DNA from: an uncultured virus (IMG/VR IMGVR_UViG_2740892240_000002)
Lineage: Duplodnaviria > Heunggongvirae > Uroviricota > Caudoviricetes
DNA length: 64,000 nt
Reading direction: 5' to 3' (one strand)
IMG/VR virus record: IMGVR_UViG_2740892240_000002
Coordinates: 1-64,000 of that record
In this document: piece after piece, positions 1 through 64,000 of the stretch
Layout: every line of letters starts with the position of its first letter
Position numbering within the stretch: the stretch's first letter is position 1
Position numbers and translations under genes: made by a program
Notes under the pieces: generated by a model
Database searches by the model: none
Told to the model about the DNA's origin: nothing
The model's input: only the letters and a program-made list of their open reading frames with translations

Positions 1-186
1 TTATATACTTGCCAAAAATCCATCAGCAAAACCAATAAAAAAATGAATTTCCACTCCTATAAAAGCTAATATAATCCCTATTTTTTTAATTAATTTTAAA
101 TGAATAAAGTCCTTTTTAAAACCAATTAATAGAAAAATGATACCTAAAAAACTTATAAAACTTCCTATATTATATAAAATATCCAT
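1..186 (-). CDS. Small two-TM membrane protein (cargo)
   Basis: 61-aa ORF, AGGAGTG RBS, two hydrophobic segments. Confidence 0.65.
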   Translation of the reverse strand: MDILYNIGSFISFLGIIFLLIGFKKDFIHLKLIKKIGIILAFIGVEIHFFIGFADGFLASI

Positions 187-535
187 AGATTCACTCCTTA
201 TATTTTTAATGAACTCAAAGTTATTTTAACATATTAAATTAAAGTAACTTTAAAATTGAACTAAAATGATTTTTTTTTGGAGTGAAATCGTAAATTTTAA
301 ATTATACTCTAACTAGTTAATAAAGTTAAATTTTAAGACTTATTAATCTTAGGCTAAATTTAATTGATCTATTACAATTTTATTTTATGATTACATAATA
401 TTACATTTTTACTATATTGCTCGGTAACTTTATTGCAATAACAATCATTTGTTTTTAAAATCATTTTAATATACTGCTAATTATAATAATTTTTCTCTAA
501 AACACATTAAAAAGTAATTAAATTAGTAAATTTTT

Positions 536-597
536 AAGTACTAAAAAAACTAACTGAAATACTAGTTAATAGATTACAGTTAGCCTTTTTAGTACTT
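536..597. terminator. Long imperfect hairpin, probable terminator or RNA structure
   Basis: aagtactaaaaaaactaactg ... cagttagcctttttagtactt inverted repeat. Confidence 0.45.
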
Positions 598-784
598 TTG
601 GTATACAAAAATTTCAAAAACATTTAATAATAGTAGGATTAATATAATTATACCAAAAACTAAATAAATTAATAATTTTACTTTTAAATAGTTATTATTA
701 GTTATTTCTATGGAAAAGTAAAATTCCTATTATTAAGTTTTAAAAATTCTAACCTTTATAAAACAATATTTGATGAATTTCATA

Positions 785-945
785 AAAAATAAAAAGAGCA
801 CCTCTAATCATGAGATACTCTTTTTATTTTTGACGTTGTAGAAGTACTATTTAACTCTAAAGTTCCAACCTCATACCAATTCTTTTTGATATGCTATTTA
901 TAGTTATGGCTTACAACTATATGTAATATATGTGAAACTATCTAA
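785..945 (-). ncRNA. Candidate structured sRNA ending in an intrinsic terminator
   Basis: Several consecutive hairpins whose mismatches read as G-U pairs on the minus strand; terminator hairpin 790-830; no ORF. Confidence 0.4.
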
Positions 946-1134
946 ATTGGTTAATGGTTAAATAAAACTAAGTATATTAAAACCAAAAACCTTATCTTTA
1001 TTATACCCTATTTAGTAATCTTTTCCATAGTTTATATCAATTTTTTTTGATATATAGAATTTTTTTATAGTTCATCTGTTTTCTATAGATTTAATTTATG
1101 ATTAAATTTATATTCTATCTTATTTTAAAAGAAA

Positions 1135-1335
1135 AAAGTACCTCTATTGAGAGGTACTTTTGCAAAAAAATAATGTTAGGTTTATCTTAATATTAGTTAC
1201 AATTGCAACTAATTCGAGTTTAGCTATGTAATTTGAGGTTTAAAGAGTACTAAATATTAGCACTCTTTAAAATTGATACTTAATACATTAATCATTTGAA
1301 TCATGAACGAGTATAACGATATAATTTATTATATC
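1135..1335 (-). ncRNA. Candidate structured sRNA with sigmaA-like promoter and terminator
   Basis: Hairpins at 1238-1272 and 1193-1214 with minus-strand G-U pairs; terminator aaagtacctct/agaggtacttt at 1136-1160; TTGTAT-17-TATTAT upstream. Confidence 0.45.
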
Positions 1336-1419
1336 TATATATATAATATAATTTTAAACTTCTTAATACAAGTCTTATATATCAATTTTATTTGATATAT
1401 AATATAAAGTTTACGGAAA

Positions 1420-1452
1420 AATAAAAAGCACTCATCTATTTGAGTGCTTTAT
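1420..1452. terminator. Intrinsic terminator of the small-peptide gene
   Basis: aaagcactca-tctat-ttgagtgcttt hairpin with A/T tails. Confidence 0.75.
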
Positions 1453-1466
1453 CTATATAAAATTAA

Positions 1467-1565
1467 TTACTGTTCATTTGCTTCCTTTAGTTCTTCATTT
1501 AATACCCCCGCACAAGTAGCTAATACAAAAGGTACTATCAATAATGTTCCTAATACGATTGTCAT
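1467..1565 (-). CDS. 32-aa single-TM peptide MTIVLGTLLIVPFVLATCAGVLNEELKEANEQ (below ORF-track cutoff)
   Basis: GGGAGG RBS 8 nt before ATG; hydrophobic N-half and acidic tail; own -10 and terminator. Confidence 0.75.
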   Translation of the reverse strand: MTIVLGTLLIVPFVLATCAGVLNEELKEANEQ

Positions 1566-1604
1566 ATATAACCCTCCCCTAGATTTATTTTACTTGATGA
1601 GTTT

Positions 1605-1659
1605 ATTATACATGCTCAATCTTAAAAAAGCCTTGCACCAACCTTAAACATTCCTTACA
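1605..1659 (-). promoter_or_regulatory. -10 TATAAT plus four CTT(A/G)(A/C)A direct repeats at 11-bp period (OmpR/PhoB-type operator array)
   Basis: CTTAAA 1621, CTTGCA 1632, CTTAAA 1643, CTTACA 1654; the repeats overlap a poor -35 region. Confidence 0.6.
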
Positions 1660-1797
1660 TTTTTGATAGATATATCGAATAATTTATACATTATGCTTTT
1701 TACCAAAATTTAACTATATATTAACATGCTCTTAACTCACTTTTTCCAAGCTTAGTTATAATAAGTGTAGACATTGTACATAAAATGGAGGATACTA

Positions 1798-2319
1798 ATG
1801 AATTTAAAAAAACTTAAAAGCGGTATTGCATTGTCATTAATTATAGCTACAGTTTCAATACCTTTTTCAAACTCAATTTTCGCATTAGAAATTGCTAATT
1901 CTACTACACCAACTGAGTTTGTAGAAAATAAAAATATAGGTATAGATGAAGTTTCTGAGTTCTTTGGGTTAACAAATAATGAAAAAAATGAATTTAGAAA
2001 ATCAATTGATTAGTATAAAAAAGAAGAACAATTACGTCAAGAACATGAGTATAAAATCTATGGTAATCAATTTGGCAAATTAAGTTTATCAACGAAAGCG
2101 ATGCGCAAAATATGGAGAAAGCTACCTTTTAAAGTAAGAAAAACAATAGTTCAACATACAGGTCTTACTGGTGCTGCAGCAATACAAAGTATTGTTTCAA
2201 CAGTAGATCATTTTACAGGATCAGTAGAAGATGGTGTTTATAAAGCTTGTAAAAAACTAGGCATGAACAATCACTATTCTTGGTGGGTTACAAAAACAAT
2301 AACCCTATTTTTATTATAA
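1798..2319 (+). pseudogene. Sec-signal secreted bacteriocin-like precursor interrupted by one in-frame TAG (2011-2013)
   Basis: ORFs 1774-2013 and 2101-2319 share a frame with no other stop between them. Signal peptide, acidic pro-region, cationic amphipathic C-terminal domain; GGAGG RBS before ATG 1798. Confidence 0.65.
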
Positions 2320-2327
2320 AATATATT

Positions 2328-2477
2328 ATGATATTATCTATACTTTTAATTATATTTTCATTGATCCAAATTTTTAGACCATACAAAAACAAAAATATTA
2401 TGTTTTATATAATATACATATTAATCATGGTTATAAATATTATATCTATAATAGTTCATATATTACAATTTCTATAA
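2328..2477 (+). CDS. Small two-TM protein, candidate immunity protein
   Basis: 49-aa very hydrophobic ORF directly after the bacteriocin-like gene; no clear RBS. Confidence 0.45.
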   Translation: MILSILLIIFSLIQIFRPYKNKNIMFYIIYILIMVINIISIIVHILQFL

Positions 2478-2480
2478 AAA

Positions 2481-2632
2481 AGAAAACTAAATAAATCAAA
2501 TCTAGATTTTGAAATGGCAATAGTTAATTAAGTGAGAGTGTTGATGCAAATGACGCTCAAACTTTTAATAGAGTATTTTTATCTCCTTAGGGAGCTATGT
2601 TTTAATCTTAGAGTTGATTTGTTTAGTTTTCT
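2481..2632 (+). ncRNA. Candidate ~150-nt multi-branched structured RNA (or MITE-like element)
   Basis: ~28-bp closing stem 2481-2508/2604-2632 plus internal hairpins gagtgtt/gacgctc and ctcc-ttag-ggag; several mismatches are plus-strand G-U pairs. Confidence 0.5.
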
Positions 2633-2685
2633 ATAATATATTTATACCTTATTTTTCATCTTGTAAACATTTTCTTGAAAATTTC

Positions 2686-2728
2686 AAGATAAAAAGAGTA
2701 TCATTAAACTATATACTCTTTTTATCTT
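2686..2728. terminator. Bidirectional terminator downstream of endolysin
   Basis: aagataaaaagagtat ... atactctttttatctt inverted repeat. Confidence 0.7.
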
Positions 2729-2788
2729 AAAATTAAACTGTATTTATTCTAAAGTATTACATGCAACAATGGTACCTATATCAACATA

Positions 2789-3571
2789 TTAAATTAATTT
2801 TAAATATTTAGAATTTACATATCCAAGACCTTTATTACCTTTAAATCCTTCTATACTTACCCATCTATTTAGACAATATTGTAAATTCACTATATCTCCA
2901 TATTTAACTTGTCCTATAATCTCATATTCTGTCCCTCTATCCCATCTAACATTTAATACATCTGCAATTACTTTAGCTTTTCTTCCAGAATAATCACCAT
3001 TTGTAAATCCTTCAGTATTAGTTTCAGTGTCAGTGTCCTTCCATTCAACTGAATTAAATTTGCATATTCCTTTTGCTATAGCTTTAGCAAACTTATCTTT
3101 ATTGTTCATTATTAAATTATAGTCTTCCTCATTAGTTATAAATCCTAACTCAACTAAACATGCATCCATATTAGTTTCTCTTATAACATGTAAGTTTCCC
3201 TCTTTGACACCTCTATTTTTAGTGTATAGTCCTTCTTTAATAATTTCAGAATGTATAGCATCAGCCAAAGCTCTATATTTGAATTTATAACAATAAGTTT
3301 CTAAACCTTGAGCATTAGGATTGTCTACACTATTACAATGTATAGATACAAATGAATTTACACCTAGGCTATTAGCTTTATTACTTCTTTCGCTTAGAGT
3401 TAAAAATATATCATTATTTCTAGTATTTATATTTTTTATATCTTGTGTTTTTAAATAATCACTTACTTTATTTGCAACTTCTAAAACTATATCTTTCTCT
3501 AAGCATCCAGCTACTCCTATAGCTCCTGAATCATGTCCTCCATGTCCTGCATCTGTCATATTTGTTCTCAT
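2789..3571 (-). CDS. Endolysin, N-acetylmuramoyl-L-alanine amidase (Amidase_3) with C-terminal SH3b-like domain
   Basis: DAGHGG, EK, SIHCN and LVELGF motifs; LNVR...G C-terminal domain. Confidence 0.95.
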   Translation of the reverse strand: MRTNMTDAGHGGHDSGAIGVAGCLEKDIVLEVANKVSDYLKTQDIKNINTRNNDIFLTLSERSNKANSLGVNSFVSIHCNSVDNPNAQGLETYCYKFKYRALADAIHSEIIKEGLYTKNRGVKEGNLHVIRETNMDACLVELGFITNEEDYNLIMNNKDKFAKAIAKGICKFNSVEWKDTDTETNTEGFTNGDYSGRKAKVIADVLNVRWDRGTEYEIIGQVKYGDIVNLQYCLNRWVSIEGFKGNKGLGYVNSKYLKLI

Positions 3572-3655
3572 AATAAAATCCTCCTAAAATTTATTTTCTT
3601 AATATAAAAGTAAAGAAAAAAATAAATTGTTACTAATTTTTTTACTTTTTATTAA

Positions 3656-3907
3656 TTATTTATTTATAGTTTGTTTCACAAATTGATTTGTTGCTATTGC
3701 ACCAAAGCTACATATTATACCTTGTAAAATACTTTTAGCATTAAATCCCATTATAGGTATGCTAAACCCAATAGCTAAAACTAGTAAAATCCACGGTATA
3801 CTCCAATCTTTTACTTTTGGAGTTTTCTTTAAAAACATTCCTATAACATAAAGAGCAGCTACTAATATTAGCAACTGCTCAGGTACAAATTTAATTATTG
3901 TTTCCAT
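3656..3907 (-). CDS. Phage holin
   Basis: 83 aa, 3 TM, LKKTPKVKDWSIP motif, upstream of lysin. Confidence 0.9.
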   Translation of the reverse strand: METIIKFVPEQLLILVAALYVIGMFLKKTPKVKDWSIPWILLVLAIGFSIPIMGFNAKSILQGIICSFGAIATNQFVKQTINK

Positions 3908-3922
3908 TTAACTTATCTCCTT

Positions 3923-4156
3923 TTATTTAAATAAATGATTTTGTATAGCATAAAAAAAGAAACCTATAACACCACTACAAATAAAGCCAAAGCCCCATTT
4001 TAATGTATTTACAAGTCCTTCTATACTTTTACATAAGTTATCTATTTGTATATCTCTTTTAGCATCACTCTGCTCTAGTTTATCTAATCTTTCAGAATGA
4101 TTGTTTATACGCCTTTCATGTGCTTCTAGCATATGATCTGTTACTTCAATATTCAT
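3923..4156 (-). CDS. XhlA-like lysis-associated protein
   Basis: Coiled coil plus C-terminal TM; upstream of holin. Confidence 0.8.
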   Translation of the reverse strand: MNIEVTDHMLEAHERRINNHSERLDKLEQSDAKRDIQIDNLCKSIEGLVNTLKWGFGFICSGVIGFFFYAIQNHLFK

Positions 4157-4170
4157 TATATCCTCCTAAT

Positions 4171-5913
4171 TTAAGCTATTATTATTAAAGCTCCAGCTAC
4201 AGATTTATGCCTAATATCTCCATTAGAGTAATTTTTATCTGTTCTATATCCTTTAACTGGAACTCTTGCATTAGCATAGTCTACTCTATCTTGTTCAACA
4301 TAGACGACCATACGTTGAAGTACCCAAGGCTCACCCCAGTTCCAACTATCATCCCAAGTATCTGTAAGAACTGCCATTGTTTTAAATGGTTTATTTTTAT
4401 ATCTGTCAGGAAGTTGAACCCAAGTAGAACCGTTTGGATCTCCATTTGCTCTAAATCCTATAACATCTATAATACTTCTATATGGATATGTCTTACCATT
4501 TTCTTGATAGCCAAATCCATTTTTATCAATCATACATTTTGTGCCATCTTCAAACTCCATAGCAAGCCTGTCTTTTTGAATACTTAAAGGTGTATATTTT
4601 CCTATTGTGAAATTAAACCTATCCATTTTTTGCTCGAAAATTGAACTAACTTCTTTTCCACTTACCTTTTGGCTTATTTCATATGCAGTTTGATTTCTAT
4701 AAGTTTCAAACTCTCCATTTTTTACTCTTTCCATTATAGCTTTATCAGTTTGTTCTCTATAACTCATAAATTCAGAACTTGAAACTTTTTGTATTAATCT
4801 CCCATTTACTTGGAGTATTTCTAATTTATTATTGTTAGTTTCTTGAATAATATTATTATTTGAACTAACTTGACTTGGTTCTGGGTTATTTAATGCGAAA
4901 CTTGATGCATAAGGTCTTTCTAAATCTAAATCAATTTTTACAATCCTATGCCTATTTTCATACTCTAAAGGCTCACAGAATACGTTAATATTTTGTGATA
5001 ACTTAAGGTGGTTTAAATCATTATTTAAATAGCTTAAATCTAAAGCATTTATTGCTACTATAGAATTATTTAAATTAATTACTTCAAGCTTCTCTTTAAC
5101 TTTTCTATCTAAATTTTCTTGTATTGTTACATCGGGCCATTCATGTACTTGTTCTATAACCCCATATTTTTTTATAAGTTCAGGATCTTCTGCCATAGAA
5201 GTTATTTTACCTTCTGAGCCTACTCCTATTAGTCTTGTACAAACTGATTTCAATCCATCTTCAACTTGAATATCTTTAAGGTTTAATCCCATATCTATAT
5301 TAGTTTCATCTGTAACTGGATTATCTTTTAAATAATCTAAATAATATTTTCCATTAGATTCCCTTAAATTTAAAAAACCTCCTTTTCTGTTTACAAGTTT
5401 ATCGTAAATAGCATTTAAGGAGGTTTCTCTATTAGTCATACAATAGATACTATCAATTAAAGTTACATTACCTAAATAAATTTTCTTTTTATCATCTACT
5501 TTACTATTATGATTATCGAGTACTTTTTTTAAAAACTTTTTTGTATCATAGTTAGGCTCTGCATAATCGGGACTATCTGGAGGTACTTCTGCGGGATGTA
5601 ACTGCCATACTCCAACTGTACTATCAATTAGGTAATTTAAAGAGCCTTCACATATTACATCATTATAAAACATACCTTCGCCAGTCATTTGTTTTTTTAC
5701 ATCTAATACTCTACCATCGAATATTCTTTCATCTGTATCGCCGTTTAATTTATATACCTCAATTAAATCTATAAACTTTCTAAGCTTATTAAAAAATTTA
5801 CTATTTGGTAATAAATTAAAGCTAAGTATAGGAGCTTTATTCTCTTCAAAATTAATTTTACAATGAACGCCATCTATAACTTCATCGGAATTTTTAAATC
5901 TAATTTCAAACAA
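4171..5913 (-). CDS. Tail spike / Tal-like prophage endopeptidase tail protein
   Basis: FDGRVL...CEGSLNYL and TRLIGVG motifs typical of Firmicutes siphophage Tal proteins. Confidence 0.8.
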   Translation of the reverse strand: MFEIRFKNSDEVIDGVHCKINFEENKAPILSFNLLPNSKFFNKLRKFIDLIEVYKLNGDTDERIFDGRVLDVKKQMTGEGMFYNDVICEGSLNYLIDSTVGVWQLHPAEVPPDSPDYAEPNYDTKKFLKKVLDNHNSKVDDKKKIYLGNVTLIDSIYCMTNRETSLNAIYDKLVNRKGGFLNLRESNGKYYLDYLKDNPVTDETNIDMGLNLKDIQVEDGLKSVCTRLIGVGSEGKITSMAEDPELIKKYGVIEQVHEWPDVTIQENLDRKVKEKLEVINLNNSIVAINALDLSYLNNDLNHLKLSQNINVFCEPLEYENRHRIVKIDLDLERPYASSFALNNPEPSQVSSNNNIIQETNNNKLEILQVNGRLIQKVSSSEFMSYREQTDKAIMERVKNGEFETYRNQTAYEISQKVSGKEVSSIFEQKMDRFNFTIGKYTPLSIQKDRLAMEFEDGTKCMIDKNGFGYQENGKTYPYRSIIDVIGFRANGDPNGSTWVQLPDRYKNKPFKTMAVLTDTWDDSWNWGEPWVLQRMVVYVEQDRVDYANARVPVKGYRTDKNYSNGDIRHKSVAGALIIIA

Positions 5914-5914
5914 T

Positions 5915-6097
5915 TTACATCACCTTGTTATTAATAATATTGCTAGGTAGAGATACAACATCAAATGATTCTTTTGTTATTTCTGTAAACTGTTCTTTTG
6001 TTATTCTTTCAGCTTGAACAAATAATCTAACATCACTTACCTTATATATTTTTAAATCAAAATATTTTTTTGCCATTTCAAAATACCAGTTATCCAT
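5915..6097 (-). CDS. XkdX-like protein
   Basis: KKYFD...FVQAERITKEQFTEIT motif. Confidence 0.8.
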   Translation of the reverse strand: MDNWYFEMAKKYFDLKIYKVSDVRLFVQAERITKEQFTEITKESFDVVSLPSNIINNKVM

Positions 6098-6099
6098 TT

Positions 6100-6600
6100 T
6101 TAATTACCTCCTAATGATTTTAATATTATATTAGCAACATCTTTTTCTATGCCTTTAATTTGTATATCTTTATTAACTAAATTTAAAGTTGCTTGAGCCA
6201 TATTAGTATTTAAATTATTTATTTCAATATCTTTGTTAATTGATTCTAAAGTTGCTTGTGCTAAGTTCATATTTAATTCTTTAATTTGTATATCTTTTTC
6301 CAAGCTTTCTTTAATTAAAAATGCATTTTGTTGTTCTAATAAATCAGTTCTAGTTGGTTTAGGTTTTTCATATTCAAAAGGAATTATTTCAAATATATCT
6401 TTATCTTCAATTGTATAAAGTTCTTTTAACTCGAAATTTTCTTTTAATTTAAAATCTGTCGTTAGGTTTTGTAAGTAAGAATAAAGTTTTTCATCAATAA
6501 CAAGAACATTATTAGATTCAATATCTTCTAAATTTGAAAATGTTTCTGGAAAACATTCTTCAAAACTCAAATCATCATTATATATAAGATAATTCACCAT
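6100..6600 (-). CDS. Tail-fibre associated (assembly) protein with 21-aa coiled-coil repeats
   Basis: Follows the fibre gene; three KDI(Q/E)I repeats at 21-aa spacing; RBS favours ATG at 6600. Confidence 0.6.
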   Translation of the reverse strand: MVNYLIYNDDLSFEECFPETFSNLEDIESNNVLVIDEKLYSYLQNLTTDFKLKENFELKELYTIEDKDIFEIIPFEYEKPKPTRTDLLEQQNAFLIKESLEKDIQIKELNMNLAQATLESINKDIEINNLNTNMAQATLNLVNKDIQIKGIEKDVANIILKSLGGN

Positions 6601-6602
6601 TT

Positions 6603-7745
6603 TTAATACCTCCCTATTGCAATCCAATTTACAGTTATAATTTTACCTTCTCCAGGAGCATGACCATCTATGTTTCTTGCTTCTATATACCCTCTTGCTT
6701 TATTATCTGATTTTACAGAACATACTACATCTGCATATCCTGTGAAATTATTTTCAGCTACATTCCCTGTAAATGTGTAATCAGAAGATGCAAATGGAAC
6801 TGGAAAGTAAATATATCCTTTACATTTCCTATCACTAGCATAAAACATAACTGGTAAGCTTCCATGTTGAATTAGAAGACCACCAGGTAATTTATACCAG
6901 TGTTTGCCGTCTGTTACTCCATTTGAAAAGTCTGTAGTACTTACTAAATTTGACATATTATATTTTTCATCAGATTGTTTTTTTGTGTAATATAAATCAT
7001 TATGATTATGCGAACTCGGTGTAAATGTATCAGGCTTACCTGTTATATCATCCCATGTGGGTTTATTTACACTACTAAATACTTTCGCCCAAGGTGTCCA
7101 ACTTGTAGCTTCTGCATTTGTGGAACATCTAGTAAATTCTTCGTTTCTCATATCTGAATAGAATATTTGTGTACACCATTTTGCATTATCCCAAGATAAA
7201 ACAACTAATCTACCATAGTTATATGGTGCGTTTTTCGCTTCGGCTACTACATAGTTTCCTCCTAAAGTAACTGTGTTTAAATCTGCAGATGAATCAATAC
7301 GTTTTGGGCATCTACTAATATACTTATCTTTAATATCATGTATATCATTTGCATACTCAGCTTCTAAGTTATCATATTTGGATTTAAAACTATTTTTCAA
7401 ATCATTTAACTCAGAATTATTATTATTATATAAATTTGATAGTTTAGAATCCCACGTGCTATTTTCATCAACAATCTGTCCAAATGTTTCTTTTCTATGC
7501 TCTTCATTTGAAACTCTAGTATTTTCATCAGAAATTCTTTTGTTTTCTGCTGATACCCTTTGTTGTTCAGCTAAATTTATATCATTTTTAAATTTTTTAA
7601 TATCTGCTATTGTTTCATTAACATGCTTTGTATTTTCTTCTACTTCTGTGTTTATAACTTCTATTCCTGTTGCAAGACTTTCTCTTACTTCTTTCCCATA
7701 GATAGCAGTTCTAATATTATTCGTATATTTTTTTATATCTGTCAC
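6603..7745 (-). CDS. Tail fibre / receptor-binding protein (coiled coil, knob-like domain, gp53-like C-terminus)
   Basis: DLNTV..GNY knob repeat; KLPGGLLIQHG...FPVPF...WIAIGR C-terminus. Confidence 0.8.
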   Translation of the reverse strand: MTDIKKYTNNIRTAIYGKEVRESLATGIEVINTEVEENTKHVNETIADIKKFKNDINLAEQQRVSAENKRISDENTRVSNEEHRKETFGQIVDENSTWDSKLSNLYNNNNSELNDLKNSFKSKYDNLEAEYANDIHDIKDKYISRCPKRIDSSADLNTVTLGGNYVVAEAKNAPYNYGRLVVLSWDNAKWCTQIFYSDMRNEEFTRCSTNAEATSWTPWAKVFSSVNKPTWDDITGKPDTFTPSSHNHNDLYYTKKQSDEKYNMSNLVSTTDFSNGVTDGKHWYKLPGGLLIQHGSLPVMFYASDRKCKGYIYFPVPFASSDYTFTGNVAENNFTGYADVVCSVKSDNKARGYIEARNIDGHAPGEGKIITVNWIAIGRY

Positions 7746-8446
7746 TATAACAACTCCTTAATAAATAAAAATTCAATTGTCCCTGATCCAGTAACTTTTA
7801 TATGATTTTCGCCATTTTTTAGTTTTAATTTACGTATATGGTTTGTACCCTTTTTAAGGTTAAATGTTTTATTACGTATGGTTATAGTCATATCTGAACT
7901 ACATACTATATCTGGAACTATGCTAACCCCTTTGTTAATAATTAAAATATCTTTAGAGTCAACAACTTCAAAGAAATTAAATTCTGTAACATCTGTTATA
8001 AAATTAAATTCATCCCAAATATCTGATGCATAACGTTCAAATTTAAAAGGAGAACAATCAAAAATAACTTTAAATTTACCTGTTCGTCTTAAAAAATTTA
8101 AATCTGTTGTAGATGCAACTCTAGCTTTAAAATAACCTCTTATATTTTCTATTATCAACTCGGATTCAACTACATTTAATAACCACATTTGAATTTCATC
8201 AAACCAATTATAAAGAACCTTACTATCTCTTTTTTGATAAAAGAAAGTAATTTCTATAGTTCTATCTGAGTACTGTCTTTCTCCGTCATTAAATATACCG
8301 CTGAAATCAAAAGAACCACTCCTAAAAGGAATGGTTTCTTTGATTATCTTTGGAGTAGGAGAATTAATTTTAAAATGCTCTATATAAAGGTCAAAATCTT
8401 CAAAACTATGTTTATTATTAAAATAAATTTGCCTATACATTTCCAA
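7745..8446 (-). CDS. Distal tail protein (Dit)
   Basis: Immediately after the tape measure gene; FNNKHSFEDF N-terminus. Confidence 0.8.
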   Translation of the reverse strand: MEMYRQIYFNNKHSFEDFDLYIEHFKINSPTPKIIKETIPFRSGSFDFSGIFNDGERQYSDRTIEITFFYQKRDSKVLYNWFDEIQMWLLNVVESELIIENIRGYFKARVASTTDLNFLRRTGKFKVIFDCSPFKFERYASDIWDEFNFITDVTEFNFFEVVDSKDILIINKGVSIVPDIVCSSDMTITIRNKTFNLKKGTNHIRKLKLKNGENHIKVTGSGTIEFLFIKELL

Positions 8447-11400
8447 CTAATCTCCTTTCCAAGTTTTGTCTTTTACCTAAAATTTTATCTGACTTAGTTG
8501 CCATTTTTTCTCCATCTACTTCAAGTGTTAAATTTAAATATATATCTTTATCGTTTGAGCTTCCTTGTAACATAGAACTCGCTATCGATTGAGCAGTTTG
8601 TCTAGCAGTCTCTAAAACCATTTGCTCACTTGATTCATGGTTATATATCTTAGTTCCAGAAGGTAGGTCATATAATTCATATCCACGCTCATGAAGATAT
8701 GTTAAACCACCTTTAAAGTGTGAGTTCCCTGTCCAGTTTCCATCAGGCTTTTTACCATGACTTTGAAAGAATGTATTTACAAAGAAGTTTTTAACTAGAC
8801 TTCCCCATCCACTATTCCAAGCATCTTTTAACTTATCCCAATTACTTTTAACTTTACCAGTTGTAATATCTACATCTTTGGTAATTTTTGAGTTCATAGA
8901 AGTTATTTCTTTAACTGCTTTATCTCTTGTTTCTTTAGCTGCATTTACAGTATCATCTCTTTGCTTCTTCGCATCTGCAATAAGTTTATCCCTTTGTTTT
9001 TCACTTATTGAACCAGTTTCTTGTTGCATTCTATATGCTTCAGCTATTCTTTCATCACATTCTTTATTAGCTGCTTCAATAGCCTTATCTCTAGAGTTAT
9101 TTAATTCTTTTATATGTTTAGATGCCATATCAGCAGTTATATTTTTATCATTATCTTTCATTCTTTCAAGAATTACTTTAGCTTCAACTTCATTTTCAGA
9201 TAGAGTCTTTATAGCACTAGTTTTCATACTTTGTTGAAGTTTATCAATTTCGTCAAATTCTTCTTTCTTTAATTTTCTATGTTCATTTGCTGCTTTTTCA
9301 TAAATAGCATTAATTTGATTTTGAGCTTTATCTATTTCTTGTTTTTGCTGAGTCCAATGACTTTTAGTTGCTTTTAAAGCTTCTTCTTTTTCTTTAGCTG
9401 AAAGAACAGTAGTTTTAGCAAAGAAATCTTTTTGGCTTTTTAACTCTGCATCTCTTTTTTTATCCATGCCATCTTTAATTTTATTAGCCATGTCTTTATA
9501 AACTTTTTGCATTTCTTGAGATTGTTTCTTTGATAATCCTACACTTTTATTTAATGTGTCTGTAAAGTCTTTTATAGTTTGGTCCTTTTGTTTTTGAGTT
9601 AAACCTTTAGTACCATTAACCATTGCAGTATATTGTTTTATTATTTCATCTTTATTTTTACTAGTTAAAACTCCAGTATCCGAAACTAATTTTTTAAAAT
9701 CTACAGTCATTTTTTCTCTTTGATCTTTCGATAGACTACTAGATTTTTTACTCATTTCTGTAAAGTTTTTAACTACAGTATCTTTCGCTTCTTTTGAGAA
9801 TTTATTTGAATTCATTCTTAAATTCATCATAGATTCACTAGCTTTTTTATCTAATTCTAAGTAGGACTGAACATTATCTTTCGTTGCTTTAGATATTTTA
9901 ATTACATCTTTTTCTGTAGCTTGTGCATAGTTTCCAAACTTATCTCTTGAAACTTCAACTTTATCTGCAAATAAATCTACTGCAGGTGTGGCACTTTTAT
10001 TTAAGTGTTCAGCAACTTTATATCCTGCATATCCAACGGCAGCTACTGCAGCTACACCTAATGCAATTGGTCCTAAAGAACCTATAACGGCAGCACCAAA
10101 TCCTCCAGCCGCAACCTCTGCTCCTGCTAATCCAACTCCTGCAGTTTCTGCTGCTGGAGCAAGTCCTAATAATATTTTTGAAAAATCACCAAATGTAGCA
10201 GCTGCTTTTAATGCTTTAAACTTTCCAACAGTTCCAATTAATCCACCTATACCATTAGATACATGGCCTAAACCACTAGTTATAGGACCCATTGCAATAG
10301 CAGCTAGTCCTGCTTTAACTATAAATTCTTGAGTGTGAGGACTTAAATTAGTAAAGCTATTTGCTAATTTAGTAATATCTCTAGCAACACTTGTTATAGC
10401 TGGAGCTAATGCTTGGAAAGTTTTTATTGCTGCACCTTCTAGAGCACTTCTCATTTCTGCTAAACTACCCTTTGCATTTTCACTCATAGTTTTAGCCATT
10501 TTAGCAGTAGCACCTTCACTATTATCTATAGCATTTGCTAATTTATTAAAATCTCCTTCACTAGCGTTTACCATTGCAAGCCAACCAGACATTGCTTCTT
10601 TACCAAAGATAGTAGCAGCGGCACTAGCTTGGGTAGCTTCATCTAAACCACCTAGTTTTTCTCTAAGCTCAACTAATACTTCTCTAAAGCTTTTCATCTT
10701 ACCATCGCTATTTTCTATAGATATCCCATACTTCTCCATCATAGCGGCCATACTATCCGTAGGCTTTACTAAGTTGGTTAATCCTGCTCTTAAAGCAGTA
10801 CCAGCTTGACTTGCCTTAATACCACTATTAGCCATTAAGCCTATAGCTAAAGAAGTGTCTTGAACACTATATCCTAAAGCACCAGCTACAGGAGCTGCAT
10901 ATTTAAAAGTTTCTCCCATCATACCAACGTTAGTATTGGCATTACTACTTGCAGCTGCTAATACATCACTAAACATACCAGCATCTTTAGCTTTTAATCC
11001 AAAACCTGTTAATGCATCTGTAACAATATCAGAAGTAGTTCCGAGGTCTTCATTAGATGCAATTGCTAAATTTAGTATAGGTTCTATACCTTCGAGCATA
11101 TCACCAGTTTTCCAACCAGCCATTGCCATATACTCCATACCTTCGCCTGCTTGTGCAGCACTAAATTTAGTTTTAGCTCCCATTTCTTGAGCCTTGTTTT
11201 CTAACTTTTTAAGATCATCACCAGTAGCACCAGAAATAGCTGCTACCTTATCCATTTGAGCTTCGTACTCCATACCTACATGAGCGGCAGCTACTCCTAT
11301 TCCTGTTAAAGGTAAACTAACATGAGTAGTAAGTTTTCCACCTATCTCTTGAGCTTTACTACCTACTTTTTTAAAGTTATTTCCTAAATCTTCAAGCTTT

Positions 11401-11963
11401 TTAGATGCATTACCTACACCATGAGTATTTTCTACTTCTCTATTGAATTTATTTACCGCAGATTGAGCTTTGTTTACTTCTTCCTCTGCTTTATTCATTT
11501 GAGTTTCATAGTTTTGTAAGGTTTTAGCATTATTTTCTACAGTTCTATCTAGCTTATCATGTTCTTTTTGTAATTCTTCTAAAGCTTTTTCAGTTTCTTT
11601 AGCTTCCTTACTTTCTTTACCATAGTTTTTTATAGCATTTTCATGTGCTTTTTCAGCTTTAGAAAGAGAACTTGCTAATTTATCTCTTTCACTTATATTT
11701 TTTTGTAGTGTTTCAGTAGCATCGTGAACACTTTTTTTATAAGTTTCTAATTTCTTATTTTGTAAATCTAATTGTTTTTGTAATGAGCTTTGAACCCTAT
11801 TTACACCTTCTGTAGATTTACCAAATGCATCTAAACCACTTTGAGCTGCTTTTAATTCACTTTTATTATTTTTAATTTCTGAATTTATACCTTTTAATGT
11901 ACTGGAATATCCAGAATCATCAAGTATCATCTTTGCGGTTATTCGTTTTTCTGTATCACTCAT
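8433..11963 (-). CDS. Tail tape measure protein (TP901 family)
   Basis: 1176 aa; TKFSA..AGEGMEYMAMAGW core; helical composition. Confidence 0.95.
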   Translation of the reverse strand: MSDTEKRITAKMILDDSGYSSTLKGINSEIKNNKSELKAAQSGLDAFGKSTEGVNRVQSSLQKQLDLQNKKLETYKKSVHDATETLQKNISERDKLASSLSKAEKAHENAIKNYGKESKEAKETEKALEELQKEHDKLDRTVENNAKTLQNYETQMNKAEEEVNKAQSAVNKFNREVENTHGVGNASKKLEDLGNNFKKVGSKAQEIGGKLTTHVSLPLTGIGVAAAHVGMEYEAQMDKVAAISGATGDDLKKLENKAQEMGAKTKFSAAQAGEGMEYMAMAGWKTGDMLEGIEPILNLAIASNEDLGTTSDIVTDALTGFGLKAKDAGMFSDVLAAASSNANTNVGMMGETFKYAAPVAGALGYSVQDTSLAIGLMANSGIKASQAGTALRAGLTNLVKPTDSMAAMMEKYGISIENSDGKMKSFREVLVELREKLGGLDEATQASAAATIFGKEAMSGWLAMVNASEGDFNKLANAIDNSEGATAKMAKTMSENAKGSLAEMRSALEGAAIKTFQALAPAITSVARDITKLANSFTNLSPHTQEFIVKAGLAAIAMGPITSGLGHVSNGIGGLIGTVGKFKALKAAATFGDFSKILLGLAPAAETAGVGLAGAEVAAGGFGAAVIGSLGPIALGVAAVAAVGYAGYKVAEHLNKSATPAVDLFADKVEVSRDKFGNYAQATEKDVIKISKATKDNVQSYLELDKKASESMMNLRMNSNKFSKEAKDTVVKNFTEMSKKSSSLSKDQREKMTVDFKKLVSDTGVLTSKNKDEIIKQYTAMVNGTKGLTQKQKDQTIKDFTDTLNKSVGLSKKQSQEMQKVYKDMANKIKDGMDKKRDAELKSQKDFFAKTTVLSAKEKEEALKATKSHWTQQKQEIDKAQNQINAIYEKAANEHRKLKKEEFDEIDKLQQSMKTSAIKTLSENEVEAKVILERMKDNDKNITADMASKHIKELNNSRDKAIEAANKECDERIAEAYRMQQETGSISEKQRDKLIADAKKQRDDTVNAAKETRDKAVKEITSMNSKITKDVDITTGKVKSNWDKLKDAWNSGWGSLVKNFFVNTFFQSHGKKPDGNWTGNSHFKGGLTYLHERGYELYDLPSGTKIYNHESSEQMVLETARQTAQSIASSMLQGSSNDKDIYLNLTLEVDGEKMATKSDKILGKRQNLERRLVGNV

Positions 11964-11981
11964 TTACCCTCCTTTCTCTTT

Positions 11982-12556
11982 CTATAAGAAAGGTACTTCA
12001 TCTATGCTAACAACTTTTTCAACATAACCATCATTTGAAGCTGATTGAGTTTGTTCTTCATATGTTTTATTGAGTTCTCCGATTAACATAACAATTTCTT
12101 TGAATGTACTATCGAAGAACTCTTGTCTTGTGAAATTTAGTTGTGTTTTTGCAATAAAAAAAAGCCTATTTATATCGAATGGCTTTTCATTTAAATCTAT
12201 TTTTTTTTATTATTTTCTGATTTATTTTCATCAGTGGTATCAGATGTTTTAACTCCTCTATAATCAAAATATAAATCTGTTGCAAAAGCTACTATTTCAT
12301 TTACAACTTGATCTGGAGTTAATTTTTCTTTTAATTCATCTATAGTTAATGGGGTTTCATTTTGTTCTTTATCAAGTCTTTTTGATATACAAGAACATAC
12401 CATAACTTTTAAAGCATTGTTATATAAGTTTTTACCATACATAACCCCGTTTATGACATCTCCAAAGTTATCAAATCTTTCATCTATATCAAATATAGTC
12501 TTATTTGTCATTTCAAAAGCTAAGTTTTCATTACCTACTTTAAATTTTCTTTTCAT
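11982..12556 (-). CDS. Tail assembly chaperone G (12197-12556) and -1 frameshift product GT extending to 11982
   Basis: Run of 9 A (12200-12208 on the minus strand) just before the TAG; -1 frame open for ~72 codons up to the TMP RBS. Confidence 0.8.
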
Positions 12557-12581
12557 TTAACTTCACTCCCTATTATTTATA

Positions 12582-13190
12582 TTAATGTTCAGAACTAACT
12601 TCATCTGTTTTTTCTTCAGGTATAGTAACTTTTTCAAAGAATTTACTTAAAAACTCTTTAGTTACATTAGGAGAATCACTACATACATTGTATTGCCATA
12701 ATCCATTTATTAAAGGTCTAAAGCTTGCTTCTATTTTCTTGGCTTGGAAGTTTGCTTTACCTTCTTTAGCTTTTAAATCTTCATCTGATAATCCAAATGT
12801 TCCAGCATATAATATCCCATATTTATCTATTCCTTGAGCCTTCTCTGCTTTATATAAAATAGCAAGTGTTGGAGCTATATCATTATCGTTTTTTATTACT
12901 CCGCCTGTTTTAGCTAACTTGTGCCCCATAACGTAACAATCATCTTCATCTTGTAAATCTGTTACATTTAAAGTTACCTTTACATCTTGTAAAGTTTGTT
13001 CCTCTAAAACTTTTCTTCCTTCATGATAGTATGGATCACTATTTTGTTTTGGTTTTATTCCTATTTGTTTAACCCCTTCTAAGTATCTAGGAGTATCAAA
13101 AGTTATGTTCCCATCAGTTTCAGTTTTTAAATGAGCTACATATAACTTACTTACATTTACAACTGGTAATATTTTTTGTGGTGCTGACAT
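12582..13190 (-). CDS. Major tail protein (phi13 family)
   Basis: Position; VSKLYVA and GILYAGTF motifs. Confidence 0.85.
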   Translation of the reverse strand: MSAPQKILPVVNVSKLYVAHLKTETDGNITFDTPRYLEGVKQIGIKPKQNSDPYYHEGRKVLEEQTLQDVKVTLNVTDLQDEDDCYVMGHKLAKTGGVIKNDNDIAPTLAILYKAEKAQGIDKYGILYAGTFGLSDEDLKAKEGKANFQAKKIEASFRPLINGLWQYNVCSDSPNVTKEFLSKFFEKVTIPEEKTDEVSSEH

Positions 13191-13233
13191 TCTGCATCAT
13201 TCCTTTCTTTTATAAATAAAAAACTAGCTTAGA

Positions 13234-13617
13234 TTAGCTAGTTGGTAAATCAATATTAAACCTCAAAGGTTTATGTTTTAATCCTGTTTTTTCTTCAAAT
13301 AAATCTGGACTCCCTGCATTATATTCAAATCCAGCTTTAATAAATTTATTAACTATAATTGTTTCTAGGTTTGTATAGTCTCCTAAACTAAAAATATCAA
13401 TTTGGACTAAGTGATTTAAATAATCTATATTACCCTCACTATATTCACTTCCTCTAGATCTAATAACTTGATACTCTATATATGGAGGTTTAGGATTATT
13501 AGCATGAATAAAATATACTTTTTTATCACTTGTTAAATCTAATATATCTTTATCATTTAAAACTTCTTTTAATTTCTTTTTTATAATCGAGGTATCTATT
13601 TTTATATTACGCTCCAA
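13234..13617 (-). CDS. Tail terminator/completion protein
   Basis: PYIEY...VQIDIFS motif; position. Confidence 0.7.
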   Translation of the reverse strand: MERNIKIDTSIIKKKLKEVLNDKDILDLTSDKKVYFIHANNPKPPYIEYQVIRSRGSEYSEGNIDYLNHLVQIDIFSLGDYTNLETIIVNKFIKAGFEYNAGSPDLFEEKTGLKHKPLRFNIDLPTS

Positions 13618-13621
13618 AATA

Positions 13622-13984
13622 TCACCCCATCTTTCTAAATATCGTTTGAGCTACTTTTGAAATAGCTTCCTCAGTATTTTCTTCAACACTTCTTTCAAAG
13701 TATCCTACATGAGTCTTTTGTTCACTTGTACCATACTCTTGAAATATGTCATAGAAGGCTTTACTTTTTGCAGTTCCTTCTGTTGCTAAAGCATTTTCTT
13801 TAACAGATACTTTAATCTCAGCAAGCTCTCCTGTTGGTCCTTTTGGAGTATCATTTTCTAATCCTTTTCCAATTACTTTTATACCTGACCTTATAGCTTG
13901 CCTTTTTATAACTGTATCTAAAGCCATATTTTTTACATATTCCTCAAACTCTTCATATCCTTCAAGTTCTATAGTACTTGACAT
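13622..13984 (-). CDS. HK97 gp10-like neck protein
   Basis: TPKGPTGEL and FQEYGTS motifs. Confidence 0.8.
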   Translation of the reverse strand: MSSTIELEGYEEFEEYVKNMALDTVIKRQAIRSGIKVIGKGLENDTPKGPTGELAEIKVSVKENALATEGTAKSKAFYDIFQEYGTSEQKTHVGYFERSVEENTEEAISKVAQTIFRKMG

Positions 13985-14036
13985 ATACACCTCCAAATAA
14001 AAAAAGAAAGCTATATAGCTTCCTTTTTATCTTTTA

Positions 14037-14846
14037 TTATTTTATTAAATTACCACTTATTCTAGGCATTCCAGAATCATTTCTATCCATTACCTTCCCA
14101 TACACCGTTATCGTTTTACCTTCTTCAATATCTTTTAACATTCCCTTATCTACTAATGAAATTTCATATACTTCATATCCATCGTCTTCTGGTACTTTTA
14201 AATTAAATGTAGGGAAAACTGCATCTGGAATTATATTTGAAACTTCTCCAGTAGCAAAAACAGATTTACCATACATTTGATTATCATTGATTTTAATAAA
14301 ATCAGCTTTAACTGCTTCTTTCGCAATTTTTTTATTTAATTCATCTTGAGAAATTGAATCTTCTTTAATTGGAATTTCAAATTCTACTTTTTGCCCATAT
14401 TGATCACTCTCAAATAGTATTTTAACTTCATCACTTTTATTTTTTAATCCATAATAAGCATTTACTGTGCAATTTGCCCCCTTAGTTAGATCTTTTGGTT
14501 TTCCTTTTGAGAACATAGAGCTTGCATCAGCTACTGAATTTTTTGAATCTAATACAGTTAAGTCTTGTGAATGTATATACAAATTTTTATCTTTTTTATT
14601 TAAATTATCATATGTATATGTAACTTCAATAATTTCTTGTGGATTATTAAAATCTTCTTTGTATTTAAAATCATTAACTTTTTTTACTGAATTAATAGTT
14701 AATGAATACATATCCGTACCATTTTTATTCTTAACTATTGCCTTTTCTCCTTGCTTATATACTTTAAGTTCTTCTTTCTTATTTGAGCATCCTACTAAAG
14801 TTATAATTGATATAATTATTAACGCTGAAATAAATATTTTTTTCAT
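14037..14846 (-). CDS. Moron lipoprotein (Ig-like plus OB-fold-like domains), possible superinfection exclusion
   Basis: LVGC lipobox; own TTTCCA-17-TATAAT promoter (~14867-14895) and terminator (~13997-14030) inside the head-tail operon. Confidence 0.75.
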   Translation of the reverse strand: MKKIFISALIIISIITLVGCSNKKEELKVYKQGEKAIVKNKNGTDMYSLTINSVKKVNDFKYKEDFNNPQEIIEVTYTYDNLNKKDKNLYIHSQDLTVLDSKNSVADASSMFSKGKPKDLTKGANCTVNAYYGLKNKSDEVKILFESDQYGQKVEFEIPIKEDSISQDELNKKIAKEAVKADFIKINDNQMYGKSVFATGEVSNIIPDAVFPTFNLKVPEDDGYEVYEISLVDKGMLKDIEEGKTITVYGKVMDRNDSGMPRISGNLIK

Positions 14847-14897
14847 GTCATAACACCTCCAAGCTATATTATAACCTAAAAGGTAATAATTGGAAAT

Positions 14898-15245
14898 TTA
14901 ACAATTTATTTTAGCTTTAATATCTACAAATTCATGTCTATTTTCAAAGTCTAAAACATCTAAAATATCATAATAAAAACCTTTATATTCTATTCTAAAT
15001 ATTTTACTTGCTCCTGGCTCTAGTAACTCTTTTATCTTATTACAGTATCTAACCGTAAATGTAACTATATTTTCACTATTATTTGCTTTAGCGGCTATAT
15101 ATTCTTTTCCAGATACTCTTTTATAGCCACTCCAACATTTATAATATTCTTTCCAAACTTCTTCATCAAATCCATTTTCATTAGTTTCATTTGAATCTGA
15201 TAATTTTTCTATTTTTATTCTTTCTGTTAATCTACATTCAGCCAT
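14898..15245 (-). CDS. Head closure / head-tail adaptor
   Basis: ERIKIEK...FTVRY...YDI motif. Confidence 0.85.
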   Translation of the reverse strand: MAECRLTERIKIEKLSDSNETNENGFDEEVWKEYYKCWSGYKRVSGKEYIAAKANNSENIVTFTVRYCNKIKELLEPGASKIFRIEYKGFYYDILDVLDFENRHEFVDIKAKINC

Positions 15246-15521
15246 TTAATCACCATACTTTAACTGAGTTATAATAGTTTGTAGTGAAAATCTCACTCTT
15301 TTTTTCCTTTTTTCTTCTTCCATTAGTCCTTTATCTTTGTACCATTCATTGACTAATATTTTACAATATCTTTTAGCTCTTTTATTTTCGCTAGTAAATT
15401 CTTTTCCAGTAGCATCTTTTAGATATTCCTCAGCTGCATCTATACAGTCTTGAATTTCTTCATCATCATCGTCAAAATCTACTTTTAAGAACTTTTTAGC
15501 CTCTTCTAAATTTAGAATCAT
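15246..15521 (-). CDS. Head-tail connector (gp6-like)
   Basis: LEEAKKFLKVDFDDDD...AAEEYL motif. Confidence 0.9.
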   Translation of the reverse strand: MILNLEEAKKFLKVDFDDDDEEIQDCIDAAEEYLKDATGKEFTSENKRAKRYCKILVNEWYKDKGLMEEEKRKKRVRFSLQTIITQLKYGD

Positions 15522-15664
15522 TTAATCCCTCATTTCTTAAAAAATAGCTAAAAAAACGACCTTTTTAAATCGATTCTAAGGTGTTTCAAAAACTTTAATA
15601 GACTAATAATACCTTGTAATTTCAACGTATTATAGTCTAAAATATTTTTTACTTTAATTTTTTA

Positions 15665-16819
15665 TTAATGCTCTGAACTTACTACAGTTGTATCTATATA
15701 TCCATTAACAATTGCAGCTTTATCTTTTATTGTTACATCTTCTCTTTCTATAGCTCTAAATAAAGTTAAATCTTCTTCAAATGCATTTAATTCTCCTATA
15801 GCTGCTGTATCAGACATTTTTATATTCATTAAAGCTCTATCCCAGAAAACTATACCTTCTTTTAAATCTCCTATTATAAAAGGTATTTTATTTCTTGTAG
15901 TAGATAAATCACTATTTGGACAAACTTCAACTGGTATAGTTAATGATCCAGCACATAATTTAAGTGCCATAGGTTCTTTTGGATCTGGTTGTAAAATATA
16001 TTTTCCATCTGAATCTTTTAGTGTATCTAAATATTGTAATCCATCATCATTTGTAATTATTTTACTAGTTGGCTTAAAAGTAGCCCCTAAAGTAACATTT
16101 AAAGCCTTCTTAATATCATCTAATCCATTTAATTTTGTCTCATCTATTGTTTTTATTTGTTCTAATATTAATTTATTTTGAGTTACTCTTGATTCATCAC
16201 CTATCCATTCTATTAAAGTATTAACTATATTTTGGTCTGAATCTGCAAGTAATTCATTCGTTACAGTAAAATATCCTGCATATTTTTCAATTTCATATTT
16301 TAATCTCTCAAATTGAGGTGTATTTTTTTCACCTATTTTACCTCCTTCACCTACTTTAACAAATCCAGTTTGTTGAGATCTCTTTTTGAAAGTTCTTTGT
16401 CCTTTATCAGTAGTAACTTTTTCAACTGTTACTAAATCCTTTAAAGACTTTTTAGATTCTTTATATGTATTTATTTTAGTTAATATATCTTCTGGAACAG
16501 TATATCCACCCTCTGCTGGAGTTCCAACTGACATTTTATTATCTATTTTAAATCCATTTCTTGCAGCATTAGCAAATTCAACAATTGAATCTTTGTTTTC
16601 TGGAGTAACTTTTATCCCTTCTCCATCTTTAATTTTATTTTTTGCTTCTTCATTTTCTCCAGCTTCTAAATCATAAAGAAGGTCAAATTTATCACTTAAA
16701 TTTTTCAATTCTTCTTTAGCCGCTTTCGCTTCCTCTAGTTTATTTTCATTAGCTAAATTCTTTACTAATTCTTTTTGAGCTTTTATCTTATTCATTAATT
16801 CTAATAATTCTTTTGACAT
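15665..16819 (-). CDS. Major capsid protein (HK97 fold)
   Basis: GGYTVPE and ELLADS motifs; delta-domain N-terminus. Confidence 0.95.
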   Translation of the reverse strand: MSKELLELMNKIKAQKELVKNLANENKLEEAKAAKEELKNLSDKFDLLYDLEAGENEEAKNKIKDGEGIKVTPENKDSIVEFANAARNGFKIDNKMSVGTPAEGGYTVPEDILTKINTYKESKKSLKDLVTVEKVTTDKGQRTFKKRSQQTGFVKVGEGGKIGEKNTPQFERLKYEIEKYAGYFTVTNELLADSDQNIVNTLIEWIGDESRVTQNKLILEQIKTIDETKLNGLDDIKKALNVTLGATFKPTSKIITNDDGLQYLDTLKDSDGKYILQPDPKEPMALKLCAGSLTIPVEVCPNSDLSTTRNKIPFIIGDLKEGIVFWDRALMNIKMSDTAAIGELNAFEEDLTLFRAIEREDVTIKDKAAIVNGYIDTTVVSSEH

Positions 16820-16871
16820 TTTTATTCCTCACTTTTTTATATATTTTTGGATTTTGGCAATAAAAAAAGAT

Positions 16872-17717
16872 TTAGTATAAATCTAAATCATTTAATAAAT
16901 CTTCCTTTTCTTTTTCAATTGTATTTTCTACTTTTTTATCATCTTCTTTTTGATTCTGTAGATGTAAAAGTACTTTATTTGCAATTTCTTCTATATCTAG
17001 GCTTTGATTTTCATCACTTTTTTTATTTTCTTTAAATAAGTTTTTAGGAGTATTTTTATATTTATCTAAAAACTCTGATGAACAAGCTACTAATTCAAAT
17101 TCATCCTCAACTTTTATATTAAATAGTTCCGCTGCACTTTCTCCAGTAAACCACTTTTCTTCATCCATTAAGGCCGACAATTTTTCTTTAGTAACTCCTT
17201 CTTTTGCATTTTCCATATAAATATTTAGTATGCTTTCTTTGCAACTATCCAATGTACTAGCAATTTTCCTTAGGTCTGATGCATTATATGAGTTCCATAG
17301 CATACATAAAGGATTATGAATCATAAAGCTAGCATATTTAGGGACTATAACTTCATCTCCTGCAAGTGCTATTACACTAGCTATACTTGCTGCTAATCCA
17401 TCAACATGAACAGTCTTTTTACCTTTATGTCTCTTTAGCATACTATAAATTGCTATTCCCCCAAATACAGATCCACCGCCAGAATTGATATATATATCTA
17501 CATTTTGTGAATTCTCTAGTTCTTTTAGGAAGTCACTTACATCTTGAGGGCATTTATCTTCGTCTGCCCACCAGCTACTCCAACTGTCTGAAACTATATC
17601 TCCATAGAAATAAAGCTCTGCTTTTTCTTCTGTTTGATTTTTTATTTCTATCTTACCAACATTTTTTAATTCTCCAGTTTTAGTATCTTTATTTTGTAAA
17701 TTTAATATTTTATTCAC
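16872..17717 (-). CDS. ClpP-type prohead protease
   Basis: INSGGGSVF, DGLAASIAS and MIHNP motifs. Confidence 0.95.
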   Translation of the reverse strand: MNKILNLQNKDTKTGELKNVGKIEIKNQTEEKAELYFYGDIVSDSWSSWWADEDKCPQDVSDFLKELENSQNVDIYINSGGGSVFGGIAIYSMLKRHKGKKTVHVDGLAASIASVIALAGDEVIVPKYASFMIHNPLCMLWNSYNASDLRKIASTLDSCKESILNIYMENAKEGVTKEKLSALMDEEKWFTGESAAELFNIKVEDEFELVACSSEFLDKYKNTPKNLFKENKKSDENQSLDIEEIANKVLLHLQNQKEDDKKVENTIEKEKEDLLNDLDLY

Positions 17718-18972
17718 TGTTTTCGCCTCCTTTCGAATATTGCTTTCCTACATCTGTGATAGGTATATAGTTACCATTACAAATTAATACGTCTCCACCT
17801 TCTATTGCTGGCATATCTAAAATATCTCTAGCATTATTTGGAGTGTATATAGCATTATTTACAAATGATGTTAAGCACTCTGCTTGTGTTTTTGCATCTG
17901 TTCGTAAAATAGCTTTTTCATTGAATTTATAATACTTATTTTCATTTTTCTCTTCATCACTTAATAATTTGTAGCAAATTTCCTCTTCATATTGTTTTAA
18001 TATAAATTGTTCTGTATCTACATAAAAGCTAAGTTGTTGCATCTCTCCACTTGAATAACTAGATTTTTCATAGTTATTTATTTGATTTGGCTTTATTCCA
18101 AATGCTCCTGCTATTTGAAGTGATGAAAATTTCTTTAATTCATAAAATTGACTATCTGTTAGCTTTATATTTAAAGGTGTTATTTTCATACCTAATGGTA
18201 TAGGAATTATTTTACCTGCATTGTCTGAACCATTAGCAAACCTTGAAATACCTTCTATTAATTTATCTTCTTTTGACTTATCTAAATCACCTGTATATTC
18301 TAGTGTAGCCTTTGCAGTAAGTCCTGTTTTGTAAAGGTTATTAATGAAGTTTTGACTTTCAACTCCACCCTCAAGTGTATATTTTAAAATTTTACTAACT
18401 GGCTCACCTAATATACCATCAAATGTAAATGAGGTTTTAAAGTGTAGCACTTCTTCATTTTTAAATACAAATTGTTCGCCTGTGTATCTATCAGTATAGA
18501 TATACCAAAGTGCATCCTTAATTCCAAAGATACCTTTATTGTCCATAATAACTTGTACATCATTACTTGGCATAATCCACAAATTTTTTATTTCATATGT
18601 AGCCCCATATTTTTCACGTTTAAACTCTTTTCTTATATAGACATAGGCATTTCCAAAGTGATTTCTATTGTTTTCTACAGTTGCCCAAAATATCGATGGT
18701 GTCATATAAGGGTTAGGTCTAACCTTTAATAAATCATATACTTTATTGGGGGCTGCTCTTATTACCCCTTTTTCAGTTTCTTGATACATTTTAATAGGCA
18801 TTTTACCTAATGTCTCAGATAACATTTTTAAGCAAGTAAAATAAGTAACTTCACTTAAGATATTTTTATTTCTAGTTGTTATCCCTAGCCACTCTAATAA
18901 CTTTTCACTTCTCATATCAACAGTTTGTGGTTTAGGCATTATTAGATTTTTTAAACTTTTTATAAGGTTCAT
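17710..18972 (-). CDS. Portal protein (HK97 family)
   Basis: RPNPYMT, GNAY, VLHFK and TPNNAR motifs. Confidence 0.95.
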   Translation of the reverse strand: MNLIKSLKNLIMPKPQTVDMRSEKLLEWLGITTRNKNILSEVTYFTCLKMLSETLGKMPIKMYQETEKGVIRAAPNKVYDLLKVRPNPYMTPSIFWATVENNRNHFGNAYVYIRKEFKREKYGATYEIKNLWIMPSNDVQVIMDNKGIFGIKDALWYIYTDRYTGEQFVFKNEEVLHFKTSFTFDGILGEPVSKILKYTLEGGVESQNFINNLYKTGLTAKATLEYTGDLDKSKEDKLIEGISRFANGSDNAGKIIPIPLGMKITPLNIKLTDSQFYELKKFSSLQIAGAFGIKPNQINNYEKSSYSSGEMQQLSFYVDTEQFILKQYEEEICYKLLSDEEKNENKYYKFNEKAILRTDAKTQAECLTSFVNNAIYTPNNARDILDMPAIEGGDVLICNGNYIPITDVGKQYSKGGENSE

Positions 18973-18987
18973 TTTTACACCTCCCTT

Positions 18988-20709
18988 CTAATTCCATCCC
19001 ATCATATCTAGATACTTATCAACTGATTCATTTACATTTACTAATCTTTCTTCTTTAAATGCTAACTTATATGCATCTATAATAGCATCTATTGGGTCTA
19101 TTCTTTTATTTCTTCTATCTTTATCTATCTTAATTTCTCCATTTGGATTAGATACAGTTTTTGCATTTAAAGCTGACCATGAAAGTAACTCATTTTTTTT
19201 GTTATACTCAATATTTTTCGCTCTAACCTCAAGTTCAAAGTCCTCAGTAGGATCATTAAGCCATTTGTGAGTTTGATAAATTTCTATACAATCAAATCCT
19301 AATTCTGATAAATCACTTAAAAAAGCATCTGCATTGTGGGGATCATAGCCTAACTGTTCAATTTTAAGGTCGTATTTTTCAATAAGATCATTTAAATATT
19401 TAATTATATATTTATAGTCAGTTTTAATACCTCCTAAAGTTTCTGTAACTGTCAATAATTCATCTTTAATCCATAAATTATATGGTGCATCGTCACTTTT
19501 GATATGTTCCTCTACTTTCATTTTTGGTATAAAACTATGAGAATGAATATAATACTTCTTAACCCCATCAACATAATATACAAATACCAACGCTATTGAA
19601 GTTAAGTCTCCTCCGGAACTTAAGTCTAATCCTGCATAACATTTTTGCCCCCTAAAATCTTCTAGAGTTCTTTCACTTTCACATTCCTTCCAAAACTTAG
19701 GCTTTATATATTGATCATCTGTAAATTGAATCCATATATTTAACGCCTTTGTTAGAAAATCTCTTAAATCATCTCCACCCATATCTCTTGCAGAATCTCC
19801 TACTCTTTTTAAATTTTCAAGATCTTCTGCATCTTTACATACTAGTGGATTAGCTTTTATCCAATTTTTAGAGTTCCAAATATCATCTTCTTCATCCATT
19901 TCAGCTATATACACAAATTGAGCATCATTAGTAAATACATTTTCTAAAATGTTTTTACAGTATTCATACAGCTTAAAACAAGGACAGTTTAATTCAAATC
20001 CAGCAGTAGTTATTACTGAAATTAAACACTGTTTCATTTTTCTTGTACCACCCTCAAGCAACTTATACATTTGATTGTTCTTATGGGCGTGATATTCATC
20101 GACTATACCAAGCAACGGTCTAAAACCATCTATTGATTTTGTATCTCTTCCTAATGCTCTTATTATAGAATTAGTATTTAAAGCTATTATTGTATTATCA
20201 TGTTCCCTAACCTTAAAAAACTCTGATAAATCTTCATCAGAGTTAATAAACTTAATCATTTCATTTAATACTATTTTAGCTTGATCTGACTTAGTGGCCG
20301 TACAATATAGTTGACCATATTTATAACCACTAAAAGCTCCATAATATGTACCTAAAATACCATTTAAAAATGATTTACCATTTTGTCTACCTAGCTGAAC
20401 ATACGATGTTCTAAATCTCCTATATCCAGTGCCTTTTGTAACCCATCCATTTAGACATCCTAATATGAATACTTGAAATCCTTCTAAATTTACAGGGATT
20501 TCTTCCTCACCCTCTGCTATTGTAAGTGTTTCTGCAAAATCTAAAATATCATTTGCCTTTTCTATATCAAACTCATACTTATATGCATTTAATTTAGACT
20601 TCTCTAAGTCATCTAAATGTCTTTTACATGCTAGGATTGCAGGTCTTCCAGCTATAATTTTTCCTTCTACTACATCTACCGCATATTGAGTAACCCTATC
20701 TAAATTCAC
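18988..20709 (-). CDS. terL: Terminase large subunit
   Basis: GRQNGKS Walker A; VDEYH, GLDLS and IDPIDA motifs. Confidence 0.95.
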   Translation of the reverse strand: MNLDRVTQYAVDVVEGKIIAGRPAILACKRHLDDLEKSKLNAYKYEFDIEKANDILDFAETLTIAEGEEEIPVNLEGFQVFILGCLNGWVTKGTGYRRFRTSYVQLGRQNGKSFLNGILGTYYGAFSGYKYGQLYCTATKSDQAKIVLNEMIKFINSDEDLSEFFKVREHDNTIIALNTNSIIRALGRDTKSIDGFRPLLGIVDEYHAHKNNQMYKLLEGGTRKMKQCLISVITTAGFELNCPCFKLYEYCKNILENVFTNDAQFVYIAEMDEEDDIWNSKNWIKANPLVCKDAEDLENLKRVGDSARDMGGDDLRDFLTKALNIWIQFTDDQYIKPKFWKECESERTLEDFRGQKCYAGLDLSSGGDLTSIALVFVYYVDGVKKYYIHSHSFIPKMKVEEHIKSDDAPYNLWIKDELLTVTETLGGIKTDYKYIIKYLNDLIEKYDLKIEQLGYDPHNADAFLSDLSELGFDCIEIYQTHKWLNDPTEDFELEVRAKNIEYNKKNELLSWSALNAKTVSNPNGEIKIDKDRRNKRIDPIDAIIDAYKLAFKEERLVNVNESVDKYLDMMGWN

Positions 20710-20722
20710 ATAAAATCACCCC

Positions 20723-21211
20723 CTATTTTGCAAACTTAGAAAACTTGTTTTTCTTTTCATCTGTACTTGGTTTAGGTATAACCAATCTGCATCTGCTAGA
20801 TATAGTTAACCCCATATCTGAAGCAAAGCTTCTGCATTGTTTAATATGTCTATCTTCAATTATTGATAGTTTATTATATTCTTCAAAATCTTCCTGTGGA
20901 TCTAATGAGTCTAATTTAAGAGCTACCTTTACATATCTACTATAAGCTTTTATATATGTAGCTAATGAGTTGCAATCTGGATTACCCATTATGCCTATAT
21001 CTATTAGCTCTTTTGATATCTTTTTAAACTGTTTTTTCTCTTCTTTTGTTAAGTGAGTAGGAGGTTTTATATTATCTGAATTTGCTTTTACTTCTGTACT
21101 TTTTCTTTGTTCAATCTCAGCTTTTGTAAGGTGTTTCTTACCATTTGCCACTACTAATTCAATTGGTTGTTTTTTGCCTGCCACCTTATTTTCCCTCCTA
21201 TCCCTGTTCAA
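20723..21211 (-). CDS. terS: Terminase small subunit (P27 family)
   Basis: PPTHL and GLTISSR motifs. Confidence 0.9.
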   Translation of the reverse strand: MNRDRRENKVAGKKQPIELVVANGKKHLTKAEIEQRKSTEVKANSDNIKPPTHLTKEEKKQFKKISKELIDIGIMGNPDCNSLATYIKAYSRYVKVALKLDSLDPQEDFEEYNKLSIIEDRHIKQCRSFASDMGLTISSRCRLVIPKPSTDEKKNKFSKFAK

Positions 21212-21219
21212 ATTTTTCA

Positions 21220-21296
21220 GTGGGGAGTTTCCGCGGAAAAAAACTGCAACCGTGGACTTACGTCAAAAGCCAAAAACTTTTTGACTCCCCCCTACC
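21220..21296. other. Probable cos packaging site region
   Basis: GC-richer island between HNH and terS bounded by G/C runs, the usual cos location in HNH-terS phages; exact cut not determinable. Confidence 0.55.
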
Positions 21297-21298
21297 TT

Positions 21299-21721
21299 TT
21301 AATAATTTTCTTTTATCAATTCTTTTAGTTCATTTTGCATCTTAATTTTAGATGTTTCTCCTTTATCGTACATTCTATGTACCTTCTTATGACACCTATC
21401 TCATAGACATATAAGGTTATTCATATTTAATCTCTTGCTCCAGCAATCTTTTAAAGTCTCTATATGATGTACTACATCACTTAAGTTATCATCACATAGT
21501 TTACATATACCATCATCTCTTTGCCTTACAGAATCTCTAGTAAACTTCCATTCTTTACTACAATAAAATTTCTGTTCTTTAAAGTCTACTCTTCTCTTTC
21601 TATAATCCTTATATACTTTCTGTTGTCTATTATTAAATTTAGCTTCACATTCAGAGCACATAGAAATTTCTTGGGGAATAATTTTCCCACATCTACAAAA
21701 CTTCTTTAACAAATTTATCAT
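21299..21721 (-). pseudogene. Packaging-associated HNH endonuclease with in-frame TGA (21401-21403) at the first Cys of LCxxCH
   Basis: Reads ...VHHI...NLICL*DRCHKKVH; the frame continues 33 codons to TAA at 21299. Confidence 0.8.
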
Positions 21722-21865
21722 CTCTTTTAATTAAGTTTTCAGTTTAATAAATATGTATTTCATGTTACTACCCAACTTATTCCTAGTTTTAAAAATAAAA
21801 AAGAACCCTATTTCTAGAGTTCATCTAAACACTTTATTTTTTAGTTTCTTCTTTATATCTTTTAT

Positions 21866-22279
21866 TTACATATCTTTATATAGATGTTGATTATAGTGAA
21901 TAGGCCCTTTTATATGCTTATTTTGCTTACTATCATATGGATAGAATACTACAACTGTATTATCATTTACACCCGGCTTATCAACTGCATGTAATAAAAA
22001 TGTTATTCCGTTATTTTCGAAAATAACCATTACAGATTCTTCTGGTCCTAAATAGTCATTTTCACCTAAAGTATCAATACTTTCTAAGGCTGCCTCTTTT
22101 GATCTATGGTAGAATTTTTCAAAATCTTTATCTGTAATTGAAATAGATCCCATGTTGTCTATTTTATATTTACTTTTTTCTAGATTTTTATTATTGTTCT
22201 TTGCTTGGTCTTTATCCCCACAACCAACTAGTAAAATAATCATAACCGTGATTAAAAGTAAGCCTGGTATTTTCTTCAT
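21866..22279 (-). CDS. Moron lipoprotein, unknown function
   Basis: LVGC lipobox; GGAGG RBS; flanking terminators. Confidence 0.75.
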   Translation of the reverse strand: MKKIPGLLLITVMIILLVGCGDKDQAKNNNKNLEKSKYKIDNMGSISITDKDFEKFYHRSKEAALESIDTLGENDYLGPEESVMVIFENNGITFLLHAVDKPGVNDNTVVVFYPYDSKQNKHIKGPIHYNQHLYKDM

Positions 22280-22430
22280 TTTACTCCACCTCCAAAGTAT
22301 ATAATACGGTTACCTTAAGTTTTAATCTACCTATTTTTACCAATTTGTAATATTCAGTGAATTAAATAAGTATTATAAATCTTTATCTAAATAAAAAAAG
22401 AACCCTTTTAAAGAGTTCTTTTTTTGTTTA

Positions 22431-23111
22431 CTATTTTTTTATTGGTTCATTGAAAGAAGGTGGGTTAATATCTATCTTTGTATTATGATTGTTAGGTCCC
22501 GGACTAGATAAGTCAAAGTATAGTTTAGAGTCTTCAGTAACTCCAAAGTCTCTATTTGAACCTGTATCTTTAATCTTATTTAATGCATCTCTAAATAAAG
22601 CATTATGAGCTTCTTCTCTGTTAAGTAAGAAGTCTATTGTTTCTCTTACATATTTATCGTCAATTTGTCTATATAAATATTCATATACAACTTTTGCTCT
22701 TTGCTCTGATGCTATATTTGATAATAGATCTGCAACTAAGTCTCCTGTTACAGTAACATAATCAGCAGTCCAAGGTGCTCCTGAAGAATTTATTAGAACT
22801 GGTGATAGTCCAGTTAATACATGTGTCTCTATTTCCCCAGAATCAACTGCATTGTAGTCAACATCATGTCCATTTAGTAAATTTATTGTTTGAGCAACCA
22901 TTTCCATATGGCTAAGTTCTTCAGCTGCTATATCAAGAAATAAATCTTTTATCTCTTTATCTTTTATTCTAAAGCTTTGAGATAAATATTGCATTGCTGC
23001 TTTTAACTCTCCGTTTCCTCCTCCTAATTGCTCTTGCATTAAAACTGCATATTGAGGATTTGGTCTTTCTACTTTTACTTCTCTTAACAGTTTTTTATCG
23101 TGTTTAAACAT
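22431..23111 (-). CDS. Manganese catalase family protein (YdbD/CotJC-like)
   Basis: EQLGGGNGEL, EELSH and REEAH di-metal motifs. Confidence 0.92.
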   Translation of the reverse strand: MFKHDKKLLREVKVERPNPQYAVLMQEQLGGGNGELKAAMQYLSQSFRIKDKEIKDLFLDIAAEELSHMEMVAQTINLLNGHDVDYNAVDSGEIETHVLTGLSPVLINSSGAPWTADYVTVTGDLVADLLSNIASEQRAKVVYEYLYRQIDDKYVRETIDFLLNREEAHNALFRDALNKIKDTGSNRDFGVTEDSKLYFDLSSPGPNNHNTKIDINPPSFNEPIKK

Positions 23112-23142
23112 CAACTATACCTCCAAAATCATAATTAGTAAT

Positions 23143-23172
23143 TATAATTTCCTCTAAGCTTTAGTAATATAC
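23143..23172 (-). promoter_or_regulatory. SigF/SigG(SigB)-like promoter of the Mn catalase gene
   Basis: GTATA-N15-GGAAATTATA. Confidence 0.45.
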
Positions 23173-23378
23173 AAATTTTTCTATAATTTATTAGATGTTT
23201 AAATTGATTATAAATGCCTTATGAACGTAACATATCTAATAGTGTGTTATATTCATTTTATCAACTTATATACCCACTGTAGACTTAGTATTTCCAATAA
23301 TTTCAATCTTTATTTTTTCTAAGTAAAATAAACCAATATAACATTCTCTTTTTATGTTATATTCTATATAAAATTAAA

Positions 23379-23927
23379 TTAAAAATATCTAAAGCTCGTA
23401 TAAGCTTTATTCATTCTGTCTTGATCTATACCTATATAATGTAAGGTTACAGCTGGAGATGAATGGTTAAATATCTTCTGAAGTAATGCTATATCTTTAG
23501 TTTGCTTATAGTAATGATATCCCCATGTTTTTCTCATACTATGGGTTCCTAAACAAGGAACATCAAATAATTCTCCCAACTCTTTTAAAATCACATATGC
23601 TCTTTCTCTAGATATAGGTCTATTGTAGTTTTTACGTGATTTAATTAAAAAATCATCAGGATCCTTATCCTCTACATAATCTTTAATTGCTCTTTTCAGT
23701 ATTGGGTTTATCTCTATGAATTTTTGTTTCCCTGTTTTCTTTTCTCTTAAGACTATTTGCCTTTTATCTTTTACATCATATATTCTAAGCTTCAATATAT
23801 CTGATACTCTAAGACCTGTATATATACCCATCATAAATAGAAGGTAGTCTCTTTCATTTGTCTTTTTTAAATATGAACACATATTTTCTAATGTATCTAA
23901 ATTTCTAATAGGTTCTACATAGTTCAT
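23379..23927 (-). CDS. Small tyrosine recombinase (catalytic domain only)
   Basis: TGLRVSD, HSMRKT and HSS...YIG catalytic residues. Confidence 0.92.
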   Translation of the reverse strand: MNYVEPIRNLDTLENMCSYLKKTNERDYLLFMMGIYTGLRVSDILKLRIYDVKDKRQIVLREKKTGKQKFIEINPILKRAIKDYVEDKDPDDFLIKSRKNYNRPISRERAYVILKELGELFDVPCLGTHSMRKTWGYHYYKQTKDIALLQKIFNHSSPAVTLHYIGIDQDRMNKAYTSFRYF

Positions 23928-24023
23928 ATCTCACCACCTCAAATCTCATCTAAATACAAACATATAAAAAAAGTGGACACCTAATTCTCCACTTTTAATT
24001 TATATACTTTTAATATGAATACA

Positions 24024-24224
24024 CTATTTAATTTTATCTAGCTTATCAAAAAATATTGAAATTTCTCCACAATTTGGGCATACTGCAGCCTTTATCTTTC
24101 CTTTATTTGATGAAAAAACCCCACTTCCTTTTCCTAATACTACTGATGCTTGAGCTGTAAAGTTTTCAGTTTTTAGCATGTAGTCTTCAACCATAATTTC
24201 ATTGCATCTTAAACACTTCCTCAT
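24024..24224 (-). CDS. Small Zn-ribbon protein
   Basis: CLRC...CPNCG. Confidence 0.7.
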   Translation of the reverse strand: MRKCLRCNEIMVEDYMLKTENFTAQASVVLGKGSGVFSSNKGKIKAAVCPNCGEISIFFDKLDKIK

Positions 24225-24340
24225 AATATCTACCCCACTTAAATATTGATAATATATTACTATTGTTCAATAGTTTATACTATAAATTATACATAATTTA
24301 TAGTATATCCACACTCATTTAAAGAAAGTAAATATAAAAT

Positions 24341-24373
24341 AAAAAAGCCAGGTGAGAAAGTCCTGACTTTTTT
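24341..24373 (-). terminator. Intrinsic terminator after the late-leader RNA
   Basis: agtcagg/cctggct stem plus U tract on the minus strand. Confidence 0.7.
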
Positions 24374-24413
24374 GAACGTAATAAGTTGTTGTTAATAAAT
24401 CTAATAAATGTAA

Positions 24414-24466
24414 CTAGTTTATACTCCATACCGCTACAGAGTGCTCTTAAGAGCCGTAAAGTTATA
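24414..24466 (-). ncRNA. Conserved late-leader motif containing boxA-like GGCTCTTAAG
   Basis: Near-identical to 58804-58855 in prophage 2. Confidence 0.55.
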
Positions 24467-24467
24467 T

Positions 24468-24540
24468 TGGTGAGGGTTAAAAGGAATCGAACCTCTTATC
24501 TTCTAAATAAATAGCTATTTTACCATTAAACTATATCCTC
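24468..24540 (-). ncRNA. tRNA-like element with degenerate anticodon arm, ending in ACCA
   Basis: GAGGATA-TA-GTTTAATGGTAAAAT...AGAGG TTCGATT CCTTT...CCCTC-A-CCA. Confidence 0.7.
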
Positions 24541-24676
24541 ACGTTGCTAGGGTAAATTTATACCCTAGCCATTATATAAAGAGGGGGTTATTAGGAAATA
24601 AGCAATTGAGTTATTTTAAATTTCCTATACTACTATATTACCACCTCTGAATGTATAAAAAATCTTTACTTTATCG

Positions 24677-25180
24677 CTAAAATGTAGCCAAAGTGTTGGC
24701 TTTACTATTATTTTCATTAAATAATGGTAGTTCTTCATAGTTCGGATACAACATACCCATAATTTTATAAACTAATCGCTCTCTTACTGTGTAGCAATGA
24801 CTGCGATCCATGTGTAGCTTAAGGCTTATATATTTCATATTATTTTTATTTTTGCTATTATAAAATAATTCAAAGAAATTAGTTTCATTAACATCTAAGC
24901 AACTTAATGAGTTTTCTATTTTCGCTTTCTCTATTTCTTTTTCTAATTTACTTTGCATCAATTTATCTATTTTCTTCTCTTTATCTATAACCTCTTTTTC
25001 AACAATTCTAGAAATATTATAAGTTTCACTTGTTCTTTCACCATAATTTATAGCTCCACAACCTCTATATCTCATTTTCTCTTTCTTTATATCTAATTCT
25101 ATATTATTTATTTGAGCTTCTAGAAACTTATAATTATGCAATCTTAATTCTACTTTTTTAAATAATTCTTTTTTCTCCAT
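24677..25180 (-). CDS. ArpU/RinA-like late transcriptional regulator
   Basis: Coiled coil plus C-terminal sigma4-like HTH; last early gene before the late leader. Confidence 0.75.
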   Translation of the reverse strand: MEKKELFKKVELRLHNYKFLEAQINNIELDIKKEKMRYRGCGAINYGERTSETYNISRIVEKEVIDKEKKIDKLMQSKLEKEIEKAKIENSLSCLDVNETNFFELFYNSKNKNNMKYISLKLHMDRSHCYTVRERLVYKIMGMLYPNYEELPLFNENNSKANTLATF

Positions 25181-25204
25181 AGGCAGTCACTTCCCTTTTT
25201 TCTT

Positions 25205-25462
25205 TTAATCAATAATATCTTTCATTTCCTCTAGACATTTTTCACATATAAAAATATTTTTAATGTTTTTCAAATTCTCTTTTGATCCACATAAAATACA
25301 AGAATTATTATGTTTTTTAAGCTTAATAGTTCCATTTTCACATAATATTTCAACCGGATCATTTTCATTTATGTTTAACATCTTTCTAAATTCCTTTGGT
25401 ATTACGATTCTTCCTAGTGAATCGATATTTCTTACAATGCCTTTATTATTTTTGCCATTCAT
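25205..25462 (-). CDS. AbrB/SpoVT-family transition-state regulator
   Basis: GIVRNIDSLGRIVIPKEFR plus C-terminal CxxC...CxxC as in AbrB. Confidence 0.9.
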   Translation of the reverse strand: MNGKNNKGIVRNIDSLGRIVIPKEFRKMLNINENDPVEILCENGTIKLKKHNNSCILCGSKENLKNIKNIFICEKCLEEMKDIID

Positions 25463-25793
25463 ACTATCACTCCTAACATATTTCTAACAATTTATTTCAA
25501 TAAAACTACCTATATAAATGTATTTATCATATAAGGTAACCCTTGTATATCTATATGATTAATTATTATATACCCTTATTCTTAATTTTTACTTAATTAA
25601 AATAAATTTTATATAAACTTTCATCATAAATTTTAATTTTACATTTAAATATACTGAGTTTTTGAATATTTTTTAATAAATCGTCAAATAATACAATTGA
25701 CATTTGAAGATATCAACAGATTATACCCTTTAATAATTTAAATGCAGTTTTTTATGCTATTTTTAAATTTTAACTCTCAATATCCAATTTTCG

Positions 25794-25819
25794 AAAGGAC
25801 TAGTTTAAGCTAGTCCTTT
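25794..25819. terminator. Intrinsic terminator
   Basis: aaaggactag-tttaag-ctagtccttt. Confidence 0.7.
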
Positions 25820-25843
25820 TTAGTTCTAAATAAAGGAATATTC

Positions 25844-25942
25844 TTAACTTATACCCATACTTGCAAATAGTTTAAAACTAATTAAGATTATAATAGCTAT
25901 AAATACAGCAATTAATATGAATAGTTTATCTCTATTGTTCAT
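25844..25942 (-). CDS. 32-aa single-TM peptide MNNRDKLFILIAVFIAIIILISFKLFASMGIS
   Basis: AGGTGGTGG RBS; ORF ends just before a terminator. Confidence 0.55.
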   Translation of the reverse strand: MNNRDKLFILIAVFIAIIILISFKLFASMGIS

Positions 25943-25985
25943 ATTTCCACCACCTATATAACTATCTTTCTTTTAATACATAAAT

Positions 25986-26207
25986 CTATTCCTCCTTATT
26001 TCCACCTTTAATTCCCCAAGCACTCATTATTTTGTCTGCACTTTCTGGAAACTTTAATTTCCCATTGATCTCTTTCCCACATATACATTGTGCTAGTGCC
26101 ATATAGTTTGGATATGTTTTATAGTCACTCGGTTTAAAGAATGTTTCTTTTACACTGGGTATACTAGGTTCTATTTCAACATACTTTAACTCTGTTGATT
26201 TACTCAT
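25986..26207 (-). CDS. Hypothetical phage protein (paralog of 60030-60248)
   Basis: Shared FFKPSD.KTYPNYMALAQCICGKEING. Confidence 0.7.
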   Translation of the reverse strand: MSKSTELKYVEIEPSIPSVKETFFKPSDYKTYPNYMALAQCICGKEINGKLKFPESADKIMSAWGIKGGNKEE

Positions 26208-26736
26208 TCTTATCACCCCTTATTTTATACTCAAGTTTATATCTCTTTCTAAAAAGTCTTTTAGCTTCTATGGCTTGATTTAAATTGCCTCTGCTAGCAT
26301 TTAAATAGTCACATGCTTTATTAACACTCTCAAACTCTATAGTCTCATTTTTTAATTTATCTATAACTATCAACGGCTTTCTTTCAACTTCTCTTATAGT
26401 TTCTAAAGCTTGTATCCTAAATCTCTTTCTAAACAGTCTATTGTGCTTTATATAAGTTGTTATATCTGATCTTCTCATATCTAGAAATTTACAACAATCA
26501 TCTAATCCATCAAACTCCATTTCTTTCTCTTCTACTTCATCTACTACCTTAACTTTATAATTATAATTCTGTTTAGGTTTAATCTTTCTATAATGTCCTC
26601 CTTTATCATCTTTAGGATCATCAAGTACTATATGTTTAATAGCTTTTCCTATACTTAAACTTGGATTTAATATGCAAGCTAATAAAGCCATATAGTTATC
26701 TGTAAAATCAAAATCATAAGAATTAGAATATTTCAC
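26200..26736 (-). CDS. Phage protein with tandem NUMOD1-like DNA-binding repeats (paralog of 60368-60907)
   Basis: FESVNKACDYLNASRG-type repeats; NYMALLACILNP. Confidence 0.65.
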   Translation of the reverse strand: MKYSNSYDFDFTDNYMALLACILNPSLSIGKAIKHIVLDDPKDDKGGHYRKIKPKQNYNYKVKVVDEVEEKEMEFDGLDDCCKFLDMRRSDITTYIKHNRLFRKRFRIQALETIREVERKPLIVIDKLKNETIEFESVNKACDYLNASRGNLNQAIEAKRLFRKRYKLEYKIRGDKNE

Positions 26737-26843
26737 TCTTATCACCCCTATTTAACTTTTCTTTTTTATATAAATTTTTATTACATATTCTGAATTTATA
26801 GTTTTTCCTCTACACATAATAGTTATATAAAGGAGGTAATTAT

Positions 26844-27299
26844 ATGTTTATAAAAAAATTAAGCATTGTGTTTTCAATAATATTGATTCTATTTACAATA
26901 AATATAAATACAATCTATGCATTTAATACTGTAACTCCACCACCAATTAGTAACGAATATATTAAGGAACTAGAAATAATAGATAATTATATGTATTTAT
27001 TAGTACAATCCGTTGCTACAAAAAATATTGACCAATCTAAAACCAGTAAAGATATTACATTTATAGAAACTTTAATCGATAGTCTAACTAATAAAACCTC
27101 AAAACTTTCTAAAGAAGATAATGATGTTATCCTATCCATGCAGGTCATATTAAACTATTACAAAATTTCTATAATAAATATAAAGGTTTATATAGATAAG
27201 AATGATGCTGATAGATTAATAGATTCAATAACTTCTTTTTCTTTAGGTTATAACTCTTCATCAACCTTGAGAAACACTATAGGAAAAGCGAAACAGTAG
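26844..27299 (+). CDS. Counter-oriented secreted moron protein
   Basis: AAGGAGG RBS; signal peptide ending IYA; SigG-like GAATT-N18-CATAATA (26792-26821); hairpin at 3' end. Confidence 0.75.
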   Translation: MFIKKLSIVFSIILILFTININTIYAFNTVTPPPISNEYIKELEIIDNYMYLLVQSVATKNIDQSKTSKDITFIETLIDSLTNKTSKLSKEDNDVILSMQVILNYYKISIINIKVYIDKNDADRLIDSITSFSLGYNSSSTLRNTIGKAKQ

Positions 27300-27367
27300 G
27301 TTCTCGCTTTTCTTATATTAATTGCAATGCTATCTCTACTAGGTATTTTCTAACCTTAAAGATAAAC

Positions 27368-27499
27368 TTACCAAACTCTATATTCTCTTTTGAATACCTC
27401 TAAAGCTTCTATCCAAGCTTCTTGTTCTGTTATACCTCTATCTTTAGCAATCTGCTTTGCTATGTCTCTAAGAATCTTAGCTGCTTCTATTATTCCCAT
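27368..27499 (-). CDS. 43-aa phage protein MGIIEAAKILRDIAKQIAKDRGITEQEAWIEALEVFKREYRVW
   Basis: AGGAGTG RBS; overlaps the rep stop. Confidence 0.7.
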   Translation of the reverse strand: MGIIEAAKILRDIAKQIAKDRGITEQEAWIEALEVFKREYRVW

Positions 27500-28196
27500 A
27501 GTTTACATCACTCCTAATTTCCTTTTTTGAACTTAACTTATCTTTGCATATTTTATGTATATACTTCCAATATCCCTCGCTGCCTTTTGGTGATTTAATT
27601 GTTCCATCTTCAACAGATATATCTACTGCTAAAACTATACTTTTTAGTTCACTATCAGATAATTTATACATACTTCTTATACTATTCAAATCTGTGGATA
27701 AATTTACACTAGTTACTCTATCAATAGATATAGTATTAGGATATGGTAATAGGGTCTTTTGTTCGGGATTTAAATCCGTACCGTAAGGATTTATATCCGT
27801 ACCCTCGGGATTTATTTCCGATAGCTTCGGATTTAAATCCGATGTCCTATAGTTAGTATCTATTAATAATTTATAGTTTCTACCTAGAGCATAATAAGAA
27901 TACGTCCCTCCTATTTTTACTGTTTTATGTTTTAATATTCCTATCTTGCACATCTTCTTTAGTCTTCTATAGACTGTATCTTTCTTCATCTTCGTAATAG
28001 GTATATCCTCTGTTACACCATCATACTTAATCCAATAGTACTTATCATCTGAAATAATCTTTGATATCATTCTTTCACTATCTTTAAATTTTACAAACCA
28101 TTTTAATATCAATAGATCTCTATCATCTAATTCAAGTTCTATTGCTTTTTCTTGGCTAAATCCATGTATGCTATACTCCAAGAAACTCACCCCCAC
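27477..28196 (-). CDS. Replication initiator (wHTH replisome organizer)
   Basis: GFSQEK...YWIKY...wHTH N-terminus; internal iterons. Confidence 0.75.
   Translation of the reverse strand: MGVSFLEYSIHGFSQEKAIELELDDRDLLILKWFVKFKDSERMISKIISDDKYYWIKYDGVTEDIPITKMKKDTVYRRLKKMCKIGILKHKTVKIGGTYSYYALGRNYKLLIDTNYRTSDLNPKLSEINPEGTDINPYGTDLNPEQKTLLPYPNTISIDRVTSVNLSTDLNSIRSMYKLSDSELKSIVLAVDISVEDGTIKSPKGSEGYWKYIHKICKDKLSSKKEIRSDVNYGNNRSS
27693..27842. repeat. Phage origin: four ~21-bp-period GGATTTAwwTCCG iterons (27764-27842) and a perfect DnaA box (27693-27701)
   Basis: cgggatttaaatccgt, aggatttatatccgt, cgggatttatttccga, cggatttaaatccga; TTATCCACA on the minus strand. Confidence 0.8.
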
Positions 28197-28333
28197 TTTA
28201 TTTAAATCTATTAATTTATAAGTTTTACTTGTAGTTATCTTTATCTACGTATATAATTAAATTGGAATTTTTTATTGGGTCCTTCTGGACTCTTTTTTTA
28301 TTTTCATTAAATTAATGTTTTGAAATACTCTGT

Positions 28334-28456
28334 TTAACAATGTTGCTTGTCCTCTTTTTGCTTATTATAAGCTTTTAATTCATCAAATTTATTATCTAGT
28401 TCTTGTCCTAAATAACTATATTTTTTCATAAAACTTTGAAGTATTTTTATACTCAT
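28334..28456 (-). CDS. 40-aa early phage protein
   Basis: AAGGAGTG RBS; MSIKILQSFMKK... Confidence 0.55.
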   Translation of the reverse strand: MSIKILQSFMKKYSYLGQELDNKFDELKAYNKQKEDKQHC

Positions 28457-28495
28457 TTAACTCACTCCTTGTACAAATTTTCATTGCCAAAGAGC

Positions 28496-28747
28496 CTAAG
28501 CTCCTTGTTTATCGTTATATTCTTTAATCGCTATTTCTTTAGCTTCTTCATAACTCAAACCAGTTTCTTCTAATTCCTTTGTTCTTATCCATATTGGGTA
28601 AGCTATACTCAATGCTTCATCCCCATATTTTTCTCTTTGTCTATCAAGTATCCATTTAGCTTTTCTTCTTTCTATTTCCTCAATCCAATATGGATCTTCT
28701 GGGTAAACTACCTCAACTTTTATTTCTCTGCTTTTTCTTGGTGCCAT
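28496..28747 (-). CDS. Hypothetical early phage protein
   Basis: ORF with GGGGTG RBS. Confidence 0.65.
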   Translation of the reverse strand: MAPRKSREIKVEVVYPEDPYWIEEIERRKAKWILDRQREKYGDEALSIAYPIWIRTKELEETGLSYEEAKEIAIKEYNDKQGA

Positions 28748-28798
28748 TGCAACCACCCCCACTAAATTTTATGTTTATTGAAAATTGTCCTATGCAAT

Positions 28799-29344
28799 TT
28801 ATCTTGATTTACTAACTTCCAAATCTACTTTTACAGTAACTTTTGATTTTTCAAGTTCTTCTCTTTGTTCTGCTATTACAATTGTTTTGATATAATTTCT
28901 CAATCTTAAAACCTCTAACTCTTCTTCTTTTTGCTTTAAAAGGATCTCTTTGCTTTCTAGAGTTTTATTTAATATATTTACTGCTTTTTCTAAGATTACT
29001 TTTTCATCATCTTCGGTAGATATTGGGATATATCCACCAGTAAGTCGTATCTGTTTTAATATTTTCTTAATTTCCTTTTTTAACTTCCTAGCGATAGGTT
29101 TTCTACTTTGCATTAAAACTTCATAAAGTCCATCTTCTGTTAAAAACCACATTTCTCTCGCCTGACCTGATGCAAGGATTGTTTGCATCAGCTTTTCATC
29201 TTTATCTATACTCTTTAACATTTCAGATGCTCTACTATGTCCTATCCATTCAGCTACATCTTTTGCCAAAAATAATGGGTTTTCTAAACTTCCAAATGTA
29301 GTTACATGTTGTCCTAAGATTTCTCTTTTATCTAGTATCTTCAT
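28799..29344 (-). CDS. BRO-N antirepressor-like protein
   Basis: PLFLAKDVA and LTEDGLYEVLMQSRKP motifs. Confidence 0.9.
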   Translation of the reverse strand: MKILDKREILGQHVTTFGSLENPLFLAKDVAEWIGHSRASEMLKSIDKDEKLMQTILASGQAREMWFLTEDGLYEVLMQSRKPIARKLKKEIKKILKQIRLTGGYIPISTEDDEKVILEKAVNILNKTLESKEILLKQKEEELEVLRLRNYIKTIVIAEQREELEKSKVTVKVDLEVSKSR

Positions 29345-29359
29345 ATCAACACCCCTTTG

Positions 29360-29575
29360 TTAATTATGGTTTACAAAATTCTTAAAAAATATATCCTCTA
29401 TACTTTTATTTAGTTCATTAGCTATTCTATACGTAATTTCTGTAGATGGATTAGAATGTCCATTTTCTATTTTAGATAGATATGTTCTTGATATACCTAC
29501 TTTTTTGGCTAAATTTGCTTGAGATATTTTTAATTCTTTTCTAATATGAAATAAATTGTTTCTAATATTAATCAT
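29360..29575 (-). CDS. Cro-like XRE HTH regulator
   Basis: SQANLAKKVGISRTYLSKIENG; divergent from the repressor. Confidence 0.9.
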   Translation of the reverse strand: MINIRNNLFHIRKELKISQANLAKKVGISRTYLSKIENGHSNPSTEITYRIANELNKSIEDIFFKNFVNHN

Positions 29576-29590
29576 CCTCCTTATTCATAT

Positions 29591-29673
29591 TGTTAATCAT
29601 AGTTTACATTATCTTACTTCATCTGTCAACTATGTTTTACAACTTTATTTGTTTTTGTAAACTATTGTTAACA
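29591..29673. promoter_or_regulatory. Three 18-bp palindromic operators (TGT.AA...AT...TT.ACA type) in the immunity switch; a fourth copy at 29358-29375
   Basis: tgttaatcatagtttaca 29591, tgtcaactatgttttaca 29624, tgtaaactattgttaaca 29656, tgttaattatggtttaca 29358. Confidence 0.8.
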
Positions 29674-29719
29674 TTTTTTTGATATAATTTAACTAAATAC
29701 TTAATAAAGGAGTGATATA

Positions 29720-30379
29720 ATGCAAAGCTTAGGAGATATAATAAAAAAATATAGACTTGATAATGACTTATCTCTTAGAGAATTTTCTAAGAAGTGCGGA
29801 CTTAGTCATACTTATATAGATAAATTGGAAAAAGGTGTTGATCCTAGAAGTCAAAAGCCTGTAGAACCAACTTTAGATGCTTTAGAAAAAATTAGTTATG
29901 CTATAGAGTTGTCATTAGATGATCTTTTAACTATGCTAGGAAAGATTAATTCTAATGATACAGTTAATATAAATTTATCCAACCGTCTAAAATTATTAAG
30001 AAATGAGAAAAATGTTATGCAAAAAGATATTGCAAATTATCTTAATATAACTACAAGTGCATACGGATTTTATGAACAAGGTAAGAGAACACCTCCCCCA
30101 GAAATTTTGTCTGCTTTAGCAGAATACTTTGATGTTTCCGTTGACTACTTGATTGGTAGGGTGGATACAAAACAAATATGTAATAAAAAGCCAGTGAATA
30201 TAAATGAAAACGAAAAAGATGTGGAAGAATTATTAGAAGAAACTATGTCCCAAATTTTGGATCAAAAAGGTCTTATGCTTAACGGACAAATAGTTGATGA
30301 TAATGATCTTGTTCTTTTAAGAAATGCAATTAGAAATGGAATTGAATTAGCTAAAACTATGCAAAAGTCTAAGAAATAA
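29720..30379 (+). CDS. CI/ImmR-like repressor with two tandem XRE HTH domains
   Basis: SLREFSKKCGLSHTYI and MQKDIANYLNITTSAYGFYEQG. Confidence 0.88.
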   Translation: MQSLGDIIKKYRLDNDLSLREFSKKCGLSHTYIDKLEKGVDPRSQKPVEPTLDALEKISYAIELSLDDLLTMLGKINSNDTVNINLSNRLKLLRNEKNVMQKDIANYLNITTSAYGFYEQGKRTPPPEILSALAEYFDVSVDYLIGRVDTKQICNKKPVNINENEKDVEELLEETMSQILDQKGLMLNGQIVDDNDLVLLRNAIRNGIELAKTMQKSKK

Positions 30380-30382
30380 GGG

Positions 30383-30841
30383 GTGTTAAATTTGAGTAGT
30401 ATTAAAAATACAGTAAATAATTTAGTAACTAAGTTTAAAACAAGAAATCCATTTGAATTATGTGACTACTTAAACATCCCTATTCTTCATGAACCTTTAG
30501 GCAATATTAAAGGCTTCTTTCAAAATACACTTAATACGCCTATAATTCATTTAAATTCTAATTTAGATGAACATGAGATTAAGTGTGTTATTTCTCATGA
30601 GCTTGGTCATGCAATTTTACATAAAGATCTTAATGTTTGCTTTTTAAAGCACTACACATTTTCAGTTACAGATAGATATGAAAATGAGGCAAATAAATTC
30701 ACAGCGGAGTTATTGATAGATGATAATATGCTTATCGATATTATGGAGGTAAATAATATAATTACAATTGATGAATTAAGTAAATACTTTTGTGTTCCTA
30801 AGGAATTTATCATATATAAATTTAAAACATTTTCTATATAA
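30383..30841 (+). CDS. ImmA/IrrE-family metalloprotease anti-repressor
   Basis: HELGH plus ENEANKF motifs; follows the repressor. Confidence 0.92.
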   Translation: MLNLSSIKNTVNNLVTKFKTRNPFELCDYLNIPILHEPLGNIKGFFQNTLNTPIIHLNSNLDEHEIKCVISHELGHAILHKDLNVCFLKHYTFSVTDRYENEANKFTAELLIDDNMLIDIMEVNNIITIDELSKYFCVPKEFIIYKFKTFSI

Positions 30842-30888
30842 AATAAAGAAGTATTAATTTTTTTAATTAATACTTCTTTATTTTATAT
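30835..30888. terminator. Long perfect bidirectional terminator
   Basis: tatataaaataaagaagtattaatt / aattaatacttctttattttatata. Confidence 0.8.
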
Positions 30889-30910
30889 AGATATAGTTTA
30901 TATTGATAAC

Positions 30911-31963
30911 TTATCTAACATATCCTAAGTTAGTATTTGTCTCTCTAATTACATGTTCTAATTGTTGATTACTAATTTGTAAAAATCCTGGATATGCATC
31001 TCTATCTAATCCAATCTTATTTATTAAATCATGTCTAGTCATTCTTTTAGTTAGAGCTATATTATATGTCATTTTTATAGTAAAAAATTCATATCTACTA
31101 TCATATAAGTTTTTTAACTCTGAATCCGTAAATATACTATAATTTTTACAATATCTTTTATAATCTTCAAATGATGCAAAACTCCTGTTAGATCTCACCT
31201 CATCAACTACACAAACACTAGTAGCTACAGATCTATACTCTGCTTGACCTTCAATATCTGTAGATCTGTATATTAAAATATTATCTCCTTTCTTTAAACG
31301 ATTCACACCTTTCATTCTGCATATATATATTTTTTCAATACTATTAGTATGTGATACATCTTCTACTATATCAATTGATTCTGTATTTAATCTAGAATCT
31401 GGAAATAATCTAGTGTGATATTTAGGATATATAGATAATAAATAAGCATCTGAATTTTTATCTATAATAGGGTAATTTTTTCTACAATCACTATTTTTTT
31501 CGCTTAAGTCTTTTAATAAAACCAACTCACATCCATCACTAGTCTTCTTTTTACCATATTTCTTAAATCCATATTTCTCATAAAGTTTAATCAACCCTTC
31601 ATGTTTACTAAATACAGTTACATATATATTTTTTATGTTATTCTTAATAGCAAAGTCTAAAGCCTTCTTTATAAAACGCTCTCCTAGTCTAGTTCCATGA
31701 GCATCAATCTTCATGGTACCTATCTTTACTACTCTATCATAATTTATAATAGGTTCAACATCTGTTATAGGTTCTTCCTCTATTTTAAGATATAAAAAAC
31801 CTTCTATTTTTCCATTTATAGTCTGTATATATGCCTTTTCATTTTTTTCTGATTTTCCATTAAACCATCCTTCAAATTTTGTATAATCAGTTTTAAGAGA
31901 ATCGAAGAATGGGTCATTTAAGTTTATATCTTTAAAACTCTCATATAAAAATCTATATTTCAT
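30911..31963 (-). CDS. GNAT N-acetyltransferase fused to a C-terminal PUA/ASCH-like domain
   Basis: KIGTMKI..HGTRLGERF acetyl-CoA motif and LYEKYGF; C-terminal SIYPKY...LKKGDNILIYRS. Confidence 0.75.
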   Translation of the reverse strand: MKYRFLYESFKDINLNDPFFDSLKTDYTKFEGWFNGKSEKNEKAYIQTINGKIEGFLYLKIEEEPITDVEPIINYDRVVKIGTMKIDAHGTRLGERFIKKALDFAIKNNIKNIYVTVFSKHEGLIKLYEKYGFKKYGKKKTSDGCELVLLKDLSEKNSDCRKNYPIIDKNSDAYLLSIYPKYHTRLFPDSRLNTESIDIVEDVSHTNSIEKIYICRMKGVNRLKKGDNILIYRSTDIEGQAEYRSVATSVCVVDEVRSNRSFASFEDYKRYCKNYSIFTDSELKNLYDSRYEFFTIKMTYNIALTKRMTRHDLINKIGLDRDAYPGFLQISNQQLEHVIRETNTNLGYVR

Positions 31964-32486
31964 TTATTATCCCCTCTATTTCTGTATTTTTTTTATCTGA
32001 AGTAATATTTATAAATTTTATAGGAATCTTTAGTTCCATTGCCACTTTTTTAGCATACTCTGTTTCTTCTTTTTGAAAAGACTCTATAAGTTCAATATTA
32101 TATTCTATATCGTCTCTTTCCTTTAACCTATCAAAAATATTAGTTTCTTTATCAACAAGCACTATTATGTAATCTATTCCTATACCTTTATAGGTTTCTA
32201 TAGGTATCCTTGATATTTGCTCATTATTATTTAATAAACAAAAATGACCATCAAGCATATAAACTTTCTTTTCAATAAACGTTTTCTTTATAGATTCTAT
32301 AAGTAATTCTTGATTTGAACTTATATTAGTGGTCCACTTGTTCGTAAATATTTCACCTTTTAATTTAGATATCAGCTCACTAGATGAATAGAATGGAATA
32401 TTATTTTTTGAAGATATTTCTCTTGCAAATGTAGACTTGCCTACACCATGAATTCCACCTATAAAAATGATTTTTCTTTCTTCTAC
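31953..32486 (-). CDS. P-loop nucleoside-monophosphate (adenylate)-kinase-like protein, ~177 aa, lacking a canonical start codon (GTA after the RBS)
   Basis: The frame extends 76 codons upstream of the ORF-track start and contains IFIGGIHGVGKST and LDGHF; AAAGGGGG RBS and TTGAAT-18-TATAAT promoter (with extended TG) just upstream. Confidence 0.8.
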   Translation of the reverse strand, partial: VEERKIIFIGGIHGVGKSTFAREISSKNNIPFYSSSELISKLKGEIFTNKWTTNISSNQELLIESIKKTFIEKKVYMLDGHFCLLNNNEQISRIPIETYKGIGIDYIIVLVDKETNIFDRLKERDDIEYNIELIESFQKEETEYAKKVAMELKIPIKFINITSDKKNTEIEGIINEI

Positions 32487-32627
32487 AAATTTCGCCCCCT
32501 TTCTCGCATTAATTATAACATCGATAATATATTTTATTCAATATGTTATAATTTTTTATTATAAATTCTAAAAGTTGAGTTATAATATATATTTAACTTG
32601 TATTTAATTATATAGGAGGATTTTTTT

Positions 32628-32975
32628 ATGAAACATATTATGCATTTAAAAAATGATTATTTTAATTTGATAGATAAAAACCTTAAATCTATAGAGTTGA
32701 GAATTTATGATCAAAAAAGAAGATTAATATCCGTAGGAGATAATATAGAATTTGTAAACTCACTTGATGCAAAAACTTCTATATTAGTTGAAGTTACAAA
32801 TATAGAAATTTTTAGATCATTTAAAGATCTTATTGAACATACAGATAAAAAACTTCTCGGATGGGCCCATCTATCCGAAGATACTATATTGGATAAATTG
32901 AGAGAGATATATTCTATCGATGATGAAAATAAATTTGGAGTGGTTAAAATAACATTTAAAAAAATAGAAAGATAA
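32628..32975 (+). CDS. ASCH-domain protein
   Basis: HIMHL...KSIELR...ISVGDNIEF motif. Confidence 0.85.
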   Translation: MKHIMHLKNDYFNLIDKNLKSIELRIYDQKRRLISVGDNIEFVNSLDAKTSILVEVTNIEIFRSFKDLIEHTDKKLLGWAHLSEDTILDKLREIYSIDDENKFGVVKITFKKIER

Positions 32976-32988
32976 CTATAATATCTTT

Positions 32989-33399
32989 CTATTTTTTTAA
33001 ACCATTTATTTTATTTACTTTCTCAAAATCTCTTAGATAGCAAAACGATTGTGGAGCTTTAAAATTTTCAATAATAATACTAGGTTCAACTGGTTTATCA
33101 TAAACAATTAAATCTTTTATTTCTAAAGCATATGCCTTGTCATGATTAGAAAAATACTTGTTAAAATATTTTTGTGATATTCCCGATTCTCTATATGTTT
33201 TTTCCCAGACATTTTCTAAATCTCCATGCACAACATCTTTAACTTTAAACTCACCTATAAACATACCTACAGGTTTTGTTGCGTATATAATAACCGATTC
33301 AATATTTTGTTTAAATATTTTCTTTCTATACTCATATTTTTTTTCACCCGAAACAATTTTTTCAACAAACTCAGGTTTTATAGATAATATAGCTTTCAT
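32989..33399 (-). CDS. ASCH-domain protein (different subfamily)
   Basis: LSIKPEF...GEKKYEYRK...IYATKP...APQSFCY. Confidence 0.88.
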   Translation of the reverse strand: MKAILSIKPEFVEKIVSGEKKYEYRKKIFKQNIESVIIYATKPVGMFIGEFKVKDVVHGDLENVWEKTYRESGISQKYFNKYFSNHDKAYALEIKDLIVYDKPVEPSIIIENFKAPQSFCYLRDFEKVNKINGLKK

Positions 33400-33521
33400 T
33401 AATGCACCTCTATCACTGAATTTTAATTTATTTATCTTACTTAAATAGTATAGAACATATTTTCGGTTTTTTCAATATATGCTATATTTTAAATTAGAAG
33501 TTAATATATTTTTATTGAGAG

Positions 33522-35123
33522 GTGATAATATTGATTGCTGCAATATATTCAAGAAAATCAAAATTCACTGGAAAAGGTGAATCTATAGAAAACCAAATAC
33601 AACTTTGTATGGACTATGCTAAAAACCTAGGAATAAATGAATTTTTAGTATACGAAGATGAAGGTTTTTCTGGTAAATCTATGGATAGACCAAAGTTTAA
33701 AGAAATGCTTAAAGATGCTAAAGATAAAAAGTTTGATTATTTAATATGTTATAGATTAGATAGAATATCCCGTAATGTTTCTGACTTCTCTACTCTTATA
33801 GAAGATCTAAATAAGCTTAATATATCTTTCGTATCAATTAAAGAACAATTTGATACTAGTACTCCTATGGGACGTGCTATGATGTATATATCATCTGTAT
33901 TCGCTCAGTTAGAACGAGAAACTATAGCTGAACGTGTTAGAGATAATATGTATGAGTTAGCTAGAACTGGAAGATGGCTAGGAGGTATGCCTCCATATGG
34001 TTTTATTAGTACTCAAATTACCTACTATGATGAAAATATGAATCAAAGAAAAATGTATAAACTTAAAGTTGATGAAGATACAATAGAAATTGTTAAGTTG
34101 ATATTTGATAAGTATTTAGAGCTTAGATCACTTTCAAAACTATATAAATATATGTATGAGAATGGAATTAAAGGAACTCGTGGAGGTAACCTTGATCCTA
34201 GTGCCTTATCTTTAATTCTAAAAAATCCAGCATATGTTAAAGCTGATAAAAGTGTAGTTGATTATCTAAGAAAGTCTAATATAGATGTTATGGGAGATAC
34301 AGACAATATACATGGTATCCTAACTTATGCTAAAAATACAGATAGTCCTATAGCTGCTGTTGCTAAACATAAAGGTGTCATAGATTCGGATAAATGGATT
34401 GAAGCCCAAAGGTTACTTAATGCAAATAAAGCTAAAGCTCCTAGGGCTGGAACTGGAAGTAAAGCATTATTATCAGGTCTTTTAAAATGTTCTAAGTGTG
34501 GCTCTAATATGAGAATTACTTATAAAAACTCTAAAAGTGGCACTATCTATTATTACATATGTGGAACAAAGAAATCTTTAGGAGTATCAGCTTGTGATTG
34601 TAGAAATATCAGATCTGATAAGGCTGAATCTAAAGTTATAGATGAATTAAAAAATAAAAGTATTAAATCTATAATGTCAAGTTATAAAGATAGCAAGTTA
34701 GAAAATTCTAAGAATAGGAAAAATATAAAAACTGAGATAAACTCAATAAATAATCAGATTAAAGAAAAAGAAACATACATTGATAATTTAGTTATGCAAT
34801 TAGCCAAGGTTACCGAAAGCTCTGCATCTACTTTTATAATCAATAAATTAGAATCTTTAAATAATGACTTATCTAATTTAAAATCACAATTAGAATCTTT
34901 AAATACTATGTCTATGGAAAATAAGCAAGTTGATATTAATATAAATATGCTTATAGATAATTTAAATAAATTCAATAAAGAAATTGATACCTCTGATATC
35001 AATAAGAAGAGACTGTTACTATCTACGGTAGTAGATTACATGACATGGGACTCTGATACAGACACAATAAAGGTAAACCTAATAGGTATCAATCCAAGCA
35101 ATACTATAGCTTTAGATAAATAG
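33522..35123 (+). CDS. Large serine recombinase (integrase)
   Basis: YSRKS catalytic motif, DEGFSG, RLDRISR, recombinase domain, CSKC Zn ribbon and coiled coil; probable start TTG 33531. Confidence 0.96.
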   Translation: MIILIAAIYSRKSKFTGKGESIENQIQLCMDYAKNLGINEFLVYEDEGFSGKSMDRPKFKEMLKDAKDKKFDYLICYRLDRISRNVSDFSTLIEDLNKLNISFVSIKEQFDTSTPMGRAMMYISSVFAQLERETIAERVRDNMYELARTGRWLGGMPPYGFISTQITYYDENMNQRKMYKLKVDEDTIEIVKLIFDKYLELRSLSKLYKYMYENGIKGTRGGNLDPSALSLILKNPAYVKADKSVVDYLRKSNIDVMGDTDNIHGILTYAKNTDSPIAAVAKHKGVIDSDKWIEAQRLLNANKAKAPRAGTGSKALLSGLLKCSKCGSNMRITYKNSKSGTIYYYICGTKKSLGVSACDCRNIRSDKAESKVIDELKNKSIKSIMSSYKDSKLENSKNRKNIKTEINSINNQIKEKETYIDNLVMQLAKVTESSASTFIINKLESLNNDLSNLKSQLESLNTMSMENKQVDININMLIDNLNKFNKEIDTSDINKKRLLLSTVVDYMTWDSDTDTIKVNLIGINPSNTIALDK

Positions 35124-35160
35124 GAACTTTAATACATTTATCTGAAGCTATTTCTATGTC
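35115..35160. other. Right attachment junction of prophage 1 (crossover near AT 35136-35137)
   Basis: ATPase-like coding sequence begins abruptly at ...CAT|TTA TCT GAA GCT, where the host gene would read THD-LSEAI. Confidence 0.65.
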
Positions 35161-35329
35161 AGATAAGGTTGCAGTTTTATCCAAACGCCCTGCATCTATA
35201 AAAAATATCTATAACATAAATTTAAAAATATCAGAAACTAGAACTCCTATAATATCAAGAAGTGCTGAAAATTTTAAAGACTATTTTAATATCTTGTGGA
35301 AGGAGATTGATTCTAGTGAAACAAAATAA
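35138..35329 (+). pseudogene. 3' fragment of NitT/TauT-type (YtlC-like) ABC ATPase gene interrupted by prophage 1
   Basis: LSEAISMSDKVAVLSKRPASIK...NFKDYFNILWKEID; overlaps the permease start; no start codon or RBS of its own. Confidence 0.88.
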
Positions 35330-36119
35330 TGTATCACAAGGTCATAAACAATATTTAAAATCGCTAAAAAAAGAAAAGAATCTAATCTTTTTTTATCAAA
35401 TATTTATATTGGTTGGATTTATAGTTCTTTGGGAATTACTTGCTAGACTTAATATAATAGATGTATTTCTATTTAGCAAACCTAGTGATATTTACAATCT
35501 TTTTATAAAATATATTCAAAATGGAGAATTATTTAAGCATATATTAATATCTAGCTATGAGACAATAGTTGGATTAGCAGTTGGTACAATTCTTGGAATA
35601 TTAGTAGCTATAATGCTTTGGTGGTCAGAAAGATTGTCTAAAATACTTGATCCATTTTTGGTTGTACTAAATGCACTTCCTAAAACAGCATTAGCACCAA
35701 TTTTAATAGTTTGGGCTGGAGCTGGTGTAAATGGAATAATAGTTATAGCTATTACTATATCTGTTGTTGTTACTATATTATCCGCCTATAATTATTTTAT
35801 AAGTGTTGATGAGGAAAAAGTCAAAATGCTTAAAAGTTTTGGAGCATCAAAACTTCAAATTCTTACAAAATTAATATTTCCTTCTAACATAGGAAATTTA
35901 ATAAATTTAACTAAAATTAATATAGGTATGGCTTGGGTTGGCGTAATAGTAGGTGAATTCTTAGTATCTAGATATGGTCTTGGGTACTTAATAGTTTATG
36001 GTGGCCAAGTTTTCAAATTAGATTTAGTAATGATGGGAGTAATAGTGTTAGCCCTTTGTGCTTTAATTATGTATCAAGTTTTAAATATAGCAGAAAAAAT
36101 TTATAAAAGTAAAAGATAA
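35316..36119 (+). CDS. ABC transporter permease (NitT/TauT, YtlD-like)
   Basis: NALPKTALAP, EAA-like SFGASK and VIVGEF motifs; GTG start after AAGGAG. Confidence 0.92.
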   Translation: MKQNNVSQGHKQYLKSLKKEKNLIFFYQIFILVGFIVLWELLARLNIIDVFLFSKPSDIYNLFIKYIQNGELFKHILISSYETIVGLAVGTILGILVAIMLWWSERLSKILDPFLVVLNALPKTALAPILIVWAGAGVNGIIVIAITISVVVTILSAYNYFISVDEEKVKMLKSFGASKLQILTKLIFPSNIGNLINLTKINIGMAWVGVIVGEFLVSRYGLGYLIVYGGQVFKLDLVMMGVIVLALCALIMYQVLNIAEKIYKSKR

Positions 36120-36136
36120 AATTTAATATAAAAACA

Positions 36137-36187
36137 AAATAACTGAGTTCAAGTTTGTTATAAACAGGCTTGAGCTCAGTTATTTTT
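36137..36187. terminator. Bidirectional terminator
   Basis: aaaataactgagttcaagtttgtt / aacaggcttgagctcagttatttt. Confidence 0.8.
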
Positions 36188-36999
36188 TATATATTACAAT
36201 ATCCTATTATTTCATAATCTGTTGGTACGTCATAATTTCTATTGCCGTTTTCTAGAGTCCATTTTAAATCAAACATAGTTGTATCAATTATTAATGAAAA
36301 GTATAGCATAACTATCCCTACATCAACTTTACCTTCATACTCACTTGCAAATTCATCTTTTCTCACTGCAAGAATCACTTTGCCTCCATCAATTATAAAT
36401 CTCCAAGGTTGTCTATTTAATGTAGATGGTGCCATTCTAGCAAAACTAAATGCATCTAATAATCCTCTTTCTTCTAATAATTCTATGGTTGCATTTTCTC
36501 CCCATTTATCTATATAAACTATCTTTTCTACACCTAATCTAGATGAATCACCAGTAGCTGATTTAGTTTTTACAGTATCTCCATAACCTAGTGCAATAAT
36601 TGCTGTAACTTCCTTATCTGATAAAATTTCAAGCTTTTCTTTTATAAGCGAACTCTCTTTAAAGGTAACCCAACATGAGTCGATTCCTAAGTCCATGGCC
36701 TTTAGAGTTAAGTTTTCTCCTATATATCCTGAATTTTCTATGTATCCTTTATCTGTATCAGATAAAATGATTACATAGTTTGGTGCTTCTATCATATGTC
36801 CATTATATCCTGCTATTTTATCAAGTTTTGGATATAATTTATCTTTATTAAAAACTTTAACTTCAGTACTTATTTCTGGTACAAGTTTTTTAGACATATT
36901 TATATATTCTTCTATTATTCTGAAATCTGATTTTTTTATTTCTTGATTTTTAAATTTCCTTACTGACCTTTTATTGGATATAAGATATTTGTAATTCAT
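36187..36999 (-). CDS. Nitroreductase family protein
   Basis: KRSVRKF, GIDSCW and APSTLNRQPW motifs. Confidence 0.9.
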   Translation of the reverse strand: MNYKYLISNKRSVRKFKNQEIKKSDFRIIEEYINMSKKLVPEISTEVKVFNKDKLYPKLDKIAGYNGHMIEAPNYVIILSDTDKGYIENSGYIGENLTLKAMDLGIDSCWVTFKESSLIKEKLEILSDKEVTAIIALGYGDTVKTKSATGDSSRLGVEKIVYIDKWGENATIELLEERGLLDAFSFARMAPSTLNRQPWRFIIDGGKVILAVRKDEFASEYEGKVDVGIVMLYFSLIIDTTMFDLKWTLENGNRNYDVPTDYEIIGYCNI

Positions 37000-37178
37000 A
37001 ATTTCCCCTCCCTAAAGTTATATTAAATTTTATTTTATATTTTTTATACCCAAAACCAACACGAAGCAAACATTTTCCTGATAACTATAGTATTTTTACA
37101 AATATCTAAAATGGTTTTATCACCAATCAATTTATTTTTTAATAATATACATTATCTTTAATTTTAAGGGGTGATTTT

Positions 37179-37727
37179 TTGCTAAAAAAATTAATAATAT
37201 TAATAACTTTAATTACTAGCCTATCTTTGCTTCTCATTGGATGTACTCCTAAATCTCAAAGTATTAAATCTAAAAATTTAAATAAGCTAACTGTTGCAGA
37301 GGTAACCCATTCAGTATTTTATGCTCCACAATATGCAGCTATAACTCAAGGTTTTTTTGAGGAAGAGGGCATTGAGTTAGACCTTATAAATACTCAGGGA
37401 GCAGATAAAACAATGGCTGCACTTCTTTCTGGAGAAGCAGATATAGGACTTATGGGACCAGAAGCATCTATTTATGTATATAATAAAGGGAATTCAAATT
37501 ATGCAGTAAATTTTGCGCAATTAACTCAAAAAGATGGAAGCTTTTTAGTTGCTCGTGAAAATACTGATAGTTTTTCTTTTGAGGATTTAAAAGGTAAAGA
37601 GGTTTTAGGTGGTAGAAAAGGTGGGGTTCCTGAAATGACATTAGAGTATGTTATGAAAAAAAATGGTCTAACTATAGGAACTGATACTCAAAATGGTAAA
37701 GTAAATATCAGAACCGATATTCAATAA
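37179..37727 (+). pseudogene. 5' part of an NMT1/THI5-like (YtlA-like) ABC substrate-binding lipoprotein, truncated by prophage 2
   Basis: LIGC lipobox; EVTHSVFYAPQY, GADKTM and GGRKGGVPEM motifs; stops at NIRTDIQ*, about half the normal family length. Confidence 0.85.
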
Positions 37728-37802
37728 TCAGTTTTATGATAACAGTTAATTTTTAGAATAGTATTTTAGAAATATTAAGATAAAATTTTCATTAATACTA
37801 TA

Positions 37803-37850
37803 AAAAAACAGAAATAAGATAAAGTTTTAGGGTATCTTATTTCTGTTTTT
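37803..37850. terminator. Terminator downstream of endolysin 2
   Basis: aaaaacagaaataagata / tatcttatttctgttttt. Confidence 0.75.
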
Positions 37851-37919
37851 ATCATGAAAATTAGTATCTAATCAAAATTTAATTTAAAACAATATTTTAT
37901 AGTAAAATTTTTACTAAGT

Positions 37920-38696
37920 TTATACTAATTCAAGATACTTAGAGCTAACATATCCTAGACCCTTATTACCGTTAAACCCTTCTATACTTACCCATCCATT
38001 TAAACAATACTGTAAATTCACTATATCTCCATATTTAACTTGTCCTATTACCTCATACTCTGTACCTCTATCCCATCTAACATTTAAAACATCTGCAATT
38101 ACTCTAGCCTTTCTTCCTGAGTAATCTCCATTTGTAAATCCTTCGTCTACAATTCCAGTTTCTTTCCATTCAACTGAATTAAATTTACAAATTCCTTTTG
38201 CTATAGCTTTAGCAAATTTATCTTTATTGTTCATTATTAAATTATAGTCTTCCTCATTAGTTATGAATCCTAACTCAACTAAACAAGCATCCATCTTAGT
38301 CTCTCTAACTACGTGTAGGTTACCTTCCTTTACACCTCTATTTTTAGTGTAAAGACCTTCTTGTATTAACTCTGAGTGTATAGTGTCTGCTAAAGCTCTA
38401 TATGCAAATTTATAGCAATAAGTTTCTACCCCTTGAGCACTTGGATTGTCAGAGCTGTTACAGTGTATTGATACAAATGAGTTTACCCCTAATTTATTAG
38501 CTTCATTAGTTCTATCATTTAACGTCACAAATACATCTGTAGTTCGAGTATTTAAATTTTCTATATTTTGATTTTTTAAGTACTTAGCTACTCTATTAGA
38601 TACATCTAATACTATATCCTTTTCTAAGCATCCATGTACTCCTGGTGCTCCAGAATCATATCCTCCATGTCCTGGATCTGTCATATTTTTTTTCAT
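37920..38696 (-). CDS. Endolysin (Amidase_3 plus SH3b), close paralog of 2789-3571
   Basis: Same motifs; long identical stretches. Confidence 0.95.
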   Translation of the reverse strand: MKKNMTDPGHGGYDSGAPGVHGCLEKDIVLDVSNRVAKYLKNQNIENLNTRTTDVFVTLNDRTNEANKLGVNSFVSIHCNSSDNPSAQGVETYCYKFAYRALADTIHSELIQEGLYTKNRGVKEGNLHVVRETKMDACLVELGFITNEEDYNLIMNNKDKFAKAIAKGICKFNSVEWKETGIVDEGFTNGDYSGRKARVIADVLNVRWDRGTEYEVIGQVKYGDIVNLQYCLNGWVSIEGFNGNKGLGYVSSKYLELV

Positions 38697-38802
38697 AATT
38701 AATTCCTCCTAATTATTTTTTTTATTGTATATATTTTAAAAGATAACAAAAAAAGAACTGTCTCAGTCCTATTTATTACCTTTTCAATAAGCATTTAATT
38801 TA

Positions 38803-39054
38803 TTATTTATTTACAGTTTGTTTTACAAGTTGATTTGTGGCGATAGCTCCAAAACTACATATTATGCCTTGTAAAATACTTGTAGCATTAAATCCCATTA
38901 TAGGTATGCTAAAACTAATACCTAGAACTAGTAAAATCCACGGTATACTCCAATCTTTTATCTTAGGTGTTTTCTTTAAAAACATACCTATAACATAAAG
39001 AGAAGCTACTAATATTAGTAGCTTCTCAGGTATAAATTTAATTATTGTTTCCAT
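38803..39054 (-). CDS. Phage holin
   Basis: Near-identical to 3656-3907. Confidence 0.9.
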   Translation of the reverse strand: METIIKFIPEKLLILVASLYVIGMFLKKTPKIKDWSIPWILLVLGISFSIPIMGFNATSILQGIICSFGAIATNQLVKQTVNK

Positions 39055-39069
39055 TTAACTTATCTCCTT

Positions 39070-39303
39070 TTATTTAAACAAATGATTTTGTATTGCATAG
39101 AAAAATAATCCTACAAAGCCACTAAAAATAAATCCTAACCCCCATTTTAGGGTATTTATAAGTCCTTCTATACTCTTACATAAGTTATCTATCTGTATAT
39201 CTCTTTTTACATCACTTTGTTCTAATTTATCTAATCTCTCAGAATGATTGTTTATCCGTTTCTCATGTGTTTCAATCATATGGTCCTTTACTTCATCATT
39301 CAT
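39070..39303 (-). CDS. XhlA-like lysis-associated protein
   Basis: Near-identical to 3923-4156. Confidence 0.8.
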   Translation of the reverse strand: MNDEVKDHMIETHEKRINNHSERLDKLEQSDVKRDIQIDNLCKSIEGLINTLKWGLGFIFSGFVGLFFYAIQNHLFK

Positions 39304-39370
39304 ATTTCCTCCTAAACATTCCATAAAAATAGAACTACTTTTTATAGTCTTTTCTATATTTACACTTCAT

Positions 39371-39559
39371 TTATAATTTATTTTGTATTTGTGAATAGTC
39401 AGCGTCTTTACTATAATCTTCATTTGTTATTTCTGTATACTGTTTCTTAGTTATTTTGCCATATTCAACGAATTTTGCAACTTGTTTTTTAGAATACATT
39501 CTAGTCCCGTCAAATTTAATGTAGTTGTAGTATCTTTTTACTAATGAGTAGTAATTCAT
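39371..39559 (-). CDS. XkdX-like protein
   Basis: VKRYY...FVEYGKITKKQYTEIT. Confidence 0.8.
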   Translation of the reverse strand: MNYYSLVKRYYNYIKFDGTRMYSKKQVAKFVEYGKITKKQYTEITNEDYSKDADYSQIQNKL

Positions 39560-39562
39560 AAT

Positions 39563-39991
39563 CTATTTACCTCCTTGTGCTATTGTTAGTACTAATTCAC
39601 TAACTGTTTTATTTAATTTTTCTATTTCAAAATCCTTCGATGCCGAATCTAAAAGTGCGTTTGCTTGCCCTTCTATTAAATCGGCAATTTGAGAATCTTT
39701 ACTAGCGTTATCAATTAAAAGTTTTGCGTTTTGTTCTTCCACTATTTCACTGTGTGTGGCTTCTGGTTTTTCATAGTCAATTATTACTTTTTCAAACATT
39801 TCTATATCACTATAAGTATATAATGGTTTTTGTAAATTGGAATCTTTTTTGATTTTACAAGAACCTAATTGCATTAAATACGCTTTTAGTTCTGGGTCAA
39901 TGTTTATATGTGAGGAAGGAATAATTTTATGTATACTCTCTTTATAGAATCCTTCACATATTAAATCTTCATTGTAAACTAATTTGCACAT
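39563..39991 (-). CDS. Tail-fibre associated protein with 21-aa repeats
   Basis: Follows the fibre gene; ASKD repeats; resembles 6100-6600. Confidence 0.6.
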   Translation of the reverse strand: MCKLVYNEDLICEGFYKESIHKIIPSSHINIDPELKAYLMQLGSCKIKKDSNLQKPLYTYSDIEMFEKVIIDYEKPEATHSEIVEEQNAKLLIDNASKDSQIADLIEGQANALLDSASKDFEIEKLNKTVSELVLTIAQGGK

Positions 39992-40002
39992 ATATTTTCC
40001 TC

Positions 40003-42903
40003 CTATTTTCCTATTGCAAACCAACTAGCAGAAATACTTCCTGTTAATTGATTACCTGTTGTATTTCGCACGTGTAATCTTATACCTGTAGCTCCATTTT
40101 CTCCAGTACCTGCGGCATTACCACTTAGGTCTTGCCAAGCATTATTACTTCTTATATAACCAATTCCTGTATAATAACATGTCACAGGAAAATTAATAGG
40201 ATAGAATGTATCTTTTATCAAAAAGTTATAATTTGATGTTCCCATTTCTACCCAACCCCATTGGAATATAAATCCCCCAAAAACTTTCGGGAATTTTATA
40301 TAACCATAATTTTCAGTACTTTCATACTCAACATTTAAAAGGTCTTTGAGTTTACTCCAAATACTTCTTTTAGATTTAGCAACATTATCCTGTAAGTTAT
40401 CCATTTGTGCTTTAATATTTAATGGTACTCTATGAGTACTTTCTGTAATTATCATAGGTGACCCTATTAATATTTTGTCACCACTTTCACATAAAAGGCT
40501 GGTATTTACTTCACAATTTTTAGACTCTTTTTCCATAGTTCTTTTAGTTATTTCATATTCTATAGTTATATCTGTTTCTTTGTTAGCTAAATGGTCTACA
40601 AGTTGCTCTGCAGTAGTACACCATTTACCAACTCTAAATACAAGTTGCCCGTTTATACCACCCATAGCTAAACATATTTTATCATTGTTGTATAAAGTGT
40701 CATCTGATACGGCTTCATAAGCACTTGTATTAAGACAAATTTGTCTTTTATCTGGGGTATTAATAGAATCAGGTAATTTACAAGCAAAAGCATTAGTGTT
40801 AGGTTTTTTTTGATCTATTAACTCCCAATTTTCTGAACCATTTAAAGTGTAACTTTTTATTCTAGTAACTTTTTTACCATTTACTAATTCATCATGTGTC
40901 CCATTAGGCAGGCCTCTTAGTTTAATACCACTGTTTTGAACATAGTCTTTAGCCTCAACCAATTTTGCGTTTTTGTATGTTACATCTAGTCCAGAAAGTG
41001 GATTATTTACATTAGCGTAGAATCTAATATACACTTTGTGTGTATCACTAAACGTAGTAAATATGTCACTATTATTTCTTAGATATGTTATATCTGATAA
41101 TACAGTAGTACTATCTCCGTCTGGGGTAGTGGCAACTGCCACAAATGCATTTCCATCATCTTCTATAAAATCTGTTACAAGCATATAAGTTGTATTTGAT
41201 TTTACATTTAATTCAAACTGTACATATCCATAAGAAGTATCTGTACTTCTAACAGTTAGTTTCTGTAATGAATTATCCAATGTATGAGAACAATTTAAAA
41301 CATTCTTTGGTTGTTTAGTAAATATGTTAACCTCTGTTGAAGGGTCATACGATACTATGTTATCTAAACTGACATTCCATAGTTTACGGTTTTTTGAACC
41401 TGTACGACCTATTACATTATCTATTGTTACCATTCCACGTTTCATTGAACTTCTATAATCTTTAGCTCTATACCCGTCACCAAAAAAAACTTCACCTTTA
41501 CCAACTTCAATAATATTAGAACTATTAGTACTTAACTCTTCTGAATAACTAGGTGTTCCTATTTCATTACTATTAATAGTTTTAACCCAATTAGTCCAAG
41601 TTTTATTAGCATTGTTATAATATCTAGTACAGATATTTGCAAACCTATCAACAAAAACTTGTGTACAATCATCAAAAGTTTTTGAAACCATTAAAGTACC
41701 ATATAATGGATTTGTTGAAGCATAAGGGGCATTAAGTATATTGGCCTTACTTACATAGTAGTTTCCTGGTGATTTACAATTATTAAAGTCTGTCACAGAA
41801 TCCCTATAGTTTAAGAAATATTTACTATCTAAATCGGGTTTATTTACAACATCATTCCAATTAGGTTTATTTGTTGTTGAATAAGTTTGTGCCCAAGCAC
41901 TCCAACCACTACCATTACTTTTAAATCTTGTAAATATTTTTGTCCTATAATCAAAATAAATTTGATGTAATTCTCCCGAATCCCCTCTAGTTAATACTAA
42001 TAATTCACCATAGACATCTGATGATATAGGAGAATTAAGTAAGGCTTTAGAACTAGAAACTATGTACTTACCTTCATGTAAACAAGTGTTAAAGTCTGAA
42101 ACTTCTTCAATATAAGTTCTGAAATATCTATCATCTGATTGAGATTGTGTGAATAAGTTAGGTTTTTCTCTTATTTCAGTCCATTTAGGTGCAGTAGAAT
42201 CAGTATATACTTTATTCCATCCTCTAAATCCCATATTATAGCCATCACTTGCATAGTATCTAAAAAACATTGCTCCACTGCTTGTTGAAACTCTTTGTAT
42301 TAAATCATTACCTCTAGGTATTACCTCTAGTGTCCCATACATACTCCCACCAAAAGGTGCGTTTGGTATATCTACACCAGTTATAGTATAAATACCTGGT
42401 GTTTTACAATTGTTGAAGTCAGACACAATACCTAAATTTTTACTTAAGTATTTGTTATCTGCTTCACTTGTAGAAATAAGTTTTTTCCAAGGTGTCCATG
42501 AAGTAGCTTCGGTATTTGTTGAACATCTAGTATATACCTCATTTGTAACATCCGAATAAAATACCTGAGTAATCCATTTAGAAGGAGAATCCCATTGGTA
42601 CACTACTAACCTACCGTAACCTACAGGAGAATTCGGAGTGTTTTGTTCAACTATATAGTTACCTCCTTCCACCACAGTATTTAAATCCGTTGTAACCAGT
42701 AATCTTTTAGGGGTTTTTAACACTACATCTGATTTTTCTGATTTAGAATCAATTTTTTTATTTTGCTCTTTTAAAGTTTTATCATATTCAGTTTTAAAAT
42801 CATCATGTTTTTTATTATTTTCTTTTATATTTTCTTCAATTCTATTAAAATCTTCTGGCATTACTGTTTCTGTAAGCTTCCAATTTGTTTTATAAGTACC
42901 CAT
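40003..42903 (-). CDS. Tail fibre with four tandem knob-like repeats and gp53-like C-terminus
   Basis: Four D(L/F)N...G.Y...N.P...YG.L.V repeats; GGFIFQWG...WFAIGK end. Confidence 0.85.
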   Translation of the reverse strand: MGTYKTNWKLTETVMPEDFNRIEENIKENNKKHDDFKTEYDKTLKEQNKKIDSKSEKSDVVLKTPKRLLVTTDLNTVVEGGNYIVEQNTPNSPVGYGRLVVYQWDSPSKWITQVFYSDVTNEVYTRCSTNTEATSWTPWKKLISTSEADNKYLSKNLGIVSDFNNCKTPGIYTITGVDIPNAPFGGSMYGTLEVIPRGNDLIQRVSTSSGAMFFRYYASDGYNMGFRGWNKVYTDSTAPKWTEIREKPNLFTQSQSDDRYFRTYIEEVSDFNTCLHEGKYIVSSSKALLNSPISSDVYGELLVLTRGDSGELHQIYFDYRTKIFTRFKSNGSGWSAWAQTYSTTNKPNWNDVVNKPDLDSKYFLNYRDSVTDFNNCKSPGNYYVSKANILNAPYASTNPLYGTLMVSKTFDDCTQVFVDRFANICTRYYNNANKTWTNWVKTINSNEIGTPSYSEELSTNSSNIIEVGKGEVFFGDGYRAKDYRSSMKRGMVTIDNVIGRTGSKNRKLWNVSLDNIVSYDPSTEVNIFTKQPKNVLNCSHTLDNSLQKLTVRSTDTSYGYVQFELNVKSNTTYMLVTDFIEDDGNAFVAVATTPDGDSTTVLSDITYLRNNSDIFTTFSDTHKVYIRFYANVNNPLSGLDVTYKNAKLVEAKDYVQNSGIKLRGLPNGTHDELVNGKKVTRIKSYTLNGSENWELIDQKKPNTNAFACKLPDSINTPDKRQICLNTSAYEAVSDDTLYNNDKICLAMGGINGQLVFRVGKWCTTAEQLVDHLANKETDITIEYEITKRTMEKESKNCEVNTSLLCESGDKILIGSPMIITESTHRVPLNIKAQMDNLQDNVAKSKRSIWSKLKDLLNVEYESTENYGYIKFPKVFGGFIFQWGWVEMGTSNYNFLIKDTFYPINFPVTCYYTGIGYIRSNNAWQDLSGNAAGTGENGATGIRLHVRNTTGNQLTGSISASWFAIGK

Positions 42904-43787
42904 TAATTAACCCCTTCCTCGATATTTATTACGTGTTTAAGTTCTATATCTTCTATTATTGGAACATATAGATCTATAGAAGTTAGTAATTTATTATCAG
43001 ATGTATAAACATCAACTTTTGTTATTTCATCTAGGCCAAAACTATGCAAAACTGCATATTCTAAAGTTAATTTTTCATTTACAATATCTTTTGTTATAAA
43101 TTCATTTATAACTTTTACATTGTTTAACTTTACATAACCAATTTTACTTAATGCAAAGCCTTTTAGCTCATCTAAAAAATACTTTTGTATAGAGTTATTT
43201 TGTTTCAACTTTATAGCTCCTTTCTCATGTAGAGATTTAAACGGCAAAGTTCCCAACCTCCAGGTTGAACCTAATCTATAGTTATACTCCCTTTGTGCTA
43301 GCATTAATTCTTCATTTGCTAGTATTTTTTCATCAATAAAGGGTTTATTTATAAATACAATATTAGCTGGTTTCATTTTATTTATTGTTATGTAAGTTTC
43401 ATTAAACCAGGTTTGATTTAATATTTTTGACTCAATATAAAGAGTAAATTTACCAGGATCAACAAAAATATTATAGTTTCCTTTACCTATTAACTCATCT
43501 AATTTCTGTTTTAAAGCTCTTAAAGTGAAAGGCATATTCATAGCTAATCTATTTAATATCCTCTGTCTTCTAAAACTTAGTTCCTTATTGTCTCCATCAT
43601 TTATTCGTAATAGAATTTCATATTTTTTTATAGTTTCTTTATCTGCAGTTATAACATATTCATTTTTTATAGCTTTTTCAAATTCAGTATTTAGATTTTC
43701 AAATAAATCATTTTCAATTTTAACTAATGTATCTATTTCGAGTATGTTATTATATAAAGTTGGAAAATAGTTTTTTATATTTATCAT
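42903..43787 (-). CDS. Baseplate wedge protein (XkdU/YmfQ-like)
   Basis: FRRQRILNR and MKPAN motifs; follows baseplate J. Confidence 0.75.
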   Translation of the reverse strand: MINIKNYFPTLYNNILEIDTLVKIENDLFENLNTEFEKAIKNEYVITADKETIKKYEILLRINDGDNKELSFRRQRILNRLAMNMPFTLRALKQKLDELIGKGNYNIFVDPGKFTLYIESKILNQTWFNETYITINKMKPANIVFINKPFIDEKILANEELMLAQREYNYRLGSTWRLGTLPFKSLHEKGAIKLKQNNSIQKYFLDELKGFALSKIGYVKLNNVKVINEFITKDIVNEKLTLEYAVLHSFGLDEITKVDVYTSDNKLLTSIDLYVPIIEDIELKHVINIEEGVN

Positions 43788-44935
43788 AATAAATTAACTT
43801 CTTTCAATTGAGGTATTTGTTGTAATTCTCCAGTTTGAATTAGGTTTAAATCATTTGATTGACCATTTATCTTTATATCTGTTACATTGGCTACTCCAAC
43901 AACCTTTAAAATAGACATAGTTATTTGAGATATATAAATAGATAACTCATATCTATTCATATCATCTGCAATCCCCCAGTTTTTTCTTAAACTTTTAAGA
44001 TACTCATTTATAGACTTTTTAATTGTTTCTTTAACTTGATCTATTACATAGCCTGTAATTAAATGTATTTTAGCTTCTACAGTGACTTCTACTATTTGAG
44101 GAGTTGTTATTGTTACTACATGTCCAATAGGCGCTAATCCTAATCCTATCCCTTCCTTTTCTGCAGGGTCTATTATATTTTTAACTTTCTGTATTAAATC
44201 ACTTGAAACTGCATTAAATTCAGTATCAACAATACTACATTTAACAGTTCCTCCACCTTTCCATGTTGGATATATTTGAACTTCTCCAATCCCATCAATC
44301 TTACGTATTTCCTCATCATATTGAGCTATATTTCCGCCAAATGGTCTTTGATTGACTTCTAATATAAATCTATTCTTCAACTCTTCATCCGTTTCTTCGT
44401 CCCTTGCAGGTACTAAAAGAGTAGTTAATTTGCATGATTTAAGATTATTTATATGAGTGATAGGTAGTAAATCGCCTATATATCCGTTTCCTAAGGTTCC
44501 AATCGTCTCACATTGTAAAATATATTCACCTGGAACAATTTGATTTTTTTCATTTTTAAATACATCAATAACCTTGTATGTTAAAGGTATTTCTTCATTA
44601 ATAGTAGAAAATCTGCTTCCTACTTGAACGGTGGCAGGTGTTCCGTCTTGAAATACACATATAGCTTTTTTCTTAGCATATGTGGCTTTATATCTACTTA
44701 GACCCTGTTCTATTACCTTATTGTCTAAATATTCCCCATAACTGGTTGTAACAAAGGAATTTAATAAAACTTGTCTTAATTCCATATACATTTCTGCTAA
44801 TTGATAACATGCTGGAGCTAATGCATCATAAATTACAGATCCTTGACGTTTATCAATATCTTCTGGAACTATCTCTAAAGCTTTATTTATAAGATTCTCA
44901 AAGGTATATTTTTCTAAATATTGTCCTAAACTCAT
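43784..44935 (-). CDS. Baseplate J-like protein (XkdT)
   Basis: DKRQGSVIYDALAP and PTWKGGGTVK motifs. Confidence 0.92.
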   Translation of the reverse strand: MSLGQYLEKYTFENLINKALEIVPEDIDKRQGSVIYDALAPACYQLAEMYMELRQVLLNSFVTTSYGEYLDNKVIEQGLSRYKATYAKKKAICVFQDGTPATVQVGSRFSTINEEIPLTYKVIDVFKNEKNQIVPGEYILQCETIGTLGNGYIGDLLPITHINNLKSCKLTTLLVPARDEETDEELKNRFILEVNQRPFGGNIAQYDEEIRKIDGIGEVQIYPTWKGGGTVKCSIVDTEFNAVSSDLIQKVKNIIDPAEKEGIGLGLAPIGHVVTITTPQIVEVTVEAKIHLITGYVIDQVKETIKKSINEYLKSLRKNWGIADDMNRYELSIYISQITMSILKVVGVANVTDIKINGQSNDLNLIQTGELQQIPQLKEVNLL

Positions 44936-45333
44936 ATAGTCACCGCACTTTCAAAATGTATATTCCCAAAAATAGAATTTACTTTAAATTCTATTTCTAA
45001 TATATCTTTATTTTCATTAATAATTTTAAAGTTTTCTATCCCTAGAATTCGTTCATCAATTAAAAGTGCTTCTTTTATTGATCTTTCTATATCTGATTTA
45101 ACAAATTCTTTAGGCTTTCCTATATATCCCATAAGTTCAACTCCATAATTATCATCATAAATTATGTTTTCAAATCTTTCAGTTTGTAATATTTTAAATA
45201 CCGATTGTTTTACTGCATCTAATTCATCAATTTTAGTTATTATTCTTCTATTAAAATTATCAATTTTATATGTTTTACTACTTTGAAAATTATCTTCTAT
45301 TTCACTAACAATAAATTTAAAATTTGGTATCAT
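44932..45333 (-). CDS. XkdS/gp25-like baseplate protein
   Basis: KILQTERF..IY...YGVEL. Confidence 0.85.
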   Translation of the reverse strand: MIPNFKFIVSEIEDNFQSSKTYKIDNFNRRIITKIDELDAVKQSVFKILQTERFENIIYDDNYGVELMGYIGKPKEFVKSDIERSIKEALLIDERILGIENFKIINENKDILEIEFKVNSIFGNIHFESAVTI

Positions 45334-45632
45334 TTTTTCAATTCTCCTCTATCTAATACATAAAACTGTTGTCCATTTGAAACTCTTAATAGAAGCACTT
45401 TTTCCCCTATTTTTAGGTTTTCAAATAAAACTGACCCATTTTTATCTTTAAACTCTCTACAAAATGGAGATAATACTAAAAAATCTTGATCAATCTTAAA
45501 TCTATTTTCTACTAAAACAGTTAATGGCGATTCATTGGTTACTTCTCCTGGAACAAGGTCTGTTAACGTATTTTCTGGAATAGCATGCCTTGCCCCTTGT
45601 TTAATTAATCTTACAAATTTTTCTCCTGCCAT
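45330..45632 (-). CDS. XkdR-like spike protein
   Basis: GEVT..SPL; LKIGEKVLLLRVSNGQQFYVLDR. Confidence 0.8.
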   Translation of the reverse strand: MAGEKFVRLIKQGARHAIPENTLTDLVPGEVTNESPLTVLVENRFKIDQDFLVLSPFCREFKDKNGSVLFENLKIGEKVLLLRVSNGQQFYVLDRGELKK

Positions 45633-46607
45633 TTATATCACCTCAACTTCTAAACTCATTGTATGCTCATTATTTTTTATTTTATGTGAAACGTTTAAGA
45701 CAATAGCATATTTGTTAAATGGAACATCATTTTTTAAATCCTCTATAACTAAAACAACACCACATCCTGCCTTTACTCTAAAGTCTCCCAAACATTCAAT
45801 CTTTAGAGACTTTTTAGGCTTATTGTAGTGTTTTAATAACATCTCTGCTCTTTCTTTAATTTGAGCTTCATTCATTTTTTCATCAACTTTATCGAAATAT
45901 TGCAAAATACCCCATTTTTTGATATTTTGACTATCCTTAACAATATATACTTCTCTTTTTTTTGTTTCTTTATTTTCTTTAATAAGTTTTACTTGGTTGT
46001 ATGTTTCATCATCTATACTTGACTCATAATCATAACTATTTAATAAGCTTTCATCTCCTATAGCTAAGTTAGTTTTCTCTTCCCATACATTTAGATGCTC
46101 TAAAGTTCCAAAGTTATCTCTAATAAAAAACCATTCACCTGTATCTATTAATGTCTTATCAAAGGCATATTGAATAATATCGCCAAGATTTTTATTATCT
46201 TCAATTTTTGCAGGTAAAGTATGATTACTACTATGCTTTATTTTAAAATTTATATTATAATCCATACAGATTTTACTAAAAATTTGACTACAAGTAAGGT
46301 TTTTAAACACATAAGTATCTTTATATTTTAAATATCTTAATTGATCATATGCAGTTATCTTTATTTCTTTATTTTCGCTCTTTCCAAGTTTGAAAATAAA
46401 TCCAAAAAATATTTTCTCATTATTAATTTTCAAGGATATCGGACTTCCTTCACTCATATAGTCTTCATTTAATACATCTTGCAAAGTAAAAGTAAGCTTT
46501 CCAGGATTATCTTGAATTTCTTGATTTAGCTCTATATCAGATATTAAATCTGATACATCGTATGCTTTTCCTGTATTAGTGTTTTGTACAATCATCTCTA
46601 TATTCAT
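45633..46607 (-). CDS. XkdQ-like baseplate hub protein
   Basis: TAYDQLRYLK and WGILQY motifs. Confidence 0.88.
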   Translation of the reverse strand: MNIEMIVQNTNTGKAYDVSDLISDIELNQEIQDNPGKLTFTLQDVLNEDYMSEGSPISLKINNEKIFFGFIFKLGKSENKEIKITAYDQLRYLKYKDTYVFKNLTCSQIFSKICMDYNINFKIKHSSNHTLPAKIEDNKNLGDIIQYAFDKTLIDTGEWFFIRDNFGTLEHLNVWEEKTNLAIGDESLLNSYDYESSIDDETYNQVKLIKENKETKKREVYIVKDSQNIKKWGILQYFDKVDEKMNEAQIKERAEMLLKHYNKPKKSLKIECLGDFRVKAGCGVVLVIEDLKNDVPFNKYAIVLNVSHKIKNNEHTMSLEVEVI

Positions 46608-47300
46608 TTATATCACCTTAACAGACTCTTTCGTTACCCATCCCATCCATCCACCATTCATATCAGTTACATGGTATGGATACTTACGACCATCCCTTTT
46701 TATGAAATTTATCTTACCTCTATAGTTTCTAAGGGTCATTCCTGGTCCTTTGCCCCAACTATCTCTATGTAATCTTCCATTAACTATGACAGTACACCCT
46801 ATAGTTATATTTCCAGATGCATTATTCCTATTATTGTTAGTATTTCTGTTTGGTCTTTTACTTTCATAATCTGAAATTTTGACCTCTTTTACTTTTACTT
46901 CTCTATATTCCTTTATGCTAATCGTAAAATTGACATCATTAGAACCATATTTATATCCATATTCAAAGCTTTCAATTAAAACCATAAGGTTTATATCTGT
47001 ATCACTTACTATAAATCTTATAGGCTTTTTATCTCCCCTTACTTGTTCTATAAAATCAATATAATATTTTGGTTCTTGAAATTGATTTTTAGTCCTTATA
47101 AATGGATATATATTATCTTTAGGTAAAAAACTTTCAAATTCTATAGTAGATAACTTTTTATCTTTTGCAATATTAATTTCTCCAAGCTTTACAACCTCTT
47201 TTGTTTCATTAGATCCTTCAATTTTAACTTTTAATTCTTCTGGATTTATAGGGAATTGAATCACCAATCCCCTATACTCCATAAAAACCCCTACAGACAC
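46608..47300 (-). CDS. XkdP-like tail tube initiator
   Basis: FPINPEE...LGEIN N-terminus; C-terminal domain without an evident LysM. Confidence 0.75.
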   Translation of the reverse strand: MSVGVFMEYRGLVIQFPINPEELKVKIEGSNETKEVVKLGEINIAKDKKLSTIEFESFLPKDNIYPFIRTKNQFQEPKYYIDFIEQVRGDKKPIRFIVSDTDINLMVLIESFEYGYKYGSNDVNFTISIKEYREVKVKEVKISDYESKRPNRNTNNNRNNASGNITIGCTVIVNGRLHRDSWGKGPGMTLRNYRGKINFIKRDGRKYPYHVTDMNGGWMGWVTKESVKVI

Positions 47301-49744
47301 TAAGCATATACCCCCTCTACTATTGTATTAGATAGAGCTTCTTCAGTCATATCTTCTATTGCAGATAAAATTTTATTTATATCAGCTGTTTCTGTTACAG
47401 GCCCTGTAAATTCAACCTTCATATTAGGTCTTAATGTAGTATATTTATTAATAAATTCAGCTTTTGATATATCCTTTAACATCTTAATATCTTCATCAGT
47501 TATTTTTACATCATCTTCTATTTTTCCTATTTTATCTAGTTTTCCACCGTTAATTTTATCAGATAAACCTGCAGGCATTTTTCCAGCTCCGCCAACTCCG
47601 GATCCTGGTCCTTTTCCTTTTCCATTAGATCCATTTGTCATTGGATTATTTGAGAAATTAGGCATTCCCATCCCTTTATCCATACCAATTCCATCTGGTA
47701 ATTTAGGCATTTTAAACATACTTAATAGATTTCCAAATATACTTCCTTTACTACCAAGTGAACTTGCAAAATCATGACCTTTATTAAACCCTTTATTAAA
47801 TGACTCTCCAATATTTTCATATTTTTTAAACTTTGTTTCTTTAACTCCACGCTTGGATTTAACATCTGATTTAGCAGATTCTATCGCTGATTTAATATTA
47901 TCTAAATTCCCAACTATATTTACTTCAACACCAGGAATCATATTTACTAAGTCTTGTAATGATTGAGCTACCCATCTAACTTTATCTACTATATAAGTAG
48001 CCATATCTAAAAATAGCATTTGTATAGCACCGATAGGATCAATAAATAAATTATTTAAAAAATTAGCAAACATAGCAAATTTATTATATAGAGGAATAAT
48101 AACGGCATTTTCAATTATAGCTACTAAAGCATAGAATAAACCTACAATAAACCCTACTACATCCGCCGCAGTAACTCCTAATTGAATTAAAATAAATATA
48201 ACTATTCCTATAGCTACAGCTACTAACAACATAATCCAATTTGCTGCAAGCCATTCAAGTGCATATAAAGCTAAAATTTGAATAGTTTCCCATAAACTCA
48301 TCATTAACCCAACTAATGAAATAATCATTCCCGGTATAGCTTGTATAGCAGCAATTAACATTGGTATAAGAAAATATGCAATAATTGCTGCACCTATAGA
48401 AATTATTACTGGCATTAAATATATTAATACATCAATTAATCCACTGATCCAGGAAATTACTGTACTTATAACTGATGCTATATTTATACCTAAAAGATTA
48501 AACACAAAAATTATTAATGTAATTACTCCTACTATGACTAATAATTGAACATTGGCCATAGCCCAAGCTATTGCTGATGATATTGCTGCTAATACAGATT
48601 GAACTTTTAAGATTAGCATTAGCATTGATAAAGCAATTAATATAGGTTCAATAAAAATAAAATTTTCTTTTAACCATGATGCAGCATTTGCAATACCTTC
48701 TAATGCCATTACTCCCATATTTGCAAGTACCACAAAGCCATCTGATATATCATTTAAAAAAGTTGTTGCATTTGAACTGTTAAGCCATTGGCTAAACCTT
48801 GCAGCTACTGGCTCCATTGCATTCATAAAGTTATTCTTTAATATTGTCATTTTCTGCGCAAATGTCATTGGCATTGAATCAAACTGTTTATTTACATCCT
48901 TTGTCGCATCATTCATTGCTTTTTTAATTATATCAGCAGTTATACCTCCTTCTGATGATATATCTTTAAGTTCTTCCTTTGATTTGCCCATGGATTTAGC
49001 AATAGCATTAGCCAATATTGGTGCTTTTTGTAAAATGGAACTAAAATCATCACCTTTTAATTTACCATCTTCCATGGCTTTAGTTACTTGTTCCATAGCA
49101 GAACTAGCATCTTTACCACTAGTACCTGAAATAGCAAACATTTTATTTAATGTTTCAACAAAAGATATAGCCTGATCATTATTTTTAAACTGATTGCCTG
49201 CAGTCATACTAAGCTTTGTTACTGCTTCTGTAGTATCTTTATAACTTGCCCCTGCTCTATTAGCACTTGCTAATATTTTATCTTGTAAAGCATTTGTTGT
49301 TTGCATTCCATCATTTATAACCTTAACCCTAGATTGCATCAAAGAGAGCTCATCTAAATATTCAGCTCCTTTAGTAACAAGTTCTATTCCCTTTTGAGCT
49401 GACCCAACTATTGAAGATGGGTTTAAAAAACCTGGTTCTTTAATATCTTTTGATTTTTTATCAGATTCCCCTTCATTTGAACCTTCTGATTTATTAGTAG
49501 GATTCCTTAAGTTCAAACTTGCCTGATTTGCTTTTTCTATATCACTTTTATATTTATTTAAAGCCTTATCTGCTTGTTTTATTGCATTTTCTGCTTTTTT
49601 AAATTCTTTTTCTGAGATACCTTGCCCAACAGAACTATTTACTTTTCGCAAGACTTTTAAGGTATTTTCCATAGCACTATTTATTTTGTTGAAAACAGGT
49701 GTCATCTTATCTTGCATAATAATTGCATTACTTATTGTAGCCAT
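47300..49744 (-). CDS. Tape measure protein
   Basis: 814 aa; tape-measure core plus hydrophobic region. Confidence 0.9.
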   Translation of the reverse strand: MATISNAIIMQDKMTPVFNKINSAMENTLKVLRKVNSSVGQGISEKEFKKAENAIKQADKALNKYKSDIEKANQASLNLRNPTNKSEGSNEGESDKKSKDIKEPGFLNPSSIVGSAQKGIELVTKGAEYLDELSLMQSRVKVINDGMQTTNALQDKILASANRAGASYKDTTEAVTKLSMTAGNQFKNNDQAISFVETLNKMFAISGTSGKDASSAMEQVTKAMEDGKLKGDDFSSILQKAPILANAIAKSMGKSKEELKDISSEGGITADIIKKAMNDATKDVNKQFDSMPMTFAQKMTILKNNFMNAMEPVAARFSQWLNSSNATTFLNDISDGFVVLANMGVMALEGIANAASWLKENFIFIEPILIALSMLMLILKVQSVLAAISSAIAWAMANVQLLVIVGVITLIIFVFNLLGINIASVISTVISWISGLIDVLIYLMPVIISIGAAIIAYFLIPMLIAAIQAIPGMIISLVGLMMSLWETIQILALYALEWLAANWIMLLVAVAIGIVIFILIQLGVTAADVVGFIVGLFYALVAIIENAVIIPLYNKFAMFANFLNNLFIDPIGAIQMLFLDMATYIVDKVRWVAQSLQDLVNMIPGVEVNIVGNLDNIKSAIESAKSDVKSKRGVKETKFKKYENIGESFNKGFNKGHDFASSLGSKGSIFGNLLSMFKMPKLPDGIGMDKGMGMPNFSNNPMTNGSNGKGKGPGSGVGGAGKMPAGLSDKINGGKLDKIGKIEDDVKITDEDIKMLKDISKAEFINKYTTLRPNMKVEFTGPVTETADINKILSAIEDMTEEALSNTIVEGVYA

Positions 49745-49750
49745 AGACTT

Positions 49751-50334
49751 TTACCTCCTTTTTTTAAGTCTTGCTTGTTCCTTTTTCTCTTCTCTTATTC
49801 TTTCATCAATCATTTCAATTACTAATGCTTTTTCACTTAATGAGAGATTTGCAAATTGACCTGGTGGCCAACGAAACTTATGTAGACAATAATATGCATA
49901 CATAGTTTCTCCATCTCCCTCTTTTATTAGTTTTTTGCTTCTTCTCTAAGCCCCTCCAAATCTTTATCAAAACCAGATAATGAACTTATTTCTTCAACTA
50001 GAGTTGCAACTTCTCCTGCTAATAAAACTTTATTTAATAATTGTTGTGGAGTCATACATCCAGCTTTTTTTATTGACTCTGAATTTCTAAAATTAGGTTC
50101 TACAGTATAATTTATAACAAGTTGTTCATTAAACATCTTACTATCAAAATTGACTTTTCCTTTCTTTCCAACCTTAGTACATTGCTTTTGTAAATCTGAA
50201 AACTCATCTGGTGAAACTGCTTTTATTTTAAATTTCATTATTTTATCACCATCTGTAAATCTATCTGACACTATAACTTCCTCTGTTAAATTATCTATTG
50301 GGTTACTTACTAAAAAATCCATTAATTTTGACAT
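49751..50334 (-). CDS. XkdN-like tail assembly chaperone (49927-50334) with -1 frameshift extension to 49751
   Basis: Slippery A AAA AAC at 49930-49936 before TAA; -1 frame LIKEGDGETMYAYYCLHK... open up to the TMP RBS. Confidence 0.85.
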
Positions 50335-50411
50335 ATATATTCCTTCTTCCTTTATAATAAATTTTGTAATGAAAAAGCTAACTTATAAGTTAGCCTTTTT
50401 TATTTCCTATA

Positions 50412-50879
50412 CTATTTTAAATATGCTAATTCTTTAAATTCCTCTAACATTTCTGCATCATCAAATGTGAAATCCATATCTTCTTCTAATGAATCATCAT
50501 CTATATCTAATTTAGCTAATATAGTTGAATCTATATTACAGTTATAAAGTGCAGTTGTCTGTTTTCCAGCATCACTAGTTGGGTCATTGTTAGTAATTAC
50601 CATATCGAAGTAGATATCTTTACCTGTTTTTATATATTCAATCGCTAGCTTTCTAAATAATGAACTTACATAATGTACTGTCATTGATCCAGACCCACTC
50701 CATCCAGTTGTTTTATGTTGAGTTGCTCTTGCTCCAATCACCTGTATTTCTGATTTATTTTTTTCCATAGTTGCCTCAAGAGATTTTATGTTAAACAACT
50801 TGTGTATCTCACCGTTTATATTTATTTGTGCAAATCCCTCTTTCCCACAAATGGTATCATTAGCTTTTAAGTATGTCAT
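50412..50879 (-). CDS. Tail tube protein (XkdM-like)
   Basis: GWSGSGSM and NNDPTS..GKQ motifs. Confidence 0.9.
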   Translation of the reverse strand: MTYLKANDTICGKEGFAQININGEIHKLFNIKSLEATMEKNKSEIQVIGARATQHKTTGWSGSGSMTVHYVSSLFRKLAIEYIKTGKDIYFDMVITNNDPTSDAGKQTTALYNCNIDSTILAKLDIDDDSLEEDMDFTFDDAEMLEEFKELAYLK

Positions 50880-50890
50880 TTAAATTCCTC

Positions 50891-52213
50891 CTATCCTACT
50901 GAAACTGTCATATATAGTTTTTCCATTGCATCAATAGGCTTTATACCTATATCCACTAATACAGAATCTATTTCATTTCCTACAGAAATTGATATATCTT
51001 CGTTTTTAAAATCTTCTATAGCTCCTAATTTATTTAGTTCTTTTAAATATGAAATAATATCTGATTTAAAGGATGTTCTCCCATCTTCATTGTTATTGAT
51101 TTTTCCTAAATAAGTTTTTTCAAACATATTTTTTATACTATTATTTATATCATCTAAAGTTCTAATGACTCTATTTTTACAAAAGTCTCTAGATTTAGTT
51201 GATGAGAAATCAGTAAATGTATTTATATCAGTTTCTACAACAACACTTTCATCTTGTCTAAAAGTAATAATAAATTTACCTTTACGTATTCCTTCTTTTA
51301 TTTCATCATCTGTTTTAGGGTTTATTATCTCAACAGCTCCTGGTATTACTGTATATGTATTAGATTTATTTAATGAAGCCCCTGATGTTAACCCTGTAAC
51401 GTACCCAACAAATCCATTTACTCCTACAGTTGTATCTTTTGTCTTATAACCTTGATCTACCGATATAACACCTTCATAATTTGCTTCTGAAAAATCATTT
51501 ATTACACACTGTATCTTTTTACCTTTTTCTTCTCTAGACTGCTTAATAAAAGTAGTTATTTTCTCTTTAACATCTTCATTAGTTGTGTAAACTCCCATAG
51601 TATTAAAATATTTATTATTAATAAGATCTATATATCTAGAATAATTCTCAATACTTTCTGTTCCATTAGATCCTGAAGTTAGTTTTATACCCGCATTGGC
51701 AACTAACTTTCCACTTCCAGCGAAATCAACCCAACAGTTGCCTAAAAGTTCATCTATATTTGATGCTAATTGTACATCAACAACTTTAGTATCTAAAAAT
51801 GTTTTCACTTCAAATTTATCATTTTCTACATCTTTTATACTAACAGATAATCTATTCCCAACTGTTCCTGGATATTTAGCAACAATATTTAAAGAATCTA
51901 TTGTAGCAGTTGCTTTCTGTCCATTACTATCGACTCTAAATACTAAACACTTATAACTGTTTTTTAATGCCTCTTTGATTGAAACAATCTCATTTTCATA
52001 CCCATAGTAGCCTAATTTATCTAATATTTTTCCATCTGATAAATCCGAACTATTTATTTCTATCAACTGATCATTTGGACCCCATCCCAAAACTATAGGT
52101 ATAGTTGATATTCCTCTAATTCCAACCTTACCAGAAGGCTTAGAAATACTTTTGAAATTAATGTATGCTCCTGGTCTTATTTTATTTTGGCTTATAAAAG
52201 TTCCTCCTGCCAT
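50891..52213 (-). CDS. Tail sheath protein (XkdK-like)
   Basis: MAGGTF..QNK.RPGAYINF; DAMEKLYM. Confidence 0.95.
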   Translation of the reverse strand: MAGGTFISQNKIRPGAYINFKSISKPSGKVGIRGISTIPIVLGWGPNDQLIEINSSDLSDGKILDKLGYYGYENEIVSIKEALKNSYKCLVFRVDSNGQKATATIDSLNIVAKYPGTVGNRLSVSIKDVENDKFEVKTFLDTKVVDVQLASNIDELLGNCWVDFAGSGKLVANAGIKLTSGSNGTESIENYSRYIDLINNKYFNTMGVYTTNEDVKEKITTFIKQSREEKGKKIQCVINDFSEANYEGVISVDQGYKTKDTTVGVNGFVGYVTGLTSGASLNKSNTYTVIPGAVEIINPKTDDEIKEGIRKGKFIITFRQDESVVVETDINTFTDFSSTKSRDFCKNRVIRTLDDINNSIKNMFEKTYLGKINNNEDGRTSFKSDIISYLKELNKLGAIEDFKNEDISISVGNEIDSVLVDIGIKPIDAMEKLYMTVSVG

Positions 52214-52635
52214 TACTTAACACCTCCATTTATATTCAATCCACCCATTTTACTTTGGGTTTCTTGTTCTTTTAAAATTCTTATATTATACGATATAAAT
52301 ATTTGCAAAGCATCATCTATTATTTCAGATTTTATGTTTTTGGGAGCCAATTTAAAATTATCTTGATCTATGCAAGATAAAATCTCTTGTACTTTAAAGT
52401 CTACATCTTCAAATTCTGTACGTCCTTGATCATTAATATATCTAATATTAACTAACAAACTCTGCTTAAATATATCTTTATTATATTTTACTTGTTCTGA
52501 ATTTAGTTTAAATACAAAAAAACAAGGTTTTTTTAGACCTTGTATCTTCTTATCTTTATATATAGAACATTCTGGAAAATTTTGTTTTAATGTTTTAGTT
52601 ATTAAACTTATTATTGTTCCTGAATCTATCTTCAT
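52213..52635 (-). CDS. Tail terminator protein
   Basis: QGLKKPCFFV; position before sheath. Confidence 0.7.
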   Translation of the reverse strand: MKIDSGTIISLITKTLKQNFPECSIYKDKKIQGLKKPCFFVFKLNSEQVKYNKDIFKQSLLVNIRYINDQGRTEFEDVDFKVQEILSCIDQDNFKLAPKNIKSEIIDDALQIFISYNIRILKEQETQSKMGGLNINGGVK

Positions 52636-52638
52636 GAT

Positions 52639-53031
52639 TTATTCAACTCCACATCTTTTAATAAACATAGCAAATTCTTTTTCAAAATTTTTAGGAATAT
52701 TTCTTGCAACTTCTTCTATAGATATAGTCATCATATAATATCCCTCCACCCAACCATCACCATTTGGTGTAGAATGTCCCATCTCAACGTAAGATGCATA
52801 TTCTTTATCATTATATAAATATACTATTAACTCATTTCCTTTTCTTGAAACTTTGGTTATTTCCCAGCTTTTTCTAAGTAATCCTGTATCTTCAGGAGTC
52901 CTTTGTTTCGTTTTTTCTAAAGCTTCAATAGCATTTTGGGTTAAAAAATCAAATAAAAACTTATTAAATCCTATAGATATTTTTTTAAATTTATTTATAA
53001 ATTCTTCAAATTCACTATAATTAAAACTCAT
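52639..53031 (-). CDS. HK97 gp10-like protein
   Basis: RTPEDTGLLRKSW and YASYVEMGH motifs. Confidence 0.85.
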   Translation of the reverse strand: MSFNYSEFEEFINKFKKISIGFNKFLFDFLTQNAIEALEKTKQRTPEDTGLLRKSWEITKVSRKGNELIVYLYNDKEYASYVEMGHSTPNGDGWVEGYYMMTISIEEVARNIPKNFEKEFAMFIKRCGVE

Positions 53032-53412
53032 TTATACCTGTTTATTTTCTATTAATACAAACTCTTGATCTATGTCGTATTTAATTGGTTTCCCTGCAAT
53101 AGCTTTTATTATATCTACACATTTTCCATCTATAATTCTCTCCAAAGTTATAAAATCTCCTTTAAATATTTCTGTATCTATAGAACAGAATACTTTAAAT
53201 TTAACAAGTTCTCTATTTTCATATTGTTGTCTTAAATTATGTTCATCTTCTTTTATAGTAGAGATTCTACATGGTATATCTTTTAGTTTAGATTTATAAT
53301 CAAGGACTTCCTTAATACTACCATCTTCCAATTCGACATCAATATATCTACTTATAGTCATCCTGTCTGTGTACATAATATCTAAATATTTAGATAGTTG
53401 ACTTAGTCTCAT
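53032..53412 (-). CDS. Head closure protein
   Basis: DIPCRIS motif; position. Confidence 0.65.
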   Translation of the reverse strand: MRLSQLSKYLDIMYTDRMTISRYIDVELEDGSIKEVLDYKSKLKDIPCRISTIKEDEHNLRQQYENRELVKFKVFCSIDTEIFKGDFITLERIIDGKCVDIIKAIAGKPIKYDIDQEFVLIENKQV

Positions 53413-53747
53413 TTTTTTAATCTCCTAAATCTATTTAATTCCTTTTTATATTTTATTAATATCTCATCTGTACTACGAATTCGTTTTGAATTTACAAAAG
53501 ATATTTTTGTATCCCCTTGTTGGATGCTTTCAACTACTTCATCATTTTTTATATATTGATTAACTATTATATCTACTGAAATATTAGCTAATATAAATTT
53601 AAGTTGAGTAGTTACTTCATTTAAATTACAATATGTGTTTATCATATCTATTGATTCTTCAATAGCCATATTTATTATATTATCCTGTATTTCATGTTCT
53701 ACGTTAATAAGTTTAGCTTTAATTAAATCTTTAATATTCCCAATCAT
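53409..53747 (-). CDS. Head-tail connector (SPP1 gp15-like)
   Basis: YCN...SIQQGDTKISF...LNRFRR. Confidence 0.8.
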   Translation of the reverse strand: MIGNIKDLIKAKLINVEHEIQDNIINMAIEESIDMINTYCNLNEVTTQLKFILANISVDIIVNQYIKNDEVVESIQQGDTKISFVNSKRIRSTDEILIKYKKELNRFRRLKK

Positions 53748-53758
53748 AAACTTATATC

Positions 53759-54700
53759 CTATTTACTAGCTGGTTTTGCTTCTTTAAAGTTTGCATAAAC
53801 CGAATTAATTTTATTGTCTAGAACCCATATATCATGATATCTTCTATAATCCATTGCCCAAGCATTAGCTTCTTGATTAGTTTGAGGATCAAATATTCTC
53901 ATTATATCTTGTTTAGTTACAGCTATAGGAATATCTCTAGGAACTATTAAAAAGTTACATTCTATACCATTTTCTGCTTTCACATATCCACCCTTTTCTT
54001 CTCCACTAGTTACACCATCGTATAATTTAATCATAGAGTACATTCTATTTTGTGGAGTTGGTATTAATGGACATCTGTCTATTGATGGCACTTGAGTATC
54101 TATCCCACCTTGACTAAAAGTAACTGAAGATAATTTTCCTAAAGCTGCTATTTCGACCTCAGTTAAAGCATCATAAGTTAAATGAATTATTAATTCTCCA
54201 TTATACCCATTATTTCTTATTGTCTTTATACCGTTTTTTATTTTTTGTATTATATCTTTTGATGTTGGCGTATATGAATACTCAACATTTTTATCACCAT
54301 CTACCTTCATAGCTGTAGTTGCCAATGCAGATAATCGGTATGCATCTATCTCTGGAATCACTTGAGTTCTTTGGAATTCGCCCATTATATTTCCTGCCGT
54401 TAATACAAATCCTGTTTCATCAACATCATTAGCATCTATAGAAAATTTTCTTCCTCTATCTTGAGTCATCTCTTTTGTTTTATATTCAATATTTATAGTT
54501 CCTTTTTTAAATCCTGTCCCACCAGCTCTATCGTAATCTGCTAGCCCATCTACACTTAACTGAGGTACCTTAACTTCCTTACCTCCACTATATTTTACTT
54601 TACCTGAATTGACATCCATCCATCCTGTTAACATTGATTGTATTGCTGCTTTATCTAATTCATTTTGAAATATTGTTGCATATTTTATCATATTACCCAT
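53759..54700 (-). CDS. Major capsid protein
   Basis: GLADYDR, MTQDRG, PEIDAYR and YRRYHD motifs. Confidence 0.9.
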   Translation of the reverse strand: MGNMIKYATIFQNELDKAAIQSMLTGWMDVNSGKVKYSGGKEVKVPQLSVDGLADYDRAGGTGFKKGTINIEYKTKEMTQDRGRKFSIDANDVDETGFVLTAGNIMGEFQRTQVIPEIDAYRLSALATTAMKVDGDKNVEYSYTPTSKDIIQKIKNGIKTIRNNGYNGELIIHLTYDALTEVEIAALGKLSSVTFSQGGIDTQVPSIDRCPLIPTPQNRMYSMIKLYDGVTSGEEKGGYVKAENGIECNFLIVPRDIPIAVTKQDIMRIFDPQTNQEANAWAMDYRRYHDIWVLDNKINSVYANFKEAKPASK

Positions 54701-54729
54701 TTTTATACTTCCTTTCTGTTATAAATTGA

Positions 54730-55296
54730 TTATATATTTCCATTTATTGCATCTGAAATTTGAGATGATATAGAGTTTTCATTTGCAGGAACTCCACTAC
54801 TCCCTACAATTTTATAATATGGATTTTGTGTATATTGATCATCCTTTGAATCTTTAAATAAATAACATTTATTTTGCTTTAAATCTTTTATTTGCTCATC
54901 TAAACCCTCAAATTGACCATTTCTATATTTTATACCTTCCATACTAAGCAATGACTTAATATCTTTAATATCTTTACAATTAGTACTATTTAAAACTTTC
55001 TCTAACTCATAATTAAATTCTTTTTCATTCATTGCTTTTTTATATTTTAGTTCTAGATTATTAAGCTGAACTTTATGCTCTTTCTTTAAAGCTTCTATAT
55101 CATCTTTAGTTGTTTTACATTGCAATGATTTTATGGTTGTATTAGCTTCATCTAGCCTTAAGTTTGCATTTTCATAATCTGATTTAGGTACAAAATATTT
55201 AGGAATTTCAACATTTACATTTTTGATAATCTCATCAACTTGTAATTTATTATCTTTCACTTCTGCTTTACTTAAAATTTCTTTTAACCAATCCAT
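54730..55296 (-). CDS. Capsid scaffolding protein (gp20-like)
   Basis: VPKSDY and GLDEQIKDLK...YLF motifs. Confidence 0.85.
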   Translation of the reverse strand: MDWLKEILSKAEVKDNKLQVDEIIKNVNVEIPKYFVPKSDYENANLRLDEANTTIKSLQCKTTKDDIEALKKEHKVQLNNLELKYKKAMNEKEFNYELEKVLNSTNCKDIKDIKSLLSMEGIKYRNGQFEGLDEQIKDLKQNKCYLFKDSKDDQYTQNPYYKIVGSSGVPANENSISSQISDAINGNI

Positions 55297-55394
55297 ATTT
55301 AATCCTTTCCTCTTATAAACCTTCTATAGTAATCTTTGTTCTTTACCCTCTTCAAATAATAAAAAAGAGCAAAATAAAGACATATAATTTATAA

Positions 55395-56708
55395 TTATAT
55401 GTCTTTATCACTTGCTTTATCGTTGCATAGGGATAATTCTGTTTCTTCTTCCTCCATCAACTTGTAAGCTTCTTCTGGATTTTCAACCCATGGATGATTT
55501 TTAATTATTAGCTTTTTAGGAATTACACCTACACTTATTTGTGCTATTTGTGCATTTTCTAAATCATTAGATATCATATTTCTTGTATACGTCTGGTGTA
55601 TCTTTATATCTGAATTAATATTTAAATATCTAAGTATAACCTTTATTAATTTATTAAAACTTTTTTTAAATTCAGTCTCAACTAATCCAGCTTTTAGCTC
55701 TAGTTTTCTATAAAAAAACTTCAACGCAACACCACTAGCATTTCCAAAACTCTCAGTATCTTGTTGAAGTCCTTGACCACTCTCATATATTTGTATTTTT
55801 AGTATATCTAATAATTTAGTTCTTGCTTCTACAGGTATTTCAATTTGCAATGTTTTAACACTTCCTGATCCTCCTGTAGGATCACTATCTGTTTTAACAG
55901 CTTTATATCTTTTTAAATCTCCTAAAAATTCCTTTAAATCTTCTCCTCCATAGTTTTCAAGTATGTATATAACTTGTTGTATATCTTCTAGATCATTTGC
56001 ATATCCACTAGAAACTTTGTCATATATATCAATTAGATTTTTATACTTATCTAAATCATTTTGAAATCTATTGTTATTTCTAAATTCTATAAAAGGAACT
56101 TCTCCAAATTTATGACCTATTGCATCTACTGGTTTATAAAATTTACTTTCAATTGAATTTAACGTTCCTAAAATATAATACTTTTCCATTTTAGAATCAG
56201 TCCAAACTTCAAATATAATTATATTTTTATTATTTTCAATAGTTTCATAATATCTATATACTGTAGATATTTTGCTTTTTCTATTATCTGCATACTTAAC
56301 TATAATATCTTCAGTCGGTACCATATAATATTCAAAGTCTAGATTCTCATTGCAACAGTAATATATAAATGCATTTGCAGCATTACTTACCTCTATGCAT
56401 AAATCTTTACATACACTTTCAAATTCATCACCTAATAACTTGTTAACTTTTTTATTAATTTCCTTACTCCCTAGATCAAATAATACTGGATATGTAAATA
56501 AATATGCTGCCTTTTCATCAACCATAAGTTGGTGAAAATTGTGGCTTATCCTATTATCTGCATTTCTTAGTGGATCTGTCCTATCATTTTTAGATACTCC
56601 TAAATTTAAAATATCATTTTTATTGCAATAATACATTTTTGTTTTTAATATTTTCTCCCTACGAGGTATATCATCTCTTATAATTTTTATAATTTCATCG
56701 ATTTTCAT
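55395..56708 (-). CDS. Portal protein (SPP1 family)
   Basis: NRISHNF, VPFIEF.NN and GNASGVALKF motifs. Confidence 0.93.
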   Translation of the reverse strand: MKIDEIIKIIRDDIPRREKILKTKMYYCNKNDILNLGVSKNDRTDPLRNADNRISHNFHQLMVDEKAAYLFTYPVLFDLGSKEINKKVNKLLGDEFESVCKDLCIEVSNAANAFIYYCCNENLDFEYYMVPTEDIIVKYADNRKSKISTVYRYYETIENNKNIIIFEVWTDSKMEKYYILGTLNSIESKFYKPVDAIGHKFGEVPFIEFRNNNRFQNDLDKYKNLIDIYDKVSSGYANDLEDIQQVIYILENYGGEDLKEFLGDLKRYKAVKTDSDPTGGSGSVKTLQIEIPVEARTKLLDILKIQIYESGQGLQQDTESFGNASGVALKFFYRKLELKAGLVETEFKKSFNKLIKVILRYLNINSDIKIHQTYTRNMISNDLENAQIAQISVGVIPKKLIIKNHPWVENPEEAYKLMEEEETELSLCNDKASDKDI

Positions 56709-56789
56709 ATTCCACCTCCTATAATTAAAATTTAGTTTTTAAATAAATCTCTAACCATAAATAATTAATCATGTATTTTTTTACTTTAA

Positions 56790-58004
56790 TTATTTAAAAA
56801 CTCTTAATCCACTACCTTTGCTCTCTGTATAAATTGCATATCTAAGTGCATCCAATACATCATCCCACAGCTTAATAGGTTCTCCTGTTGTTTTATTCCA
56901 AGCATACATAAAAATTTCTTTTTTAAATAAATCAGTATGTTCCTTTACTACCTTTAATTTATTAGTCTTAAATCCTTTTGCTACTACTTCAATTCCACTT
57001 AATACTGATTTATCAGCATTTTTAGCTCTTAGACCTTCCTTTTTAAATCTTGCTACATGTTCAGGTCTTGCACTATCACAATAAAAAATTATATTTCCAT
57101 ATTTACTTTTTATTGTTTTAGCTACATCTACCCAATAATCAATTTCTTCATATTGTCTTGCATACTCTCTTAATAAATATAAATTTTCATTATCATCTTT
57201 TCCTATAACAACTATAGAACCATGATGTTCATATCCCCAGTCAACACCTGCAAAAAATTTTACAAAATTTATATTTTTTAAATTACTTTCACTTATGTAA
57301 TGAATATCTTTTCTAAAGTCTCTATAAACAATTCCTTCTGCAGATACCCATAATCCCTTTATATCTCTATCATAAAACATTCCAGATGGAGTTGATGCTT
57401 TAATATTGTTTCTATATCTCTCACTTAAAAATGTATTCTCATCTAACTCATAGTGATAAGCTTGTATTATTTTTCCATCTGCTTTATCTATAAAATTTGA
57501 TTTTAGCCAGTGTTCTGGTTGATCTGGATTTGTATCTATTAATATTCGTGCTCCTTCACCAGAACATCTTGCTTTAATTTCATTAAAAACTTCTTCATTT
57601 GCCATAGTTCCTTCGTTTATATATGCTCCAAATGAAGTCATCCCTCTTATTCTTCCTAAATCATTTTTTTTTGAATGTCCAAAACAGCATACTTGAACTC
57701 CAAATAAAATAAATCTATTGTGTTTGTCAAACTTAAACTCAATATCATATTTATTGGTAAGTTCATTTAAAACATTTCTTTGAACTGATCCTAAATCAGC
57801 ACCTGCTAAAATATATTGAGGTAATGTAATATTTAATTCATCAGCTATCTTTCTAACTCTTCTTAATTCATATATAAATAGATCATTATCTAAAATAGTT
57901 TTTCCTGTTCTTTTAGCACCATGATTAATTAACATAAAAAAATCGTTGGTCATTGCAAAGTTCATTACTTCTAATTGTTTTTTATGATATAAATCATTTA
58001 ACAT
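56790..58004 (-). CDS. terL: Terminase large subunit (PBSX family)
   Basis: HGAKRTGKT, DTNPD, GVDWG and DDVLDALRY motifs. Confidence 0.93.
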   Translation of the reverse strand: MLNDLYHKKQLEVMNFAMTNDFFMLINHGAKRTGKTILDNDLFIYELRRVRKIADELNITLPQYILAGADLGSVQRNVLNELTNKYDIEFKFDKHNRFILFGVQVCCFGHSKKNDLGRIRGMTSFGAYINEGTMANEEVFNEIKARCSGEGARILIDTNPDQPEHWLKSNFIDKADGKIIQAYHYELDENTFLSERYRNNIKASTPSGMFYDRDIKGLWVSAEGIVYRDFRKDIHYISESNLKNINFVKFFAGVDWGYEHHGSIVVIGKDDNENLYLLREYARQYEEIDYWVDVAKTIKSKYGNIIFYCDSARPEHVARFKKEGLRAKNADKSVLSGIEVVAKGFKTNKLKVVKEHTDLFKKEIFMYAWNKTTGEPIKLWDDVLDALRYAIYTESKGSGLRVFK

Positions 58005-58689
58005 TTATATGTTCCTCTAATTTCGTAAAATATTGATCTATTTTTTCTTCTCTATTTTTTTCATTATTAACTATTCTAGACTTTAAGACTTCTATTCTAG
58101 CTTTTTGTTCTTCAGTAGCTAAATTAAAATTAGAATTAATCATATTGTCATATTGCTTAATTAAACTCCTTAATTCGCTCATTGCTCTACTTTGAGCATT
58201 AAGAAAAGAAGCTTGTCTATCCCATGCAAATTGAAGTTCATACTCTATCTTTTGAGATAACTCACTTTGTTCCTCTTTTTTTACTTCTCTTATTATTTCA
58301 TCTTTTTCAGCAACATACATAATTTTTTGAGCTCTTATTATAGCCGCATACTGTATTACAATTTGTTCCCAAAGTATATCTATCTGTTTTTTTTCAACTA
58401 TAGAATCCATTAACTCTAAAGTTTCATCTGGTAAGTATTTAGAAAAAAAGCCAAACTTTTCAGCATTTTTATTTCCTTTTGGGGCTCCATGTCCAACTGC
58501 ATTTTTATTATTAAGAGGAGCTCCTCCAGTATTCTTAGGTATTCCCTTTCGCCGTTTTTCTTCAGCCCATTTATATCTACTTATCCATGATTTCAGTGTA
58601 TTTATATTAATTCCATGATTTTTACATATTTGTTTTTGTTTTATTCCATTTAGATAATCTATTTTAGCTAAATCCTTTAAATCTGCCAC
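57994..58689 (-). CDS. terS: Terminase small subunit
   Basis: N-terminal HTH; GAP.GNKNA repeats. Confidence 0.88.
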   Translation of the reverse strand: MADLKDLAKIDYLNGIKQKQICKNHGININTLKSWISRYKWAEEKRRKGIPKNTGGAPLNNKNAVGHGAPKGNKNAEKFGFFSKYLPDETLELMDSIVEKKQIDILWEQIVIQYAAIIRAQKIMYVAEKDEIIREVKKEEQSELSQKIEYELQFAWDRQASFLNAQSRAMSELRSLIKQYDNMINSNFNLATEEQKARIEVLKSRIVNNEKNREEKIDQYFTKLEEHINVK

Positions 58690-58713
58690 ATCACCACCTC
58701 AATTCTTTGTTAA

Positions 58714-58758
58714 ATAAAAAAGCCACTAATCTTTTTAAGATTTAGTGACTTTTTTATT
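58714..58758 (-). terminator. Intrinsic terminator between the late leader and terS
   Basis: agtcacta...tagtggct plus U tract. Confidence 0.75.
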
Positions 58759-58803
58759 ACTATGCATTTAAACATATGAAAACTTGTTGCAAAATAACAG
58801 TTT

Positions 58804-58855
58804 TAGTTTATACTCCATACCGCTATAGAGTTCTCAAAGAGCCGTAAAGTTATAA
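58804..58855 (-). ncRNA. Conserved late-leader motif with boxA-like GGCTCTTTGAGAAC
   Basis: Near-identical to 24414-24466. Confidence 0.55.
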
Positions 58856-58859
58856 TATT

Positions 58860-58933
58860 TGATGAGAATATATGGTTTCGAACCATATTCTACTAATAAA
58901 TTTAGCTGTTTTCCCATATTAAACTATATCCTC
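58860..58933 (-). ncRNA. tRNA-like element with shortened anticodon arm
   Basis: Acceptor GAGGATA/TATTCTC; D stem GTTT/AAAC; T arm TATGG-TTCGAAA-CCATA; anticodon arm GCTAA-ATTTA-TTAGT. Confidence 0.72.
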
Positions 58934-59113
58934 ATATATAGATTAAATACAAATCTATCTTAATTATTTTATATAAAATAATGTAATCGATAGTAAGTAG
59001 TTAATATTGTATAATTTCTTTATACTAATATAATATCATACTTACTATCAATTTAATTCTTCACTTTTTCCGAAGTTTTTCTAAAAATATATACTCATTC
59101 AAGATTAAAATTT

Positions 59114-59599
59114 TTATCTACTATGATTTTCAAAATTATAAAGTGGAAAAATTATAGGTATAGATTTTTTTATCATATTTTCTCTTATGGAGTAATACGT
59201 ATCTTTTCCTACATTCATTTTTAATCCATATACTTGCCAATTTTTTATATTTTGTATGTATCTAATATTAAACATTTCATTTTCTTCTTTATTAAAGTTA
59301 TCTATAGCTCTCTCAACTCGTTTTATACTTACCTCTTTTTCATACTTTAATTGTTCTAATAACTGTAACTTCTTCTGTTTTTGAATAATTTCTATTTCAA
59401 CAGGTGAATTTATATTATCACTTTTTTGAACTTTTTCTAAATACTCAGTTGACCTAAAACCATTGTAATCAAACTTTATAAATTCTATCTCTTCTTCTAT
59501 ACATATAACTTCTCTTTTTAAATCTTTAAATTGATAAAATAGACTTTCAACTTTATTAAATAAGTTATGTTTTTTTGATACTTTTACTGTAGTACTCAT
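59114..59599 (-). CDS. ArpU/RinA-like late regulator
   Basis: Positional and architectural counterpart of 24677-25180. Confidence 0.7.
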   Translation of the reverse strand: MSTTVKVSKKHNLFNKVESLFYQFKDLKREVICIEEEIEFIKFDYNGFRSTEYLEKVQKSDNINSPVEIEIIQKQKKLQLLEQLKYEKEVSIKRVERAIDNFNKEENEMFNIRYIQNIKNWQVYGLKMNVGKDTYYSIRENMIKKSIPIIFPLYNFENHSR

Positions 59600-59615
59600 A
59601 ATATCACCTCTATTA

Positions 59616-60020
59616 TTATTCTAATTCTTCGATTATAACTTCAACTCTAGGATTATTATCAAAGTATTTATTTGCAATTAATTCAACAATTTGTGTATCA
59701 TCATTATAAGCAACTTTATTTAAAGCATCACATATTATTTTTACAACATTATCTATGTCTGGCTTAATATTAAAAGGTCTTACTTTACCACTTAATTTTG
59801 ATTCTTTTAGCTTTTTATTATCACTTTTAGCTATTTTATAATAGCAATTTATAGTTAGTTTTATAGCTTCAGAAAAATAAGGTTTATTTTCTGCTCTATA
59901 TAATAGTTTTATATAATTTTCATAAATAATAGTTTCTTCTGGTGTTCTTATTTTTCCATAACTTAACCTTGGTCTATCCTTTCCTTTTGGTTTTCCATTT
60001 ATAATAAATTTAGCTTTCAT
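59616..60020 (-). CDS. rusA: RusA-family Holliday junction resolvase
   Basis: KPDIDNVVKIICDALN...DDTQI. Confidence 0.92.
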   Translation of the reverse strand: MKAKFIINGKPKGKDRPRLSYGKIRTPEETIIYENYIKLLYRAENKPYFSEAIKLTINCYYKIAKSDNKKLKESKLSGKVRPFNIKPDIDNVVKIICDALNKVAYNDDTQIVELIANKYFDNNPRVEVIIEELE

Positions 60021-60029
60021 ACTAATCTC

Positions 60030-60248
60030 CTAATAATTTTTCGAATTAAAATCATCTTCATTTGATTCTCCACCTTTAATGCCCCATACACTCATTACCT
60101 TATCAGCACTTTGTGGATAATTTATTTTCCCATTTATCTCTTTACCACATATACACTGAGCTAAAGCCATATAATTTGGATATGTTTTTGAGTCACTAGG
60201 CTTAAAAAATGTTTTTTGTACACTGGGTATGTACGCTTCTTTTTTCAT
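60030..60248 (-). CDS. Hypothetical phage protein (paralog of 25986-26207)
   Basis: Shared motif. Confidence 0.7.
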   Translation of the reverse strand: MKKEAYIPSVQKTFFKPSDSKTYPNYMALAQCICGKEINGKINYPQSADKVMSVWGIKGGESNEDDFNSKNY

Positions 60249-60367
60249 AAATCTGCCCTCCATAAATTTTTAAATTAACACTTTATTTTAATTTATAAAC
60301 TTGTTGTTTGTTTTTTATAAATATTTAATTTAATAATATTGTTTTTTCATATTTATAAGTTATAATT

Positions 60368-60907
60368 TTAACAATTAAATTTCTTATTATCTTTAATTTC
60401 TATTTTATATCTTTGCCTAAATAACCTTTTAGCTTCTATAGCTTGTTTTAAATTTCCTCGGCTAGCATTTAAGTACTCACATGCTTTATTAATGCTTTTT
60501 ATCTCAATAATTTCATTTTTCAAAGTATCTGTAATTCTAACTTCCTTACATTTTATCCTTTCAATATTCTCTGGTACTTCAATCATATATCGTTTTTTGA
60601 ATTTAATTTTATGTTTTATATATATAGTTATATCTGATCTTCTAATGTTTAAAAATTTACAACAATCATTTAATGTATTAAACTCATAAATCTTATTTTC
60701 AACCTCATCTGTAACCCTCGCTCTATGATTATAACTTTTTTTAGGGCTTTTAATATTCCTATATGCTCCACCCTCTCCATATCTAGCATCCTCTAAAATT
60801 ATATGTTTAATTGCTTTTCCAATACTTAATTTAGGGTTTAGTATACAAGCTAGTAATGCCATATAGTTTTCTGTAAAGTCAAAATCATATGTATTGCTAT
60901 ATTTCAT
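60368..60907 (-). CDS. NUMOD1-like repeat protein (paralog of 26200-26736)
   Basis: MKYSNTYDFDFTENYMALLACILNP. Confidence 0.65.
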   Translation of the reverse strand: MKYSNTYDFDFTENYMALLACILNPKLSIGKAIKHIILEDARYGEGGAYRNIKSPKKSYNHRARVTDEVENKIYEFNTLNDCCKFLNIRRSDITIYIKHKIKFKKRYMIEVPENIERIKCKEVRITDTLKNEIIEIKSINKACEYLNASRGNLKQAIEAKRLFRQRYKIEIKDNKKFNC

Positions 60908-60940
60908 ATCTGATAGCTTCTCCTTTTCTGCTTTTCATCT

Positions 60941-61735
60941 TTACTTAGCTTCATAAATTCTATAATTTAATTTTTTACCTTTCATTATAACTGTATAATT
61001 TTTGCATTTTTCATATAACCTAGACCCTATAGCTTCATCAATTTCTAATAAGTTACTCAATGATTTTTCAGTAGTAATTATCATGGGAAGGTTTTTGAAG
61101 TATCTATAATCAATTATTTCATACATTATGTTTATATCAGATTCAGTAATTCTTCCCTTAAATAAATCATCTATAAATAAAATCTGAGCTTCCTTATATT
61201 TGATTATTTCTCTTTGATAATTTTCTTCATCAGTTATACACTGCTTAATTTTAGTTATGATGTTTCTATAAGGCATATATATAACGCCTTTACCATCATC
61301 TAATAGTATATTTGATATAGCCATAGCTAAATGTGTTTTACCACTTCCAACTTGTCCCATTAGCATTATTGAATTTTGCTTCTTATTAATAATAGATTTA
61401 AATTCTTTAGAGTAAGTCTTTGATGTTACATACGCTTCCATTGCCTCAATACTACTTTCATACTTAAAATTTTCAAATCTCATTTTTCTAAATTCTTCAC
61501 TTATCCCTGATAGTTTTAACTTATTCTCTGCTATTCTTAAGTTTCTACATTTACATGGTGCAAAACTTCCATCATCTAGCTCTATAAAGAGCATATCTCT
61601 ACATTTAGAACACTTATATTCATTTTTTGCTAAGCTCTTTGCACTTTTCAAGCAATCTAATTTTTCTTGATTCTTCACTTTCTCTACTATCATTTGTACT
61701 CTTTTTTGTAGATTTATCTTTTCTTGTTCTAACAT
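60941..61735 (-). CDS. DnaC/IstB-like helicase loader ATPase
   Basis: CxxC...CxC; GQVGSGKT and FIDDL motifs. Confidence 0.92.
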   Translation of the reverse strand: MLEQEKINLQKRVQMIVEKVKNQEKLDCLKSAKSLAKNEYKCSKCRDMLFIELDDGSFAPCKCRNLRIAENKLKLSGISEEFRKMRFENFKYESSIEAMEAYVTSKTYSKEFKSIINKKQNSIMLMGQVGSGKTHLAMAISNILLDDGKGVIYMPYRNIITKIKQCITDEENYQREIIKYKEAQILFIDDLFKGRITESDINIMYEIIDYRYFKNLPMIITTEKSLSNLLEIDEAIGSRLYEKCKNYTVIMKGKKLNYRIYEAK

Positions 61736-62513
61736 ATAGATCATCTCCTTTATACAATTTGGCTTCTACATTTTTTTCTATATTTGATCTGTATAATTTT
61801 AATTTATCCACCGTAGTAATTCCAGCTTCTAACCACTTATTTATAATACCTTCTATGTAGTATATAGATTTTATATTTGATTTTATAGATATTCTCATTG
61901 CTTCTATAAATAACTCATTTTGTATTTTTTTTGATAATTTAACTATCCTATCTTGTTCAATTGAATTTAATATATAATTACTAGCTATTTCTCTTTTATA
62001 AAAGTTTATTATATCTTCTATAGTAGTCTCTTTTGTATTATCCAAATTATTTAAACTTATATTTTTAATATTGTTATTATTAAAGCTTTTATTATTAGGG
62101 GGGTTAATTTGATTACTATCAAGTTGACTACTATCAAATTGACCATTGTCAATTTGACTAGTATCATATTCTTCTCTTGCAACTTTTATTTCTCTAGTAT
62201 CCATTATTAATTCATATAAGTTGCTGTCATTTCTATTACCTTTTCGTCTCTTATAAACACGTATATATCCATGTTCTTTTAATTGTTTTATATTTTTATT
62301 AAATCTTCTCTCCGTTGTTGCTAGTTCAGCGAGCATTAATTCTTTTCCCGGAAAACAACTCCCATTACTTCCTGCAAAACTAGCTAAATATGCATATATA
62401 GCTTTTGCTTCTAAGCTTAACAATTTATCTCTAGTTATCTTTTTAGGAATTAAACCATATCCTTCATTTAAAATACTGGTACTTTGAAAATATGGTTTAT
62501 CTTTCACTTCCAC
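61620..62513 (-). CDS. Replication initiator (HTH plus DnaD-like domain)
   Basis: LSLEAKAIYAYL; YIEGIINKW...GITT. Confidence 0.85.
   Translation of the reverse strand: MEVKDKPYFQSTSILNEGYGLIPKKITRDKLLSLEAKAIYAYLASFAGSNGSCFPGKELMLAELATTERRFNKNIKQLKEHGYIRVYKRRKGNRNDSNLYELIMDTREIKVAREEYDTSQIDNGQFDSSQLDSNQINPPNNKSFNNNNIKNISLNNLDNTKETTIEDIINFYKREIASNYILNSIEQDRIVKLSKKIQNELFIEAMRISIKSNIKSIYYIEGIINKWLEAGITTVDKLKLYRSNIEKNVEAKLYKGDDLYVRTRKDKSTKKSTNDSRESEESRKIRLLEKCKELSKK
62109..62168. repeat. Four tandem 15-bp iterons (probable origin of prophage 2)
   Basis: ttgattactatcaag ttgactactatcaaa ttgaccattgtcaat ttgactagtatcata, next to an AT-rich stretch. Confidence 0.75.
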
Positions 62514-62551
62514 TATATTTCACCTTCTTTTGTATTAAATAGCCATTATCA

Positions 62552-63364
62552 TTATTGAGTAATATTTATTTCTTCACTTTCATCTTTTAATTCAAATCCA
62601 ACCTCAATAGGTTCTGTTTCATCTTCGATTAAACTCATATCTTCATCTATTTTAGATTTAACAGTTTCATCTGAGTTAACTGCCTTTTGAATTTCTATAC
62701 TTAGTGGAGCGTATTTTAAAAGTTGTTTTATAACAGTTTTCTTTGCCATTGCATTAAAATCAGTTTGCCAAGGTCCATTTTTAAAAGTCTTACTTTTACT
62801 TCTAGCATGGTTTAACACTTCTTCTTTAGTCATGAATATAAAACTATATCCACCTGAAGTTAAATGGTAAACTGAGTAATAACCTATAACTTCTCCTCTT
62901 TCCCCAGTTATTACAGGCTCATGTATAATATCTTGATTTAGTCCATACTTTACTTCAAACTTATCATTTTCTCTAACCTCATGTGCATATAAACTCTTTA
63001 TTTGTCCACTTCTTAATGCCAACTCCAGTAATCCCTTATATCCAATTTGAAATTGAACTTTATTACCATATGGAATTAGATAGGCTTGTCCTAGTGGTGT
63101 ATTTGGTTCTAAACCTAGTTGAGCTGAATCCATCATAGCTGCTAAAAAACTCATAGGATCACAACTTAAAAATTTAGAATTACTTCCAAATGCTGTTAAA
63201 ACTAGTCTTTGAAATCTCTCGCTTGATATATGTTCTGGTAAGGCTTTCTTTATTTGCCCTGACATTTGTCTCATTAATTGCTCCATAGCTTTATTTGGGC
63301 TAGATTTTTTGACATTTATTGTTTCTAATGCTTTATTTGCTAGTTTATTTTTTAAATCTGTCAT
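62552..63364 (-). CDS. recT: RecT single-strand annealing protein
   Basis: AQLGLEPNTPLGQAYLIPY, FQIGYKG and MAKKTV motifs. Confidence 0.95.
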   Translation of the reverse strand: MTDLKNKLANKALETINVKKSSPNKAMEQLMRQMSGQIKKALPEHISSERFQRLVLTAFGSNSKFLSCDPMSFLAAMMDSAQLGLEPNTPLGQAYLIPYGNKVQFQIGYKGLLELALRSGQIKSLYAHEVRENDKFEVKYGLNQDIIHEPVITGERGEVIGYYSVYHLTSGGYSFIFMTKEEVLNHARSKSKTFKNGPWQTDFNAMAKKTVIKQLLKYAPLSIEIQKAVNSDETVKSKIDEDMSLIEDETEPIEVGFELKDESEEINITQ

Positions 63365-63382
63365 TTTATATACCATCCTTTT

Positions 63383-64000
63383 TTATTTTTCTTTTCCAAT
63401 CTTAAAAATTCTTGAAGTACTAATTTTCATAAATTGCTCTGCTATATCTGGCATCTCAGCTTTTAATCTTCTACTATCTAAAGTTTTTCTAGAAGAATTT
63501 TTCCATGTTATTTTTCTAGTTCCTATTCTAGCTACTTCAAATTCTTCCATATGAGCTTGTATTTCTTGTTCTATTAATTTTTTCTCCTTCTCTAATTGTT
63601 TTATATCTGATAATATGTCATCATATCTTAAAAGCTTTTCTTTCCCATTTTCTAAAAAATGCAATTCTATTTCTTCATTATTAGAAAATTTATATTTCTC
63701 TTTTAAATACTCACTGTATGCATCTGATCCATCTGGTAAAGGTACAATATCTTTTAATATGTTTTCTTCCCAAAACCTTTTTTCTATTTGCATAAGATAG
63801 TTTATCGACTCTTCATCCCTAACTAATTTATGAAATAAGAATTCACTGTTCCCAATTAACACAGCTATATAGCAATGTGTAGCACCTGTTATAGCCATAT
63901 AATGTAAGCATTGAATTTCATAATGTATTGGAATCCCTTCTTGCCATTCTTTTAGTGAATATGAACCCGTTGTTTTACACTCTAAAAAAGCTTTTTCTCC
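63383..64000 (-). CDS. YqaJ-like exonuclease (5' end outside the window)
   Basis: Frame open to the window edge with LECKT and QCLHYM motifs; upstream of recT. Confidence 0.9.
   Translation of the reverse strand, partial: GEKAFLECKTTGSYSLKEWQEGIPIHYEIQCLHYMAITGATHCYIAVLIGNSEFLFHKLVRDEESINYLMQIEKRFWEENILKDIVPLPDGSDAYSEYLKEKYKFSNNEEIELHFLENGKEKLLRYDDILSDIKQLEKEKKLIEQEIQAHMEEFEVARIGTRKITWKNSSRKTLDSRRLKAEMPDIAEQFMKISTSRIFKIGKEK

Follow-up and report, generated by a model that had tools for sequence, protein, structure and literature searches.

What purpose does a phage RNA serve when it keeps the acceptor, D, and T arms of a tRNA and lacks the anticodon arm of a decoding one? The window (the whole 64,000-nucleotide stretch of viral DNA analyzed here) raises this question twice, as each of its two prophages carries such an RNA in its late leader. 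For the copy in prophage 1, an earlier note had offered three functions: an RNase P/Z processing signal, a decoy for tRNA-targeting defenses, or part of an antitermination RNA. As developed below, it is very likely that selection acts on the elbow and top half of the molecule. We propose, with a probability of about 0.5, that the module acts in cis in the late transcript as a cleavage signal for RNase P (and RNase Z), similar to mascRNA. The leader of prophage 1 and its surroundings contain the following features.

24677..25180, minus strand: late activator gene of prophage 1, of the RinA/ArpU (Ltr) type
24699-24680: direct repeats, seen in the sequence, overlapping the 3' end of the activator gene
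24628..24643, minus strand: late promoter of prophage 1, with an extended -10 element TG-n-TAATAT at 24643-24635 and a predicted start at 24628
24581..24588, minus strand: C-rich tract that recurs in leaders of relatives
24546..24569, minus strand: 9-bp hairpin ending 5 nt before module position +1 (fold z-score, -3.1)
24468..24540, minus strand: tRNA-like module copy 1 (Rfam RF00005, fold, covariation, and clade conservation)
24540-24534 with 24478-24472, minus strand: acceptor of copy 1, 5 of 7 pairs, with an extra T at 24479
24531-24517, minus strand: D arm of copy 1
24515-24502, minus strand: truncated anticodon arm of copy 1, CTA-TTTATT-TAG inside a G.A pair
24496-24480, minus strand: T arm of copy 1
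24471-24468, minus strand: 3' end of copy 1, ACCA
24417..24462, minus strand: downstream motif copy 1, a short 5' segment, an 8-bp hairpin (24442-24423) with a GCGG/GAGG loop, then ATAAAC
24341..24373, minus strand: intrinsic terminator that ends the leader, ~290 nt after the predicted start

The D and T arms, truncated anticodon arm, ACCA end, 9-bp hairpin, motif, and terminator described by the earlier note were all recovered in place. The acceptor arm is likewise present, but two of its seven pairs are mismatched (A5.C68 and A7.A66) and it carries the extra T, neither of which had been mentioned. Such T gains are seen also in relatives L003 and L312, and position 7.66 is mostly unpaired in the compact modules described below, as it is in copy 1. 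In Rfam searches, copy 1 matched RF00005 over the whole model at 34.1 bits (cut-off, 29; E value on the local stretch, 2e-5). Its anticodon arm has three pairs and 6 nt in place of the 5-bp stem and 7-nt loop of a decoding tRNA. The elbow residues U8, A14, G18, and G19 (D arm) and U54, U55, C56, and A58 (T arm) are present and invariant across the 31 distinct regions of the copy 1 clade. U(-1)/G(-2) are able to pair with A73/C74. The cloverleaf has a folding energy of -5.9 kcal/mol versus -12.5 kcal/mol for the minimum-energy fold, and the folding z-score is only -0.9.

Prophage 2 repeats this arrangement with the following features.

59114-59599: activator gene of prophage 2 (PHROG 36)
59023..59038, minus strand: putative late promoter of prophage 2, placed by homology, with a predicted start at 59023
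58860..58933, minus strand: tRNA-like module copy 2, with acceptor, D, and T arms fully paired, a 5-nt anticodon loop, and an ATCA end
58806..58850, minus strand: downstream motif copy 2
58716..58755, minus strand: strong leader terminator of prophage 2, ending ~16 nt before the ribosome-binding site of terS (58689)

The compensatory T-stem changes reported for this second copy were confirmed, in that two pairs differ from copy 1 on both sides. The similarity is less complete at the ends: copy 2 terminates in ATCA rather than ACCA, and its 5' hairpin is weak (-3.3 kcal/mol). A 7-bp acceptor stem is present, and the anticodon arm comprises five pairs and 5 nt. ARAGORN had been expected to return a pseudo or undetermined tRNA; it called no tRNA at copy 1 (24540-24468), but it called copy 2 a tRNA-Lys(ttt). 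On one shared body, the program assigned the identities Lys, Ser, Pro, and Glu (L009/L024/L031/L058 and window copy 2, at 58861-58934 in this case), and its identity calls for modules in these prophages are unreliable. The two prophages are morphologically unrelated, as the earlier note had it. Prophage 2, with a tail sheath and a baseplate wedge protein, looks like a myovirus type; prophage 1, whose scanned proteins include a major tail protein but no sheath, looks like a siphovirus type. Between its late leader and terS, prophage 1 carries a manganese-catalase gene as cargo (22431-23114, minus strand). Its late region also holds a small tyrosine recombinase consisting of a catalytic domain only (23379-23927, minus strand), distinct from the large recombinase at 33522-35123; a small tyrosine recombinase gene downstream recurs in such late regions. 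The named genomes carrying the downstream motif (six in all) comprise three of Paraclostridium, one of Romboutsia, one Anaerovoracaceae MAG, and one chance match, from which we infer a Paraclostridium-like host.

Both copies sit 3' of PHROG 36 (RinA/ArpU-type) genes. For prophage 1, the PHROG 36 match (E value, 1e-24) agrees with the ArpU-like identity first suggested, the match to TIGR01636 RinA being weak and below its cut-off. RinA/ArpU proteins, according to the available portions of PMC3753634 and PMC3152322, activate a late promoter adjoining direct repeats at the 3' end of their own gene. Start sites of a homologous promoter have been mapped in both prophages of C. difficile 630, namely TSS_613 (an orphan) and TSS_1845 (PMC8237595, Dataset S1). 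TSS_613 and TSS_614 are 633 nt apart, and the same distance was counted in phiCD119, whose leader holds two modules. With this spacing transferred by alignment, the predicted starts at 24628 and 59023 would place the modules 88 and 90 nt downstream. C-rich, anti-Shine-Dalgarno-like tracts, of which the one in the window is an example, occur near leader 5' ends and directly 3' of several modules (also in L383 and L427), and these are possible small-RNA seeds.

Relatives of the window copies were collected with the downstream motif alone, giving 36 plus 59 loci in viral contigs, with one chance match dropped from the first set; L014, L028, L291, L316, and L356 belong to a near-identical record and do not count as independent. 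The region upstream of the motif holds 33 distinct cloverleaf variants (29 parsed, plus 4 with a T stem that failed the filter), four compact forms, and, in two loci, no module. The earlier note had reasoned that mostly intact homologs with a normal anticodon loop would indicate simple decay, and such homologs do form part of the set. A normal 7-nt loop is present in 13 of the 33 variants (10 with UUC and one each with UUU, UGA, and UGG). The remaining 20 have lost it, by way of a 6-nt loop (2 variants), a shortened arm with a loop down to 1 to 3 nt (16 variants), or an insertion of ~55 nt (2 variants). At L022:1274-1417, L027:1248-1392, and L333, the anticodon loop of the module has taken up an insert of ~55 nt that contains two small hairpins. 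Because the UUC loop (CUUUCAU) occurs in four of five T-stem types and in differing anticodon stems, UUC is taken as ancestral and copy 1 as derived by deletion; the copy 1 lineage thus appears to descend from a tRNA-Glu(UUC)-like gene.

A more compact form of the module occupies the same leader slot in Peptostreptococcaceae phages, among them the C. difficile phages phiCD505, phiCD119, and phiC2, which have two units each. In a compact unit of ~40 nt, a linker of 8 to 22 nt connects an acceptor-like helix of 7 bp to a T arm. These units are flanked by the hairpin and downstream motif that also flank copy 1, and two or three modules per leader are seen in C. difficile phages and others. The phiCD-type leader matches 27 phage records, with no RNA annotated beneath. 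An acceptor plus T-arm helix was detected on the sense strand of 27 of 110 regions picked by activator gene alone (the best-scoring PHROG 36 matches among those listed), compared with 3 on the antisense strand and 0 to 5 in 20 shuffles; about 5 of the 27 are probably chance matches, and one known module was missed. Model R1, built from the compact modules, gave matches in 25 of 112 family genomes, with host tRNAs scoring below 16 bits. In the order sample, 6 of 151 genomes matched (five family members and one marginal), and a class sample of 151 returned the center genome only; this search scored only 38 to 52 candidates per genome, and divergent members can be missed.

In an alignment of 37 compact modules, 92% of cells are paired and nine pairs have changed on both sides. 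G19-C56 is possible in 35 of the 37, and linker bases 3 and 4 follow T-loop position 55, with GG accompanying U55 in 21 modules, AG accompanying G55 in 15, and another combination in 1. Among 20 new model matches, counted after two marginal ones had been dropped, 17 were concordant with this 18:55 rule, 1 was discordant, 1 was misparsed by one base, and 1 was decayed. Such covariation marks a D-loop/T-loop elbow that has been retained although the D stem is gone; the lineages being few, it perhaps represents two or three independent switches.

Intermediate forms were also found, among them D-less units with a CUUUCAU stem-loop (L444 and L454), short-looped tRNA bodies of other types (L454 and L675), and intact tRNA-Asn genes that share arrays or leaders with modules (L675 and L444). 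The array at L675:1010-1553 contains, in order, a minihelix, a hairpin, an intact tRNA-Asn, a tRNA body whose loop is the 6-nt CUUUAU, further hairpins, a second minihelix, and a terminator; the same 6-nt loop arose also in L300 and L320. Copy 1 is an intermediate, somewhat eroded stage in the series that runs from intact tRNA through loop-less cloverleaf and D-less forms to the 40-nt minihelix. Leader remnants bearing modules stand in apparently nonphage chromosomal contexts (L681, L693, L694, and L696 to L700), and several of these have lost T-loop A58, which suggests decay once outside a working prophage. When the window and 25 related loci were searched against Rfam, tRNA was the only match, and a BLAST search of the window leader against annotated phages returned only a Bacillus phage tRNA pair (2 records). 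Two loose sequence patterns gave mostly chance matches among the matches listed. The family of compact and cloverleaf modules is uncatalogued.

The position of the module suggests how it might work. The upstream hairpin ends 3 to 7 nt before +1 in 47 of 52 modules. U(-1)/G(+1) is found in 36 of 37 compact modules; U(-1) is also present in 42 of 53 host tRNAs and formed part of two search patterns. In the minimal leaders L388, L390, and L414, a similar hairpin is followed by a U tract and constitutes a terminator, and in module leaders the module replaces the U tract. In two other, unrelated phages, the hairpin and module come immediately after a structural gene, the major head gene in L612 and the major tail gene in L685, and single modules between structural genes lie 15 to 31 nt from coding sequence. 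It is this placement, in leaders and behind structural genes, that leads us to read the module as a cleavage signal giving a protected 3' end without termination, in the way that mascRNA acts for MALAT1. It is dispensable, given the module-free leaders L304 and L332.

Under this proposal, phages would have captured a tRNA gene, in this lineage one of tRNA-Glu(UUC)-like ancestry, and kept it for its top half and elbow rather than for decoding. The late activator would start transcription ~88 nt upstream of the module, which would fold into an acceptor/T-arm stack with a G18-G19/T-loop elbow, as conservation and covariation suggest. A cut by host RNase P at U(-1)/G(+1) would then give the upstream RNA a protected 3' end made of the hairpin and ~5 nt, and the 3' side would be trimmed by RNase Z (in CCA-less forms) or by exonucleases. 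The hairpin and module together would thus create a defined 3' end without stopping RNA polymerase, and the leader would be divided into separate small RNAs. Behind capsid or tail-tube genes, a module would uncouple the stability of abundant late messages from that of scarce ones.

The features that are kept are consistent with this proposal. A 12-bp coaxial acceptor/T helix capped by the T loop is found family-wide with covariation and is imperfect in copy 1. RNase P, in the part of PMC10731613 available, reads the 12-bp helix, the T loop, and U(-1)/G(+1), and RNase Z, in the corresponding part of PMC4919913, clamps the elbow of CCA-less substrates. CCA is encoded in only 3 of 37 compact forms, in which both the discriminator and the acceptor sequence are free to vary; the discriminator base varies across the module family. 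The kept features thus appear to be those read by RNase P and RNase Z, and the free features those read by synthetases and ribosomes. Transcript data were surveyed for the C. difficile-type leader L383. Reads of run X23 cover gene and leader evenly on both strands (unstranded, with no piled ends and no silent control); X21 gave 13 reads, X1 none, and X9 four contigs. The 3'-end table of C. difficile 630 has no entry at the first leader (positions beginning 10948-10952), and the 3' end at 3396911 is the U tract of a terminator, 8 nt before a module. Counting against the reading are this table, the acceptor mismatches, T gains, and higher-energy cloverleaf of copy 1, the potential pairing of its U(-1)/G(-2), the frequency of U(-1) in host tRNAs, and the existence of module-free leaders. 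Of the three functions originally offered, the processing signal fits best.

The kept features fit any elbow-reading protein, and hence a decoy too. The functional product would then be the excised 40- to 75-nt RNA itself, a stable mimic of tRNA by which host proteins that read the elbow or acceptor end are titrated, with tRNA-end-modifying toxins, defense sensors, and processing enzymes as candidate targets; the same processing would be needed as for a cleavage signal. The presence of two or three modules per leader, their interleaving with intact tRNA genes, the CCA kept in 28 of 31 cloverleaf variants, and a strong late promoter serving a terminator-closed leader are all in keeping with such a product. 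A product of this kind is harder to reconcile with the freedom of the acceptor sequence and discriminator, and the single modules wedged between structural genes look cis-acting. Moreover, copy 1 has no anticodon, so that part of the decoy idea directed at anticodon nucleases is ruled out for it, and a decoy for readers of the elbow or acceptor end is the part that stays viable. Overall, we consider a decoy as the function unlikely. The two activities might also be combined: Peptostreptococcaceae phages would repeatedly turn captured tRNA genes into a 40-nt elbow that cuts the late transcript via RNase P/Z and, released as a stable mini-tRNA, acts as a decoy against defenses that read the elbow or 3' end. 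The minimal elbow would then consist of the acceptor, the T arm, and a two-base dock with a switch from G18.U55 to A18.G55, which would make it a bacterial equivalent of mascRNA that has its own function. This broader scheme is speculative and improbable as a whole.

Plain decay, in which a phage tRNA-Glu(UUC) gene lost its function and is drifting, could account for the CUUUCAU loop retained in 10 of 33 cloverleaf variants, across four of five T-stem lineages and different anticodon stems. It would also suit the UUC variant that scores 62.8 Rfam bits, inside the host tRNA range of 50 to 77, as well as the acceptor mismatches and T gains of copy 1. The distribution of changes argues the other way. 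Across the 31 distinct regions (62 loci) that make up the anticodon-less clade of copy 1, 0 of 20 elbow-core columns are variable, compared with 21 of 53 in the rest of the tRNA and 62 of 99 in the spacers, the last figure being inflated by one recombinant. Nucleotide diversity (pi) is 0 in the elbow core, 0.077 in other tRNA positions, and about 0.10 in spacers; the filter named core letters, yet no motif-bearing locus was lost through a core change. The loop has changed in four of five lineages, and the D and T loops in none. Compensatory changes in the anticodon stem and T stem follow loop loss, unrelated tRNA bodies in the same slot are also short-looped (L454 and L675), and the compact family is left unexplained by decay. 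Covariation, on which the earlier note had staked its interpretation, was found in the cloverleaf alignment (31 of the 33 variants, two long ones being omitted): the D stem is 100% paired and the T stem 96.6% paired, eight pairs have changed on both sides, and the covariation score was reached by 0 of 500 shuffles, although kinship among the sequences inflates these and all other counts given here. Decay is therefore quite unlikely as a full account. The invariant core, covarying stems, and compact relatives that keep the acceptor, T arm, and 18:55 contact together support the earlier view that the elbow, and probably not decoding, is selected.

The cleavage-signal reading must also be weighed against a role in antitermination, in which the module would be part of a cotranscriptional RNA similar to the antiterminator RNAs put and EAR and would let polymerase pass the leader terminator. 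Such a terminator stands directly before terS in prophage 2 and relatives, and further same-strand terminators lie within both late regions (at about 55374, 50376, 21802, 20220, 13223, and 8312). The downstream hairpin motif, in addition, shows stronger conservation than the module and can occur by itself, as in L332 and L304. These points are weakened by the terminator counts, which come from a rough scan with a promoter recognized in only 33 of the 110 regions (best-scoring matches listed): a terminator comes after the late promoter in 13 of the 17 module-free leaders and in 14 of the 16 that carry a module, or 27 of the 33 recognized RinA-type late promoters. There is also no match to an Rfam antiterminator family, module number and type vary freely, and the module stands behind, not before, the hairpin in L612 and L685. 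We therefore regard antitermination by the module as very doubtful.

The downstream motif alone may have a role in antitermination and may resemble boxA/nut. With a pi of 0.019 in the clade, it is the best-conserved stretch apart from the elbow core, and in 50 of 52 distinct copies its two variable stem pairs are still paired, often through G.U. The boxA/nut-like segment differs from one lineage to another, and other lineages show per-sequence stems; RNAalifold gave no consensus on a MAFFT alignment of 14 motif variants, in which the alignment broke the stems. Relatives of the downstream hairpin (L407, L444, L447, L610, L617, and L683) have different stems, a common loop that contains GGUA, and an AUAAAC-like tail. 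The hairpin is a separate uncatalogued RNA motif. An integration-site remnant was rejected, as no host tRNA resembles the module (the best global scores, of mixed isotype, are low), covariation involves both acceptor strands, and the large recombinase gene of the prophage is ~9 kb away. Theta (HDV-like) ribozymes are tRNA associated, with an HDV-like fold directly 3' of the tRNA; near the module, no Rfam ribozyme matched to an E value of 10 in the local stretch.

The late leaders of C. difficile phages that have been well studied carry the module without an annotation for it, and the literature surveyed, older subscription literature being outside its coverage, holds no description of the family. 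It is unmentioned in the available parts of PMC8583004 and PMC7205517. If the cleavage-signal reading is correct, the compact form would be a natural minimal RNase P/Z substrate and a minimal tRNA elbow, smaller than mascRNA, and phages of low-GC Gram-positive hosts would set late-gene stoichiometry by processing instead of termination. The family also displays 18:55 tertiary covariation, which is rarely visible in tRNAs. The family shows how structure, instead of decoding, can become the use of a phage tRNA gene, and some phage "pseudo-tRNAs" and odd anticodon calls (Lys, Ser, and Pro in these leaders) are accordingly misannotated.

Among known systems, phage tRNA-Glu(UUC) genes represent the presumed ancestral state of the lineage (CUUUCAU loop and 4-nt variable loop), from which the window copies differ in being unable to form a 7-nt loop. 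T4 RNAC and RNAD, tRNA-like RNAs of the T4 tRNA cluster, presumably share an enlarged interior with L022 and L027; T4 is a lytic coliphage, unlike the phages that carry the module. They are described in the available part of PMC9697503 as stable phage small RNAs expressed late. StxS, in the portion of PMC7547250 available, derives from the PR' late leader of Shiga toxin phages and involves a terminated late leader processed into a small RNA, as proposed for the module; unlike the module, it uses RNase E and Hfq with Q antitermination and involves no tRNA mimicry. The phi80 M3 RNA, the P1/P7 C4 RNA, and the tRNA-like domain of pre-tmRNA are nondecoding RNase P substrates, cut by way of the 12-bp helix, T loop, and U(-1)/G(+1), as far as the available parts of PMC11143913 and PMC10731613 describe them. 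The module resembles them in the 12-bp helix and T loop and has no sequence or Rfam link to them; it belongs to a modular family in Gram-positive temperate phages, with a series from intact tRNA to minihelix.

The closest analogs are mascRNA and menRNA. In the available part of PMC11693755, these are tRNA mimics that keep the acceptor stem, the T stem-loop, and two D-loop guanines, with reduced D and anticodon parts, and they specify the RNase P cut by which the upstream RNA acquires its 3' end, followed by RNase Z cleavage and CCA addition. The elbow of a T loop and a purine-G dinucleotide recurs in the phage modules (GG/U55 or AG/G55 in 36 of 37; G19-C56 in 35 of 37). The context of mascRNA and menRNA is a eukaryotic long noncoding RNA, and four arms remain in mascRNA; the compact phage forms, by contrast, have neither D nor anticodon stem and can switch to A18 with G55. 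Their upstream protector is a simple hairpin, unlike that of mascRNA, and their processing is a prediction. With tRNA as the only Rfam match, the module has no homology to the MALAT1 or MEN-beta 3' ends and is an analog, not a member, of that group. tRNA-like RNase P substrates are thus already known in M3, C4, tmRNA, and mascRNA, and the module family of C. difficile and related phages is an uncatalogued one.
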